A stretch of 64,000 bases of DNA, from the NCBI GenBank assembly GCA_947499615.1, contig CANMOP010000003.1, positions 32,901-96,900 of the forward strand, read 5' to 3'. Made by a program: the position numbers and the translations under genes. This DNA comes from Chloroflexota bacterium (GTDB lineage Bacteria > Chloroflexota > Dehalococcoidia > UBA2979). Below, one piece after another: positions 1 to 64,000 of this stretch; the stretch's first letter is position 1, and each line of letters begins with the position of its first letter. The notes under the pieces are model-generated. The model was not told the origin of the DNA. It made no database searches and saw nothing but the letters and a program-made list of their open reading frames with translations.

Positions 1-8490: not shown

Positions 8491-9485
8491 CGTGGCTCGT
8501 CGCCTGCGAGGATTGCCGCGAGCCGCAGCAGATCCGCGCCGAAGCCTGATGCCGGCACGGCCCGCCCGCCTATGGCCTCGCCCAGACCGTCGTACCGGCC
8601 GCCGCTCATGCACTCCGTGCCATCCGCCAGCAGCCGGAACGTGAGCCCGGTGTAGTACTCGATGTTGCTCGCAGTCGTCGGAACCAGTCGATACGCGTTG
8701 CCCGCCGCGTCCAGCGCGGCAGCCGCAGCCTGCAACTCATCCAGCGCCGTCGAAATAGTCGGCACGACAGGCAGCAATGCGGCACGCAGGTTCTGCAGGT
8801 AGCCAGCACCGGTGCCGTCCACGCTGCAAAGCAGGCGGAGCGCCGCCGAACCCGCCGGGAAGCGGGCGGCGAGCTCCGCCGCGACGGCCAACGCACGCTC
8901 CGGGTCGGCGTTCAGCAGGCGCTCGTTCACTTCGGCGCGCTCGGCGGGGTCGAGTCCCGCAGCCTCCAGCACGGCGCGGATCAGGCCAGCGTGCGACAGC
9001 TCGAAGCGCAGCTCGCGCCCGCCAATCGCGACGAGCAGATCGCGCGCGAGCAGCAGCAGTTCTGCATCCGCCTCCAGGGCGGGGAGTCCAAACAGCTCCA
9101 CTCCGCACTGCCAGCGCTCGCGCTCACCCTCGCCGGCTTCAAAGCGGTACACCTGCTGGACGTAGCACAGGCGCGCGGGCTCTGCGGTCTGCCAGCGCTG
9201 CTCGTACCACCGCGCGGCCGGCACGGTGCCGTCCGGGCGCAACACGACACGCTCCCCGCTCCACCCGTCCCAGTCGAGGAATGAGTAGACGCGATCCAAC
9301 AACTGCGGCGAGAGCGCCGATGTCGCGGTAAACAGGTGCAGTGGCTCGATGGTGGGCGTGCGGATCTCCTGGTATCGCCGCGCCCCAGCCACGTCGAGAA
9401 ATACGCGCTCGGCGGCGCGGAACCGGCGCATCGCCTCCGGGCCCAGGTCGCGCATGCCTCGGCTGCGCAGCCCGTCGTCGAGCAT
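8487..9485 (-). CDS. hisZ: ATP phosphoribosyltransferase regulatory subunit HisZ (HisRS paralogue lacking anticodon-binding domain)
   Basis: 332-aa class-II aaRS-like core (VVLRPDGTVPAARWY motif) with no C-terminal anticodon-binding domain; first gene of the his operon immediately before hisG. Confidence 0.75.
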   Translation of the reverse strand: MLDDGLRSRGMRDLGPEAMRRFRAAERVFLDVAGARRYQEIRTPTIEPLHLFTATSALSPQLLDRVYSFLDWDGWSGERVVLRPDGTVPAARWYEQRWQTAEPARLCYVQQVYRFEAGEGERERWQCGVELFGLPALEADAELLLLARDLLVAIGGRELRFELSHAGLIRAVLEAAGLDPAERAEVNERLLNADPERALAVAAELAARFPAGSAALRLLCSVDGTGAGYLQNLRAALLPVVPTISTALDELQAAAAALDAAGNAYRLVPTTASNIEYYTGLTFRLLADGTECMSGGRYDGLGEAIGGRAVPASGFGADLLRLAAILAGDEPR

Positions 9486-9828
9486 GGTGCCGCCCTTCGT
9501 GATCCCGTTCGGCGTTCCGTGTGAGAGTCCGCTTGAGATTGTAGGCCTCCGTACCCGTCAGACCGAGCGATTGTCGGCCGTCGATGTCAGATCGAGGCGC
9601 GCCCGCAGACACGTGAAAACGCCGCGAGCGTCGCCGCCGCGGCGTGTGGCTGTCACCTATCGGTTCCGGACTATCGGAGCGGTCGGTGCAGACAGCCTCG
9701 AGGCGGCAGCGGATGCTGTCAATGCGTATGCGCAGTATGCGCGGCGGCGGCCAGCGTCTGTGCCGACATCGTGCCATCGAGCCTAGAAGTGCCCGCGTCG
9801 AGGGTCAAGGAGGCGGACGACAGCGGCG

Positions 9829-10608
9829 CTACGCCATGGTGACGTCGCCGGCCGCGAACGAGGCCAGCACGCCGCTATCCAGTCGCACCACCAGCTCGCC
9901 GCGCGGCGAGACATCGACCGCCTCGCCTTCGTGCACATCGCCCGCCTGCGCCGAGGAGGAGGTCAGCCGGACACGGTGGCGCAGTGTGACCAGCCGCTGG
10001 CGCCATTCCTCCACCAGGATGGCTGGCGAGCGGACCAACTGGCCGCTGTGCCGCTCCAGCGCCGCGGAAAGAGCCACCAATAGATCCTCGCGTGATGGCG
10101 TGGCAGCGGGGACTTCGCCCTCGATGCTGGTGGCGATGGCGGACAGCTCAGTGGGGACCGCCCCCACGCCGACGTTCACGCCGATGCCGATGAAGATATC
10201 GACCTCACCGCGGTGCACCGCCTCCGCGAGAATCCCCGCGATCTTCCTGCCCTGCGCAAGCACGTCGTTCGGCCACTTCAGATCGGTGGTCAGCCGCGCG
10301 ACTTCGCGAATGGCGTCGGACACGGCCAGCGCGGCGGCGACGCCATACAACGGCACCGCGGGCGACTCGGGGACGCGCAGGTGATAGGTGACGTACAACC
10401 CGTCGCAGCTGGATGCCCACGGCCGCCCGAAGCGCCCTCGGCCTGCGGTCTGCTGATCCGCGACGTACGCGGTGCCGGACACGCCTCCTGCGGCAGATCC
10501 CGCTCGCGCATCGTCCATCGTCGACGAGGTCACATCGCGGACAACGATGTTCGCACCAACCGATTCGGTAGTGATGCGGTCTCGGTACGCCTGTACGTCA
10601 AACCGCAT
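9829..10608 (-). CDS. birA: biotin--[acetyl-CoA-carboxylase] ligase
   Basis: 259-aa ORF with BPL motifs GRGRFGRPW and KWPNDV. Confidence 0.85.
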   Translation of the reverse strand: MRFDVQAYRDRITTESVGANIVVRDVTSSTMDDARAGSAAGGVSGTAYVADQQTAGRGRFGRPWASSCDGLYVTYHLRVPESPAVPLYGVAAALAVSDAIREVARLTTDLKWPNDVLAQGRKIAGILAEAVHRGEVDIFIGIGVNVGVGAVPTELSAIATSIEGEVPAATPSREDLLVALSAALERHSGQLVRSPAILVEEWRQRLVTLRHRVRLTSSSAQAGDVHEGEAVDVSPRGELVVRLDSGVLASFAAGDVTMA

Positions 10609-10700
10609 GGTATGCCTCGAACTCCTCCAGGCGAATCCATCTAAAACTCACCCTGTCAGCATCCATGAGCGACAGCTCAGCGGCGACGGCTTAAACCTGA

Positions 10701-10726
10701 CGACTTCCGGACAAGACGACCGGAAG
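10701..10726 (-). terminator. hairpin (ACTTCCGG-n9-CCGGAAGT) just downstream of the lipoprotein gene, followed on the minus strand by CGTCAGGTTTAAG
   Basis: Perfect 8-bp inverted repeat read directly; the U-tract is weak. Confidence 0.3.
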
Positions 10727-10736
10727 TGCTCAACCT

Positions 10737-11309
10737 CTAGTACCCGATCTCGCCGACCGCGCCGGGTGTGGATGTTGCTCCGGAACCACTGGGCGTGCTG
10801 ACGGTCCACAGTCCACCGAACCCGTTCACGCCGTTTCCCTTCACGTCGCCGGGTGCACGGTCACCTGCGAAGCGATACAGCGGACGACCGCCGTACGTGA
10901 CCTGCTTGGCGCCGTCGTCTCGCGTGATCAGGGCGAGTGATGCCGCGGCACCATCGAGCTTCTCCGCAATCGTGGTGGCGGGCACCGCCGGCCAGGCTGC
11001 GATGCAGGCCCCGCTGCAAGCACTCTTCCCGTTGCCGGGCGTATCGAGGGCGAAGGTGTACAAGGTCATGCCAGCGCCATCGACGAGCACCTTCCCCAGC
11101 GCGCCACCATCGCGGATCTGCACCACGCCCCCTGCCGCCAGCCTCGATGGTGCGGTGGCCGTCGCCGAGACCGTCGGAAGCGTGGACGGGATCGCGGCTG
11201 GGCGTGTCGTCTCCGGCGCGCTCTTGCCGATGCCACAGGCGGTCAGCATCGCTGCGCCAGCCAGGAGCGTGAGAAGAGATCGTGAAGCGGACTGAACAGT
11301 GGTTGCCAT
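10737..11309 (-). CDS. lipoprotein with two secreted-repeat (COG4315-like) domains
   Basis: Signal peptide plus lipobox (LLAGAAMLTACG); two copies of G-x-x-LYxFxxD-type repeats (MTLYTFALD, RPLYRFAGD). Confidence 0.7.
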   Translation of the reverse strand: MATTVQSASRSLLTLLAGAAMLTACGIGKSAPETTRPAAIPSTLPTVSATATAPSRLAAGGVVQIRDGGALGKVLVDGAGMTLYTFALDTPGNGKSACSGACIAAWPAVPATTIAEKLDGAAASLALITRDDGAKQVTYGGRPLYRFAGDRAPGDVKGNGVNGFGGLWTVSTPSGSGATSTPGAVGEIGY

Positions 11310-11480
11310 ATGACTCGCAATGACGAAACGAGGATGACGCAATATTGCTACGACGCCCCGGCATCGGATGGATTCAATGCGCTTGGAAACGCGCACGATC
11401 TGCAGCCCGACGGCGAAGCGGTGCGGAATATGAGGTGGGGAGATCGAGGGAGGTCAAACCAGCTGGGAAAGGAACATGCA

Positions 11481-11519
11481 GGGAGAAAAGTGAGCGCCCC
11501 GGCGGATGCCGGGGCGCTC
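11481..11519 (-). terminator. rho-independent terminator (GAGCGCCCCGGC-ggat-GCCGGGGCGCTC then ACUUUUCUCCC on the minus strand)
   Basis: Perfect 12-bp GC stem followed by a U-run on the minus strand, about 200 nt downstream of the transaminase stop. Confidence 0.55.
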
Positions 11520-11721
11520 GTCACGTCACGTAGCAAAGGGCCTAGCGCGAGTGCACCTCCGAAAGAATGCCACGGGCCAAGCCCCTCGCCGTATGACTAT
11601 CGTCGGACACAGGCATCACCTCCCTTCTTGAGAACCACAATAACTATTACGATCGCAGCCTGTCAATCCGCTCAAGCATCGCATCAATTCTTGTGGCACA
11701 AGGGCGGGTATCGCGTTCGAA

Positions 11722-13080
11722 CTACCCGGCGGTCACCGCGCGTACTGCCGCCTCGATGGCGCCAACGATGTGGTCGATCTCCTCCGGGCGGATCACCAGC
11801 GGCGGCGCCAAGACGATCTGGTCGCCGACGAACCGCGTGATCACCTGCCCCTGCTCCCGCATGTGCGTGGCGACCTGCCGACCGATGCCCTGCGCTGCCT
11901 CGTACGGGGTCCCGCGCTCGGCGTCCGCCACCAGCGTGAAGCCAGCGATCAGGCCGAGGTTGCGGATGTTCGCGACGTGGCCCTGCCCGCCGAGCGCTCG
12001 ACGCAGGCCGTCGCCCAGCCGGTCACCCATCGCAGCCGCATTCTCGACCAGGTGCTCTTCCTCCATGATGCGGAGGTTGCGCAGCCCGACCGCCGCAGCA
12101 GTCGGGTGTGCACTGTTGGTGTACGCGTGCATGAACCGGGACTCGGTCGGCAGTGTCTGCAGCGCTTCCATGATCTCTGCGCTCACGATGAACGCACCCA
12201 TCGGCACGTAGCCCGACGTGATCGCCTTCGCGATGCTGAGGATGTCCGGCTGCACGCCGAAGCGCTCGAGCGCGAACCAGCGGCCGGTGCGGCCAAAGCC
12301 GGTGATCACCTCGTCGGCGATGAACAGCACCTCGTAGCGGTCGCAGATCTCGCGGATGACGCGGAAGTAGTCGTCAGAGGGCGTCCACACGCCGCCGGCA
12401 CCCTTCACGGGCTCCGCGATGAAGGCCGCGACGGTGTCGGCACCCTCGCGCAGGATCGCCGCCTCCAGCCAGTGGCCGCACTCACCATCGGTGTTCGGGG
12501 TGCAGTCGCATTCCAGCGCCACTGGCTTCGCCGTATGCACCACATCGCCCGAGAACGGACCGAAGTACTTCCAGAACGCCGGCAGCCCTGTCATCGCCGT
12601 CGTCGTCAGCGTGCCGCCGTGGTACGCGCGCTCCCGGGCGATGATCTTCACCTTCGAGGGTCGTCCGCGCAGGTTCCAGAAGAATCGAGCAGCCTTGAAC
12701 GCGCCTTCGTTGGACTCCGACCCCGAGTTCGTGAAGAACACGCCTTCGAGGTTGTCGTAGACCAGTTCGCTCACCTTCGCCGCGAGCTGGATGGCGGGGA
12801 CGTTCGAGAACCCGGTGTACGAGTTGGAGAACGCGAGCTTGCGCATCTGCTCGGCCGCCGCGTCCGCCAGCTCCGTCCGGCCGTGACCCACCGCGACATT
12901 CCAGAGCGATGACAGCGCGTCGATGTACCGCTTGCCGCGTACGTCCGTGAGCCAGACACCCTCGCCGTGATCGAAGATCACCGGGTTGCCGTGCTCGGGC
13001 GCGTAGTACTGCGGATGGATCAGGTGCGCGAGGTCCTGCTGCACCAGCCCAGCGATCGTCGCCTCGTCGATTGTGGTCAT
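11722..13080 (-). CDS. class-III (omega) aminotransferase, PLP-dependent
   Basis: 452 aa; motifs SSLWNVAVGHGR, TNSGSESNE, and the family-typical lysine region; closer to omega-TA than to BioA by the LWN-type motif; specificity unknown. Confidence 0.8.
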   Translation of the reverse strand: MTTIDEATIAGLVQQDLAHLIHPQYYAPEHGNPVIFDHGEGVWLTDVRGKRYIDALSSLWNVAVGHGRTELADAAAEQMRKLAFSNSYTGFSNVPAIQLAAKVSELVYDNLEGVFFTNSGSESNEGAFKAARFFWNLRGRPSKVKIIARERAYHGGTLTTTAMTGLPAFWKYFGPFSGDVVHTAKPVALECDCTPNTDGECGHWLEAAILREGADTVAAFIAEPVKGAGGVWTPSDDYFRVIREICDRYEVLFIADEVITGFGRTGRWFALERFGVQPDILSIAKAITSGYVPMGAFIVSAEIMEALQTLPTESRFMHAYTNSAHPTAAAVGLRNLRIMEEEHLVENAAAMGDRLGDGLRRALGGQGHVANIRNLGLIAGFTLVADAERGTPYEAAQGIGRQVATHMREQGQVITRFVGDQIVLAPPLVIRPEEIDHIVGAIEAAVRAVTAG

Positions 13081-14705
13081 GCTCGCCCTCCCTCGTCGTC
13101 CTCGGCGTCCTCGGCGTCCACGTCGTCCGCCATGTCCGCTTCGCTCGCCGCTAGTTCAACGACTGGCACCGCGGTCGGCGCGGCGAACCCGAGCGCCGCA
13201 AACGCATCCCGTGCCGCCGCCCGGTCGTCCCACGGTTCCGCGTGGTCTGCCCACTCGATTGTCGACTCGTGGCCCTTGCCGGCGATCAGCACCAGGTCGT
13301 CGGGCCGTGCCACCGCACACGCACGCATAATAGCGGTACCACGACCGGGTATGCGCTCAAATCGCTCGCCTTCCTTGGCACCAGCCGCAACCATTGCGGC
13401 CGCGATCTCGTCGATGATTGCCATCGGCGACTCGGAGCGGGGGTCCTCGTCGGTGAGGATCGATAGATCGGCCTGCTCTGCGGCGACCCTGCCCAGCCCG
13501 CTGCGACGCTCTCGGGCACGCTCGCCCGCGCAGCCGAACACGACGATCAGTCGGCCGTCCACAAGCGGGCGTAGCATGCTCAACACCTGGGCGAGCGCAT
13601 CCGGGGTGTGCGCGTAGTCAACGATCACCGGGAACGGCGCGCCCGCAATCGGTTCCATACGCCCGGGAACGCCCGGACAGCTGGCGACCCCAGCCGCCGC
13701 CGCAAACGGGTCGAGACCAAGCGCGGCCGCGACGGTGATCGCCGCCGCTGCGTTCGCGACGTTGAAGCGACCGGGGAGGTGAACGCTCGCCTCCAGCTCG
13801 TCCTCATCCGCCGTGAGCACGAACGTCGAGCCGTCCGGCCACAGCATCACGTCACCCGCGAGGATGTCCGCCCGCGGGTTGTCGAGCGCATACGTCAGCC
13901 GTCGAACCCGCGTCGCGCGCCCGAACGTCTCCCACGACCGATCGTCGGCGTTCAGCACCGCAGCTCGTGACACACGCTTCGTGGTTGGCGCGTCCAGCAT
14001 CGAGAACAGCCGCGTCTTCGCGGCCCGATAGGCGTCCAGCGTCCCGTGGAAATCGAGGTGATCCTCGGTGAGGTTGGTGAGCACCGCGACATCGAACTCG
14101 CAGTCGTCGAGGCGGTGGAGCGCGAGCCCGTGCGACGTCGCTTCGACGATGGCGTGCGTACAGCCTGCCTCCACCATCTCGGCGAGCAGCGACTGCACCA
14201 GCGGCGCCTCCTGCGTGGTCAGCCGCGTCGGGTTCGGGATCACGCGGCCGGCGATGCGGGACTCGATGGTCGTGAGCAGGCCAGCGCGTAGCCCGCACGC
14301 CTCGAGGGCCGCGAGCGTGAGGAACGCTGTCGTGGATTTGCCGTCGGTGCCGGTGATACCGATGACCGTGAGACGTCGAGCCGGATAGCCCTCGTGGGCT
14401 GCGGCGATCGAGGAGAGCGCGCGCCTGGTGTCGGGCACGCGCACCACCGGCACGCCCAACCCGTCGAGCGCCTCGCCACGCCCCGCCTCCTCCACCAACG
14501 CCACGGCGCCCGCCTCGACGGCCGCCCGCGCGAAGGTGTGCCCGTCCGCCTGCTCGCCACGAACGCACACGAAGAGGTCGCCGGGCCGCACAGCACGAGA
14601 ATCGAAGCAAACCGCGCCGATGGTTGCCGGGAGCGTATCGCTCAGCGCGCCCGATGGGAGTCCCTGCCGCCAGTCACCACGAGGAGAAGTTGTCATACGC
14701 CGCAT
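13077..14705 (-). CDS. murE: UDP-N-acetylmuramoyl-L-alanyl-D-glutamate--2,6-diaminopimelate ligase-like Mur ligase with acidic C-terminal tail
   Basis: Mur ligase P-loop GITGTDGKSTT, MurE DNPR motif (LDNPRADI), C-terminal domain; tail DDVDAEDAEDDEGG; start ambiguous (14705/14696 versus longest 14783); not located in a dcw cluster. Confidence 0.75.
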   Translation of the reverse strand: MRRMTTSPRGDWRQGLPSGALSDTLPATIGAVCFDSRAVRPGDLFVCVRGEQADGHTFARAAVEAGAVALVEEAGRGEALDGLGVPVVRVPDTRRALSSIAAAHEGYPARRLTVIGITGTDGKSTTAFLTLAALEACGLRAGLLTTIESRIAGRVIPNPTRLTTQEAPLVQSLLAEMVEAGCTHAIVEATSHGLALHRLDDCEFDVAVLTNLTEDHLDFHGTLDAYRAAKTRLFSMLDAPTTKRVSRAAVLNADDRSWETFGRATRVRRLTYALDNPRADILAGDVMLWPDGSTFVLTADEDELEASVHLPGRFNVANAAAAITVAAALGLDPFAAAAGVASCPGVPGRMEPIAGAPFPVIVDYAHTPDALAQVLSMLRPLVDGRLIVVFGCAGERARERRSGLGRVAAEQADLSILTDEDPRSESPMAIIDEIAAAMVAAGAKEGERFERIPGRGTAIMRACAVARPDDLVLIAGKGHESTIEWADHAEPWDDRAAARDAFAALGFAAPTAVPVVELAASEADMADDVDAEDAEDDEGGRA

Positions 14706-14773
14706 CGTAACGCGGCGTATGATCTGGTGCCGAACATGCCTGCCCCACAGATCCAGACAGAGAAGGAGAACTC

Positions 14774-15194
14774 CATGCTGCAACTCACCGACGAGATGAA
14801 GGCCGCGATCAACTCAGCGCTGGCGGACCGTGTGCCGCTCATGCTGGCCAGCGTCTCGGCGGACGGCCAGCCGCAGCTCGGGCTGCGCGGCTCCGTGCAC
14901 ACCATTGACGACGACAAGCTCGGCGTGTGGCTGCGCAACGCGGAGGGCGACACCTCCGCCAACGTGGCGCAGAACCCGCGCGTCTCGCTGTTCTACCGCA
15001 ACCCGGAGACCCGCCTGGCCATGCAGATCCAGGGCCGCGCCGTCCGCCCGACCGACCCGGCCGTGGTCGCGAGCATCTACGACGGCAGCGCGGAGCCGGA
15101 GCGCAACGCCGACCCGGAGCGCAAGGGCACCGGCCTGATCATCGAGATCGACCGCGTGTACCAGCGCGGCGCGGTGGTACTCTCCCGCGACTAG
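14774..15194 (+). CDS. pyridoxamine 5'-phosphate oxidase family (FMN-binding split-barrel) protein
   Basis: 139 aa from an ATG preceded by GAAGGAG; PNPOx-like pattern (PLMLASVSADGQPQLGLRGS...PRVSLFYRNPE). Confidence 0.7.
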
Positions 15195-15222
15195 ATCCTC
15201 GGCCGCCCACGGGAAACCGTGA

Positions 15223-15260
15223 CACAAGCCCTCCCCGATATCGGGGAGGGCTTGTTCGTT
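15223..15260 (+). terminator. perfect palindromic hairpin (AAGCCCTCCCCGAT|ATCGGGGAGGGCTT) plus TTGTTCGTTG; probably bidirectional, also downstream of rnpB on the minus strand
   Basis: 16-bp perfect inverted repeat read directly, 29 nt after the PNPOx stop. Confidence 0.6.
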
Positions 15261-15329
15261 GTCGCGCAATTGTGACCTCGCCGCTGCGCACGGGCGTGCG
15301 AACGCACGTCGAGGTTGGTGAGCAAAGTT

Positions 15330-15756
<427 letters not shown>

Positions 15757-15824
15757 CCACTGTACCGCTGGATGCCGTAAGGCGCGGACGACGGACGCTC
15801 GAGGTCCGCGCGACCCGCCGCGCG

Positions 15825-17084
15825 CTACGGTGCGCGGTAGTCGCGGACTGCCCGTGCTCGCTGCCACACGCCGGCGACGAACAACAGCGAGGCGGTGCCA
15901 CCGACGACCATCGTGCCGGAGGCGCCAATCAGCGCGGACAGCATGCCGACCCAGAGCGTGCCGACGTTGTTCGCGGTCTGCGCGGAGAACAGCATCACGC
16001 TCAGCGCGCGGCCTCGCATCGCATCGGGTGTGGAGAGTTGCACGGTCGCCTGGCGCACGGTGACGCTCATCGCATCCATCGCACCCAGGCCCGCGATGCA
16101 GATCAGCCCGACCCACAGATACGGCACCAGCGCGAACGGGAACAGCAGCAGCGCGTACACAAAGTGTGCGATCAGCACGATCAGCCCGGTGCGCTTGAAC
16201 CGCCGCAATCCCAGCACCGCGAAACTGCCACCAATCGCGCCGGCTGAGTTCGCCGCGGTCAGCAGCCCCACGACACCAGCGCCGCCGCCGAACAACTGGT
16301 GAGCCAGCACCGGGTACATCTGGCGGTAGAACGAGACGACAGTGACGCCGGTGTCCATGAAGTAGAGCGCCGGAAGCAACGGATGCGTCCGCACGTACCT
16401 CAGTCCCTCCCAGGTGCGCTGCAGCACTGACCCGGTCTCGCCCTCAGTGACTGGCGCCGAGGCGTCCACGCGCATCATCAGCGGGAGCACGACGCTGGGC
16501 ACCGCAAACACCGCCGCGAGCACGAAGACCGGAACGAGGCCCATCGACCCCGCGATCGCCGCGAAGCCGAGCGGGGCTGCGACGATCGCGACCTGCTGCG
16601 TGATCCAGTTGGTGGTGACCGCATCGACCATATGCTCGGCGGGCACCGTCGCGCCGATGAGCGCGCTGCGAGCGGGTGCGCCGAAGACACTGGTCACGGA
16701 GAGCGCCGCAGTGACCACATACACGTGCCACGGCAGCAGCGCGTCGGCTGCCACAAGTCCCGCCATCAGCGCCATGAAGGCCAGCGTGACCGCTTGCGTC
16801 CACGCCGTCATGAGCCGTCGATCGAGTCGGTCTGCGAGCGTCCCGCCGAACAGCACAGCGGGGATCTGCACCACGAGCTGGATCAGGCCGAGCAGGCCCA
16901 ACTGTGCTGCCGAACCGGTGATGTCGTACAGCCAGACGCCGGTCACCACCAGCCGCAGCTCCTGCGTCAGAACGGCCGCGATGGTGGCCAGCCAGAGCAG
17001 CCGGTACTGCGGGAACGCCAGCGCAGACCAGGAGCCGTGCCTCGGTGGCGGGGTGGGATCAGACGGCGGAGGCGAGTTCGTCAT
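15825..17084 (-). CDS. MFS transporter (EntS/enterobactin-exporter-like family)
   Basis: 419 aa, about 12 predicted TM helices, MFS signature region (GTLADRLDRR). Confidence 0.8.
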   Translation of the reverse strand: MTNSPPPSDPTPPPRHGSWSALAFPQYRLLWLATIAAVLTQELRLVVTGVWLYDITGSAAQLGLLGLIQLVVQIPAVLFGGTLADRLDRRLMTAWTQAVTLAFMALMAGLVAADALLPWHVYVVTAALSVTSVFGAPARSALIGATVPAEHMVDAVTTNWITQQVAIVAAPLGFAAIAGSMGLVPVFVLAAVFAVPSVVLPLMMRVDASAPVTEGETGSVLQRTWEGLRYVRTHPLLPALYFMDTGVTVVSFYRQMYPVLAHQLFGGGAGVVGLLTAANSAGAIGGSFAVLGLRRFKRTGLIVLIAHFVYALLLFPFALVPYLWVGLICIAGLGAMDAMSVTVRQATVQLSTPDAMRGRALSVMLFSAQTANNVGTLWVGMLSALIGASGTMVVGGTASLLFVAGVWQRARAVRDYRAP

Positions 17085-17127
17085 CGTGGCATCATACGGG
17101 TAGCATCGCGAATCTGCCGGGGTCAGG

Positions 17128-18495
17128 TCAGCGCGCGAATTGCACCTCGATAGCGTCGTCCGTCACGACGATGGCCGCGACAACGTCACGCAGCAGGCGA
17201 CGCGCCTCGTCCGGGGCCAGCGTGTCCCATGCCTCCACGAGTCGCGCGCGCGTTCGGGCCAGCGCCTCGCGGCCGCGCTCGCTCTCCGCATCGTCGCCGC
17301 GACGGCGCAGCAGCAGGTCCGCCTCTTCCTCGGCCTGCAGATCCTCGACGGCCAGCTGGGACGCCTCCTGACGCAGCCTGTCCGCCGACCACTCACCAGA
17401 GGCGCGCCGCTCCAACAGCGCCTCCAGGCGTCGACGCAGCCCATCGCGCCGCGTCTCGATGCGATCGAGGTGCTCGGTCAGTCGGTGGTCGGCGCCGAGT
17501 CGATCCAACTCGCCATCGGCAACGACGGCAAGGCGCTCCCGTACCGCTGCTTCCAGCGCGTCCGCGTGCCGCGTGGGGTACTCGCATCCGCCCTGGTTCG
17601 CACGCGTCTCGCATTGGTAGTAGCGATGATCCTTCGGCGGCGCACCGGGCGTCCTCGATTGGCGAGTGCGGCGCGCGCCTATGAGGTGGCTGCCGCAGTA
17701 CCCGCACGTCGCGAGGCCAGCGAGCAAATACTGGCTCCGCTCCTGGCGAGTGAAACTCGTGCGCCGAGACGTCAACCTCGCCTGGGCCGCGTGGAACCGC
17801 TCCGCCGAAATCAGCGCCGCATGCTCAGACGGCACAACGATCCCGAGGCGGCGATAGGTGCCGGTATATACGGGGTTTCGCAGCACTGCGCGTACGCTGA
17901 CCATGCTCCACAGGCCACCCCGCCGCGTCCGCGATCCCGCGGCGTTCAGCGCGCCCGCAATCACGCGAACGCCCTCGTCGGCCTCCACGCATCGGCGGAA
18001 GATCTCGCGCACCACCACGGCCTCGTCATCGTGGATGCGCAGATGGCGGTCGGCGACTCGATAGCCGTACGGCGCGCGCCCCAACACCTCGCCGTGCAGC
18101 GCGCGCTCGCGCATCCCGGCACGCACCTGCTCGCGGCGGCGCTGCGCAACGGAGCGCTCGTCCCACGCGGCCAGCAGTGCCTCGTCGGGCGTCGTCCCGT
18201 CCGCGAGGCGCAGCGGGAGACCCAGCGCCTCCAGCTGTAAGTAGCGTCGTGCCTGCTCGCGCACGCTCGCCCCCAGCACGGTCAGGCTTGCCAGCACGAC
18301 GACGAGAAAGCCGCGACGCTCCGTGAGCAGCACGCGAACCATACGTCGAAACTCCGGAGCGTCCGGGAGCGCGACCGTCTCAGTGAAAGTGGGGCCCACC
18401 TCCAGTCCGGAGGCAGCGCAATAGTCGAGGAAGGCGCGTTGCTGCACCTCGAAGGAGTAGCCCGACACGAAGCGCACGTAGGAGACCGCGCGCAT
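17128..18495 (-). CDS. large-serine-recombinase-like protein with degenerate catalytic motifs
   Basis: Resolvase-type N-terminus (YVRFVSG), recombinase domain (RAPYGYR...RNPVYTG), Zn-ribbon (CGYCG...YYQC), C-terminal coiled coil; the DRLxR catalytic region reads ASLTVLGASVRE. Confidence 0.7.
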   Translation of the reverse strand: MRAVSYVRFVSGYSFEVQQRAFLDYCAASGLEVGPTFTETVALPDAPEFRRMVRVLLTERRGFLVVVLASLTVLGASVREQARRYLQLEALGLPLRLADGTTPDEALLAAWDERSVAQRRREQVRAGMRERALHGEVLGRAPYGYRVADRHLRIHDDEAVVVREIFRRCVEADEGVRVIAGALNAAGSRTRRGGLWSMVSVRAVLRNPVYTGTYRRLGIVVPSEHAALISAERFHAAQARLTSRRTSFTRQERSQYLLAGLATCGYCGSHLIGARRTRQSRTPGAPPKDHRYYQCETRANQGGCEYPTRHADALEAAVRERLAVVADGELDRLGADHRLTEHLDRIETRRDGLRRRLEALLERRASGEWSADRLRQEASQLAVEDLQAEEEADLLLRRRGDDAESERGREALARTRARLVEAWDTLAPDEARRLLRDVVAAIVVTDDAIEVQFAR

Positions 18496-18539
18496 GCGGT
18501 GACGCTCCTCCCCTACCTCGCAAGTAGTATACCGGCGTC

Positions 18540-19133
18540 ATGGCCCCGTCCGGTGTACGATCGGTGCACTCAAGCGTTTCGGAGACCGCCGTGCAATTCA
18601 ACGTCGCGTTGCTGCTACAAGAGCCCGTGGGGAGCATCCGCGCAGAGGATCTCCTCGACGAGCCGGTTGCGGTCCCGGCAGAGGATTATGTCGCCTCGGC
18701 AACGGGGCGAGTGAACCTGCTGCGCACGCAGCACGGCATCTTGGTGCGCTCCAACATGCTGGTACACCCCAGCCTACAGTGCGGGCGCTGCCTGACCGAC
18801 TTCGAGTTGACGCTCCCGTTGCGCATCGATGAGGAGTTCATCCCCCTGCGCGACTTCGTGACGGGTGACCCGGTAGAGGCGGATTTGGATCAATTTCGCA
18901 TCGACGAGCGTAACGAACTCGACCTCAGCGAGGCGATCCGGCAATATGAACAGGCGGCATTGCCCATCCAACCGATCTGTCGCGAGGATTGCGCCGGTCT
19001 TTGCCCGGTATGCGGGCAGAATCTGAACGAGCGCGTCTGCGATTGCACACCGCCAAAGGCGGAGGGCGCCTGGGCCAGCCTTGCGGGGTTGGCCGAACGG
19101 CTCCAAACGGAGGAATCACATGGCAGTCCCTAA
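18540..19133 (+). CDS. yceD: YceD/DUF177 family protein (large ribosomal RNA accumulation protein)
   Basis: DUF177 C-terminal Cys cluster (CREDCAGLCPVCGQNLNERVCDC) and position directly upstream of rpmF; start uncertain. Confidence 0.75.
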   Translation: MAPSGVRSVHSSVSETAVQFNVALLLQEPVGSIRAEDLLDEPVAVPAEDYVASATGRVNLLRTQHGILVRSNMLVHPSLQCGRCLTDFELTLPLRIDEEFIPLRDFVTGDPVEADLDQFRIDERNELDLSEAIRQYEQAALPIQPICREDCAGLCPVCGQNLNERVCDCTPPKAEGAWASLAGLAERLQTEESHGSP

Positions 19134-19314
19134 GAAGCGGACTCCCCCGTCCAAGCAAGGCACGCGCAGGAGCCACCACCACGTGGAGCCGGCGCAGATC
19201 ATGCGCTGCTCGCAGTGCCGGTCGCCTCGTGCGAACCACCGCATCTGCCCGACCTGCGGGATGTACAACGGCCGTCAGGTGATGGGCCCTGCTGCTGGCG
19301 CTGCCGCGCGGTAA
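19120..19314 (+). CDS. rpmF: 50S ribosomal protein L32
   Basis: MAVPKKRTPPSKQGTRRSHHHV...CSQCRSPRANHRICPTCGMYNGRQV; overlaps the yceD end by 14 nt. Confidence 0.9.
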   Translation: MAVPKKRTPPSKQGTRRSHHHVEPAQIMRCSQCRSPRANHRICPTCGMYNGRQVMGPAAGAAAR

Positions 19315-19485
19315 TACGCCAGCCCTCCACCTTCCCGGTTTGACCCCGAACGCCAGATAGATCGCTGTGCGCTCAGTCCGTGTGCCGGCGCATTGTGGAT
19401 ATCACGGTTGCGTTTACGCGTTACTGTGTGTCTGGACGATCGATGCCCAGCGACGTTGGCACTCCCCGTGCAGAGGCGGACTCCC

Positions 19486-20442
19486 ATGCCCGAGATCGTG
19501 ATCCCCGTTCTTCCGCTCGCCACGGACACTGCCTGGCTGTTCCCGGGTCAGGGCGCGCAGCACGTCGGCATGGGACGTGACCTCTACGAGCAGGTGCCCG
19601 CAGCGCGTGCTGTCTTCGACGCCGCGGACGAGGCACTCGGCTTCCCGCTTTCGACGCTTTGCTTCGAGGGGCCCGAGGACGAACTGACGCGCACCATCAA
19701 CACACAGCCGGCACTCGTCACGCACTCGATCGCAGCGCTGGTCGGCGCGATTGAGTGCGGGAGCGTGCGGCAAGGCGCGGCTTACCTCGCGGGGCACTCG
19801 CTCGGCGAGTACGCGGCGCTGATCGTGGCGGGGGCGATACCATTCGCCAACGGTCTGCGACTGGTCCGCGAGCGCGGCCGCTTGATGCAGGAGGCCTGCG
19901 ACGCGCAACCGGGCACCATGGCCGTGGTGCTGGGCATGCCGCGCGATCAGGTCGCCGCGCTCTGCGAGCAGCACCACGCCTCGCTGTGCAACGAGAATGC
20001 CCCAGGCAACATCACCATTGGCGGCACGCGCGAGGCGGTGGACGCCACTGCGGAGGCAGCACGCGCAGCCGGTGCCACGCGAGTGCTCCCGATCAACGTC
20101 GCCGGTGCGTTCCACACGCCGCTGATGCAAAGCGCCGCCGACGGGATGCGCGCAGTGCTGGAGGGGACGCGCTTCGACAACCTACATGCAGCGGTCGTCT
20201 CGAACGTGAGCAGCCAGCTACTGACCGAGGGCGCGGCGATCGCGCAGGAGCTGACCGACCAGGTGACGAGCCCGGTGCTCTGGCTGGACGGCGTCCGCAC
20301 CATGCTCGGCTCCGGCGTGACGAGCTTCATCGAGTTCGGGCCGGGGCGTGTGCTCACCGGCCAACTGAAGCGCACCGAGCAGACCGCGACCGTTCGCAAC
20401 GTGGGCACCGCGGCTGAAGCTCGCGGCGAGGCGGCCGAATAG
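19486..20442 (+). CDS. fabD: malonyl CoA-acyl carrier protein transacylase
   Basis: WLFPGQGAQ, GHSLGEYAAL and downstream FabD motifs; ATG at 19486 preceded by GAGGCGGA. Confidence 0.9.
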   Translation: MPEIVIPVLPLATDTAWLFPGQGAQHVGMGRDLYEQVPAARAVFDAADEALGFPLSTLCFEGPEDELTRTINTQPALVTHSIAALVGAIECGSVRQGAAYLAGHSLGEYAALIVAGAIPFANGLRLVRERGRLMQEACDAQPGTMAVVLGMPRDQVAALCEQHHASLCNENAPGNITIGGTREAVDATAEAARAAGATRVLPINVAGAFHTPLMQSAADGMRAVLEGTRFDNLHAAVVSNVSSQLLTEGAAIAQELTDQVTSPVLWLDGVRTMLGSGVTSFIEFGPGRVLTGQLKRTEQTATVRNVGTAAEARGEAAE

Positions 20443-21194
20443 TGACTGCACCGCTCGACGGACGGAACGCGATCGTCACCGGCGGGAGCCGGGGGATTGG
20501 TCGCGCCATCGCGCTGGAGATTGGGCGGCAGGGCGCGAACGTACTGATCACCTACCGCAGCAACCCCGCCCTCGCGCTGGACGTGGCCGCGGAGGTGACG
20601 GCGCTCGGCGTGCGCTGCATCGCGGTGGAAGCGGACGTGCGCGACAACGCTGCGTTGGAGCACATGGTGGAACACGCCATCGAACAGTTCGGTAGCATCG
20701 ACATTCTGGTGAACAACGCCGGCATGACCGATGACGGACTGCTGCTGCGCATGTCGGAAGAATCGTGGGAGAGCGTGCTGGACACGAACCTCACGGGCAC
20801 GTTCCGCGCAACGAAGCTCGCGCTGCGTCACATGGCGCGTGCGCGCTGGGGACGAGTGATCAACATCACCTCCATCGTCGGTGAGATCGGGAACGCCGGG
20901 CAGGCGAACTACGCAGCCGCGAAGGCCGGCATCATCGGCTTCACTCGCTCCGTCGCGCGCGAGGTAGCTGCGCGTGGTGTCACGGTGAACGCAGTCGCTC
21001 CGGGCTTCGTGCTCACAGACATGACCTCCGGACTGACCGACGACCAACAGGCCGCGATCCTGCGCATGGTCCCGATGGGCCGTTACGCACAGCCCGAGGA
21101 GATCGCGCCAACCGTCGCGTTCCTCGCCTCCGAAGGCGCGGGCTACATTACGGGACAGACGTTCAACGTCGATGGCGGCGTGGTGATGCATTGA
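20442..21194 (+). CDS. fabG: 3-oxoacyl-[ACP] reductase
   Basis: SDR motifs TGGSRGIGRAIA, NNAG, Y-x3-K (NYAAAKAG); GTG start overlaps the fabD stop by 1 nt. Confidence 0.9.
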   Translation: MTAPLDGRNAIVTGGSRGIGRAIALEIGRQGANVLITYRSNPALALDVAAEVTALGVRCIAVEADVRDNAALEHMVEHAIEQFGSIDILVNNAGMTDDGLLLRMSEESWESVLDTNLTGTFRATKLALRHMARARWGRVINITSIVGEIGNAGQANYAAAKAGIIGFTRSVAREVAARGVTVNAVAPGFVLTDMTSGLTDDQQAAILRMVPMGRYAQPEEIAPTVAFLASEGAGYITGQTFNVDGGVVMH

Positions 21195-21207
21195 GAGGCG
21201 AGCGCTA

Positions 21208-21654
21208 ATGCCCGGAGGCTCCCGCCGCAGATCACGCATCGCCGCGCTGCAAACGCTCTTCGAGGCGGAGAGCGCCGATCGCGACGTGCTTACGACGCTC
21301 GACCGACACATCGAGGATGCACGCCTGCCGGAGGATGCGGCCGAGTTCGCGCAGCACCTCGTGGAGGGCGTCCAGAAATATCGTCAGGCGATCGACGCCG
21401 TCATCCGCGAGCGCGCGCCCGCATTTCCACTGGAGGAGATGGCGCCCGTCGATCGGAACGTGCTCCGCCTTGCAATCTACGAAGTGCTCTTCGATAATCA
21501 GCCCGCTCCGCTCCGGACCGCAATCAATGAGGCCGTGGAGTTGGCGAAGGGGTACGGTTCGGAATCGTCGGGCCGCTTCGTGAACGGTGTGCTGGGCGCG
21601 GTTGCGCTGGCCGCTGTAGACGACGAGCCGCCCAGCGCGGACACTTCTGACTGA
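21208..21654 (+). CDS. nusB: transcription antitermination factor NusB
   Basis: 148 aa, NusB pattern (RIAALQTLFEAE..., DRNVLRLAIYEVLF, INEAVELAKGYG...FVNGVLG). Confidence 0.8.
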   Translation: MPGGSRRRSRIAALQTLFEAESADRDVLTTLDRHIEDARLPEDAAEFAQHLVEGVQKYRQAIDAVIRERAPAFPLEEMAPVDRNVLRLAIYEVLFDNQPAPLRTAINEAVELAKGYGSESSGRFVNGVLGAVALAAVDDEPPSADTSD

Positions 21655-21752
21655 CCGCAGCACCATCGAATCCGTTACAACTGGCAAGATCGCAACTGGG
21701 CACTGATGCCCGCAAGGACATCGCCTCGCGCGAAGGAAAGGATCACTGGGGT

Positions 21753-22011
21753 GGCTAGTGTCTACGAGCGCGTACGCGCGATGATCGTTGAGCAACTGGG
21801 TGTGGACGAGGCGCAGGTGGTACCGAACGCCTCATTCGTCGACGACTTGAACGCGGACTCGCTGGACCTGGTGGAATTGATCATGTCCATCGAGGAAGAG
21901 TTCTCCAAGGACGGCAACCCGATCGAGATTTCCGACGAGGACGCGGAGAAGATCCAGACCGTCCAGGATGCCATCGACTTCATCCACGACGCGGGCGTGG
22001 AGGACGAGTAG
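21753..22011 (+). CDS. acpP: acyl carrier protein
   Basis: [20 protein letters not shown] with the phosphopantetheine Ser; GTG start at 21753 preceded by GAAGGAAAGG; the longer ORF from 21706 is unlikely. Confidence 0.85.
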
Positions 22012-22044
22012 CCTCGTCCCTTTCTCCGTAGCGTAGAACCGGAA

Positions 22045-22085
22045 CGCCCGGCCAGCCGATAGGGCTGAGCCGGGCGTATCATTCC
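22045..22085 (+). terminator. hairpin CGCCCGGC-n16-GCCGGGCG then TATCATTCC, downstream of acpP
   Basis: 8-bp GC stem read directly; weak U-tract. Confidence 0.4.
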
Positions 22086-22089
22086 GTGC

Positions 22090-22467
22090 ATGGAATTCTT
22101 CGGCGTCGGCGCGGGCGAAGCAGTGATGATCCTGGTGGTCATGCTGCTGGTCGTCGGCCCCAAGCGCTTCCCGACCGTGGCCCGCGAGGCTGGCAAGTAC
22201 TACCGCATGGCCCGTAGGTACGCGGACGCCGTCATGCAGGACGTGCGCGGCGCGATGGACGACCTGGAGAAAGAAGTCGGCGACCCCGCCGAAGATTTCC
22301 GCTCCCTCCGTGACATTGGCCGGGACTTCACCAGCGGCATCTCATCCCCCGTGGGCGAGACAACCCACGAGGTCCGCCGCATTGGTGGCGCAACCAGGGA
22401 CGCGGCCGCCGGTGAACCGACCGCCGAGACGACGCCGGGCGCGCCCCCCTCGAAGCCAGAGGCGTAG
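22090..22467 (+). CDS. tatA: twin-arginine translocase subunit TatA/TatB family
   Basis: N-terminal TM plus hinge (ILVVMLLVVGPKRFP) and an amphipathic, acidic C-terminus. Confidence 0.8.
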   Translation: MEFFGVGAGEAVMILVVMLLVVGPKRFPTVAREAGKYYRMARRYADAVMQDVRGAMDDLEKEVGDPAEDFRSLRDIGRDFTSGISSPVGETTHEVRRIGGATRDAAAGEPTAETTPGAPPSKPEA

Positions 22468-22469
22468 CA

Positions 22470-23234
22470 GTGGCCATCGAACCCTCGTACCTGTCGCCCG
22501 AGCCTGACGCACACGCCGGCGGGGAGATGACGCTGCTGGAGCATCTGCTGGAGCTCCGCACGCGCGTGATGTGGGCGGGCATCTGGGTGTTGCTGGGCGT
22601 CAGCATCTTCTTTGTGCCGAAAGTCGGATTCGCCGTCATCGACTTCCTCAAGCAGCCAGCGCTGCTGCAGAACGCGAACTTCAAGGCTCAAGCGATCTCC
22701 CCGATGGAGAACGTCGTCGTGTACTTCCAGGTCGCGCTGATGGGCGGCATCGCGTTCGGGATGCCAGCGATCGTGTATCAGGCGCTGCGCTTCGTGAGCC
22801 CGGCGCTGACGCCGGCCGAGAAGCGCTGGGTGTACCCCGTCACGGTTGGCGCCAGCGCGATGTTCCTGCTGGGCCTCGCCTTCGGGTACTACGTGGTGCT
22901 GCCACCGGCGTACGGATTCCTCTTCTCGTTCGGCAGCAGCATCGCCGATCCGAACCCGACGATTACGAGCTACATCGACCTGACCACGCGGCTCATCCTG
23001 ATCATGGGCTTCGTGTTCGAGACGCCGATCCTGATCATGGGGCTGGCGAAGATCGGACTGGTCTCCGCTCGACAGCTCTGGGGGTTCTGGCGATTCGCCA
23101 TCGTCATCGCCTTCGTCATCTCCGCCGTCGCCACACCGACACCGGATCCGATCACGCAGACGATGGTCGCGGGCCCGATGATCCTGCTCTACTTCTTCGG
23201 CATCGGGTTGGCCTGGCTCGTCCGCAAGAACTGA
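22470..23234 (+). CDS. tatC: twin-arginine translocase subunit TatC
   Basis: 254 aa, 6-TM TatC pattern (LLEHLLELRTRVMWAG...). Confidence 0.85.
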   Translation: MAIEPSYLSPEPDAHAGGEMTLLEHLLELRTRVMWAGIWVLLGVSIFFVPKVGFAVIDFLKQPALLQNANFKAQAISPMENVVVYFQVALMGGIAFGMPAIVYQALRFVSPALTPAEKRWVYPVTVGASAMFLLGLAFGYYVVLPPAYGFLFSFGSSIADPNPTITSYIDLTTRLILIMGFVFETPILIMGLAKIGLVSARQLWGFWRFAIVIAFVISAVATPTPDPITQTMVAGPMILLYFFGIGLAWLVRKN

Positions 23235-23284
23235 TTACCCGCTTACCTGTTGGAGCAGCCACGCCCCGGTGTTACGATCAGGCC

Positions 23285-23908
23285 GTGGTATCTCATTCCT
23301 CGGCGACCATCGACCCTGCCTGGCTGCCCCTCTACGAGGAGATTGCGGACTGTCCGCGTTGTGCCCTCGCGCGCACGCGGACACAGACGGTGCCCGGCGC
23401 CGGGCCCGCCCGAGCCGACATCATGTTGATCGGCGAGGCTCCCGGGGCGCGCGAGGATGAGTCCGGGCTGCCGTTCGTTGGCCCATCCGGGCGATTCCTC
23501 GACGAGTTGCTGGCGGGCATCGGGCTTTCGCGCGACACGGTCTACATCGCCAACGTGGTGAAGTGTCGGCCGCCGGCGAATCGCGACCCGGAACCTGCGG
23601 AGATCGAAGCGTGCGAGGACTACCTCGACCGCCAGATCGCGATCGTGGATCCACGAGTGATCGTGACCCTCGGACGGTTCTCCATGGCGCGCTGGTTCCC
23701 CGGCGAGGCGATCAGCCGCGTCCACGGCAAACCGAAGCATGCTGCTGGCCGCACGGTGGTACCGATGTACCACCCCGCCGCTGCGCTACATCGGGGTGAT
23801 TTGCGCCCCGTCATCCAGGCCGATTTCGCCACCCTTCCGGCGCTCATTGCAGCGGCCGGTACCACCGAAGCGGCACCTCCCACATCGAATACGGAGCAAC
23901 TTACATGA
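23285..23908 (+). CDS. uracil-DNA glycosylase, family 4 (Fe-S, thermostable type)
   Basis: [31 protein letters not shown] motifs; GTG at 23285 proposed as start (alternative TTG 23250). Confidence 0.75.
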
Positions 23909-25560
23909 GCCCGAACACGCTGCGCGTCATCCCCCTGGGGGGGCTCGGCGAGATCGGGCGGAACATGATGTTGTACGAGTACGGCGAGGACATGATCGCC
24001 GTCGACGTGGGGGTGATGTTCCCGGAGGAGGAGATGCTCGGCGTCGACCTCGTGATCCCGGACATTTCCTACATTATGGATCACCCTGGCCGCCTGAAGG
24101 CCGTCTTCCTCACCCACGGGCACGAGGATCACATCGGTGCGCTGCCGTTCCTGCTCCGTGAGGTTCAGGTGCCGGTGTACTGCACCCGGCTGACGCGCGG
24201 CCTGGTGGACGTGAAGCTCAAGGAGCATCGCCTGCAGGCCGCGTCCGATATCCGCGTCGTCGAAGTCGGCGGCAGCATCGAGGTCGGCGCGTTCAACGTC
24301 GAGTTCTTCTCTGTCTCCCACTCCATTCCGGACGCGGCGGGGCTGCTCATCCACACCCCGCTCGGAACCGTGGTGCACACCGGCGACTTCAAGATCGACC
24401 ACACGCCGGTGATGGGCCAGCACACGGACCTCCAGCGCCTCGCCGAGATTGGTCGCGAGGGCGCGCTGCTGCTGGCGATGGACTCCACCTATATCGAGGT
24501 CGAGGGCTTCACTCCCTCCGAGCAGATCGTCGCGGATGCGCTGGAACGCGTCATCGCGGATGCGACCGGCCGCGTGATCGTCACCACGTTCGCGTCGCTG
24601 ATCTCGCGCGTGCAAATCGTCATCGACGCCGCGGAGAAGCACGGACGCCGGGTGTTCGTGACCGGGCGGTCGATGGTGAACAACGTGCAGATGGCCCGCG
24701 ATCTCGGCTATCTGCGCGTGCCGGACGGCATCATGATGAACGCTCGCGAACTGGATACCTATCCCAGCGCGAAGACGATCGTGATCTGCACGGGCTCGCA
24801 GGGCGAACCGACTGCGGCACTCACGCGCATCTCCAACGGCACGCACCAGAACATCACCATCCACGCGGATGACACGGTCGTGCTCTCCTCCAACCCCGTT
24901 CCCGGCAATGAAACACTGGTCTATCGCAACATCGACAACCTGTACAAGGCGGGCGCGCACGTGATCTACAACCGGCTGGCGCCGGTGCACGTTCGCGGCC
25001 ACGCCGCACAGGAAGAATTGAAGATCATCCACCGCATCGTGCGGCCCAAGCACTTTATCGGCATCCACGGCGAGTACCGCCACCTGGTGCTGCACCGGCA
25101 GCTGGCGATCACGCTCGGCATGGCGCCGGAAGATGCGGTGGTGCTCACCGACGGCGACATCATGGAGATCGACGAGCACGGAGCCCGCATCACCGGGCAC
25201 ATCCCGGCGGACTACATCTACGTCGATGGTCTGGGCGTCGGCGACGTCGATCAGATCGTGCTGCGCGACCGGTTGCACCTGGCGAGCGACGGCATGGTCG
25301 TCGTCGTCGTCGCGCTCGATCGCGAGCACGGCGATCTGTTGCGGCCGCCGGAGGTGATGTCGCACGGCTTCGTCGGCCTGGAAGAAGAGGCTGCGGTCAT
25401 CGAGGGCATTCGCGAACGCGTCACGCAGATCGTGGGTGGCGAGCACCAGCACGTCGACTGGACCGGCATCCGCGATGCCCTCAAGAACGAAGTAGCCAGC
25501 TACGTCTACGCGCAGACCAAGCGGCGGCCACTGGTGCTGCCGATCACGGTGGAGGTGTAG
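23905..25560 (+). CDS. rnj: ribonuclease J (beta-CASP metallo-beta-lactamase RNase)
   Basis: 551 aa; HGHEDH metal motif, beta-CASP region and C-terminal domain typical of RNase J. Confidence 0.9.
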   Translation: MSPNTLRVIPLGGLGEIGRNMMLYEYGEDMIAVDVGVMFPEEEMLGVDLVIPDISYIMDHPGRLKAVFLTHGHEDHIGALPFLLREVQVPVYCTRLTRGLVDVKLKEHRLQAASDIRVVEVGGSIEVGAFNVEFFSVSHSIPDAAGLLIHTPLGTVVHTGDFKIDHTPVMGQHTDLQRLAEIGREGALLLAMDSTYIEVEGFTPSEQIVADALERVIADATGRVIVTTFASLISRVQIVIDAAEKHGRRVFVTGRSMVNNVQMARDLGYLRVPDGIMMNARELDTYPSAKTIVICTGSQGEPTAALTRISNGTHQNITIHADDTVVLSSNPVPGNETLVYRNIDNLYKAGAHVIYNRLAPVHVRGHAAQEELKIIHRIVRPKHFIGIHGEYRHLVLHRQLAITLGMAPEDAVVLTDGDIMEIDEHGARITGHIPADYIYVDGLGVGDVDQIVLRDRLHLASDGMVVVVVALDREHGDLLRPPEVMSHGFVGLEEEAAVIEGIRERVTQIVGGEHQHVDWTGIRDALKNEVASYVYAQTKRRPLVLPITVEV

Positions 25561-25653
25561 CCCAGCAGCGTTGAGTGGGTGCGTCCAGCGCCCGAATCGA
25601 AACTCATGGAGCCGGAAGCCTTGGCGGGCGGATTCCGGATGAGGAGCAGCGTC

Positions 25654-28086
25654 ATGGCTCGAACCAGGTCCCGCCGGCCACGTGCGTCATCAGGCGCATA
25701 CAGCACCTCCATCCCCGACCTGATCAGCGTCGGCCGCCATCTGGTGCGTCCCGAGGTGATTGGGACGGCACTCGTCGTCGTCGCCGCAGCGGTTATCCCG
25801 TTCCTGCTGCCGCTCACCGATCTCCTGGCCGGTGCACGCGATGGCCTGGTCAACATGCTGGGCCTGCACGTGTTCACGGTGACGCTGTCGGCGGCCGCAC
25901 TCGGCGTGATGTTGGCGCTCCGCTACACGACGTGGATGCGCGAGCAGCGACGACACCTCTTCGGTGCGCTGCTGCTGATGGTGTTCTCCGCCGGCCTGCT
26001 GGGGCTGTGGTACCCCGCGTCAACCGTCAGCGGCGCGAACCTCGAGCTCCACTCGGCTGGCGGCGAGCTGGGCCGCGCGCTCACCCTGTCTCCGCTCGCC
26101 ATCGGGCTCTGGCTCGCCACGCTCCCGCTCGGCTTCGCGTTGCTGTGGCCGCTGACCGCGCGTGACTTGGCTGGGCGCGCTCCCGGCGGGCTCGCATGGT
26201 CCGGGCGCTGGGCGTGGACCAGCCTCGTCGGCCTGGGCATGCATCGCGCGGCGGGCCGAGGCTTGCGGCAACTCGGCTCCTCTGCGCGCCAGCGGCTGGT
26301 GGGCCCACGCCCCGCCACTGCTCCTATCGCCGAGGGCATCGCGACCATCGCGGGCCCCGTGGCGCCGTCGCTCGCTCCACACGCCGCGGAGGCCGACGAA
26401 GACGCTCCAGCGACGCGTCCGAAGCGGGAGCGTACCGCAAAGCCACCGGTGCAGATCTCGATGGATCTTCAGCGTGGCGTCGAGGAGTGGCGGCACTCCT
26501 CGGACGGCTGGCAGCTGCCACCGGTGAGCATGCTCAAGGCAGCCCCGGCAGTCGTCGACGACGGCCCCGACAACGAGCGGCGCGCGCAACTGATCGTCGA
26601 CACGCTCGCCTCGTTCGGCGTCGACGCTCGCGTGACGCAGATCAACGAGGGCCCGACGATCACGCAGTTCGGCGTGGAGCCCGGCTGGGACGTGCGCACC
26701 AAGGCCATCGTGGAACGCGACGCCAACGGCGCGGCGCTCTTCGAGGACGACGGTCAGCCGCGGACGCATGACGTAGAGGTGTCCCGCACTCGCATCCGCG
26801 TGAACCGCATCACCGCGCTGCAGAACGACCTCGCGCTCGCTCTCGCCACGCCCGCGCTCCGTATCGAGGCGCCCGTGCCCGGCAAGTCGATCGTCGGCAT
26901 CGAGGTGCCGAACGGCAGCTCCAGCATCGTGACGATGCGCAGCGTCATGGAGGCGCCTGCATTCAAAAAGGCGCTGGAGACGCAGGCGCTTCCGATCGCG
27001 CTGGGCTCCGGTGTGACGGGCGAGCCCTCGGTGGCCGACCTCGCGACGATGCCTCACCTGTTGATAGCGGGTGCGACAGGCTCCGGTAAGTCGGTCTGCC
27101 TGAACGCGATCATCACCTGCCTGCTGATGAACCACTCGCCGGAGCAGTTGCGGCTGATCATGATCGACCCGAAGCGCGTGGAGCTCGCGGCCTTCGAGGC
27201 TATCCCCCACCTCGCGTTCTCGAAGATCGTCGTCGATATGGACAAGGTCGTCGGTACGCTGCAGGCGGTGATCCATGAGATGGAGACGCGCTACCGACGC
27301 TTCGCGCAGGCAGGTGTGCGCAACATCAAGCGCTTCAACGAGATCAACGAGCACGGCAAACTGCCGTACTGGGTCGTCGTCATCGATGAGCTCGCAGACC
27401 TGATGATGGCCGCCCCGATTCAGGTGGAGCAGCAGTTGGTGCGCCTCGCACAGTTGGCGCGCGCCACCGGCATCCACCTCATCGTCGCCACGCAGCGGCC
27501 GTCGGTCGATGTGGTGACGGGGCTGATCAAGGCGAACTTCCCGACACGCATCGCCTTCGCGATGTCCTCCCAGGTCGACTCGCGCACGGTGCTCGACCAG
27601 GGTGGCGCCGAAAAGTTGCTGGGGCGCGGCGACATGCTGTACGTCCCCACCGATGCGCAGAAGCCGATCCGCCTGCAGGGCGTGTACGTCTCCGACCCGG
27701 AGATCGAGGCCGTTGTCGGATTCTGGTCGGACGGTCGCTTCGGCGACCTTGTTCCCGAGAAGCACGACGATTTGCTACGCGCCGCCGAGCAGGAGCTCGC
27801 CGAAGCGGAAGCAGCGGCGGAGGACGACGACCCGATCCTCACGAAGGCGATCGACCTGGCCCGCGAGTTGTCGCACGTCTCGACGTCGCTGCTGCAGCGG
27901 CGGCTGCGCATCGGCTATCCGCGCGCCGCACGCGTCATGGACGAACTGGAGTCGCGCGGCATTGTGGGTCCATCCGATGGCTCCGGCAGCTCGCGCGAGG
28001 TATTGGAGCACATCGTCCCCAATATCGAGGATGAGCCGGTGCCGTCAGCACTCACGATCGCGCGCAGCGAGGAGCCGATGCACTAA
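25654..28086 (+). CDS. ftsK: DNA translocase FtsK/SpoIIIE
   Basis: N-terminal TM helices, Pro/Ala-rich linker, motor domain (GATGSGKSVCLN, DELADLMM) and a C-terminal winged-helix gamma domain; start ambiguous (25579/25639/25654). Confidence 0.85.
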   Translation: MARTRSRRPRASSGAYSTSIPDLISVGRHLVRPEVIGTALVVVAAAVIPFLLPLTDLLAGARDGLVNMLGLHVFTVTLSAAALGVMLALRYTTWMREQRRHLFGALLLMVFSAGLLGLWYPASTVSGANLELHSAGGELGRALTLSPLAIGLWLATLPLGFALLWPLTARDLAGRAPGGLAWSGRWAWTSLVGLGMHRAAGRGLRQLGSSARQRLVGPRPATAPIAEGIATIAGPVAPSLAPHAAEADEDAPATRPKRERTAKPPVQISMDLQRGVEEWRHSSDGWQLPPVSMLKAAPAVVDDGPDNERRAQLIVDTLASFGVDARVTQINEGPTITQFGVEPGWDVRTKAIVERDANGAALFEDDGQPRTHDVEVSRTRIRVNRITALQNDLALALATPALRIEAPVPGKSIVGIEVPNGSSSIVTMRSVMEAPAFKKALETQALPIALGSGVTGEPSVADLATMPHLLIAGATGSGKSVCLNAIITCLLMNHSPEQLRLIMIDPKRVELAAFEAIPHLAFSKIVVDMDKVVGTLQAVIHEMETRYRRFAQAGVRNIKRFNEINEHGKLPYWVVVIDELADLMMAAPIQVEQQLVRLAQLARATGIHLIVATQRPSVDVVTGLIKANFPTRIAFAMSSQVDSRTVLDQGGAEKLLGRGDMLYVPTDAQKPIRLQGVYVSDPEIEAVVGFWSDGRFGDLVPEKHDDLLRAAEQELAEAEAAAEDDDPILTKAIDLARELSHVSTSLLQRRLRIGYPRAARVMDELESRGIVGPSDGSGSSREVLEHIVPNIEDEPVPSALTIARSEEPMH

Positions 28087-28356
28087 CCTCCCTTGCAATA
28101 CGTGCGATAATGAATGCAGGTAGACATGGTTGCGAGGGATTAAAGGACTCCGCCGTTGGACAACGATTCTCCGGCTCATCACTCCCCTGCCGCTTGGACA
28201 CCCCGAGGTTACATCCGATAGGCATTGATTCAGCTCCGGCGAACTCAGGGCGCAAAGAGCCCTCGGCAGTACCCCTGTCGGCGACGGAGTTACAGCCTCA
28301 CTCAGGCGGCAGGCACGGCGGAATCAGGAATCCGCTCCGACTCTGGCACTGAACTG

Positions 28357-28396
28357 AACCGACCCCGGTGATCCCGGGGTCGGTTGTTGTCTGCTC
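28357..28396 (+). terminator. strong rho-independent terminator (AACCGACCCCGG-tgatc-CCGGGGTCGGTT then GTTGTCTGCTC)
   Basis: 12-bp perfect stem plus T-rich tail on the plus strand, at the end of a 350-nt gene-free region downstream of ftsK. Confidence 0.6.
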
Positions 28397-28443
28397 GATC
28401 TGACAGGAGTCCGCGGCGCGCCACAAGCGACGGTCACGTGCGC

Positions 28444-30540
28444 TCAGTGCTGCGGGCGACGGGTGCGACCATTGCGAGTCGGCCTCGCGGGGCTCGGCGG
28501 ACGAGTGCCGGGAACATGCTGCGCGCCGCCGAAGTCACGCAACGACTCCGGCGTCTCCGTCGACAGCTCACGACGCAGGTCGATCACCTGGTCGCGCAGC
28601 AGCGCCGCCCGCTCGAAGTCGAGGTCGCGCGCTGCGTTCTTCATCTGCGTCTCCAGCTCGCGCACCAACCTCGCGAGGTCCTCCTTCGGCAGGTCGGCGG
28701 CAGTGGTGTACCCGGACGCCTCCTCCGCGACGCGGAATGTGTCGGCGATGTCGCGAATCGTCTTCTGGATGCCCTGCGGCGTGATGCCGTGCTCATCGTT
28801 ATGTCGCTCCTGGATCGCCCGACGTCGCTCGGTCTCGCTGATGGCGGTGCGCATGGAATCGGTCATGACATCGGCGTACATGATGACGCGCCCCTCGACA
28901 TGCCGCGCCGCGCGACCGATCGTCTGGATCAGCGAGCCGGCGGAGCGCAGGTAGCCTTCCTTGTCGGCGTCGAGGATGCACACCAGCGACACCTCCGGCA
29001 GGTCGAGCCCCTCGCGCAGCAGGTTGATGCCCACCAGCACGTCGTGCACCCCTAGGCGCAGGTCGCGCAGGATATCGATGCGCTGCAAGGTGTCGATCTC
29101 GGAGTGCAGGTAGCGGGCGCGCACGCCCATCTCCAGCAGGTAGTCCGTCAGGTCCTCGGACATCTTCTTGGTGAGCGTTGTCACCAGCACGCGTTCCTTG
29201 CGGGCAACGCGGATCTGAATTTCCGCGAGGAGATCGTCGATCTGCCCATGCGTCGGACGCACCTCCAATGCTGGGTCGACGATGCCAGTGGGCCGGATCA
29301 CCTGCTCCACGATCTGCAACGAGTGTTCGCGCTCATACGGGCCGGGGGTTGCCGAGACAAACACCACCTGGTTGATGTGCGCCTCGAACTCATCGAAGTT
29401 CAGCGGGCGATTGTCGAGCGCGGACGGCAGACGGAAGCCGTAATCCACCAGCGTCGTCTTGCGTGCGAGGTCGCCGTGGAACATCCCGCGCACCTGCGGC
29501 AATGAGATATGCGACTCATCGACGAAGAGCAACCAGTCGTCGGGGAGGTAATCGAGCAGGGTCCACGGCGTCGACCCCGGCTCGCGGCCCGCGAGGTGAC
29601 GCGAGTAGTTCTCGATGCCCGAACAATAGCCAGCCTCGCGCAGCATCTCCACGTCGAAGCGGGTGCGCTCCTCCAGCCGAGCCGCCTCCAGGATCTGGCC
29701 CCGTCCGCGGAACTCCGCGAGCCGCGCCTGCAGCTCCTCGTCGATGGTTTGCAGCGCCTGGTTCAGCCGGTCCTTGGAGGTGACGAAGTGCTTAGCGGGA
29801 TACACGGAGTGCCGCGCCACCTCGCCCAGCAGTTCGCCGGAGAGCGGATCCACGGTGACGATGCGCTCGACCTCGTCGCCCCAGAAGTCGATGCGGACCG
29901 CGAGGTCCTCGTACGCGGGAATCACCGTGAGCGAATCGCCGCGCACCCTGAAGCTGCCGCGCACCAGGCTCATGTCGTTGCGCTGGTACTGCATGTCGAC
30001 GAGTTGTCGCACCAACGAGGCGCGGTTAATGTGGCGCCCCTTGTACAGGTCGACGACGAACGACTCGTACTCTCCCGGCTCGCCGAGGCCGTAGATGCAT
30101 GACACCGAGGCGACGATCAACACATCGCGCCGCTCGAACAACGAGCGCGTCGCGGAGTGGCGCATCTTGTCGATGTCCTCGTTGATGTCGGCATCCTTGG
30201 CGATGTAGGTGTCGCTACGCGGGATGTACGCCTCTGGCTGGTAGTAGTCGTAGTACGAAACGAAGTACTCCACCGCGTTGTGCGGGAAGAAGTCGCGGAA
30301 CTCCGAGGTCAACTGCGCCGCCAGCGTGCGGTTGGGCGCGATCACCAGCGTGGGCCGCTGATACCTCGCGACAATGTTTGCCATCGTGAAGGTCTTGCCG
30401 GACCCGGTCGCGCCCAGCAGCGTCTGCACGCGATCGCCGCGCTCCAGCCCGGTTACGAGCGCATCGACGGCACGAGGCTGATCGCCGGTCAATTGGAACG
30501 GCGTCACAAGCTCAAACGGTCTGCTGGTGGATGTGGTCAT
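28444..30540 (-). CDS. uvrB: excinuclease ABC subunit B
   Basis: 698 aa; [13 protein letters not shown], helicase motifs, UvrB/UvrC-interaction domain ([16 protein letters not shown]); basic C-terminal tail. Confidence 0.9.
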
Positions 30541-30583
30541 GGGTTCCTCGGGTTCCCAACTATTGTACGGAGGAGCGCGCCGC

Positions 30584-31370
30584 TCAGTGGCTCGGCGGCG
30601 CAGATTCCGCTGCGACAGCGCGGTTGCGGCCGGCTCGCTTCGCCTCGTACATCGCGAGGTCGGCGAGGCTCACGAGCTCGTCGCCGTCCCGCGTCACGCA
30701 GTCGGGGAGCGCCGCCACCCCGAACGAGGCGGTGAGCGGGAGCGAGGTGATGCCGTCCGTGAAGACCTGGGAGGCGATGGCCGCTCGCAGCTTCTCCGCC
30801 ACGACCATTGCCTCGCGGACGCCGGTCTCCGGCAGCAGCAGCACGAACTCCTCGCCACCGTAGCGGGCGACGAGGTCGGACGCACGGAGGTTGCCGCGAA
30901 GCGTTTGCGCGGCGACGGTCAGCACCAGGTCGCCGAAGGCGTGGCTGTGCTCATCGTTGACACGCTTGAACTGGTCGATGTCCACCATGAAGTGGGCGAC
31001 CGTAGCGCATCGCGCGGCCGTACTCGATGCGGAGCCGGTCCTCGAACACTCGGCGGTTGAACAGCCCGGTCAACGCGTCGGTCGTCGCCTGCACCTCCAG
31101 CCGTGCGGAGGCCTCCCGCAGCGCGGCCGCCGTGTGCACCAGTCGACGCTCGCGCAGCAGCGCCAGCTGCCCATCGCGTGCAAGTTGCACTGCCAGCGCC
31201 AACGTCACCACGAGCAGCGCGAGGGCCCAGCCTGCTGCATCGACGCCCAGCAAGCGCTCGGCTGACCTCCAACCGGAGCGTGCACCGATGTCCCACGCCG
31301 CGGCCGTTGCCAGAACCGCGACGCCGGCTCCGAGGCCGACCAGCAGCGGCCAACGGTCGCGCAGGCGCAT
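30584..31370 (-). pseudogene. membrane-anchored GGDEF-domain diguanylate cyclase disrupted by a frameshift
   Basis: ORF 30951..31370 holds the N-terminal TM region and the start of GGDEF (DALTGLFNRRVFEDRL...RYGRPL); ORF 30584..30988 continues in another frame (MVDIDQFKRVND...RYGGEEF...); junction near 30988-30995 (cgcccacttCatggtggac). Confidence 0.6.
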
Positions 31371-31993
31371 CAGCCGCGAGCCCGCTGCTCCAGGACGTAG
31401 CGCAGCACGCCCTCCATCGCGTCCAGATCCGGTCGCGCCCGTAGCGCCTCGGTGACGTGCTGCTCGGCTTCACGGCGGCTGTACTGGAGGCCGACCAGTG
31501 CCTCGATCGCGTCGGCGCGCACGTCGGGCCCGACGGGAGCGGCACCGGCGAGGTCACGGTCGCGCAGCAGCGACTCCGCCAGCAGCCGCCCGCGGAGGTG
31601 CGCGACGATCGTGCTGGCCAGCCGCTCGCCGATGCCGGGGAGCTGTCGCAACGCAGCCGTGTCCTCGGACTCGACCCAACGGGCGATCTCGGAGACGGGC
31701 CGAGCGAGCGCACGCACCGCCTTGGCTGGCCCGATGTCCGGCACCTCGATGAACTTCCGGAAGAACTCACGCTCCACCAGCCGAGGGAACCCGAACAACG
31801 TCGGCACCGGCTGGCGATCGTTGGCGTGCTGGTAGGTGTAGACCTGCACCTCATCGCCCAGATGGCGCGCGCTGACCCAATCGCCGGCGAACACCGGCAT
31901 CGCAACCTCGTAGGTCACGCCGGCCGCCTCGATCCAGAGCACGGAGCGGGCGCTGTCCCAGTACGTGAGCGTCCCGCGTAGCGCGACAATCAT
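31370..31993 (-). CDS. ruvA: Holliday junction branch migration protein RuvA
   Basis: 207 aa; OB-fold N-terminus, tandem HhH (VPDIGPAKAVRAL, LPGIGERLASTIV), C-terminal domain III. Confidence 0.85.
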   Translation of the reverse strand: MIVALRGTLTYWDSARSVLWIEAAGVTYEVAMPVFAGDWVSARHLGDEVQVYTYQHANDRQPVPTLFGFPRLVEREFFRKFIEVPDIGPAKAVRALARPVSEIARWVESEDTAALRQLPGIGERLASTIVAHLRGRLLAESLLRDRDLAGAAPVGPDVRADAIEALVGLQYSRREAEQHVTEALRARPDLDAMEGVLRYVLEQRARG

Positions 31994-32586
31994 GCTCGCG
32001 GTGCCACAACTCGGGGTGCGGCCGACATTCGCGGCGCTCGAGGCGCGCGCACGCGGGGCGGCATCGGTGGTTGCGCACCCAGCAGCGACTCCATGCGCAG
32101 CCCAGCCAGGCGAGTCAGCGCCACGGCCAATGCGTCCGAGGCGTCCAGCGAGACCGGCGTCGCCACCGCGCCCAGGTGCATCGCGATCATCGCCTGTACC
32201 TGCGTCTTGGGTGCGGTGCCGAAACCCGTGATCGTCTGCTTAATCGTCGCGACCGGGAACTCGTACACCGGCAGGCCCCGCGTCGCAGCGGCAACCATCG
32301 CGACGGCGCGGGCCTCACCGATGATCATGGCGGTGCGCACGTTCTCCGCAACGAATTGCTGCTCCACCGCCAGCTCGTCGGGGTGGTACTCCTCGATCAG
32401 CCGCACGATCGCGTCGAAGATTTCCGCGAGCCGCAGGGCGCGAGCGGCGCTCGGCTTCGTGCGAACCACTCCAGAGACGACTGCGACGGCGCGTACACCG
32501 TCGCCATCCACGATCCCGTAGCCGGTGGCCGCCAGACCAGGATCGACGCCGATCACGCGGCGTCCAGCGGGCAGTGCGGGCGTCAT
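31990..32586 (-). CDS. ruvC: crossover junction endodeoxyribonuclease RuvC
   Basis: VIGVDPGLAATGYGI catalytic Asp region; 4-nt overlap with ruvA. Confidence 0.85.
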   Translation of the reverse strand: MTPALPAGRRVIGVDPGLAATGYGIVDGDGVRAVAVVSGVVRTKPSAARALRLAEIFDAIVRLIEEYHPDELAVEQQFVAENVRTAMIIGEARAVAMVAAATRGLPVYEFPVATIKQTITGFGTAPKTQVQAMIAMHLGAVATPVSLDASDALAVALTRLAGLRMESLLGAQPPMPPRVRAPRAPRMSAAPRVVAPRA

Positions 32587-32588
32587 GG

Positions 32589-33338
32589 CTAGAGGTCGGC
32601 AGCCGCCAGCACCGCTTCCGGGAAGTCGGCGTTGGAGTAGACCCGCGAGACGTCATCGAGGTCGTCGAGGCGTTCGAGCAGCTTCAGCATCTGGATCGCG
32701 GCCTTCTCGTCCAACTCCACTGTGAGCTTCGGCACGCGCGCGATCTCCGCACGCACGACGGCCAGGCGAGCCTTGCTCAGGGCCTCGCGCACGGCCTCCA
32801 TCTCGCCGGGCTCCGTGAGCACTTCCACGTCACTGCCGTCCACCGAGACGTCCGAGGCACCAGCCTCGATGGCTGTGAGCTGCACTTCGTCCGGGTCGAT
32901 ACCCGGGGCGCTCAACTCGATCACACCGCGCGTCTCGAACTGCCACGCGACGGCGCCGGTCTCGCCGAGGTTGCCGCCCCCGCGCGAGAACGCAGCGCGA
33001 ATGTCCGCAACCGTGCGATTCCGGTTGTCCGTGACAGCATCGATCATGATCGCGGTGCCACCGGGGCCGTACCCCTCGTAGGTGATCTCCATCAGCGCGT
33101 CGGTGTCACCACCGCCCACGCCCTTCTGGACTGCGCGGTCGATGTTGTCCTTGGGCATGTTGCTGTCTTTGGCGCTCTGAATCGCCAGCCGCAGACCCGC
33201 GTTCATGCTGGGGTCGCCTCCACCGTTGCGAGCCGCCATGACGATGTCACGCGCGAGTTTCGTGAACAGCTGGCCGCGCTTCGCGTCGAGCGCGCCCTTC
33301 TTGTGCTTGATGCTGGACCACTTCGAGTGACCGGACAT
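32589..33338 (-). CDS. YebC/PmpR family DNA-binding transcriptional regulator
   Basis: MSGHSKWSSIKHKKG N-terminus diagnostic of the YebC family; classic yebC-ruvC-ruvA order. Confidence 0.85.
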   Translation of the reverse strand: MSGHSKWSSIKHKKGALDAKRGQLFTKLARDIVMAARNGGGDPSMNAGLRLAIQSAKDSNMPKDNIDRAVQKGVGGGDTDALMEITYEGYGPGGTAIMIDAVTDNRNRTVADIRAAFSRGGGNLGETGAVAWQFETRGVIELSAPGIDPDEVQLTAIEAGASDVSVDGSDVEVLTEPGEMEAVREALSKARLAVVRAEIARVPKLTVELDEKAAIQMLKLLERLDDLDDVSRVYSNADFPEAVLAAADL

Positions 33339-33479
33339 TGGCACCCCTCCTGCGAACTGACTGCGGCTATGCTACCAGCGCGAACGGGTGTGCGGAACGG
33401 CACGCGCCCAGATCGATCCACGTGCTCTCTATGCCCACGAGGCTGGCAGCCCCGCGGACGACTCCGTCACGGCACGAAG

Positions 33480-34318
33480 TCATGGCACCAACGTGACGTT
33501 GTCCAGCAGATGAGTGGGCCCAAACCCCACTACCAGCGAGAGCAGCGCCGGCCCCTGCACGCTGCCCTCCAACTCCGCGAGGGAGTCGGCATCGGCCAGC
33601 GAAACATAGTCGATCGCGGCCAGCGGCTCCGCGAGGATCTGCGTGCGAACGATGGTACGCAGTGCCTCGGCGTCCCGAAGCCCGGCGGCGAACGCGTGCT
33701 CGGCGGCACGCAGACCGCGCGAGAGCGAGAGCGCAGCCTGACGCTGCTCCGGCGCGAGGTACACATTCCTCGAGGAGCATGCGAGGCCATCGTCGTCCCG
33801 AATGATCGGGCAGCCGACGACCTCGATGGGGAGCAGCAGGTCCCGCACCATGCGGCGAATCACCGCGAGTTGCTGTGCATCCTTCTGTCCGAAGTACGAG
33901 CGATCGGGCTGCACGGCATTCAGCAGCTTGGCTACAACCGTCGCGACGCCGACGAAGTGGCCGGGGCGACGCGCGCCCTCCAGCACACCGGTGAGCGCAT
34001 CCACCGAGATGCGCGTCGCGTCGCCGGCCGGGTACATCTCCTCGACGCTCGGAATGAACACGAGGCTGACGCCTGCGCTTTCCAGCATCTCAAGGTCGCG
34101 TGCTTCGTCACGGGGGTACTTCGCGAAGTCCTCGTGCGGGCCGAATTGCGTCGGGTTGACGAAGATCGAGGCGTAGACGCTCTCGCACTCGGCCTTCGCG
34201 GCGTGCACCAGCGAGAGGTGGCCCTGGTGCAGGTACCCCATCGTGGGCACCAGCCCAACCGGGCCGCGAGCGTCGCGCCGAGCGTCACGGAGTGCAGCGA
34301 GCGTGCGTGCGACGATCA
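33480..34318 (-). CDS. panC: pantoate--beta-alanine ligase
   Basis: MIVARTLAALRDA...GLVPTMGYLHQGHLSL (HIGH-type motif), ...YFGQKDAQQ; start at ATG 34318; the longer ORF extension lacks homology. Confidence 0.85.
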
Positions 34319-34374
34319 TCGAGCGCGCATCATGACGTGGTGATCGCGAGCAGGCCGAGGCCGCGCGCGAACGC

Positions 34375-35310
34375 CTAGGTGGCCGGCCGACCTTCGAGTT
34401 CGATGTCTTCCATCGCGTCCTCGAAGTCGATGCCCTCGTGGTCCGGGTTGATCTCGCGCGAGTATTCCATCCGCTCGATATAGCGCTGCACACGCTCGTC
34501 CAGCAGATGCGACTCCGCGGCTGCCGGGAAGGAGCCTGACTCTACCGCCTTCCGGTAGGCGACGAACGCGTCGCGGATCAACGTGGCGCCGTCGAGGAAA
34601 CGCCGCGCGTGCTTCGGCTTGAAGTCCTGGAACAGGCCGAGCATGTCATTGACGACCTGCACCTGGCCGGAGGTGTACGGCCCCGCGCCGATGCCGATGG
34701 TCGGCACACGCAGCTGCCGCGTGATCTTGGAACCAAGCGCTGCGGGCACCGTCTCCAGCACCACGGCGTACGCGCCTGCTTCTTCCAGCGCACGAGCGTC
34801 GTGCATGACATGCACGCTGTCGCGTGGGGTCTTGCCTTGCATCCGCCAGCCGCCGAGTGCATTCACGGACTGTGGGGTGAGCCCTACGTGGCCCATGACC
34901 GGAATGCCAGCCGTGACCAACCGCCGCACGATGTCCGCCGACCGGCGACCACCCTCCAGCTTCACGGAGCCGGCGCCGGTTTCCTGCATGATGCGCACAG
35001 CGTTGTGCATCGCTTCCTGCCAGCCAGCCTGGTAGGAGCCGAACGGCATGTCGACGACGACATGCGCGCGCTTCGTGCCGCGGACGACGGCAGCACCGTG
35101 ACGAATCATGTCGTCCACGGTCACCGGCAGTGTGGAGTCGTAGCCCAACACCACCATCCCCAGCGAGTCGCCGACGAGCAGGATCGGAATCTCCGCCTCG
35201 TCCGCGAGACGCGCCGTGGAGTAGTCGTACGCGGTGAGCATGGTGATGTGCTCACCCTCGTCGCGCATGCGCTGGATGTCCGTGACCGTGAGGCGATGCG
35301 AAGCAGCCAT
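34375..35310 (-). CDS. panB: 3-methyl-2-oxobutanoate hydroxymethyltransferase with about 50-aa C-terminal extension
   Basis: TMLTAYDYSTARL, LLVGDSLGMV, VKLEGG motifs; start at 35310 (MAASHRLTVTDIQRMR) abuts the panD stop; acidic tail ...EGIDFEDAMEDIELEG. Confidence 0.8.
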   Translation of the reverse strand: MAASHRLTVTDIQRMRDEGEHITMLTAYDYSTARLADEAEIPILLVGDSLGMVVLGYDSTLPVTVDDMIRHGAAVVRGTKRAHVVVDMPFGSYQAGWQEAMHNAVRIMQETGAGSVKLEGGRRSADIVRRLVTAGIPVMGHVGLTPQSVNALGGWRMQGKTPRDSVHVMHDARALEEAGAYAVVLETVPAALGSKITRQLRVPTIGIGAGPYTSGQVQVVNDMLGLFQDFKPKHARRFLDGATLIRDAFVAYRKAVESGSFPAAAESHLLDERVQRYIERMEYSREINPDHEGIDFEDAMEDIELEGRPAT

Positions 35311-35311
35311 C

Positions 35312-35758
35312 TCAGGACTCCCCCCCGACACGAGCATCACTATTCCGAGCGTCACCGTTTCGAGCGTCACCAACGGTGACGTAGCGCTCGCCAACCTCGA
35401 AGTGGTCGCGCAGATCGACGATGTGGTTCTTCGCGTCCACGTGCACCAGTCGAGGGGCGTGCTGCGACAGCCGCTCCTCAGGCACGCCCTCGTAGCTCAC
35501 GATGATCACAAGGTCACCCGGGTGGACGAGGTGAGCGGCAGCTCCGTTCACGCAGATCACGCCGGAGTTGGCGGGTGCCGGGATCGCGTAGGTGGTCAGG
35601 CGCGCGCCGTTGGTGATGTCCAGCACATCGACCTGCTCCCATTGCAGGATGCCCGCCGCTTCCAGCAGCACCTCATCGATGCTGATCGAGCCGACGTAGT
35701 CGATGTCCGCCTGGGTCACGGTGGCGCGGTGGATCTTGCCCTGCAGCATGGTGCGCAT
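35312..35758 (-). CDS. panD: aspartate 1-decarboxylase (pyruvoyl-dependent) with repeat-containing C-terminal extension
   Basis: [28 protein letters not shown] (G-S cleavage site) ...; C-terminus [22 protein letters not shown] encoded by a short tandem DNA repeat. Confidence 0.8.
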
Positions 35759-35925
35759 CAGCGATGCACCGCACGCATGCAGGCGCACACAACGCCCTGC
35801 TGGCCGAATGTGTCTCGGAAGTACTGCAATCGGGGCTCCCGTCTCGGTCAGTTGATCCAAGCGGTAGTGCCGGCTGTTGGCCTTGTTGCGGCCGTGCCCT
35901 CAGTATAAATGTGGTGTACAGCCTG

Positions 35926-36930
35926 TCAAACGCGTCGTGTGCTCGTCCACTCCTCGCATGATGGGACGCCAGCCAGACCGGTTGCGAGTTGGACGCCGCG
36001 CAGGATAGCGCGCTCCACGGCTCGCGTCGCCATCGCCTCCAACGCGGTGTAGCCGATGGCGTCCACCTCCACCTCGCCGGTCGCTAACGCGAAGATCGTG
36101 TCGCCGTCGCCTCGGGTGTGGGCGGGCCAGGTGGTGCGCGCGAAGCCGTCGTGACAGACCGTCGCCAGCCGGTTGGCCTGCGCCTTGGTCAGCGCCGCGT
36201 TGGTGGCGACCACGGCGATGGTGGTGTTCTCCGGGCCGGGTTCCGGCAGCGGCTCCGGCTGTGGCCACGCGCGCCCGGTGCGCAGGAAGCGATCGACGTT
36301 CACAAACCGCCCGTCGTCGCCTCGCGGGGCGGCGACGACGCGTCCGGTGCGCGGGTCGCGAATCGATCCGACGGCGTTCACGGCGACGATCGCGCCGACG
36401 ATCACGCCGGTCTCGAGGTGCTCACTCGCCGTTCCCAATCCGCCCTTGAGCGCGCGGTCGCGACCGATGAGCTTTGCGACGGTGGCGCCGGTACCGGCAC
36501 CCACCGATCCCTCGGCGACCGCACCCGCACGCGCCGCACGCGCTGCCCGGTAGCCAGCCTCGGCGTCAGGACGAGCAGGTCGGCCAATGCCGAGGTCGTA
36601 CAGCACGGCGGCCGGCACAATCGGAATGACCTGCCCACCGAAGTGCAGCCCGGAGCCACGCTCCTCCAGGTAGCGCATCACCCCGCTGGCGGCGTCCAGC
36701 CCGAAGGCTGAGCCGCCCGTAAGCAGCACGCCGTGCACTTCCTCAACGAGGTTGCCGGGACGAAGTAGGTCGGTCTCACGCGTTCCCGGCGCGGCACCTC
36801 GAACATCGACGCCACCAACGGCGCCACGTTCGCACAGCAGGACAGTGCAGCCGGTTGCCGCACGGCGGTCGGTCCAGTGGCCAACGCGGATTCCGGGGAC
36901 GGCGGTAATGGAGTCGGCGCGCTCGGCCAC
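35926..36930 (-). CDS. peptidase S58 DmpA/ArgJ-like (L-aminopeptidase/D-Ala-esterase family) Ntn-hydrolase
   Basis: 334 aa; family pattern GIRVGHWTD...TGCTVLL...LLTGGSAFGL with a G-S self-cleavage site. Confidence 0.7.
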   Translation of the reverse strand: MAERADSITAVPGIRVGHWTDRRAATGCTVLLCERGAVGGVDVRGAAPGTRETDLLRPGNLVEEVHGVLLTGGSAFGLDAASGVMRYLEERGSGLHFGGQVIPIVPAAVLYDLGIGRPARPDAEAGYRAARAARAGAVAEGSVGAGTGATVAKLIGRDRALKGGLGTASEHLETGVIVGAIVAVNAVGSIRDPRTGRVVAAPRGDDGRFVNVDRFLRTGRAWPQPEPLPEPGPENTTIAVVATNAALTKAQANRLATVCHDGFARTTWPAHTRGDGDTIFALATGEVEVDAIGYTALEAMATRAVERAILRGVQLATGLAGVPSCEEWTSTRRV

Positions 36931-36942
36931 CGCAGGGGCGCC

Positions 36943-37848
36943 TTAGACGGCGACGGCGGTGATACGACGCGCGGGGACGGCATCCTCGATGAAGGCGAGG
37001 CACTGGCGAACGTAGGCGTCCGGGGCGCGGAGGTAGCCGGCGCAATGGCCGGCGCCCGGCACTCGCCAGATCGCGTTGTGCGCGTTCAGCGATGCCGCTG
37101 CGATGTTGAGCGTGTCCGCCAGCGGCACCAATCGGTCGGCGTCGCAATGGATGAACAGGATCGGGACCGGCGAGGACTGCGAGGCGGAAACCAGCGGGCG
37201 CACCGCATCTGCGTTCGCGCCAAAGCGACTGGTCGCGACACGTAGCGCCATAGAGAACAGGTAGCCCGGGACGTTCGACCAGCGTCGACGCAGGTACGAG
37301 CGCGCCGAGGCAAACGGCGAGTCCGCGATGATCAAGTCGACATCGAGACCGTCCGAGGCGCCGACGATTGCCAGCGCGCCGCCGAGCCCGAAGCCGTGCA
37401 GGATCAGCGGCAGGTGCCGGGCGCGATCGCGAGCGAACTCGACGGCCGCCGCAACGTCGGTTCGCTCGCTCGCGCCAAAGCAATCGCGCGACCCGCCGGA
37501 CTCGCCGCGACCACGAAGGTCGAAGGCCAGCACGTTCAAGCCGCGCCGCAAGTAATCACGCTGCAGGGTGAGCAGCCCCTGTGACCGGTCGGATCGTGTG
37601 CCATCGATGTCGTGGACGAGGATCACGGTGCCGCGTGCACCCGGAGACTCGAGGTACCAGCCGCGCAACGCCACGCCATCGGGGGTCCCGAACTGTACAT
37701 CTTCGTAGCGCAGCCCCAGGTCGGTGGGTGTCCCCTCCACACGACGGCGCTTCGTGCGCGTCAGGGCGTCGGCAAGAAGCCGCGCGGCGGCCACATGCGC
37801 CAGCGCCAGCACTCCGAGCACACCCATGACCAGCCAGAGCGTCGTCAA
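36943..37848 (-). CDS. alpha/beta hydrolase (membrane-anchored, BAAT/dienelactone-hydrolase-like)
   Basis: N-terminal TM helix; GxSxG (HGFGLGG) nucleophile elbow; catalytic His near the C-terminus (GAGHCAGY). Confidence 0.65.
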   Translation of the reverse strand: MTTLWLVMGVLGVLALAHVAAARLLADALTRTKRRRVEGTPTDLGLRYEDVQFGTPDGVALRGWYLESPGARGTVILVHDIDGTRSDRSQGLLTLQRDYLRRGLNVLAFDLRGRGESGGSRDCFGASERTDVAAAVEFARDRARHLPLILHGFGLGGALAIVGASDGLDVDLIIADSPFASARSYLRRRWSNVPGYLFSMALRVATSRFGANADAVRPLVSASQSSPVPILFIHCDADRLVPLADTLNIAAASLNAHNAIWRVPGAGHCAGYLRAPDAYVRQCLAFIEDAVPARRITAVAV

Positions 37849-38078
37849 CGGTCACCTCACCGATGCGGCCGGAACCCGGCAGCCGCAGCAGGGTACCGCT
37901 GACGCTGCGGGCGCGGCAAGTGGTGATTGCCTAATTCGTTATGTCGCATCGGTGGCGCGGCCGATGCTGACCGAAGCGTCGCGCGCGGAACGGGCGCGCG
38001 ACGCCGTCCGGCAGTGCACTGCGCGGATGCGCTGACGAACGGCCCGCAGTGGGCACGCGAAGTAGTGGCCACAGCCCG

Positions 38079-39899
38079 CTACCAGGAGCCGCCGCCGCCA
38101 CCACCCACACCGCCGCCCGAGGAGCCTCCACCGCCGAACCCGCTGGACCCGGAGCCCCCCGGCGTAGAGACGATCGTGGAAACGGCTGAGTCGGAGAACC
38201 CGCCCATCGCACTGGCGAAGTAGATCGCCGTGAAGGCGTTGGGCGAGCCGTACCAGTCCGGCGCCGCAAGGTTGAGCCCCTCGAACGCCTTGGCCCAGCC
38301 GTCGACGCAGCCGAAAACGATGGCGTAGGGCAGGTACTCGTAGAACAAACCCGCCTTCTCCGCGAACTCGGCGCGACGGGTCTCGGCGGTCTCGATGAAC
38401 TGCTTGAAGCCGAGGGTACGGCGCAGCGCGGAGGTGCCCTTGGCCGTGCGCCGTGGGATGCGCTTATGCAGCGCGAGCAGCAGCAGGGCGGCCACGACCA
38501 GCGGCACCGGCACGATCGCGAAGGTGGTCAACCACGCGGCCAACACGACCGCACCGATGGCGAGGACGAGCGCGCCGAAGGCGATCCCACCCCACCGGGA
38601 GCGAGTGGAGTCCGGGCTCTCAGCGAACCAGCCCCGCGTGACGATGTCGGCGTAGAGGGCGGCCTGCACCGCCTGTAGTCGCGCGACGAAGGTGCGCTTC
38701 AGCGAGGACAACAGCACCTCGTCGCCAGCCTCGAAGAGCCCGTCCAGCAGCAGCGTCTCGAACTCCTGCAGCGTCCGCCGCTCCGTGGGGGCCGGTTGCC
38801 GCGTGAGCTTCCAGTCCGCGCTGCCGAACCAGCCCTCCTTCGGGATCTCCTCAATGTGCAGGTAGCCGCGCGCGGCGAGGTCGATCACGGTCGCGGTAAC
38901 GTCCAACGGGTGCGCGACCTCATCGATGAGGGTCCCCACTTCGCCAGGGCGGATGTCATCGGGCGGCGTGTACTCAATCGCATATGCGCCCCCCTCGAAC
39001 AGCGGGACGCGCTGCTGGTCGGTGCCGCCGAACACCACCTCCACCGGCGATCCTCGCCAGCGGATGTCGCGGCCGCGCGTCCATACAAGGCGCACGACGC
39101 CCCACACGGACGCCACCAGCACCAGCGCCGCGAGCCCGAGGCGCAACGGGTCTACTGTGAAGGCGCGGAAGAAACTCCAGCGCTCCACGAGCACCGGCTG
39201 CGGCTCCGGAACCCGCCCCTTTGGGAACCCGAGGACCACGCTGACGCCCTCGTTGGCACGCAGTCGCCCGTGCGTGAACTGCGCGCCATCGCCTCCAAGC
39301 CGGGCGCTGACACAGGCCAATCGCGATCCGGATGGACCGGCGTAGCACGCCGCCTGCGTTTCCGTGTTGCCGCCAGCACCGCCGCCACCGGAGAGATGAA
39401 CCGTCACGGCCACCGCGCCGATCGGGATGCCCCATTCGGTGCCGACGGCGTTCCAGTACAACTCGTCGTGGTCAGGAAACGCGTTCAGCGCGCCGACGAT
39501 GCGATACGCAAGGCGGTACTCGTGACGGCCGGTAATCGTTGTCTTCGCGTCGCCGACCCGGATGCGCGTAGTCCCGCCGTCGACGCTCTCGATGGCGTAT
39601 CTCGCAGGCGTGCCGGGCGAACCCTCGATGCGCTGCACCTCCAGGGGGTACAGCCGGTCGTAGCGGTCGTCGTACCGGAACCGAGTGGGGATGTCGCGGA
39701 GGATGCCGTGCCGCTGCGCCGAGCCGAAGTCGTAGTCGATCACTTCGAGGACCGCCAGGGCGCCGCTGGGCTCCACTGTCAGTTCGACGCGATAGGAGAC
39801 GATCCGCTCTGTCACGCCCTGCGCTCGCGCGCGATCCAGTGGCGTCAGCAGTGGCACCAGGAGCATCACGACCAGGAGGAGCAGCGCGCGTCGGCTCAT
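38079..39899 (-). CDS. DUF2207 domain-containing membrane protein with Gly-rich C-terminal tail
   Basis: Signal peptide, extracellular DUF2207-like domain, 3-4 TM helices, tail ...GGSGSSGFGGGGSSGGGVGGGGGGSW. Confidence 0.65.
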   Translation of the reverse strand: MSRRALLLLVVMLLVPLLTPLDRARAQGVTERIVSYRVELTVEPSGALAVLEVIDYDFGSAQRHGILRDIPTRFRYDDRYDRLYPLEVQRIEGSPGTPARYAIESVDGGTTRIRVGDAKTTITGRHEYRLAYRIVGALNAFPDHDELYWNAVGTEWGIPIGAVAVTVHLSGGGGAGGNTETQAACYAGPSGSRLACVSARLGGDGAQFTHGRLRANEGVSVVLGFPKGRVPEPQPVLVERWSFFRAFTVDPLRLGLAALVLVASVWGVVRLVWTRGRDIRWRGSPVEVVFGGTDQQRVPLFEGGAYAIEYTPPDDIRPGEVGTLIDEVAHPLDVTATVIDLAARGYLHIEEIPKEGWFGSADWKLTRQPAPTERRTLQEFETLLLDGLFEAGDEVLLSSLKRTFVARLQAVQAALYADIVTRGWFAESPDSTRSRWGGIAFGALVLAIGAVVLAAWLTTFAIVPVPLVVAALLLLALHKRIPRRTAKGTSALRRTLGFKQFIETAETRRAEFAEKAGLFYEYLPYAIVFGCVDGWAKAFEGLNLAAPDWYGSPNAFTAIYFASAMGGFSDSAVSTIVSTPGGSGSSGFGGGGSSGGGVGGGGGGSW

Positions 39900-40025
39900 G
39901 CGCGAAGCCTACGAGCAGCAAGCGGCCCCCGTCGAATCTGGCGGACCGCCGCAAGAGATATCACGACGCACGAGACAACCCTGATTGCCCACTACGGTGC
40001 GCGGAACCTATACTCGGCAGCGCGG

Positions 40026-40100
40026 GCGGAAGTAGCTCAGTGGTAGAGCGCCTCCTTGCCAAGGAGGAGGTCGCGAGTTCGACCCTCGTCTTCCGCTCCA
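40026..40100 (+). tRNA. tRNA-Gly (anticodon GCC)
   Basis: GCGGAAGTAGCTCAGTGGTAGAGCGCCTCCTTGCCAAGGAGGAGGTCGCGAGTTCGACCCTCGTCTTCCGCTCCA folds as a cloverleaf with anticodon loop TTGCCAA; CCA encoded. Confidence 0.95.
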
Positions 40101-40131
40101 GCACAGTTCAGTTCGACCCGCCCGCCCCACG

Positions 40132-40219
40132 GCCGAAGTGGCGGAATGGCAGACGCGGCGGTCTCAAAAACCGTTGAGGGGAAACCCTCGTGCGGGTTCG
40201 ACCCCCGCCTTCGGCACCA
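40132..40219 (+). tRNA. tRNA-Leu (anticodon CAA), class II with long variable arm
   Basis: GCCGAAGTGGCGGAATGGCAGACGC...GGTCTCAAAAACC... anticodon loop CTCAAAA; long variable arm; T-arm GCGGGTTCGACCCCCGC; CCA encoded. Confidence 0.9.
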
Positions 40220-40589
40220 CAAACCCCAATGTTTAAGCCAAACTCAAGCAGTTGCCCCATCCGGGGCTTCTGGATTGTGGCTCAGTCGGCCCACGGCGTT
40301 ATGACAAAAACATGGCGGTCACCCTCGGTCATCGGCGATCGCGGGACCACTTCCAATGCCGCCCGTGTCCGCCGTCGGGCTACACCACGAGCCGGTTGGA
40401 CGCCCGACGGCGAGGCACCGACGGGCTCGGTGCGCGGAACACCTGCGCGCGCTCGCATTTTGTATGTCTGACGGCAACCGATAGACTCGGCGGCGGAACG
40501 TCCTGCGCCGCAGCCCCTGGGCTCTCGAATCGGTCACTCGAGGCCAGCGCGAGCCACGTCCGTCTCCACACGTCACACCGCCCATCCAG

Positions 40590-41525
40590 ATGAGGGACGC
40601 CATGCTTGAGACTCCCCGCTTCCATCACCTGCACCTCAACTCGACGGATCCCGACGCCGCGATCGAGTTCTACACCCAGCGCTTCGAGTCGACCTCGCGC
40701 GCTGACTGGAACGGATTCCCGGCGTTGTGGTCGCCGACGGACGTCCTGGTGTTGTTCGCGAAAGTCGATGCGCCGCCTCCAACGTCGCCGGCGACGGCCT
40801 TCTGGCATTTCGGCTGGCATGTCCCCGATACGCGTGCGACTCGCGACCGGTTCGCCGCACAGTCCGGCATGACCCTGCTGCCGCTCTACACCGGCGATGG
40901 CGACGGCAGCGTGACGGTCAGTTCCGACACCTGGCCCGGCGCGGCAGGCGCCCTCGGCAGGACGCGGGAACAGGTCATCGAGGCGAAGGCTACCGGTGTG
41001 CAGCCCGCCCTCAGCGGCGGGTTCGGCTATCTCGCCGGCCCCGACGATGCGCTGATCGAGTACGCGGGCAACCAGCCTCGGGAGCGCTTCAACCACGTGC
41101 ACATGTGGCAGGACGACCCGTTCTGCGCGCAGCTGTGGTACCAGGAGCACCTCAATGCACCGGTGATGCAGGGGCGCGGGATGGCCGATGCCACGCTCGA
41201 CACATGCGCCGTGGAACGCAGCCCCGGACGCACGTTTCCGGCGCTCGACGTGCCCGGCATGTATCGGACACCGTCGTCAGCGGTGGAGTTCAGCGATGTC
41301 GCGCTCGCGTGGTACATGCGCCAGGGCGATGAGCCGCTCGCGCCGACGCGCGGTCAGCTGTACGACCATGTGGCGCTGAGCGTGACAGACCTCGACGCGT
41401 GGATCGCGAAGTTGCGCGACGAGCAGGTAACGTTCATCGAGGAGCCATACGTACTGGGCAACACACGAGCCGTCATGATCGAGGGGCCCAGCCGCGAAGC
41501 GATCGAACTGGTGGAGATCCGGTAG
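40590..41525 (+). CDS. VOC-family (glyoxalase/bleomycin-resistance/extradiol-dioxygenase fold) two-domain protein
   Basis: 311 aa; FHHLHLNSTDP and YDHVALSVTDLDAW match VOC beta-alpha-beta-beta-beta modules; function unknown. Confidence 0.55.
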   Translation: MRDAMLETPRFHHLHLNSTDPDAAIEFYTQRFESTSRADWNGFPALWSPTDVLVLFAKVDAPPPTSPATAFWHFGWHVPDTRATRDRFAAQSGMTLLPLYTGDGDGSVTVSSDTWPGAAGALGRTREQVIEAKATGVQPALSGGFGYLAGPDDALIEYAGNQPRERFNHVHMWQDDPFCAQLWYQEHLNAPVMQGRGMADATLDTCAVERSPGRTFPALDVPGMYRTPSSAVEFSDVALAWYMRQGDEPLAPTRGQLYDHVALSVTDLDAWIAKLRDEQVTFIEEPYVLGNTRAVMIEGPSREAIELVEIR

Positions 41526-41614
41526 TCCGGCTGCAGCCACCGGGCGGGTGCGCAACAGCGTGCGCCCCGATCGCTACACTGCGCTCGTGCATCGTTCCCG
41601 AGGGAGGGTTCGCG

Positions 41615-42766
41615 GTGATTGATCCGCAGTTCATCGCATCGTCGCCGGCAGAGATCGGGCTGGACGCCGGGCGACTGCAACGCCTGTACGACTACGTCGA
41701 GCAGCAGGTGGCAGCGGGGCTACCGAGCGCTCAGGTAGCGATCGGCCGACACGGGCGCGTAGCCGAAGTGCGAACGTTCGGCACCGTCACGCGTGGCGGT
41801 GTCACCGGGCCAGCAACCGATGACACCCTCTATTGCCTGTACTCGGCGGCGAAGGGCACCACGGGCGTCGGCGCCTGGGCACTCATCGAAGACGGCCTCC
41901 TGCGACTCGACGAGCGTGTCGCCGACATCGTGCCCGAGTTCGCCGGACTGGGTAAGGACGACATCACCGTTGAGCAGCTGCTGACGTTCACCTCCGGCTT
42001 CCCGCAGGCGCCGATGCACCCTCGACTGTGGGAGGACCGCGCCGCGCGACTGGAGCGCATCAAGGGCTGGCGGTTGAACTGGGAGCCGGGGACGCGTTAC
42101 GAGTACCACGCCACTTCCGCGCACTGGGTGCTCGCCGAGATCATGACCTACCGCACGGGCCTCGACTTCCGCGACTACGTGCGCACCCGACTGTATGACC
42201 CAATGGGCGTGCCTGATCTCCACCTGGGCGTACCCGACGAGTTGCACGCTCGCGTCGCCAACGTGGTGTACGTGGATGCCCCTGCACAGCCCGAGAACGG
42301 CTGGGGTGAGACGAACCCCGACACGGTGCTGCACTTCAACCAGCCGTCGCAGCGACGAGCAGGCTGCCCTTCCGCCGCCGCCTTCGCCGGCGCGGGCGAT
42401 CTGGCGTTGTTCTACCAGCGCCTTGTGTCTCCAAGCGAATCCGGTGCCTATTCGGCGCTCCGGCCGGAAACGATCGCGTATGCGACAAAAACGCGCACGC
42501 AGGAGTGGCACCACGACGGCGCGCTGCCGGTGAACCGAGGCCTCTGCGTGGTGGTCGCAGGTGATCATCCGGCGGAACGTGGGTTCGGCGCGCACGCGTC
42601 GCCTCGAGCCTTCGGACACGGCGGGGCCGGGGGGCAGATCGCCTGGGGCGATCCGGACACGGGTTTATCCGTCGGCTTCTGCACGAATGGATTCGTGAGC
42701 GCCGAGCGCATCCGTGAGCGCGGGCGAACAATCTCCACCCTCGCCGCGGAGTGCCTCGCCGACTAG
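41615..42766 (+). CDS. serine hydrolase, beta-lactamase/transpeptidase-like (class C / esterase EstB family)
   Basis: SxxK motif (YSAAKG); about 380 aa; GTG start at 41615 preceded by GAGGGAGGG; the longer upstream extension overlaps the previous gene. Confidence 0.75.
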   Translation: MIDPQFIASSPAEIGLDAGRLQRLYDYVEQQVAAGLPSAQVAIGRHGRVAEVRTFGTVTRGGVTGPATDDTLYCLYSAAKGTTGVGAWALIEDGLLRLDERVADIVPEFAGLGKDDITVEQLLTFTSGFPQAPMHPRLWEDRAARLERIKGWRLNWEPGTRYEYHATSAHWVLAEIMTYRTGLDFRDYVRTRLYDPMGVPDLHLGVPDELHARVANVVYVDAPAQPENGWGETNPDTVLHFNQPSQRRAGCPSAAAFAGAGDLALFYQRLVSPSESGAYSALRPETIAYATKTRTQEWHHDGALPVNRGLCVVVAGDHPAERGFGAHASPRAFGHGGAGGQIAWGDPDTGLSVGFCTNGFVSAERIRERGRTISTLAAECLAD

Positions 42767-42861
42767 CGCCGTCTCATCGAGGCCCGTGTCGAGGTGACAG
42801 CTTCGTCGTGCCGAAATGCGTGAGATGCGATGGGCGCGCTCGACCGTCCCGGAGTCGAAAC

Positions 42862-43167
42862 CTACGGCTGAGCCTCTTGCTCCAGGACGGCGTCGTACAG
42901 ACCGATCACCGGCGGGCCCGCGAGGATGCCCATGAGCGACCCCTGTGCGTGCCCGCGACGGAACGACTCACTGTTCGTCCACGCCTCGAAGGCTTCGCGC
43001 GTGGCCCACGTTGAATGCGAGACGTGTTCGCCGTCTTCGCCGCGCAGCAGCGCGAACCGAATGAAGCCGGGGACGCCATCCAGGTAGCTCTCGCGCTCCC
43101 GCCAGATGCGCTCGAAGTCATCACCGCGCCCCGGAGCGACCTGGAATCGGTTCATAGCGATGAACAT
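42862..43167 (-). CDS. antibiotic-biosynthesis-monooxygenase (ABM) domain protein
   Basis: About 101 aa from MFIAMNRFQVAPGRGDDFERIW...; ABM ferredoxin-like pattern; alternative start 43212. Confidence 0.6.
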   Translation of the reverse strand: MFIAMNRFQVAPGRGDDFERIWRERESYLDGVPGFIRFALLRGEDGEHVSHSTWATREAFEAWTNSESFRRGHAQGSLMGILAGPPVIGLYDAVLEQEAQP

Positions 43168-43291
43168 GGCACACCCTCTCGCGGCGGGCTGGTCGGGGGA
43201 TTCGAGGTTCATCGTAGCAGGCGTCACCGACGACTCTGTCACCGTCGGTGATGCCTGCGCAGCATGTACTGCGGTCACCGCGCCATCGCAG

Positions 43292-44194
43292 CTAGTCGAC
43301 GTCGAGCACGGCCTTCCCGGCCACCTGTCGCCCGAACAATGCCTCCGAGGCCTCGGCGATGCGGGTCCACGACCCGCGCCAGCCCACCTCAACTCGCAAC
43401 TGACCGCTCTGCATCAGCCGCATCAGGTACGAGATGTCCTCGCCGGAGCGCGGCCCCTTCGTGAAGGCGTTGAGGCTGCGCTGCATGCCCACGAGCGATC
43501 GGAACGAGGCCTCCTGCTGCGAGGTCCCGCCAATGCACTGCACGAGGCCGCCTTCGCCGAGCAGCGCCCAGACGGCGACGAGCTGCGGCCCGCCGACGTT
43601 GTCCAGGACGACGTGCAGCGGAGCCGAGACGCCCTCCAGGCCGACAAGTACCTCGTCCGCCCCGAGCTCGGCGAGGCCGGCACCGCGCGCCGTCGATCCC
43701 ACGCTCGCAATCACATGCGCGCCAGCCAGAGCAGCCAGTTGGACTGCGAACCGCCCGACGCCGCCGGCCGCGCTGGTGATCAGCACGCGGCGTCCGATCA
43801 ACGCGCCCGATCGACGCAGCGCCCGCAGTGCGGTTACCCCTGCGACCGGCAGTGTCGCGGCCTCACCAAGGTCGATGTCATCGGGCACGACCGCCAACTC
43901 ATCGAGGTCGACGGCGCGACGCTCGGCCCAGCCGCCCTGAGTACCCATGGTCGTGACCACGCGAGCGCCCACAGCAGGGCCCTGCCCGTTGGCGGCAGCC
44001 TGGAGGACGACTCCGGACGCATCCCATCCCGGCACGAATCCTGCCGGCCTCGCCCGCGCCCCGTTGAGGTCGCCGAAGTTGAGTGCGAGATGCTGAACCG
44101 ACACGAGCGCCTGATCGGCGCGGACTTCGGGTTCAGGTGCCTCGGCAAGCCGCAGTCCGCCCTTGGCATCCGGGTCAACGATCAACGCGCGCAT
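43292..44194 (-). CDS. zinc-independent MDR-family NAD(P)H quinone oxidoreductase-like protein
   Basis: 300 aa; MRALIVDP...; Rossmann motif AAGGVGRFAVQLA. Confidence 0.75.
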   Translation of the reverse strand: MRALIVDPDAKGGLRLAEAPEPEVRADQALVSVQHLALNFGDLNGARARPAGFVPGWDASGVVLQAAANGQGPAVGARVVTTMGTQGGWAERRAVDLDELAVVPDDIDLGEAATLPVAGVTALRALRRSGALIGRRVLITSAAGGVGRFAVQLAALAGAHVIASVGSTARGAGLAELGADEVLVGLEGVSAPLHVVLDNVGGPQLVAVWALLGEGGLVQCIGGTSQQEASFRSLVGMQRSLNAFTKGPRSGEDISYLMRLMQSGQLRVEVGWRGSWTRIAEASEALFGRQVAGKAVLDVD

Positions 44195-44565
44195 CTCAGC
44201 CTCCTCTGTCTTGTTCGCTCGCGATGATAGGGCAAGACGATTTGCCGGTGCTGGTCCGGGCGTGGGGACCGTCCGGCCCGTCGATGGCTCGCACTGGCTG
44301 CTTCAGGGCTCGTGTAGCCCGCGGTGCGCATGGCGGGGCTGCCCAGACATCGTCCGTCGAAGCGGACGACCCGTAGCGGGCCACACAGCGGCTAATGCAG
44401 GCAGCGGCCATTGCAGGCGTCGACTGCTGCCAGCCGGATGCGGAGGCAGACCGTGGCTGCTGGTCAGAATTGCGAGGTGCGGTGCATCGATGGGCACCGG
44501 AGCAACCCGCTCTGCCCACTCGGCAGCGCGCGGGTGTCCGAGGGCGATGGGCTCACGAGTCACAG

Positions 44566-44642
44566 TGGTAGCGCGTGCGGGATTCGAACCCGCGATCTCC
44601 GCCTTGAGAGGGCGATGTCCTGGGCCACTAGACGAACGCGCC
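44566..44642 (-). tRNA. tRNA-Glu (anticodon CUC)
   Basis: Minus strand GGCGCGTTCGTCTAGTGGCCCAGGACATCGCCCTCTCAAGGCGGAGATCGCGGGTTCGAATCCCGCACGCGCTACCA; architecture matches E. coli tRNA-Glu; anticodon loop CTCTCAA. Confidence 0.9.
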
Positions 44643-44838
44643 ACGCCGAGCCGCTAACCACCTTAGCAAAGGCCCGCACCCCCGCTCAAGCGGCACCCCT
44701 TTTGCGTGCGATATGGAGCGTCGCGCGGAGGCTCCCGCTTACGTCACAGCCGCACTGCGGTACCATGATGGCCGCCCATTCACGATTGGCTACGCCACAG
44801 ACGGTCCGGCGCTCACCGGGCATGCGAAAGGATGACAG

Positions 44839-45786
44839 ATGCAATACAGGTTCCTGGGACGCTCGGGATTGCAGGTCTCGACCATCGGGATCGGTGCCAA
44901 CCAGTTCGGTGGTCCCGTGGACGCCGCCGGTACGGCCGCGATTCTCGACGCCTGCCTTGAGTCCGGCATCAACACCATCGACACCTCGGACAGCTACGGC
45001 CGCGGTGTGTCGGAGCAGTACATCGGGCCCGCCATCAAGGCGAAGCGGGACGAGTGGGTGCTCATGACCAAGTTCTACTCGCCGCTGGCCGAAGGCCCAA
45101 ACCGCTCCGGCTCGTCTCGCGGCTACATCCGCAAGGCCGTGGAGGCCTCGCTCAAGCGCCTGGGCACGGACTACATCGATGTCTATCAGGCACACCGCTG
45201 GGACCCCAACACCCCGATCGAAGAGACGATGAGCGCGCTGAACGACCTGGTGAAGGCCGGCATGGTGCGGTACATCGGCTGCTCCAACTACAACGGCTGG
45301 CAGATGGCGGAGGCCAACCTCATCGCGCAGCAGCACGGCTGGGTGCCCTTCATCTCCTCGCAGCCGCAGTACAACCTGATGAGCCGCGGCATTGAGGCGG
45401 AGCACATTCCGGCGTGCCTGCGCTTCGGCCTGGGCCTCATCCCGTTCAGCCCGCTCGCCGGTGGCTTCCTGACCGGCAAGCACAAGCGCGGACAGGGCGC
45501 GCTGCCGGGGACGCGCATGGAGCGCAACCCGCGTGCCGGCACCACCGTGCTCACCGACGCGAACTTCGACCGCCTCGAGGCCTGGGAGCAGGTCGCCGAG
45601 CAGGCCGGGATCACGATGACCCAACTAGCCATCGGCTGGATCACGGCGCAGCCCGTGGTCTCCACGGTGATCATCGGTGCCACCAGCCCGGAGCAGGTGC
45701 GCGAGAACGCCGCCATCGGCGACATGAACCTCAGCGCCGACGTGCTGGCCGCCATCGCCGAGGCCGACAAGGCCGGGAACGCCTAA
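44839..45786 (+). CDS. aldo/keto reductase
   Basis: 315 aa; MQYRFLGRSGLQVS, IDTSDSYG, AKR catalytic tetrad context. Confidence 0.85.
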   Translation: MQYRFLGRSGLQVSTIGIGANQFGGPVDAAGTAAILDACLESGINTIDTSDSYGRGVSEQYIGPAIKAKRDEWVLMTKFYSPLAEGPNRSGSSRGYIRKAVEASLKRLGTDYIDVYQAHRWDPNTPIEETMSALNDLVKAGMVRYIGCSNYNGWQMAEANLIAQQHGWVPFISSQPQYNLMSRGIEAEHIPACLRFGLGLIPFSPLAGGFLTGKHKRGQGALPGTRMERNPRAGTTVLTDANFDRLEAWEQVAEQAGITMTQLAIGWITAQPVVSTVIIGATSPEQVRENAAIGDMNLSADVLAAIAEADKAGNA

Positions 45787-45848
45787 GCCGTAGCCCGTAG
45801 CCCTCGCCGCCCCGCCCTCGGAGGCGAGCAGGTTCGATGATGCAGAAA

Positions 45849-45886
45849 CGCCACCGCCTCGCGACGGGGGCGTTTTGTTACGCATG
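45849..45886 (+). terminator. rho-independent terminator after the AKR gene (CGCCACCG...CGGGGGCG hairpin then TTTTGTT)
   Basis: Imperfect GC hairpin followed by a T-run; a second perfect hairpin GTGCCGACCG-cagtc-CGGTCGGCAC at 45895..45919 abuts the hppA stop. Confidence 0.5.
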
Positions 45887-45930
45887 CATATCAGCGTGCC
45901 GACCGCAGTCCGGTCGGCACGCTGACGGTG

Positions 45931-48018
45931 TTACATCGAGAACTTGTGAATGATCGCCAGCAGCAGAATCGCGACGATGTTCGCGATCTTGATCATCGGG
46001 TTCACGGCGGGGCCGGCGGCGTCCTTGTACGGGTCGCCCACGGTGTCGCCGGTGACCGCGGCCTTGTGCGCCTCGGAGCCCTTGCCACCATACAGACCGG
46101 TCTCAATGAGCTTCTTCGCGTTGTCCCACGCGGCACCGCCGGTGGTCATCGACAGCGCGACGAAGAGCCCCGTGACGATGGTGCCCAGCAGCATCGCGCC
46201 CACGGCGCTGAACGCCGCGCCCTGGCCAGCCACTGCCTGCACCGCGAAGTACAACGCTACCGGTGCCAGCACCGGCAACAGTGACGGCACAACCATCTCG
46301 CTGATCGCGGCCCGCGTCAGCATGTCCACTGCGCGACCGTAATCGGGCCGCTCGGTCCCGGCCATGATCCCGGGGTGCTCCCGGAACTGACGGCGCACTT
46401 CCACAACTACCGACCCGGCGGCACGACCGACGGCGGTCATGCCCATGGCGGCGAACAGGTATGGCAGCAAGCCGCCGACGAACAGACCAACCACGACGTA
46501 CGGGTTGGAGAGGTCGAAGTTCAGATCCTTCAGGTCCGGGAAGTAGCGGTGGAGGTCCTGCGTGTACGCAGCGAACAGGACCAGCGCCGCGAGACCGGCG
46601 GAGCCGATCGCGTACCCCTTGGTCACAGCCTTGGTGGTGTTGCCCACGGCGTCGAGGGCGTCCGTCACCTCGCGCACCGCCGGAGGGAGGTCGGCCATCT
46701 CGGCGATGCCGCCCGCGTTGTCGGTGACCGGGCCGTACGCGTCCAGCGCAACGACCATGCCGGCCAGCGCCAGCATCGTGGTTGCGGCGATCGCGATGCC
46801 GAACAGCTCGGCGTTGGCGTAGGCCACCACAATGCCAATGACGATGACGATCACGGGGAGCGCGGTGCTCTCCATGGAGATAGCAAGGCCCTGAATCACG
46901 TTCGTGCCGTGACCAGTCTCGGACGCCGCCGCAATGCTCTTCACCGGTCGGGAGGTGGTCCCGGTGTAGTACTCAGTGATCCAGATGATCAGCCCGGTGA
47001 TTGCCAGGCCGACCAGCGCGCAGATGAACAGGTTCATGCCGGTGAACTTCGCGCCCTCAATGGCGCCAAACCCACCGAACATCCAACTAATGACGCCGGC
47101 GACCAGCGCGGCCGACAGCACGGCGGTCGTGATAAGTCCCTTGTACAGCGCGGCCATGATGCCGTTACCGCTGCCCAACCGAACAAAGAAGCTTCCGACC
47201 ACGGAGGCCAGGATGCAGACGCCGCAGATCACCAGCGGGAAGAGCAACATCGTCTCTTGCAGCGGCCCGGTGAAGAACGCGGCCGCCAGCAGCATGGTGC
47301 CGACGAGCGTGACCGCGTAGGTCTCGAAGAGGTCCGCAGCCATGCCGGCGCAGTCGCCGACGTTGTCACCAACGTTGTCCGCGATGACACCGGGGTTGCG
47401 CGGGTCGTCCTCCGGGATGCCCGCCTCGACCTTGCCGACGAGGTCAGCACCAACGTCGGCACCCTTGGTGAAGATACCGCCGCCCAGACGGGCGAAGATG
47501 GAGATGAGCGAGCCGCCGAACCCAAGTCCGACAAGCCCCTCCATGACCAGCCCGATCTCCAGATCGAGAACGAAGCGCAGGAACATGTAGTAGAGCGCGA
47601 CGCCCAGCAACCCGAGGCCAACCACCAGCAAGCCGGTGATCGCTCCAGCGCGGAACGCCAGCGCCAGTGCGGCAGCCATACCAGAGCGCGCCGCCTCAGC
47701 CGTGCGCACATTCGCGCGCACGGAGACGTTCATGCCCACGTAGCCGGCGACGCCCGAAAGCACCGCGCCCACCACGAAGCCGACCGCCACCCACGGGCTG
47801 AGGAAGACTCCCAGCAGCACCGCGAGCACCACGCCCACGATGGCGATGGTCCGGTACTGCCGGTTGAGGTAGGCCGAGGCCCCCTCGCTGATCGCCAGCG
47901 CGATCTCTTGCATACGGGCGTTGCCTGGGCTCGCCTGGAGCACCATGCGACTCGCGAACGCTCCGTAGAGCAACGCGAGCACGCCCATCCCGACCACGAG
48001 ATAGTAATACTGTGCCAT
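45931..48018 (-). CDS. hppA: K+/H+- or Na+-translocating membrane pyrophosphatase
   Basis: 695 aa from [16 protein letters not shown]; motifs [62 protein letters not shown]. Confidence 0.9.
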
Positions 48019-48238
48019 TCCGCCCCCTCCGATACGACGCCGGGCCGCAACCGGAGCGTCGGGCCGAACACTGCCAGACGCAGCAGTCTCACGCAATCGT
48101 CGGCCACTGAGACGCCGCACAGGGTCCGCGCGTCCGATGCTCGATCAGACTACGAATCGTCGAGTTATGTCGCATACTGGCGACGAATATTCGTCGCGTC
48201 CGATGACCCGGATGGCCCACGGACGGTGTGCCGCAGAG

Positions 48239-49597
48239 CTACGGCGTGGCGCGCCGACAGCTCCCGATCAACGCCGTCGACGGTGGCACGCCGAGGGGGA
48301 AGAGCCGTAACCAGCCCGCATTCACCAACGCGACGGTGCTGGCCGGTACGTATGTCACCAAGGTACCGGAAGCATCGGTGGCCCAGAACGCTGCCGTCGC
48401 GGCTGGGCAGCCCGAGGCCGCCAACAGTTGCGCCCCCGTCCCACCCGTGAACACGAACAACCCGAATCCCGTCGGCGGCAGTGCAATCCCCACCGCCGCG
48501 CGCGTCGCGCCGGTTGTCTGAGTGGTGACCGGCACCTGGGCGGTACTGGTCGCGGTATGCAGGTACCGATCCACCGCAGTGACGCTGAACGACAGCACCA
48601 CCGAGGACGCGCCAGCCGGGGCGCTCGTGGGCGCAGTGAAATTCGCGGTCGAGCCGAGGAGGTTCAGGGTGACCGGCGGACCGGACAGCTGCTTCCACTC
48701 GAGATTCAGCGGATCGCCCTCAAGATCCGTCGCCTCGGCAAGCAGGGAGACGGTCGCGCCCGGCTCCACGCTGGCCGGCCCGATGAGACGCACAGTCGGC
48801 GCTCGATTCACGCCGTACAACTGCTGCACGGCAGCGACCTCGGCGGGTGACGGCTGCGTCTTGCAGCTCGAAGGAGATTCGGAGTCGTAGGTCGGATACA
48901 TGATGTCGGCGGTGTCCCCGCTGTGGCCGAGGCCGAGCACGTGCCCCATCTCGTGCACCAACACCGAAAGGAAGCACACCTCCAGTGATGGAAAGCCGTC
49001 CGCGAGCACGATGTCCGCTTCCTCGATGGTGCGAACGGTTGGATTCGTCGGCGGCGACCACGAAGTCCCGGACTGGGTCACCGCAGCCTCGGTGCCGCGC
49101 GCGACATTTCGGGCGTCGTCGAAAGAGATCTCGTTGCGCTGATCGTGGAAGAGGCGGACGGCCGGTACACAGTCGCCAGCGTAGCGGATGGCGATTGCGG
49201 CCTCCGCTAGCCCCCAGCGTGCGGCGGCATCCCGGATGGTGGAAGCGAACAATTCCGGTGTCAGCCACGCGGGTCGGTTCGCCTGCACCGTGCACATCGC
49301 GACCACGCGATTGGTGAGTGACCATTTCGCGAGCGGGCCACCGCAGCGCGGCGGCTGCCCTGTGCCATCGCAATCGCTGAGAAACGAGACTGCGGAACGG
49401 AATGACTCCACCGCCTTGCCGTCGATGGATAGCAGGGATCCGTCGTGCGCAACCGCGGTATCTCGCCCTGCGAGCAACAGCGCGACACCAAGCAGCATCG
49501 ACCCGGCGAGCGGTCGCAGCCTCCCCGCCCAGCTGAAGCGGCGTCTACTCACGACATCGAGTATGCGCTTCCCACGAGCCATCAACGACCAGCGCAT
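48239..49597 (-). CDS. secreted zinc metalloprotease, matrixin/M10-like (HExxHxxGxxH plus Met-turn) with C-terminal beta-rich domain
   Basis: VLVHEMGHVLGLGHSGDTADIMYP; signal peptide (possible shorter start at 49498 MLLGVALLLAG); C-terminal Ser/Thr/Pro-rich region. Confidence 0.65.
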   Translation of the reverse strand: MRWSLMARGKRILDVVSRRRFSWAGRLRPLAGSMLLGVALLLAGRDTAVAHDGSLLSIDGKAVESFRSAVSFLSDCDGTGQPPRCGGPLAKWSLTNRVVAMCTVQANRPAWLTPELFASTIRDAAARWGLAEAAIAIRYAGDCVPAVRLFHDQRNEISFDDARNVARGTEAAVTQSGTSWSPPTNPTVRTIEEADIVLADGFPSLEVCFLSVLVHEMGHVLGLGHSGDTADIMYPTYDSESPSSCKTQPSPAEVAAVQQLYGVNRAPTVRLIGPASVEPGATVSLLAEATDLEGDPLNLEWKQLSGPPVTLNLLGSTANFTAPTSAPAGASSVVLSFSVTAVDRYLHTATSTAQVPVTTQTTGATRAAVGIALPPTGFGLFVFTGGTGAQLLAASGCPAATAAFWATDASGTLVTYVPASTVALVNAGWLRLFPLGVPPSTALIGSCRRATP

Positions 49598-49600
49598 GCG

Positions 49601-50584
49601 CTACTCCAGACCCGTAAGCGCCACGGCCGACCCGCCTGCCAGCGGCGGAGCACCGTGCAGCGCGCGCAGCCGGTCGATGCGCTCGATGATCGGGGGGTGC
49701 GTGGAGAACAGGCCTTTCGCGCGCTCCTCAAACTTCTTGATGGGGTTCACCAGGTAGAGGTGTTGCGTCGCGCGGTTCGCAGCCTCGAGCACCTCGGTAT
49801 CGCCGGCTATCTTCGCGAGCGCACGTTCGAGGCCGGCCGGGTTGCGCGTCAGTGCGACCGAGCTTGCATCGGCGAGGTATTCGCGCTGTCGGCTGACCGC
49901 GAGTTGCACGAGTCGAGCGAAGATCGGCGCAAGGATCGCCAGCACCAGCGCCAGTACAAACATCAGTGCCTGCAGTCCCCCACCGCCCCCTCGCTCATCT
50001 CGCGACCGCGAGCGACCGCCCATCGAGCCACTGATCCAGGTGTACCGGAGGAAGAGATCCGCCAGCAGCGCGATGCTCCCCACGAGGACGCCGACCAGCA
50101 AGGCGAACCGAATGTCGAGGTTCCCGACATGGGAAAGCTCGTGCCCGATCACGCCCTGCAATTCCTCCCGGTCCAGCTTCTGCAGGAGCCCGCTCGTGAC
50201 CGCAATCGAGGCGTGCGCAGGGTCGCGGCCGGTGGCAAAGGCGTTGGGAGCTGTGTCGTCGATGAGGTACACGCGCGGCATCGGGAGGTCACCCGCGATC
50301 GAGAGCTCGCGCACGATGTTGAGCAGCTCGGGCGCCTGCCCCTCGGCAAGTTCGTGCGCCTGCGACGCTGCCAGCACCAACGAGTCGCCCGCGTAGTACG
50401 AGCCGAGCGAGAGCACGAGCGACAACGCCAGCGCCCCCACGATCGCGAGCAGCGCACCATCGACGCCGCCGCTGACCGCGAACCCGATGACGAAGCCAAG
50501 CACGGCGAGCACCACCGCGACGGACAGCATCAGGAGCAGCGAGTTACGCCGGTTCTCCGCCTGATGCGTGTAGAACGTCGCCAC
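49601..50584 (-). CDS. htpX: zinc metalloprotease HtpX (M48)
   Basis: Two N-terminal TM helices, HELSH (IGHELSHVGN) zinc site, further TM helices, C-terminal domain. Confidence 0.85.
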   Translation of the reverse strand: MATFYTHQAENRRNSLLLMLSVAVVLAVLGFVIGFAVSGGVDGALLAIVGALALSLVLSLGSYYAGDSLVLAASQAHELAEGQAPELLNIVRELSIAGDLPMPRVYLIDDTAPNAFATGRDPAHASIAVTSGLLQKLDREELQGVIGHELSHVGNLDIRFALLVGVLVGSIALLADLFLRYTWISGSMGGRSRSRDERGGGGGLQALMFVLALVLAILAPIFARLVQLAVSRQREYLADASSVALTRNPAGLERALAKIAGDTEVLEAANRATQHLYLVNPIKKFEERAKGLFSTHPPIIERIDRLRALHGAPPLAGGSAVALTGLE

Positions 50585-50611
50585 AGTGGGCTCCCCGCGC
50601 CGTCAGGCGCA

Positions 50612-51184
50612 CTAGCGGAGGTGAACCTCCGGAACGGCCTGGGCCTCCGGCTCCACCTCGAAGAACTCGCGGCTGCTGAAGCCGAGCCCGCCCGCGAGCA
50701 GCACGGCCGGGAACGTCGCGATCGAGGTGTTGTACTCCAGCACGGTCGCGTTGTAGTGCTGGCGGGAGAAGGCGACCTGGTTCTCAGTCGTCGTCAGCTG
50801 CTCTTGCAGGCTCAGGACGTTCTCGTTGGCCTTCAGCTCGGGGTAGTTCTCGACCACCGCGAACAACGAGCGCAACGCGCCCGTCAGTTGGCCTTCGGCC
50901 GCAGCGGCCTGCACCGGTCCCTGCGCACCGGCTGCGACTGCGCTTGCACGAGCCTCGGTGACACGCGTAAGCACGTCCTGTTCGAAGCTCATGTAGTCCT
51001 TGACCGCGTTGACCAGGTTGGGAACCAGGTCATGCCGTCGCTTCAGTTGGACGCCGATCTGCGCCCACGCCTCGTCCACGCGCAACCGACCGCGGACCAG
51101 CCCGTTGTACAGGACAACCAGCAGCAGTGCGCCAAGCACCAGCACTCCGATGATCACGATCAGTGCGATGACTGCGCCGCTCAT
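50612..51184 (-). CDS. LemA family protein
   Basis: N-terminal TM helix plus LemA pattern (LYNGLVRGRLRVDEAWAQIGVQLKRRHDLVPNLV...). Confidence 0.8.
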   Translation of the reverse strand: MSGAVIALIVIIGVLVLGALLLVVLYNGLVRGRLRVDEAWAQIGVQLKRRHDLVPNLVNAVKDYMSFEQDVLTRVTEARASAVAAGAQGPVQAAAAEGQLTGALRSLFAVVENYPELKANENVLSLQEQLTTTENQVAFSRQHYNATVLEYNTSIATFPAVLLAGGLGFSSREFFEVEPEAQAVPEVHLR

Positions 51185-51247
51185 GGGTCGCCCCCGTTTC
51201 TTCCTGTTCCAGTATAGACCTCGATCCGTCGAGGTCTGGTGCTGACG

Positions 51248-52135
51248 TCAGCCATCCATCTGACGAACGGTGGCAAACGTGTACCCGTCGCGTCGTAGCC
51301 CTTCGATGATGGCGCTCAAGGCGGCGGCATCTTGAGACGCCGCGCCCACGTGGAAGACGAAGATGGCGCCGGGAGTGGCGCGTTGCAGGCAGCGCTGGAC
51401 GATGCCGCCCGCCGGCAGACCGTTCCAGCCAAGTGAGTCCACCGTCCACATCACGTTGAACCGATAGCCGCTGTCGGCGATGTCGGCATTCACCGTGGTG
51501 TCGTAGTCGCCATACGGCGGGCGAAAGTACGGCCGCATGTCCACACCAGCGATCGAACGCACGATCGCCTCGGTGCGCTCGATCTGCTCGCGGCGGCGCG
51601 ACGGCGGCATCGCTCCCGCACGAGTGGACACGCCGGTGAACGAGGAATGGTCGTAGGTGTGGTTCATCAACTGGTGACCCTCATCGACCATCCGGCGGAC
51701 GAGTGCGGGGTTCCGCTCGGCCCACACCCCCGTCATGCCGAAGCTCGCGACCACTTGCTGGCGACTCAGGGTGTCGAGTATCTCCGCCGCGTATCCAACG
51801 TCCGCGCCAGCATCGAACGTGAGCGCGACTTCTCGGCGAGCCACACCGAACCGATCGACCACGCGCGCTGCACCGGCTCGTGGCCCCGCCGTCGAAGGTA
51901 GCACCGCTCGTTGCGCGTCCGGGATCGCCACGCTGGCGACCGCGGGGGTGATCGCCGTAGCGGTTGCCGTGGGAAGCGGCACCGTCGGCGCTGCGGTGGG
52001 CACGGCAGTGCTCGATGCTACATCGACCGTGGGGGCAGGCGTCCCACTGCAGCCACCGGCGACCAGTAGCACCAGCGCAGCCGCCAGCAGCAGCAACACG
52101 CCACGCCCAATGCGGGCCGTTGCAGCCTTGGTCAC
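51248..52135 (-). CDS. polysaccharide deacetylase family lipoprotein (NodB homology domain)
   Basis: Lipobox LLVAGGCSG; NodB motifs ALTFDAG, HQLMNHTYDH. Confidence 0.75.
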   Translation of the reverse strand: MTKAATARIGRGVLLLLAAALVLLVAGGCSGTPAPTVDVASSTAVPTAAPTVPLPTATATAITPAVASVAIPDAQRAVLPSTAGPRAGAARVVDRFGVARREVALTFDAGADVGYAAEILDTLSRQQVVASFGMTGVWAERNPALVRRMVDEGHQLMNHTYDHSSFTGVSTRAGAMPPSRRREQIERTEAIVRSIAGVDMRPYFRPPYGDYDTTVNADIADSGYRFNVMWTVDSLGWNGLPAGGIVQRCLQRATPGAIFVFHVGAASQDAAALSAIIEGLRRDGYTFATVRQMDG

Positions 52136-53166
52136 GGACTCCTCGGAGGGGTGCGGTTGAGGTACTCGATCACACCGCGAGCGACTCCTCGTGCTAAGGC
52201 GTCTCGCACAACCTCGGTACGCAACAGTGCCGCATCGCTGGGACTGCTCACGAACAGCAGCTCGGCCAGGACGGCCGGCATCTCGGTGGCGCGGCTGGTG
52301 GTGGCGACGGCGTTGGCCGCGGGATCGCGCTGTACCAGCTCTGCACCCGTGGTCACTCGCGCAGGGCCAAGGACGAACAGCGGGAAGCAGCGGCCGCGGA
52401 ATCCCCGGAGGCAGGCGTCGTCCTTCGCCCCCCGATCGCGAACTGGATAACCCACCGCGGACACCTCGTCCACCACGCTGGACTGCACGAGGGTGGCCAG
52501 CGTGCGGCTCAGATCGGAGAACGGTCGCGCGCTGTTGTAGTACGTCTCCACACCGCGATCGTCCGCGGAGTTCGAGCCGTTGGAGTGCAGCGAGACGAAG
52601 ACATCGGCGTTGCTCTCGTTCGCGAGGTCAATGCGCGCTTGCAGGTCGCGACGGGTAATGCTGAACGCGCCGGGCTGATACTCGCCCGCGAAGGCGCGCA
52701 CATCAGCCCGGCGAGTGAGCGCCACACGCACGCCCTGCGCCGCCAGCACCGCCTCCACGCGCAACGCCATGTCGAGGTTGGACTCCTTCTCGACGACGCC
52801 ATTAGCGGCCGCGCCGACCTCGTCGACGGCATGTCCCGGGTCGACCACAACGACACGCGACCCGCTGATGCGCGGGAGCGCAGTAATTCCCCGTGGGTCT
52901 CGCGGCGCTGCCACTACCACGGCGCCTGCTGCTGGCGATCCGATCCCAGCCACCGCGCCGACGGCTGGCGATGTCGGACTCGCCTCGGCGGTCGCGGATG
53001 GCGACGGGCTTACGATGGCTGACGCACCGGCAGATGGCCCGGCAGATGGCCCGGCAGGCGATGGTGCAGCTGCGGAGGGGGACGGCGTGGGGGTTGCCGA
53101 CCTGTTCGGCGAACCGCAGGCAATCGCCAGCATCGACATGACCAGCACCGTGGCGGCGATCCGCAT
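52132..53166 (-). CDS. N-acetylmuramoyl-L-alanine amidase (Amidase_3 family) lipoprotein
   Basis: Start at MRIAATVLVMSMLAIACGS (lipobox); Ala/Pro/Ser-rich linker; catalytic domain VVVVDPGHA...E...SLHSN; the longer N-terminal ORF extension is discounted. Confidence 0.75.
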   Translation of the reverse strand: MRIAATVLVMSMLAIACGSPNRSATPTPSPSAAAPSPAGPSAGPSAGASAIVSPSPSATAEASPTSPAVGAVAGIGSPAAGAVVVAAPRDPRGITALPRISGSRVVVVDPGHAVDEVGAAANGVVEKESNLDMALRVEAVLAAQGVRVALTRRADVRAFAGEYQPGAFSITRRDLQARIDLANESNADVFVSLHSNGSNSADDRGVETYYNSARPFSDLSRTLATLVQSSVVDEVSAVGYPVRDRGAKDDACLRGFRGRCFPLFVLGPARVTTGAELVQRDPAANAVATTSRATEMPAVLAELLFVSSPSDAALLRTEVVRDALARGVARGVIEYLNRTPPRSP

Positions 53167-53216
53167 GAGCCCCCCGCACGCGCGCTCGTGTCTGGTCGTG
53201 CGAGCATAATTGTCGC

Positions 53217-54245
53217 ATGACCAACATCGCCGTGGGATTCGACCTGCATCCGGAGCTCGTGGCACGCATCGCAGCGGTCGATCCCGCGGTGCGAGTGCGC
53301 TCGCTCGCGCAAGGCGCGCGTGCATCGTTCGGCGGGCGGATGCCGTACCCCACCGAGTTGCAAGCCCGCACCACGCGCGCGGAACTCGAAGCCGCGCTCC
53401 CCGAGGCCGAGGTGCTGTTCGCCCCGTGGGCCGGAGCGTTACGCGAGCTCTCGCTGCCTGACACCGCGCCCCACCTGCGCTGGGTGCAGCTCACCCATGC
53501 CGGCGCCGAACTCGTGCCACCAGCACTGGCACGAGCGATCACGTTCACCACGGCGGGCGACATTTCGTCGAGTTGGATCGCGGAGTGGGTGGCCAGCGCC
53601 ATGCTCATGTTCGCGAAGGGGTGGCCGCAGCGATGGCGCGACCAGCAGGCCCACGGTATCGCGGCGGTTGAGGCGAGCGAGCCGCGAGCGTTGGCCGGCA
53701 GCACCGTCGGCATCGTTGGCATGGGCGCGATCGGGACGCGGGTGGCGAGGCTCGCGAAGGGCCTCGGCTGCCGAGTGATCGGGATGCGGCGCTCCTTCAC
53801 CGTGCGGGGCCCGGACGCCCTCGCCGATGAGGGAGTGCCGCCGCACGACCTGGCGTATCTGCTGGGTGCCAGCGACTACGTACTACTGTCCGCCCCGCTC
53901 ACGCCCGAGACCCAGCACCTGATCGATGCCACCGCGTTGCGCGCGATGCGCCGGAGCGGCGTCCTCATCAACGTCGGGCGCGGCGCGCTGATCGACGAGT
54001 CGGCCCTCATCGAGGCACTGCGTGGCGGGGTGATCGCGGGTGCCGCGCTCGACGTGTTCACGGAGGAGCCGCTGCCCGCCGACTCGTCGCTGTGGGATTT
54101 GCCGACAGCGATGCTGGCTCCACACGTCGCCGGCGGCTCCGACCGCTACTACGAGCGTGCGACCGAGGTGTTCTGCGACAACCTCCGCCGATACCTGGCC
54201 GGTGGTCCGCTGCTGCATCGAGTGGAGCCGGAGCGCGGGTACTAG
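53217..54245 (+). CDS. D-isomer-specific 2-hydroxyacid dehydrogenase (NAD-binding)
   Basis: GIVGMGAIGTRVARLAKGLGCRVIG NAD motif; catalytic R...E...H region (APHVAG). Confidence 0.8.
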   Translation: MTNIAVGFDLHPELVARIAAVDPAVRVRSLAQGARASFGGRMPYPTELQARTTRAELEAALPEAEVLFAPWAGALRELSLPDTAPHLRWVQLTHAGAELVPPALARAITFTTAGDISSSWIAEWVASAMLMFAKGWPQRWRDQQAHGIAAVEASEPRALAGSTVGIVGMGAIGTRVARLAKGLGCRVIGMRRSFTVRGPDALADEGVPPHDLAYLLGASDYVLLSAPLTPETQHLIDATALRAMRRSGVLINVGRGALIDESALIEALRGGVIAGAALDVFTEEPLPADSSLWDLPTAMLAPHVAGGSDRYYERATEVFCDNLRRYLAGGPLLHRVEPERGY

Positions 54246-54309
54246 CCGGACGCGCTGCAACGCCTCGTGCCACATCGCATCGCCCCGTACTGCGTCGCCC
54301 CGTACAATC

Positions 54310-55101
54310 ATGCGCATGGAGATTGAATCTGCCGCACGCTCATTCCTTGCCCGACAACGGGTGGCACACCTCGCGTTCACGGAGGCCGATGATCAGCCGC
54401 AGTTGCTGGCAGTGTGCTTCGCCGTAGGCCCGGACGCGGTGTACGCACTGCTGGACGACGAGGCCGACCTGACGCGCGAACCCGTCGTCGATGCCATCGA
54501 ACGCCGCGCTGTGGTGGTGCTGTGCGATGAGTCCGCCGACGACCCCGCGCGACACGCCTGGGTGAGCGTGCGCGGTCGGGCGCTGGTGCTGCGCTCCGGC
54601 GAGGAGCACGAGTTGGGGCTGACCTTGCTGCGCGACCGCTATCCGCAATACCGCGCGCACACGCTATCGACGCTCCCGGTGCTGCGAGTTGAGCCGACCG
54701 ATGTCCGCTCCCGCGGGCTGCGCGCGGACCCGGTCGCGGAAAGCGCCGATGACGCCGGACTGAACCTGGTGCGCACCATGCAGCGCATCCCCGCTTCGCA
54801 CGTGACGACCGAGTACCGTGCTGGCCTCTCGACCGGGATGCTGATGCGGTTGCGCTACGCGCCGGAGGGCGCTCGCCGCAGTCCCACCGAATCGCAGGAC
54901 GAGGCTGCGATGCCCGACGAGGGAGGGCGCATGCTGCGCTTCAACCTCGCCGACCTGGAAGACGGCATCTACGCCGCGGAAAGCATCGGCGCCGCGAACA
55001 TCGCGCGCACAACGTACTTCGAAGTCGAGGGTGGGCGCGTCGGCCGGGTGTTCGATGGCGAGCGGCGCGCACTGCAAGAGCTCCGCCGCCGCGAGCGGTA
55101 A
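54310..55101 (+). CDS. pyridoxamine 5'-phosphate oxidase-family split-barrel protein with about 130-aa C-terminal extension of unknown function
   Basis: N-terminal about 130 aa has a PNPOx-like pattern (ARSFLARQRVAHLAF...AVCFA...); the remainder is unrecognised. Confidence 0.5.
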   Translation: MRMEIESAARSFLARQRVAHLAFTEADDQPQLLAVCFAVGPDAVYALLDDEADLTREPVVDAIERRAVVVLCDESADDPARHAWVSVRGRALVLRSGEEHELGLTLLRDRYPQYRAHTLSTLPVLRVEPTDVRSRGLRADPVAESADDAGLNLVRTMQRIPASHVTTEYRAGLSTGMLMRLRYAPEGARRSPTESQDEAAMPDEGGRMLRFNLADLEDGIYAAESIGAANIARTTYFEVEGGRVGRVFDGERRALQELRRRER

Positions 55102-55240
55102 CGCGCGGAGCGTCTGACGCTGCGCACTGCTGCACCCACCGTCCCACGACGTCGTTGACAGTCTCATCACACGTTGCTGCTAGCGTCGTCGCGACAACAT
55201 TGAGGTTCGCAATGCGCGCACGGGCGGGCACCCGATCGGA

Positions 55241-56356
55241 GTGGTCATGGTTGCTGCGCTGATCGCCTGCGCCATCGGCGGCGTCCTCGCGATCCTGTTG
55301 TCGCTGCCATTGCACTCGCCGGACGACGTGTTCTTCAACAGCGCATCGGTCGCCATCGGAGCCATGTGCGCGGGACTGGGCGCGGGGGTGCTGTGGCGGA
55401 TGTTTGGCCAGGCACCGGGTCGCGTGCGACGGTTCGAGATCACGATGGCAGTGATGTTTGCGCTCGTCGCTGTGTTGTTGCTCGCCGGAGACAGCGTGCT
55501 GGATCGCACTGCATCGTTCGGCGTTCCGTTGGCAGCCGTCGTGCTCGGCACCATCGCCGCCGGGACGCCAGCGCTCGCCACCCGTCGACTGCCGTCCTGG
55601 GCTGGCGTCGCGGCGTTGGTGCCGCTACTCGCGCTCGGTGGTGCGCTCGTGCAGCAGCGCGACGCCCGCCCGGTGGCGCTGGCGTTGCCAACGAGCGCTC
55701 CCGCAATTGCAGCGAGTGCAGGCACCGCCGCGCCGGCAACCCCCTCGGCCCAGCCGGGGGCCTCTGCGGTCGCTACATTGGCGGCGGCGGCCGCCACCCC
55801 GCCGGCGGCGAGCGGCAGGCGGTTCCGGACGCTGGCCGACGTGCAGGGCGTCGCGTTCGCGGTCGGCGCCGGATCCGAGGCGCGATTCACCGTGCGCGAG
55901 CAGTTGCGGGACCTCCCGCTCCCGAATGATGCGACGATGCACAACACCGCACTGGTGGGCGCGGTGCGGTTGGATGGGCAGCCGTCTGTGGTGCAGATCG
56001 ATCTACGTCGCTTCCGCAGCGACCAGTCGCGTCGCGATCAGTTCATCACGCGGCTGTGGGGCGCGCAGCCGATGGCCACGGTGACCATCAACCAGATCGG
56101 CGCACTGCCAGTGCCATACGCACCGGGCGAATTGGTGACACGTCGTGTCGCCGGCACGCTGGCGATCATGGGGTTCGAGGGGCCGATCGCGTTCGACATC
56201 GAGGCGCGCATGGACGGCGACCAGATCTCGATCCTGGGCCGCACCCGCTTCAAGTGGTCTGACTACCGGCTGGCCCCGCCGAACATCGTCGGCAACGTGC
56301 AGGTGCAAGACGAGGTCGCTGTGGAAGTGCTGCTCGTCGCCAGACCAGCCGCGTAG
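55241..56356 (+). CDS. membrane protein with C-terminal YceI-like domain
   Basis: 4 predicted N-terminal TM helices, Ala/Pro-rich linker, C-terminal about 170 aa with YceI-like pattern (FTVREQL...HNTALVGAVRLDG...ILGRTRFKWSDY). Confidence 0.5.
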   Translation: MVMVAALIACAIGGVLAILLSLPLHSPDDVFFNSASVAIGAMCAGLGAGVLWRMFGQAPGRVRRFEITMAVMFALVAVLLLAGDSVLDRTASFGVPLAAVVLGTIAAGTPALATRRLPSWAGVAALVPLLALGGALVQQRDARPVALALPTSAPAIAASAGTAAPATPSAQPGASAVATLAAAAATPPAASGRRFRTLADVQGVAFAVGAGSEARFTVREQLRDLPLPNDATMHNTALVGAVRLDGQPSVVQIDLRRFRSDQSRRDQFITRLWGAQPMATVTINQIGALPVPYAPGELVTRRVAGTLAIMGFEGPIAFDIEARMDGDQISILGRTRFKWSDYRLAPPNIVGNVQVQDEVAVEVLLVARPAA

Positions 56357-56370
56357 TCGCGGCGTCGCGG

Positions 56371-64000: not shown

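What the first reader, a model, noticed from the sequence alone, without database searches (positions are those of the whole stretch)
17128..18495. Large serine recombinase homologue with a degenerate catalytic triad: likely inactive recombinase
The domain architecture is that of phage/ICE large serine integrases: resolvase N-domain, recombinase domain, Zn-ribbon (CGYCG...YYQC) and C-terminal coiled coil. The segment that normally reads (V/L)-x-K-L-D-R-L-x-R-S, supplying D67, R68 and R71, instead reads VVVLASLTVLGASVRE. That corresponds to D to T, R to V and R to A substitutions. The gene is isolated, with no flanking phage or ICE genes, and sits between an MFS transporter and the divergent yceD-rpmF-fab cluster. 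This pattern fits an inactivated recombinase retained for a DNA-binding or regulatory role, or an eroded integrated-element remnant.
Basis: partly seen in the sequence, partly recalled or inferred. Interest (0 to 1): 0.5.

Follow-up and report, generated by a model that had tools for sequence, protein, structure and literature searches.

The report
Domesticated dead serine recombinase of Chloroflexota
This gene encodes a full-length relative of phage integrases that has lost its DNA-cutting residues, yet it is conserved at the same chromosomal spot next to the RNase P RNA gene across the phylum Chloroflexota, so it looks like a mobile-element enzyme recruited for a still-unknown non-cutting job.

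Summary
Window 17128-18495 (-) is an intact 455-aa ORF with large-serine-recombinase (LSR) architecture: resolvase-fold N-domain, recombinase domain, Cys4 zinc ribbon and coiled coil. Profile alignment to gamma-delta resolvase confirms D67->T72, R68->V73 and R71->A76.

This is a family trait, not a private lesion. In about 310 relatives in three deep subgroups, all Chloroflexota where named, Y6/R8/G70 are kept. R68 and R71 are essentially absent and S10 is not conserved.

The gene is under strong purifying selection (dN/dS 0.06-0.18, N-domain included). It has no att-like repeats or mobile-element neighbours and no close relatives on viral contigs.

Its position is conserved: divergent from yceD-rpmF-fabD-fabG-nusB-acpP and upstream of rnpB. 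In two subgroups it sits in a tight array: CT398/COG1579-like zinc-ribbon gene -> dead LSR -> RNase H (type 1 or type 2/3) -> rnpB. The window's subgroup lacks the CT398-like and RNase H neighbours and has an MFS gene before rnpB.

"Eroded remnant" is rejected. [quoted passage not shown] is supported. Its target and partners are inferred only. I found no prior description.

The parts
17128..18495 (-). Complete ORF of the catalytically degenerate large-serine-recombinase homologue ('dLSR'), 455 aa plus stop
18190..18495 (-). N-terminal resolvase-fold domain (aa 1-102). Y6 and R8 are kept; the nucleophile position is V10 (codon 18466-18468).
   Evidence: Profile alignment to gamma-delta resolvase; residue counts; AF2 pLDDT >90 here; Foldseek N-domain matches
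18268..18282 (-). Codons for T72-V73-L74-G75-A76, equivalent to D67-R68-L69-G70-R71 of gamma-delta resolvase. Both catalytic arginines and the aspartate are replaced.
18088..18189 (-). alphaE-like long helix (aa 103-136). This is the dimerisation/oligomerisation helix of serine recombinases.
   Evidence: AF2 helices 103-112 and 116-133; conservation
17746..18087 (-). Linker G-R-x-P-Y-G-Y plus recombinase domain (aa 137-250). This is the best-conserved part of the family.
   Evidence: PF07508; invariant G139 R140 P142 G144 Y145; conservation 0.91 and 0.70
17524..17745 (-). Zinc-ribbon domain core (aa 251-324) with invariant C264, C267, C295 and C304
   Evidence: PF13408; invariant columns
17221..17523 (-). 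Coiled-coil insertion (aa 325-425). Long helices; sequence is variable.
   Evidence: AF2 helices 335-365, 371-400, 402-421; conservation 0.45
17131..17220 (-). C-terminal return into the zinc-ribbon domain (aa 426-455), with the conserved motif W-D-x-L...V-V-V-T-D-D
18496..18590 (.). 95-bp divergent intergenic region. It holds an SD GGAGGAG (complement of 18505-18511) and a -10-like TATACT for dLSR (complement of 18526-18531). It also holds the conserved GGTGTACGATC (18552-18562), containing a -10-like TACGAT for yceD. The likely yceD start is GTG 18591.
   Evidence: Sequence; conservation of TATACT and GATCGTACACC in subgroup-A loci. The promoter role is inferred; the consensus scan found nothing.
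15825..17084 (-). MFS transporter gene, 43 nt downstream of dLSR on the same strand. It is a lineage-specific insertion between dLSR and rnpB.
   Evidence: PF05977/PF07690. Absent from this slot in L007, L012, L015 and L076, where rnpB directly follows dLSR.
15327..15751 (-). rnpB (RNase P RNA, class A), the conserved downstream neighbour of the family. It has its own -10-like TACAGT about 7 nt upstream.
   Evidence: Rfam 288 bits; same-strand rnpB downstream in about 58/80 loci and in L161/L162; promoter boxes

Best explanation
The gene encodes a domesticated, catalytically dead large serine recombinase. It descends from an integrase that was fixed early in Chloroflexota beside rnpB. It has since been kept by selection as a non-cutting nucleic-acid-binding protein.

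Shown: (1) full LSR architecture and fold; (2) loss of the Ser nucleophile and of R68/R71 in this protein and across the family; (3) strong purifying selection on every domain; (4) vertical, syntenic inheritance with no mobile-element hallmarks.

Inferred mechanism: the protein dimerises through the retained N-domain and alphaE helix. It binds a specific DNA site through the highly conserved GRxPYGY linker, recombinase domain and zinc ribbon, as LSRs bind att half-sites, but it cannot form the phosphoserine link. It therefore acts as a site-specific binder: a regulator, or a bridging factor through the coiled coil.

In most lineages it is made from a tight gene array together with a CT398/COG1579-type coiled-coil zinc-ribbon protein and an RNase H, next to rnpB. 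I infer that it works in, or targets, that nucleic-acid-processing module. In the window's subgroup it stands alone: dLSR, then MFS, then rnpB.
For: Architecture: Pfam RD and ZD. Profile-to-PDB alignments to gamma-delta resolvase, E=2e-6, and to SPbeta integrase, E=2.5e-26. AF2 pLDDT 86.8. Foldseek top hits are all LSRs.

Dead site, subgroups A+B (196 sequences): Y6 185, R8 187, G70 188, but S10 47, D67 24, R68 2, R71 7. Subgroup C (117 sequences): S10 10, R68->H 108, no Arg among the seven commonest residues at R71.

Selection: dN/dS is 0.06-0.18 in 14 independent pairs. The N-domain alone gives 0.05-0.23.

DNA-binding parts are the best conserved: linker 0.91, RD 0.70, ZD 0.66, against NTD 0.56 and CC 0.45.

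Synteny:
- Divergent yceD-rpmF-fabD-fabG-nusB-acpP in about 70/80 loci, down to 38% identity.
- rnpB downstream on the same strand in about 58/80 loci, and in subgroup-C loci whose other flanks differ.
- A CT398_CC+Zn_ribbon_9 gene immediately upstream in 66 loci.
- RNase HI (41 loci) or RNase HII/III-type (15 loci) in the same downstream slot.

Not mobile: no att-like repeats and native GC. Relatives on viral contigs are <=32% identical. All 18 inspected carry a canonical active-site signature: the YxRxS serine motif in 16, the other two lacking the N-terminus, and a [D/S]R..R motif where the pattern scan could see it.
Against: - No DNA target was found. The conserved elements in the divergent intergenic region and upstream of rnpB look like ordinary -10/-35 promoter boxes, not dyad-symmetric operators.
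- Inactivity is inferred from homology, not measured. Y6, R8, Q19, R45 and E124 remain conserved in subgroups A and B, so the former active-site pocket may still bind something.
- About a quarter of subgroup-A/B members do have Ser at position 10.
- The partnership with the CT398-like protein and RNase H rests on gene order only, and it is absent from the window's own subgroup.
- Binding to RNA, rather than DNA, is not excluded.
Confidence: 0.6

Rival explanations
1. Eroded remnant or pseudogene of an integrated phage or ICE, on its way to loss.
For: The catalytic residues are lost. The gene has no element around it. Integrase genes often survive as the last piece of a decayed element.
Against: The ORF is intact and full length at about 440-475 aa in hundreds of relatives. 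dN/dS is about 0.1 in all domains. The same chromosomal position is kept across deeply diverged Chloroflexota. The Cys4 zinc site and the linker are invariant.
Confidence: 0.03
2. Still an active recombinase with a non-canonical active site (for example a different nucleophile or relocated arginines), performing a conserved chromosomal rearrangement or resolution reaction.
For: Y6, R8, G70 and E124 are conserved, and the N-domain is under purifying selection. An Arg is common one helical turn after position 71 (R79; consensus xxxRxQARRY). Subgroup C has His at position 68 in 108/117 sequences.
Against: No Ser, Thr or Cys is conserved at or next to position 10 (L, S, P, T, I, A and V all occur). 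R68 and R71 are absent family-wide. From general knowledge of resolvase and Sin mutagenesis, each single loss reduces catalysis by orders of magnitude. No repeated sites flank the gene or lie in the locus.
Confidence: 0.05
3. An RNA- or RNA:DNA-hybrid-directed factor. The protein would work on RNA (RNase P RNA or its precursor) or on R-loops or primers, together with the CT398/COG1579 protein and RNase H, rather than on duplex DNA sites.
For: The persistent array is CT398-like -> dLSR -> RNase H -> rnpB. Two unrelated RNase H families occupy the same slot. COG1579/FlgZ homologues elsewhere sit next to rnhA, dnaG and rpoD, and next to rnpB in Borrelia burgdorferi (PMC3372290; PMC8469502).
Against: rnpB has its own -10 box immediately upstream and need not be co-expressed. 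The parts that bind duplex DNA in LSRs (linker, RD, ZD) are the most conserved. The window's subgroup keeps the protein without adjacent CT398-like or RNase H genes. No LSR domain is known to bind RNA (general knowledge).
Confidence: 0.17
4. An att-site guardian or decoy. A dead integrase would occupy a former attB near rnpB, or titrate partners of incoming serine-integrase elements, and so protect a housekeeping locus from integration.
For: The adjacency to a conserved small-RNA gene is typical of integrase target choice. Dehalococcoides islands integrate at the tmRNA gene ssrA, and that paper discusses serine recombinases (PMC3146451, listed; the serine-recombinase mechanism is partly from my own knowledge). 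In subgroup A the dLSR-rnpB interval varies from 0 to about 6 kb of cargo.
Against: The inserted genes in L004 are ordinary methyltransferase, PadR and ABC-transporter genes with no integrase. There is no PADLOC match. No att-like sequence was identified.
Confidence: 0.05

Closest known systems
Large serine recombinases / serine integrases (SPbeta SprA, A118 Int, Bxb1 Int, PhiC31 Int; Pfam PF00239+PF07508+PF13408)
   Same: Same domain order and fold: resolvase-type N-domain, alphaE helix, GRxPYGY linker, recombinase domain, and Cys4 zinc ribbon with an inserted coiled coil.
   Different: It lacks the Ser nucleophile and the R68/R71 equivalents. It is not on a mobile element and has no att repeats. 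It is vertically inherited in a housekeeping neighbourhood. Identity to solved LSRs is only about 18%.
ssrA-specific serine integrases of Dehalococcoides genomic islands (PMC3146451)
   Same: They are LSR-type genes in the same phylum, placed next to a conserved small-RNA gene.
   Different: By my reading of that work they are element-borne and associated with mobile islands at ssrA. The present family is fixed, dead and next to rnpB. No direct sequence comparison was made here.
XisF / CcrA / CcrB / CcrC (NCBIfam equivalogs)
   Same: They are the best NCBIfam matches, all over the RD-ZD region.
   Different: Scores are 50-63 bits against cut-offs of 375-900 bits. The protein is not a member of any of them.
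Small serine recombinases that double as repressors at their own res/promoter sites (e.g. Tn3 and gamma-delta resolvase; general knowledge)
   Same: They show a precedent for a serine recombinase acting through site-specific DNA binding alone. The N-domain is homologous.
   Different: Those enzymes remain catalytically active and use a C-terminal HTH. This protein has the LSR RD+ZD DNA-binding module and no active site.
Exapted, catalytically inactive mobile-element enzymes used as DNA binders (e.g. nuclease-dead TnpB-derived regulators, CENP-B from pogo transposase; general knowledge; review PMC8987985)
   Same: The same evolutionary logic applies: loss of catalysis, retention of nucleic-acid recognition, purifying selection and vertical inheritance.
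   Different: The enzyme superfamily is different. In the review PMC8987985, the passages retrieved for 'serine recombinase' concerned only active serine invertases and resolvases, and the terms 'inactivated' and 'catalytically inactive' did not occur.

Membership tests
Large serine recombinase (LSR / serine integrase) | N-terminal resolvase-fold catalytic domain | tested here: met
   The fold and remote homology are present: family profile vs 1gdt E=2e-6 over 1-142, and Foldseek N-domain matches. The window protein itself misses PF00239 at E<=1. Subgroup-B member L028 hits it at 55.5 bits.
Large serine recombinase (LSR / serine integrase) | Catalytic serine nucleophile (S10 of gamma-delta resolvase) in the Y-x-R-x-S motif | tested here: not met
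   The window has V10. Ser occurs in only 47/196 (subgroups A+B) and 10/117 (subgroup C).
Large serine recombinase (LSR / serine integrase) | Active-site arginines R8, R68, R71 (and D67) | tested here: not met
   R8 is kept (187/196). R68->V73, R71->A76 and D67->T72 in the window. Across the family R68 is 2/196 and R71 is 7/196. In subgroup C, R68->H in 108/117.
Large serine recombinase (LSR / serine integrase) | Recombinase domain (PF07508) after a GRxPYGY-type linker | tested here: met
   PF07508 at 2.7e-16. G139, R140, P142, G144 and Y145 are invariant.
Large serine recombinase (LSR / serine integrase) | Zinc-ribbon domain (PF13408) with four Cys and an inserted coiled coil | tested here: met
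   PF13408 at 8.3e-13. C264, C267, C295 and C304 are invariant. Helices 335-421 are in the AF2 model.
Large serine recombinase (LSR / serine integrase) | Carried by a phage, ICE or transposon and flanked by att sites | tested here: not met
   Neighbours are housekeeping genes. No flanking repeats. No close relatives in IMG/VR. Synteny is conserved in about 70/80 genomes.
Large serine recombinase (LSR / serine integrase) | Site-specific recombination activity | not testable with these tools
   This needs an in vitro or in vivo recombination or cleavage assay.
Small serine recombinases (resolvase/invertase) | Catalytic domain followed directly by a C-terminal helix-turn-helix, about 180-200 aa in all | tested here: not met
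   The protein is 455 aa with RD+ZD+CC instead of an HTH.
XisF / CcrA / CcrB / CcrC equivalogs (NCBIfam) | Score at or above the curated cut-off | tested here: not met
   62.8, 57.8, 55.9 and 50.1 bits against cut-offs of 375, 700, 900 and 900.
Domesticated (exapted) pseudo-enzyme derived from a mobile-element gene | Catalytic residues lost family-wide, while the gene stays intact under purifying selection | tested here: met
Domesticated (exapted) pseudo-enzyme derived from a mobile-element gene | Vertical inheritance at a fixed chromosomal locus across a large clade | tested here: met
   No formal phylogenetic congruence test was made.
Domesticated (exapted) pseudo-enzyme derived from a mobile-element gene | Demonstrated host function | not testable with these tools
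   No genetics, binding data or expression data are available here.
Anti-phage defence system component (PADLOC) | Match to a PADLOC model | tested here: not met
   No hits for the window protein or the subgroup-B orthologue.

The most novel reading that the evidence does not exclude
The dead recombinase is the Chloroflexota-specific, site-recognising subunit of a conserved but uncharacterised housekeeping module: COG1579/CT398-like coiled-coil zinc-ribbon protein + RNase H, physically tied to the RNase P RNA gene. An integrase's att-site recognition apparatus would have been recruited to direct RNase H/COG1579 activity to a particular chromosomal or RNA:DNA-hybrid target, or to control rnpB. 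This would be the first described exaptation of a large serine integrase into a non-catalytic core cellular factor. It would also give a first functional handle on the widespread COG1579-rnhA-rnpB neighbourhood.
Probability: 0.25. Interest if true: 0.8.

Novelty: new variant of a known kind. Interest (0 to 1): 0.62.

Why it matters
Large serine integrases are studied as mobile-element enzymes and as genome-engineering tools. I found no report of one that has lost catalysis and been fixed as a vertically inherited cellular gene (literature).

This family would be a natural "binding-only" LSR. It could help separate DNA recognition, synapsis and coiled-coil control from chemistry. It also shows how integrases can be exapted.

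Databases currently name these proteins "recombinase family protein" or "site-specific DNA recombinase". That naming inflates counts of mobile elements and of usable integrases in Chloroflexota genomes and metagenomes.

The conserved array with a COG1579/CT398-like protein, RNase H and rnpB also offers a testable lead on COG1579. That protein is widespread and reported as essential in some organisms, but its function is not understood (PMC8469502).

Tried and rejected
- att-like repeats around 14.7-19.7 kb: only short, chance-level matches in GC-rich DNA.
- Consensus promoter/terminator scan of 16.9-18.8 kb: nothing found.
- Operator search by comparing upstream regions. Subgroup A shares TATACT and GATCGTACACC. 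Subgroup B shares TTGcaa-N17-cTATAATc upstream of the CT398-like gene. rnpB has a -10 box 6-8 nt upstream of its 5' end. All look like promoter boxes. No conserved dyad that could be a recombinase-type site was seen.
- Is rnpB simply the 3' end of the dLSR transcript? It has its own -10 box, so co-transcription is not required.
- Is the variable dLSR-rnpB interval in subgroup A an integration hotspot holding mobile elements? In L004 it holds methyltransferase, PadR and ABC-transporter genes, with no integrase.
- NCBIfam and PADLOC: no specific family.
- Viral contigs: only canonical active LSRs at <=32% identity.
- Literature: seven searches and four papers read in part. None describes a catalytically dead LSR family or an LSR-rnpB link.
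Full report
**1. What is in the sequence**

Window 17128..18495 (-) is an uninterrupted 455-aa ORF with an ATG start. A GGAGGAG Shine-Dalgarno lies 9 nt upstream.

Pfam finds the Recombinase domain (PF07508, aa 157-244, 2.7e-16) and the recombinase zinc ribbon (PF13408, aa 257-322, 8.3e-13). It finds no Resolvase domain for this sequence, even at E<=1. NCBIfam gives only sub-threshold matches to XisF and CcrA/B/C. A direct PDB sequence search reaches SPbeta and A118 integrases only over aa ~119-324.

An AlphaFold2 model built on a 48-sequence family alignment is confident (mean pLDDT 86.8; N-domain blocks >90). By Foldseek it matches full-length SPbeta, Bxb1, A118 and PhiC31 integrases. Its N-domain matches the catalytic domains of TP901-1 integrase (rmsd 2.8 A), gamma-delta/Tn3 resolvase and Sin. 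Helices 335-365, 371-400 and 402-421 form the coiled-coil insertion.

**2. The active site**

A profile of the family's first ~141 residues aligns end to end with gamma-delta resolvase residues 1-142 (E=2e-6). The full-length profile aligns with SPbeta integrase residues 18-511 (E=2.5e-26).

In gamma-delta numbering the window protein keeps Y6 and R8. It has V at S10 (the nucleophile), T72 at D67, V73 at R68 and A76 at R71. The loss of the nucleophile, which matters more, had been overlooked.

I aligned 196 non-identical relatives from the protein search and from 80 genome loci to gamma-delta resolvase.

| Position | Conserved in (of 196) |
|---|---|
| Y6 | 185 |
| R8 | 187 |
| Q19 | 193 |
| R45 | 170 |
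| G70 | 188 |
| S10 | 47 (L, P, T, I, A and V also occur) |
| D67 | 24 |
| R68 | 2 |
| R71 | 7 |

A third, more distant subgroup (117 sequences) shows the same pattern: Y6 112, R8 108, G70 117, S10 10, R68->H 108, and no Arg among the seven commonest residues at R71.

The degenerate site is therefore a property of a whole protein family, not a lesion of this gene.

**3. Not a decaying remnant**

The protein search returned 283 hits. The 120 listed are 38-100% identical to the query, and nearly all are full length (~440-475 aa). Where sources name them, they are "recombinase family protein" or "site-specific DNA recombinase" from Chloroflexota or Dehalococcoidia MAGs.

Nei-Gojobori dN/dS for 14 independent pairs of orthologues is 0.06-0.18 for the whole gene. 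For the former catalytic domain alone it is 0.05-0.23.

Conservation across the family is highest in the GRxPYGY linker (0.91), the recombinase domain (0.70) and the zinc-ribbon core (0.66). These are the parts that contact DNA in LSR-DNA complexes (my knowledge of 4KIS and related structures). It is lower in the N-domain (0.56) and the coiled coil (0.45). The four zinc-binding cysteines are invariant.

No att-like repeats flank the gene. Its GC content (0.69-0.71) matches its surroundings.

In IMG/VR the best relatives are <=32% identical. All 18 inspected carry a canonical active-site signature: the YxRxS serine motif in 16 (the other two lack the N-terminus), and a [D/S]R..R motif where the pattern scan could see it.

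An exhaustive phmmer run against 1.84 billion cluster representatives gives 102 representatives at E<=1e-30. Canonical active LSRs only begin to appear at about that level.

**4. Genomic context**

In the window the gene lies between a divergent yceD-rpmF-fabD-fabG-nusB-acpP cluster and, on its own strand, an MFS transporter gene. Then come rnpB (Rfam 288 bits, 15327-15751), a PNPOx-like gene and murE.

A scan of species-representative genomes found 361 stretches encoding a relative. The best 80 are all Chloroflexota: Dehalococcoidia, 'Chloroflexia', Thermoflexus hugenholtzii and Tepidiforma.

- In about 70 of these 80 loci the gene is divergent from the same yceD...acpP cluster, down to 38% protein identity.
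- In about 58 of the 80, rnpB lies downstream on the same strand. In several it is only 25-80 nt from the stop codon.

Three subgroups emerge.

- **Subgroup A** contains the window and 16 of the 80 genome loci (L001-L010, L012, L013, L015, L025, L069, L076). Its N-terminus has the form Y-L-R-x-L-P. It has dLSR followed directly by rnpB, or by 1-6 kb of ordinary cargo such as the window's MFS gene. In L004 the cargo is methyltransferase, PadR and ABC-transporter genes.
- **Subgroup B** (~64 loci, Y-F-R-E-x) always has a CT398-like coiled-coil hairpin + C4 zinc-ribbon gene (PF24481+PF02591, i.e. COG1579/DUF164/FlgZ) ending 3-15 nt before the dLSR start. Downstream it has either an RNase HI gene (41 loci; PF00075/PF13456; a 4-nt overlap in L035) or an RNase HII/HIII-type gene (15 loci; PF01351) in the same slot. 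rnpB follows.
- **Subgroup C** (>1000 proteins at E<=1e-20) was examined at two loci on Mb-scale contigs. The CT398-like gene is again immediately upstream (40 and 8 nt). rnpB is 44 and 57 nt downstream. All other neighbours differ.

The conserved core is therefore CT398-like -> dLSR -> [RNase H] -> rnpB. The window's lineage has a reduced version.

Published work notes that flgZ/COG1579 homologues in other phyla neighbour rnhA, dnaG and rpoD, and rnpB in Borrelia burgdorferi (PMC3372290; PMC8469502). The Chloroflexota gene thus looks like an integrase inserted into, and then fixed within, an older COG1579-RNase H-rnpB neighbourhood.

**5. How it most likely works**

Shown: LSR fold; missing nucleophile and catalytic arginines; purifying selection on all domains; vertical, syntenic inheritance.

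Inferred from knowledge of serine recombinases: without S10, R68 and R71 the protein cannot make the phosphoserine intermediate. It does keep the alphaE helix and N-domain (dimerisation), the linker, RD and ZD (site-specific DNA binding), and the coiled coil (protein-protein contacts or synapsis control).

The most economical model is a site-specific, non-cutting DNA binder: a regulator or bridging factor. In most lineages it is co-produced with a COG1579 protein and an RNase H.

I could not find its site. The conserved elements upstream of dLSR (TATACT), of yceD (GGTGTACGATC), of the CT398-like gene (TTGcaa-N17-cTATAATc) and of rnpB (a -10 box 6-8 nt upstream) all look like promoter boxes. 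The target and the partnership therefore remain hypotheses.

Rivals:
- An RNA or RNA:DNA-hybrid role is suggested by the RNase H/rnpB linkage and by the non-orthologous RNase H replacement.
- Residual non-canonical catalysis is suggested by the conserved Y6/R8/G70/E124 pocket.
- An att-site guardian role.
- A decaying remnant, which is rejected.

**6. Comparison with known systems and novelty**

By fold and domain content the protein belongs to the LSR superfamily. It fails the defining catalytic features and the mobile-element association. It should therefore not be filed as a serine integrase, and it is far below the XisF and Ccr cut-offs.

Functionally, the nearest analogies are resolvases that also repress by binding res sites, and exapted catalytically dead mobile-element enzymes.

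Literature searches found no description of a catalytically inactive LSR family or of an LSR-rnpB association. In a 2022 review of MGE exaptation in prokaryotes, the passages retrieved for "serine recombinase" concern only active serine invertases and resolvases. The library searched is incomplete, so prior description cannot be excluded.

I rate it a new variant of a known kind.

**7. Verdict**

- The "inactive recombinase retained for another role" interpretation is supported.
- The "eroded remnant" alternative is rejected.
- The finding extends well beyond the window, to a Chloroflexota-wide dead-LSR family tied to rnpB and, mostly, to COG1579 and RNase H genes.
- Function is unproven.
- Interest is moderate to high (0.62).

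Noticed in passing
window 15224-15255: A perfect 32-nt palindrome (ACAAGCCCTCCCCGAT/ATCGGGGAGGGCTTGT) lies between the end of the PNPOx-like gene (+) and the 3' end of rnpB (-). It looks like a bidirectional terminator hairpin, but it has no T-run that the scan would recognise.
   Followed up: no
window 21208-21654 (and loci L002-L080): nusB sits inside the fatty-acid cluster, between fabG and acpP (yceD-rpmF-fabD-fabG-nusB-acpP). plsX and fabH are not in the cluster. This order is conserved across the Chloroflexota loci examined.
   Followed up: partly
L011-L080 (subgroup B), about 10-70 nt after the dLSR stop: Two unrelated RNase H families occupy the same slot between dLSR and rnpB in different lineages: RNase HI in 41 loci and an RNase HII/HIII-type in 15. 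This non-orthologous displacement suggests that RNase H activity is what is selected at this position.
   Followed up: partly
window 18552-18562; loci L001, L002, L004, L006-L008, L015: An 11-nt element, GGTGTACGATC (GATCGTACACC on the dLSR strand), is conserved upstream of yceD in subgroup-A genomes. Its distance from the dLSR -10-like TATACT varies. It is probably the yceD promoter -10 region, but this is unproven.
   Followed up: partly
L011, L014-L020, L028-L031, L051, L062, L075, upstream of the CT398-like gene: The -10 box is embedded in a short dyad, GCGATCGCCTATAATCGC (GCGAT...ATCGC), in one sub-clade only. It could be an operator, or simply clade-specific promoter context.
   Followed up: no
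L004 9328-13973 (also L003, L005, L006, L013): In subgroup A the interval between dLSR and rnpB is variable, from 0 to about 6 kb. It is filled with ordinary cargo (methyltransferase, PadR regulator, ABC transporter, MFS), which suggests a local insertion hotspot without recognisable mobile-element genes.
   Followed up: partly
L017 and L053, L068: These loci are rearranged. In L017 the yceD...acpP cluster lies downstream of dLSR on the same strand, and rnpB lies upstream on the opposite strand. In L053 and L068 murE is inverted. Synteny is therefore strong but not absolute.
   Followed up: no
P0006 (640 aa): One database entry for an orthologue is 640 aa, because the gene call runs upstream through the antisense strand of yceD. 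This is an annotation artefact, not a fusion.
   Followed up: no
window 40026-40097, 40132-40216, 44569-44642, 63827-63907: Four tRNA genes elsewhere in the window. They were not examined for adjacent integrases or islands.
   Followed up: no
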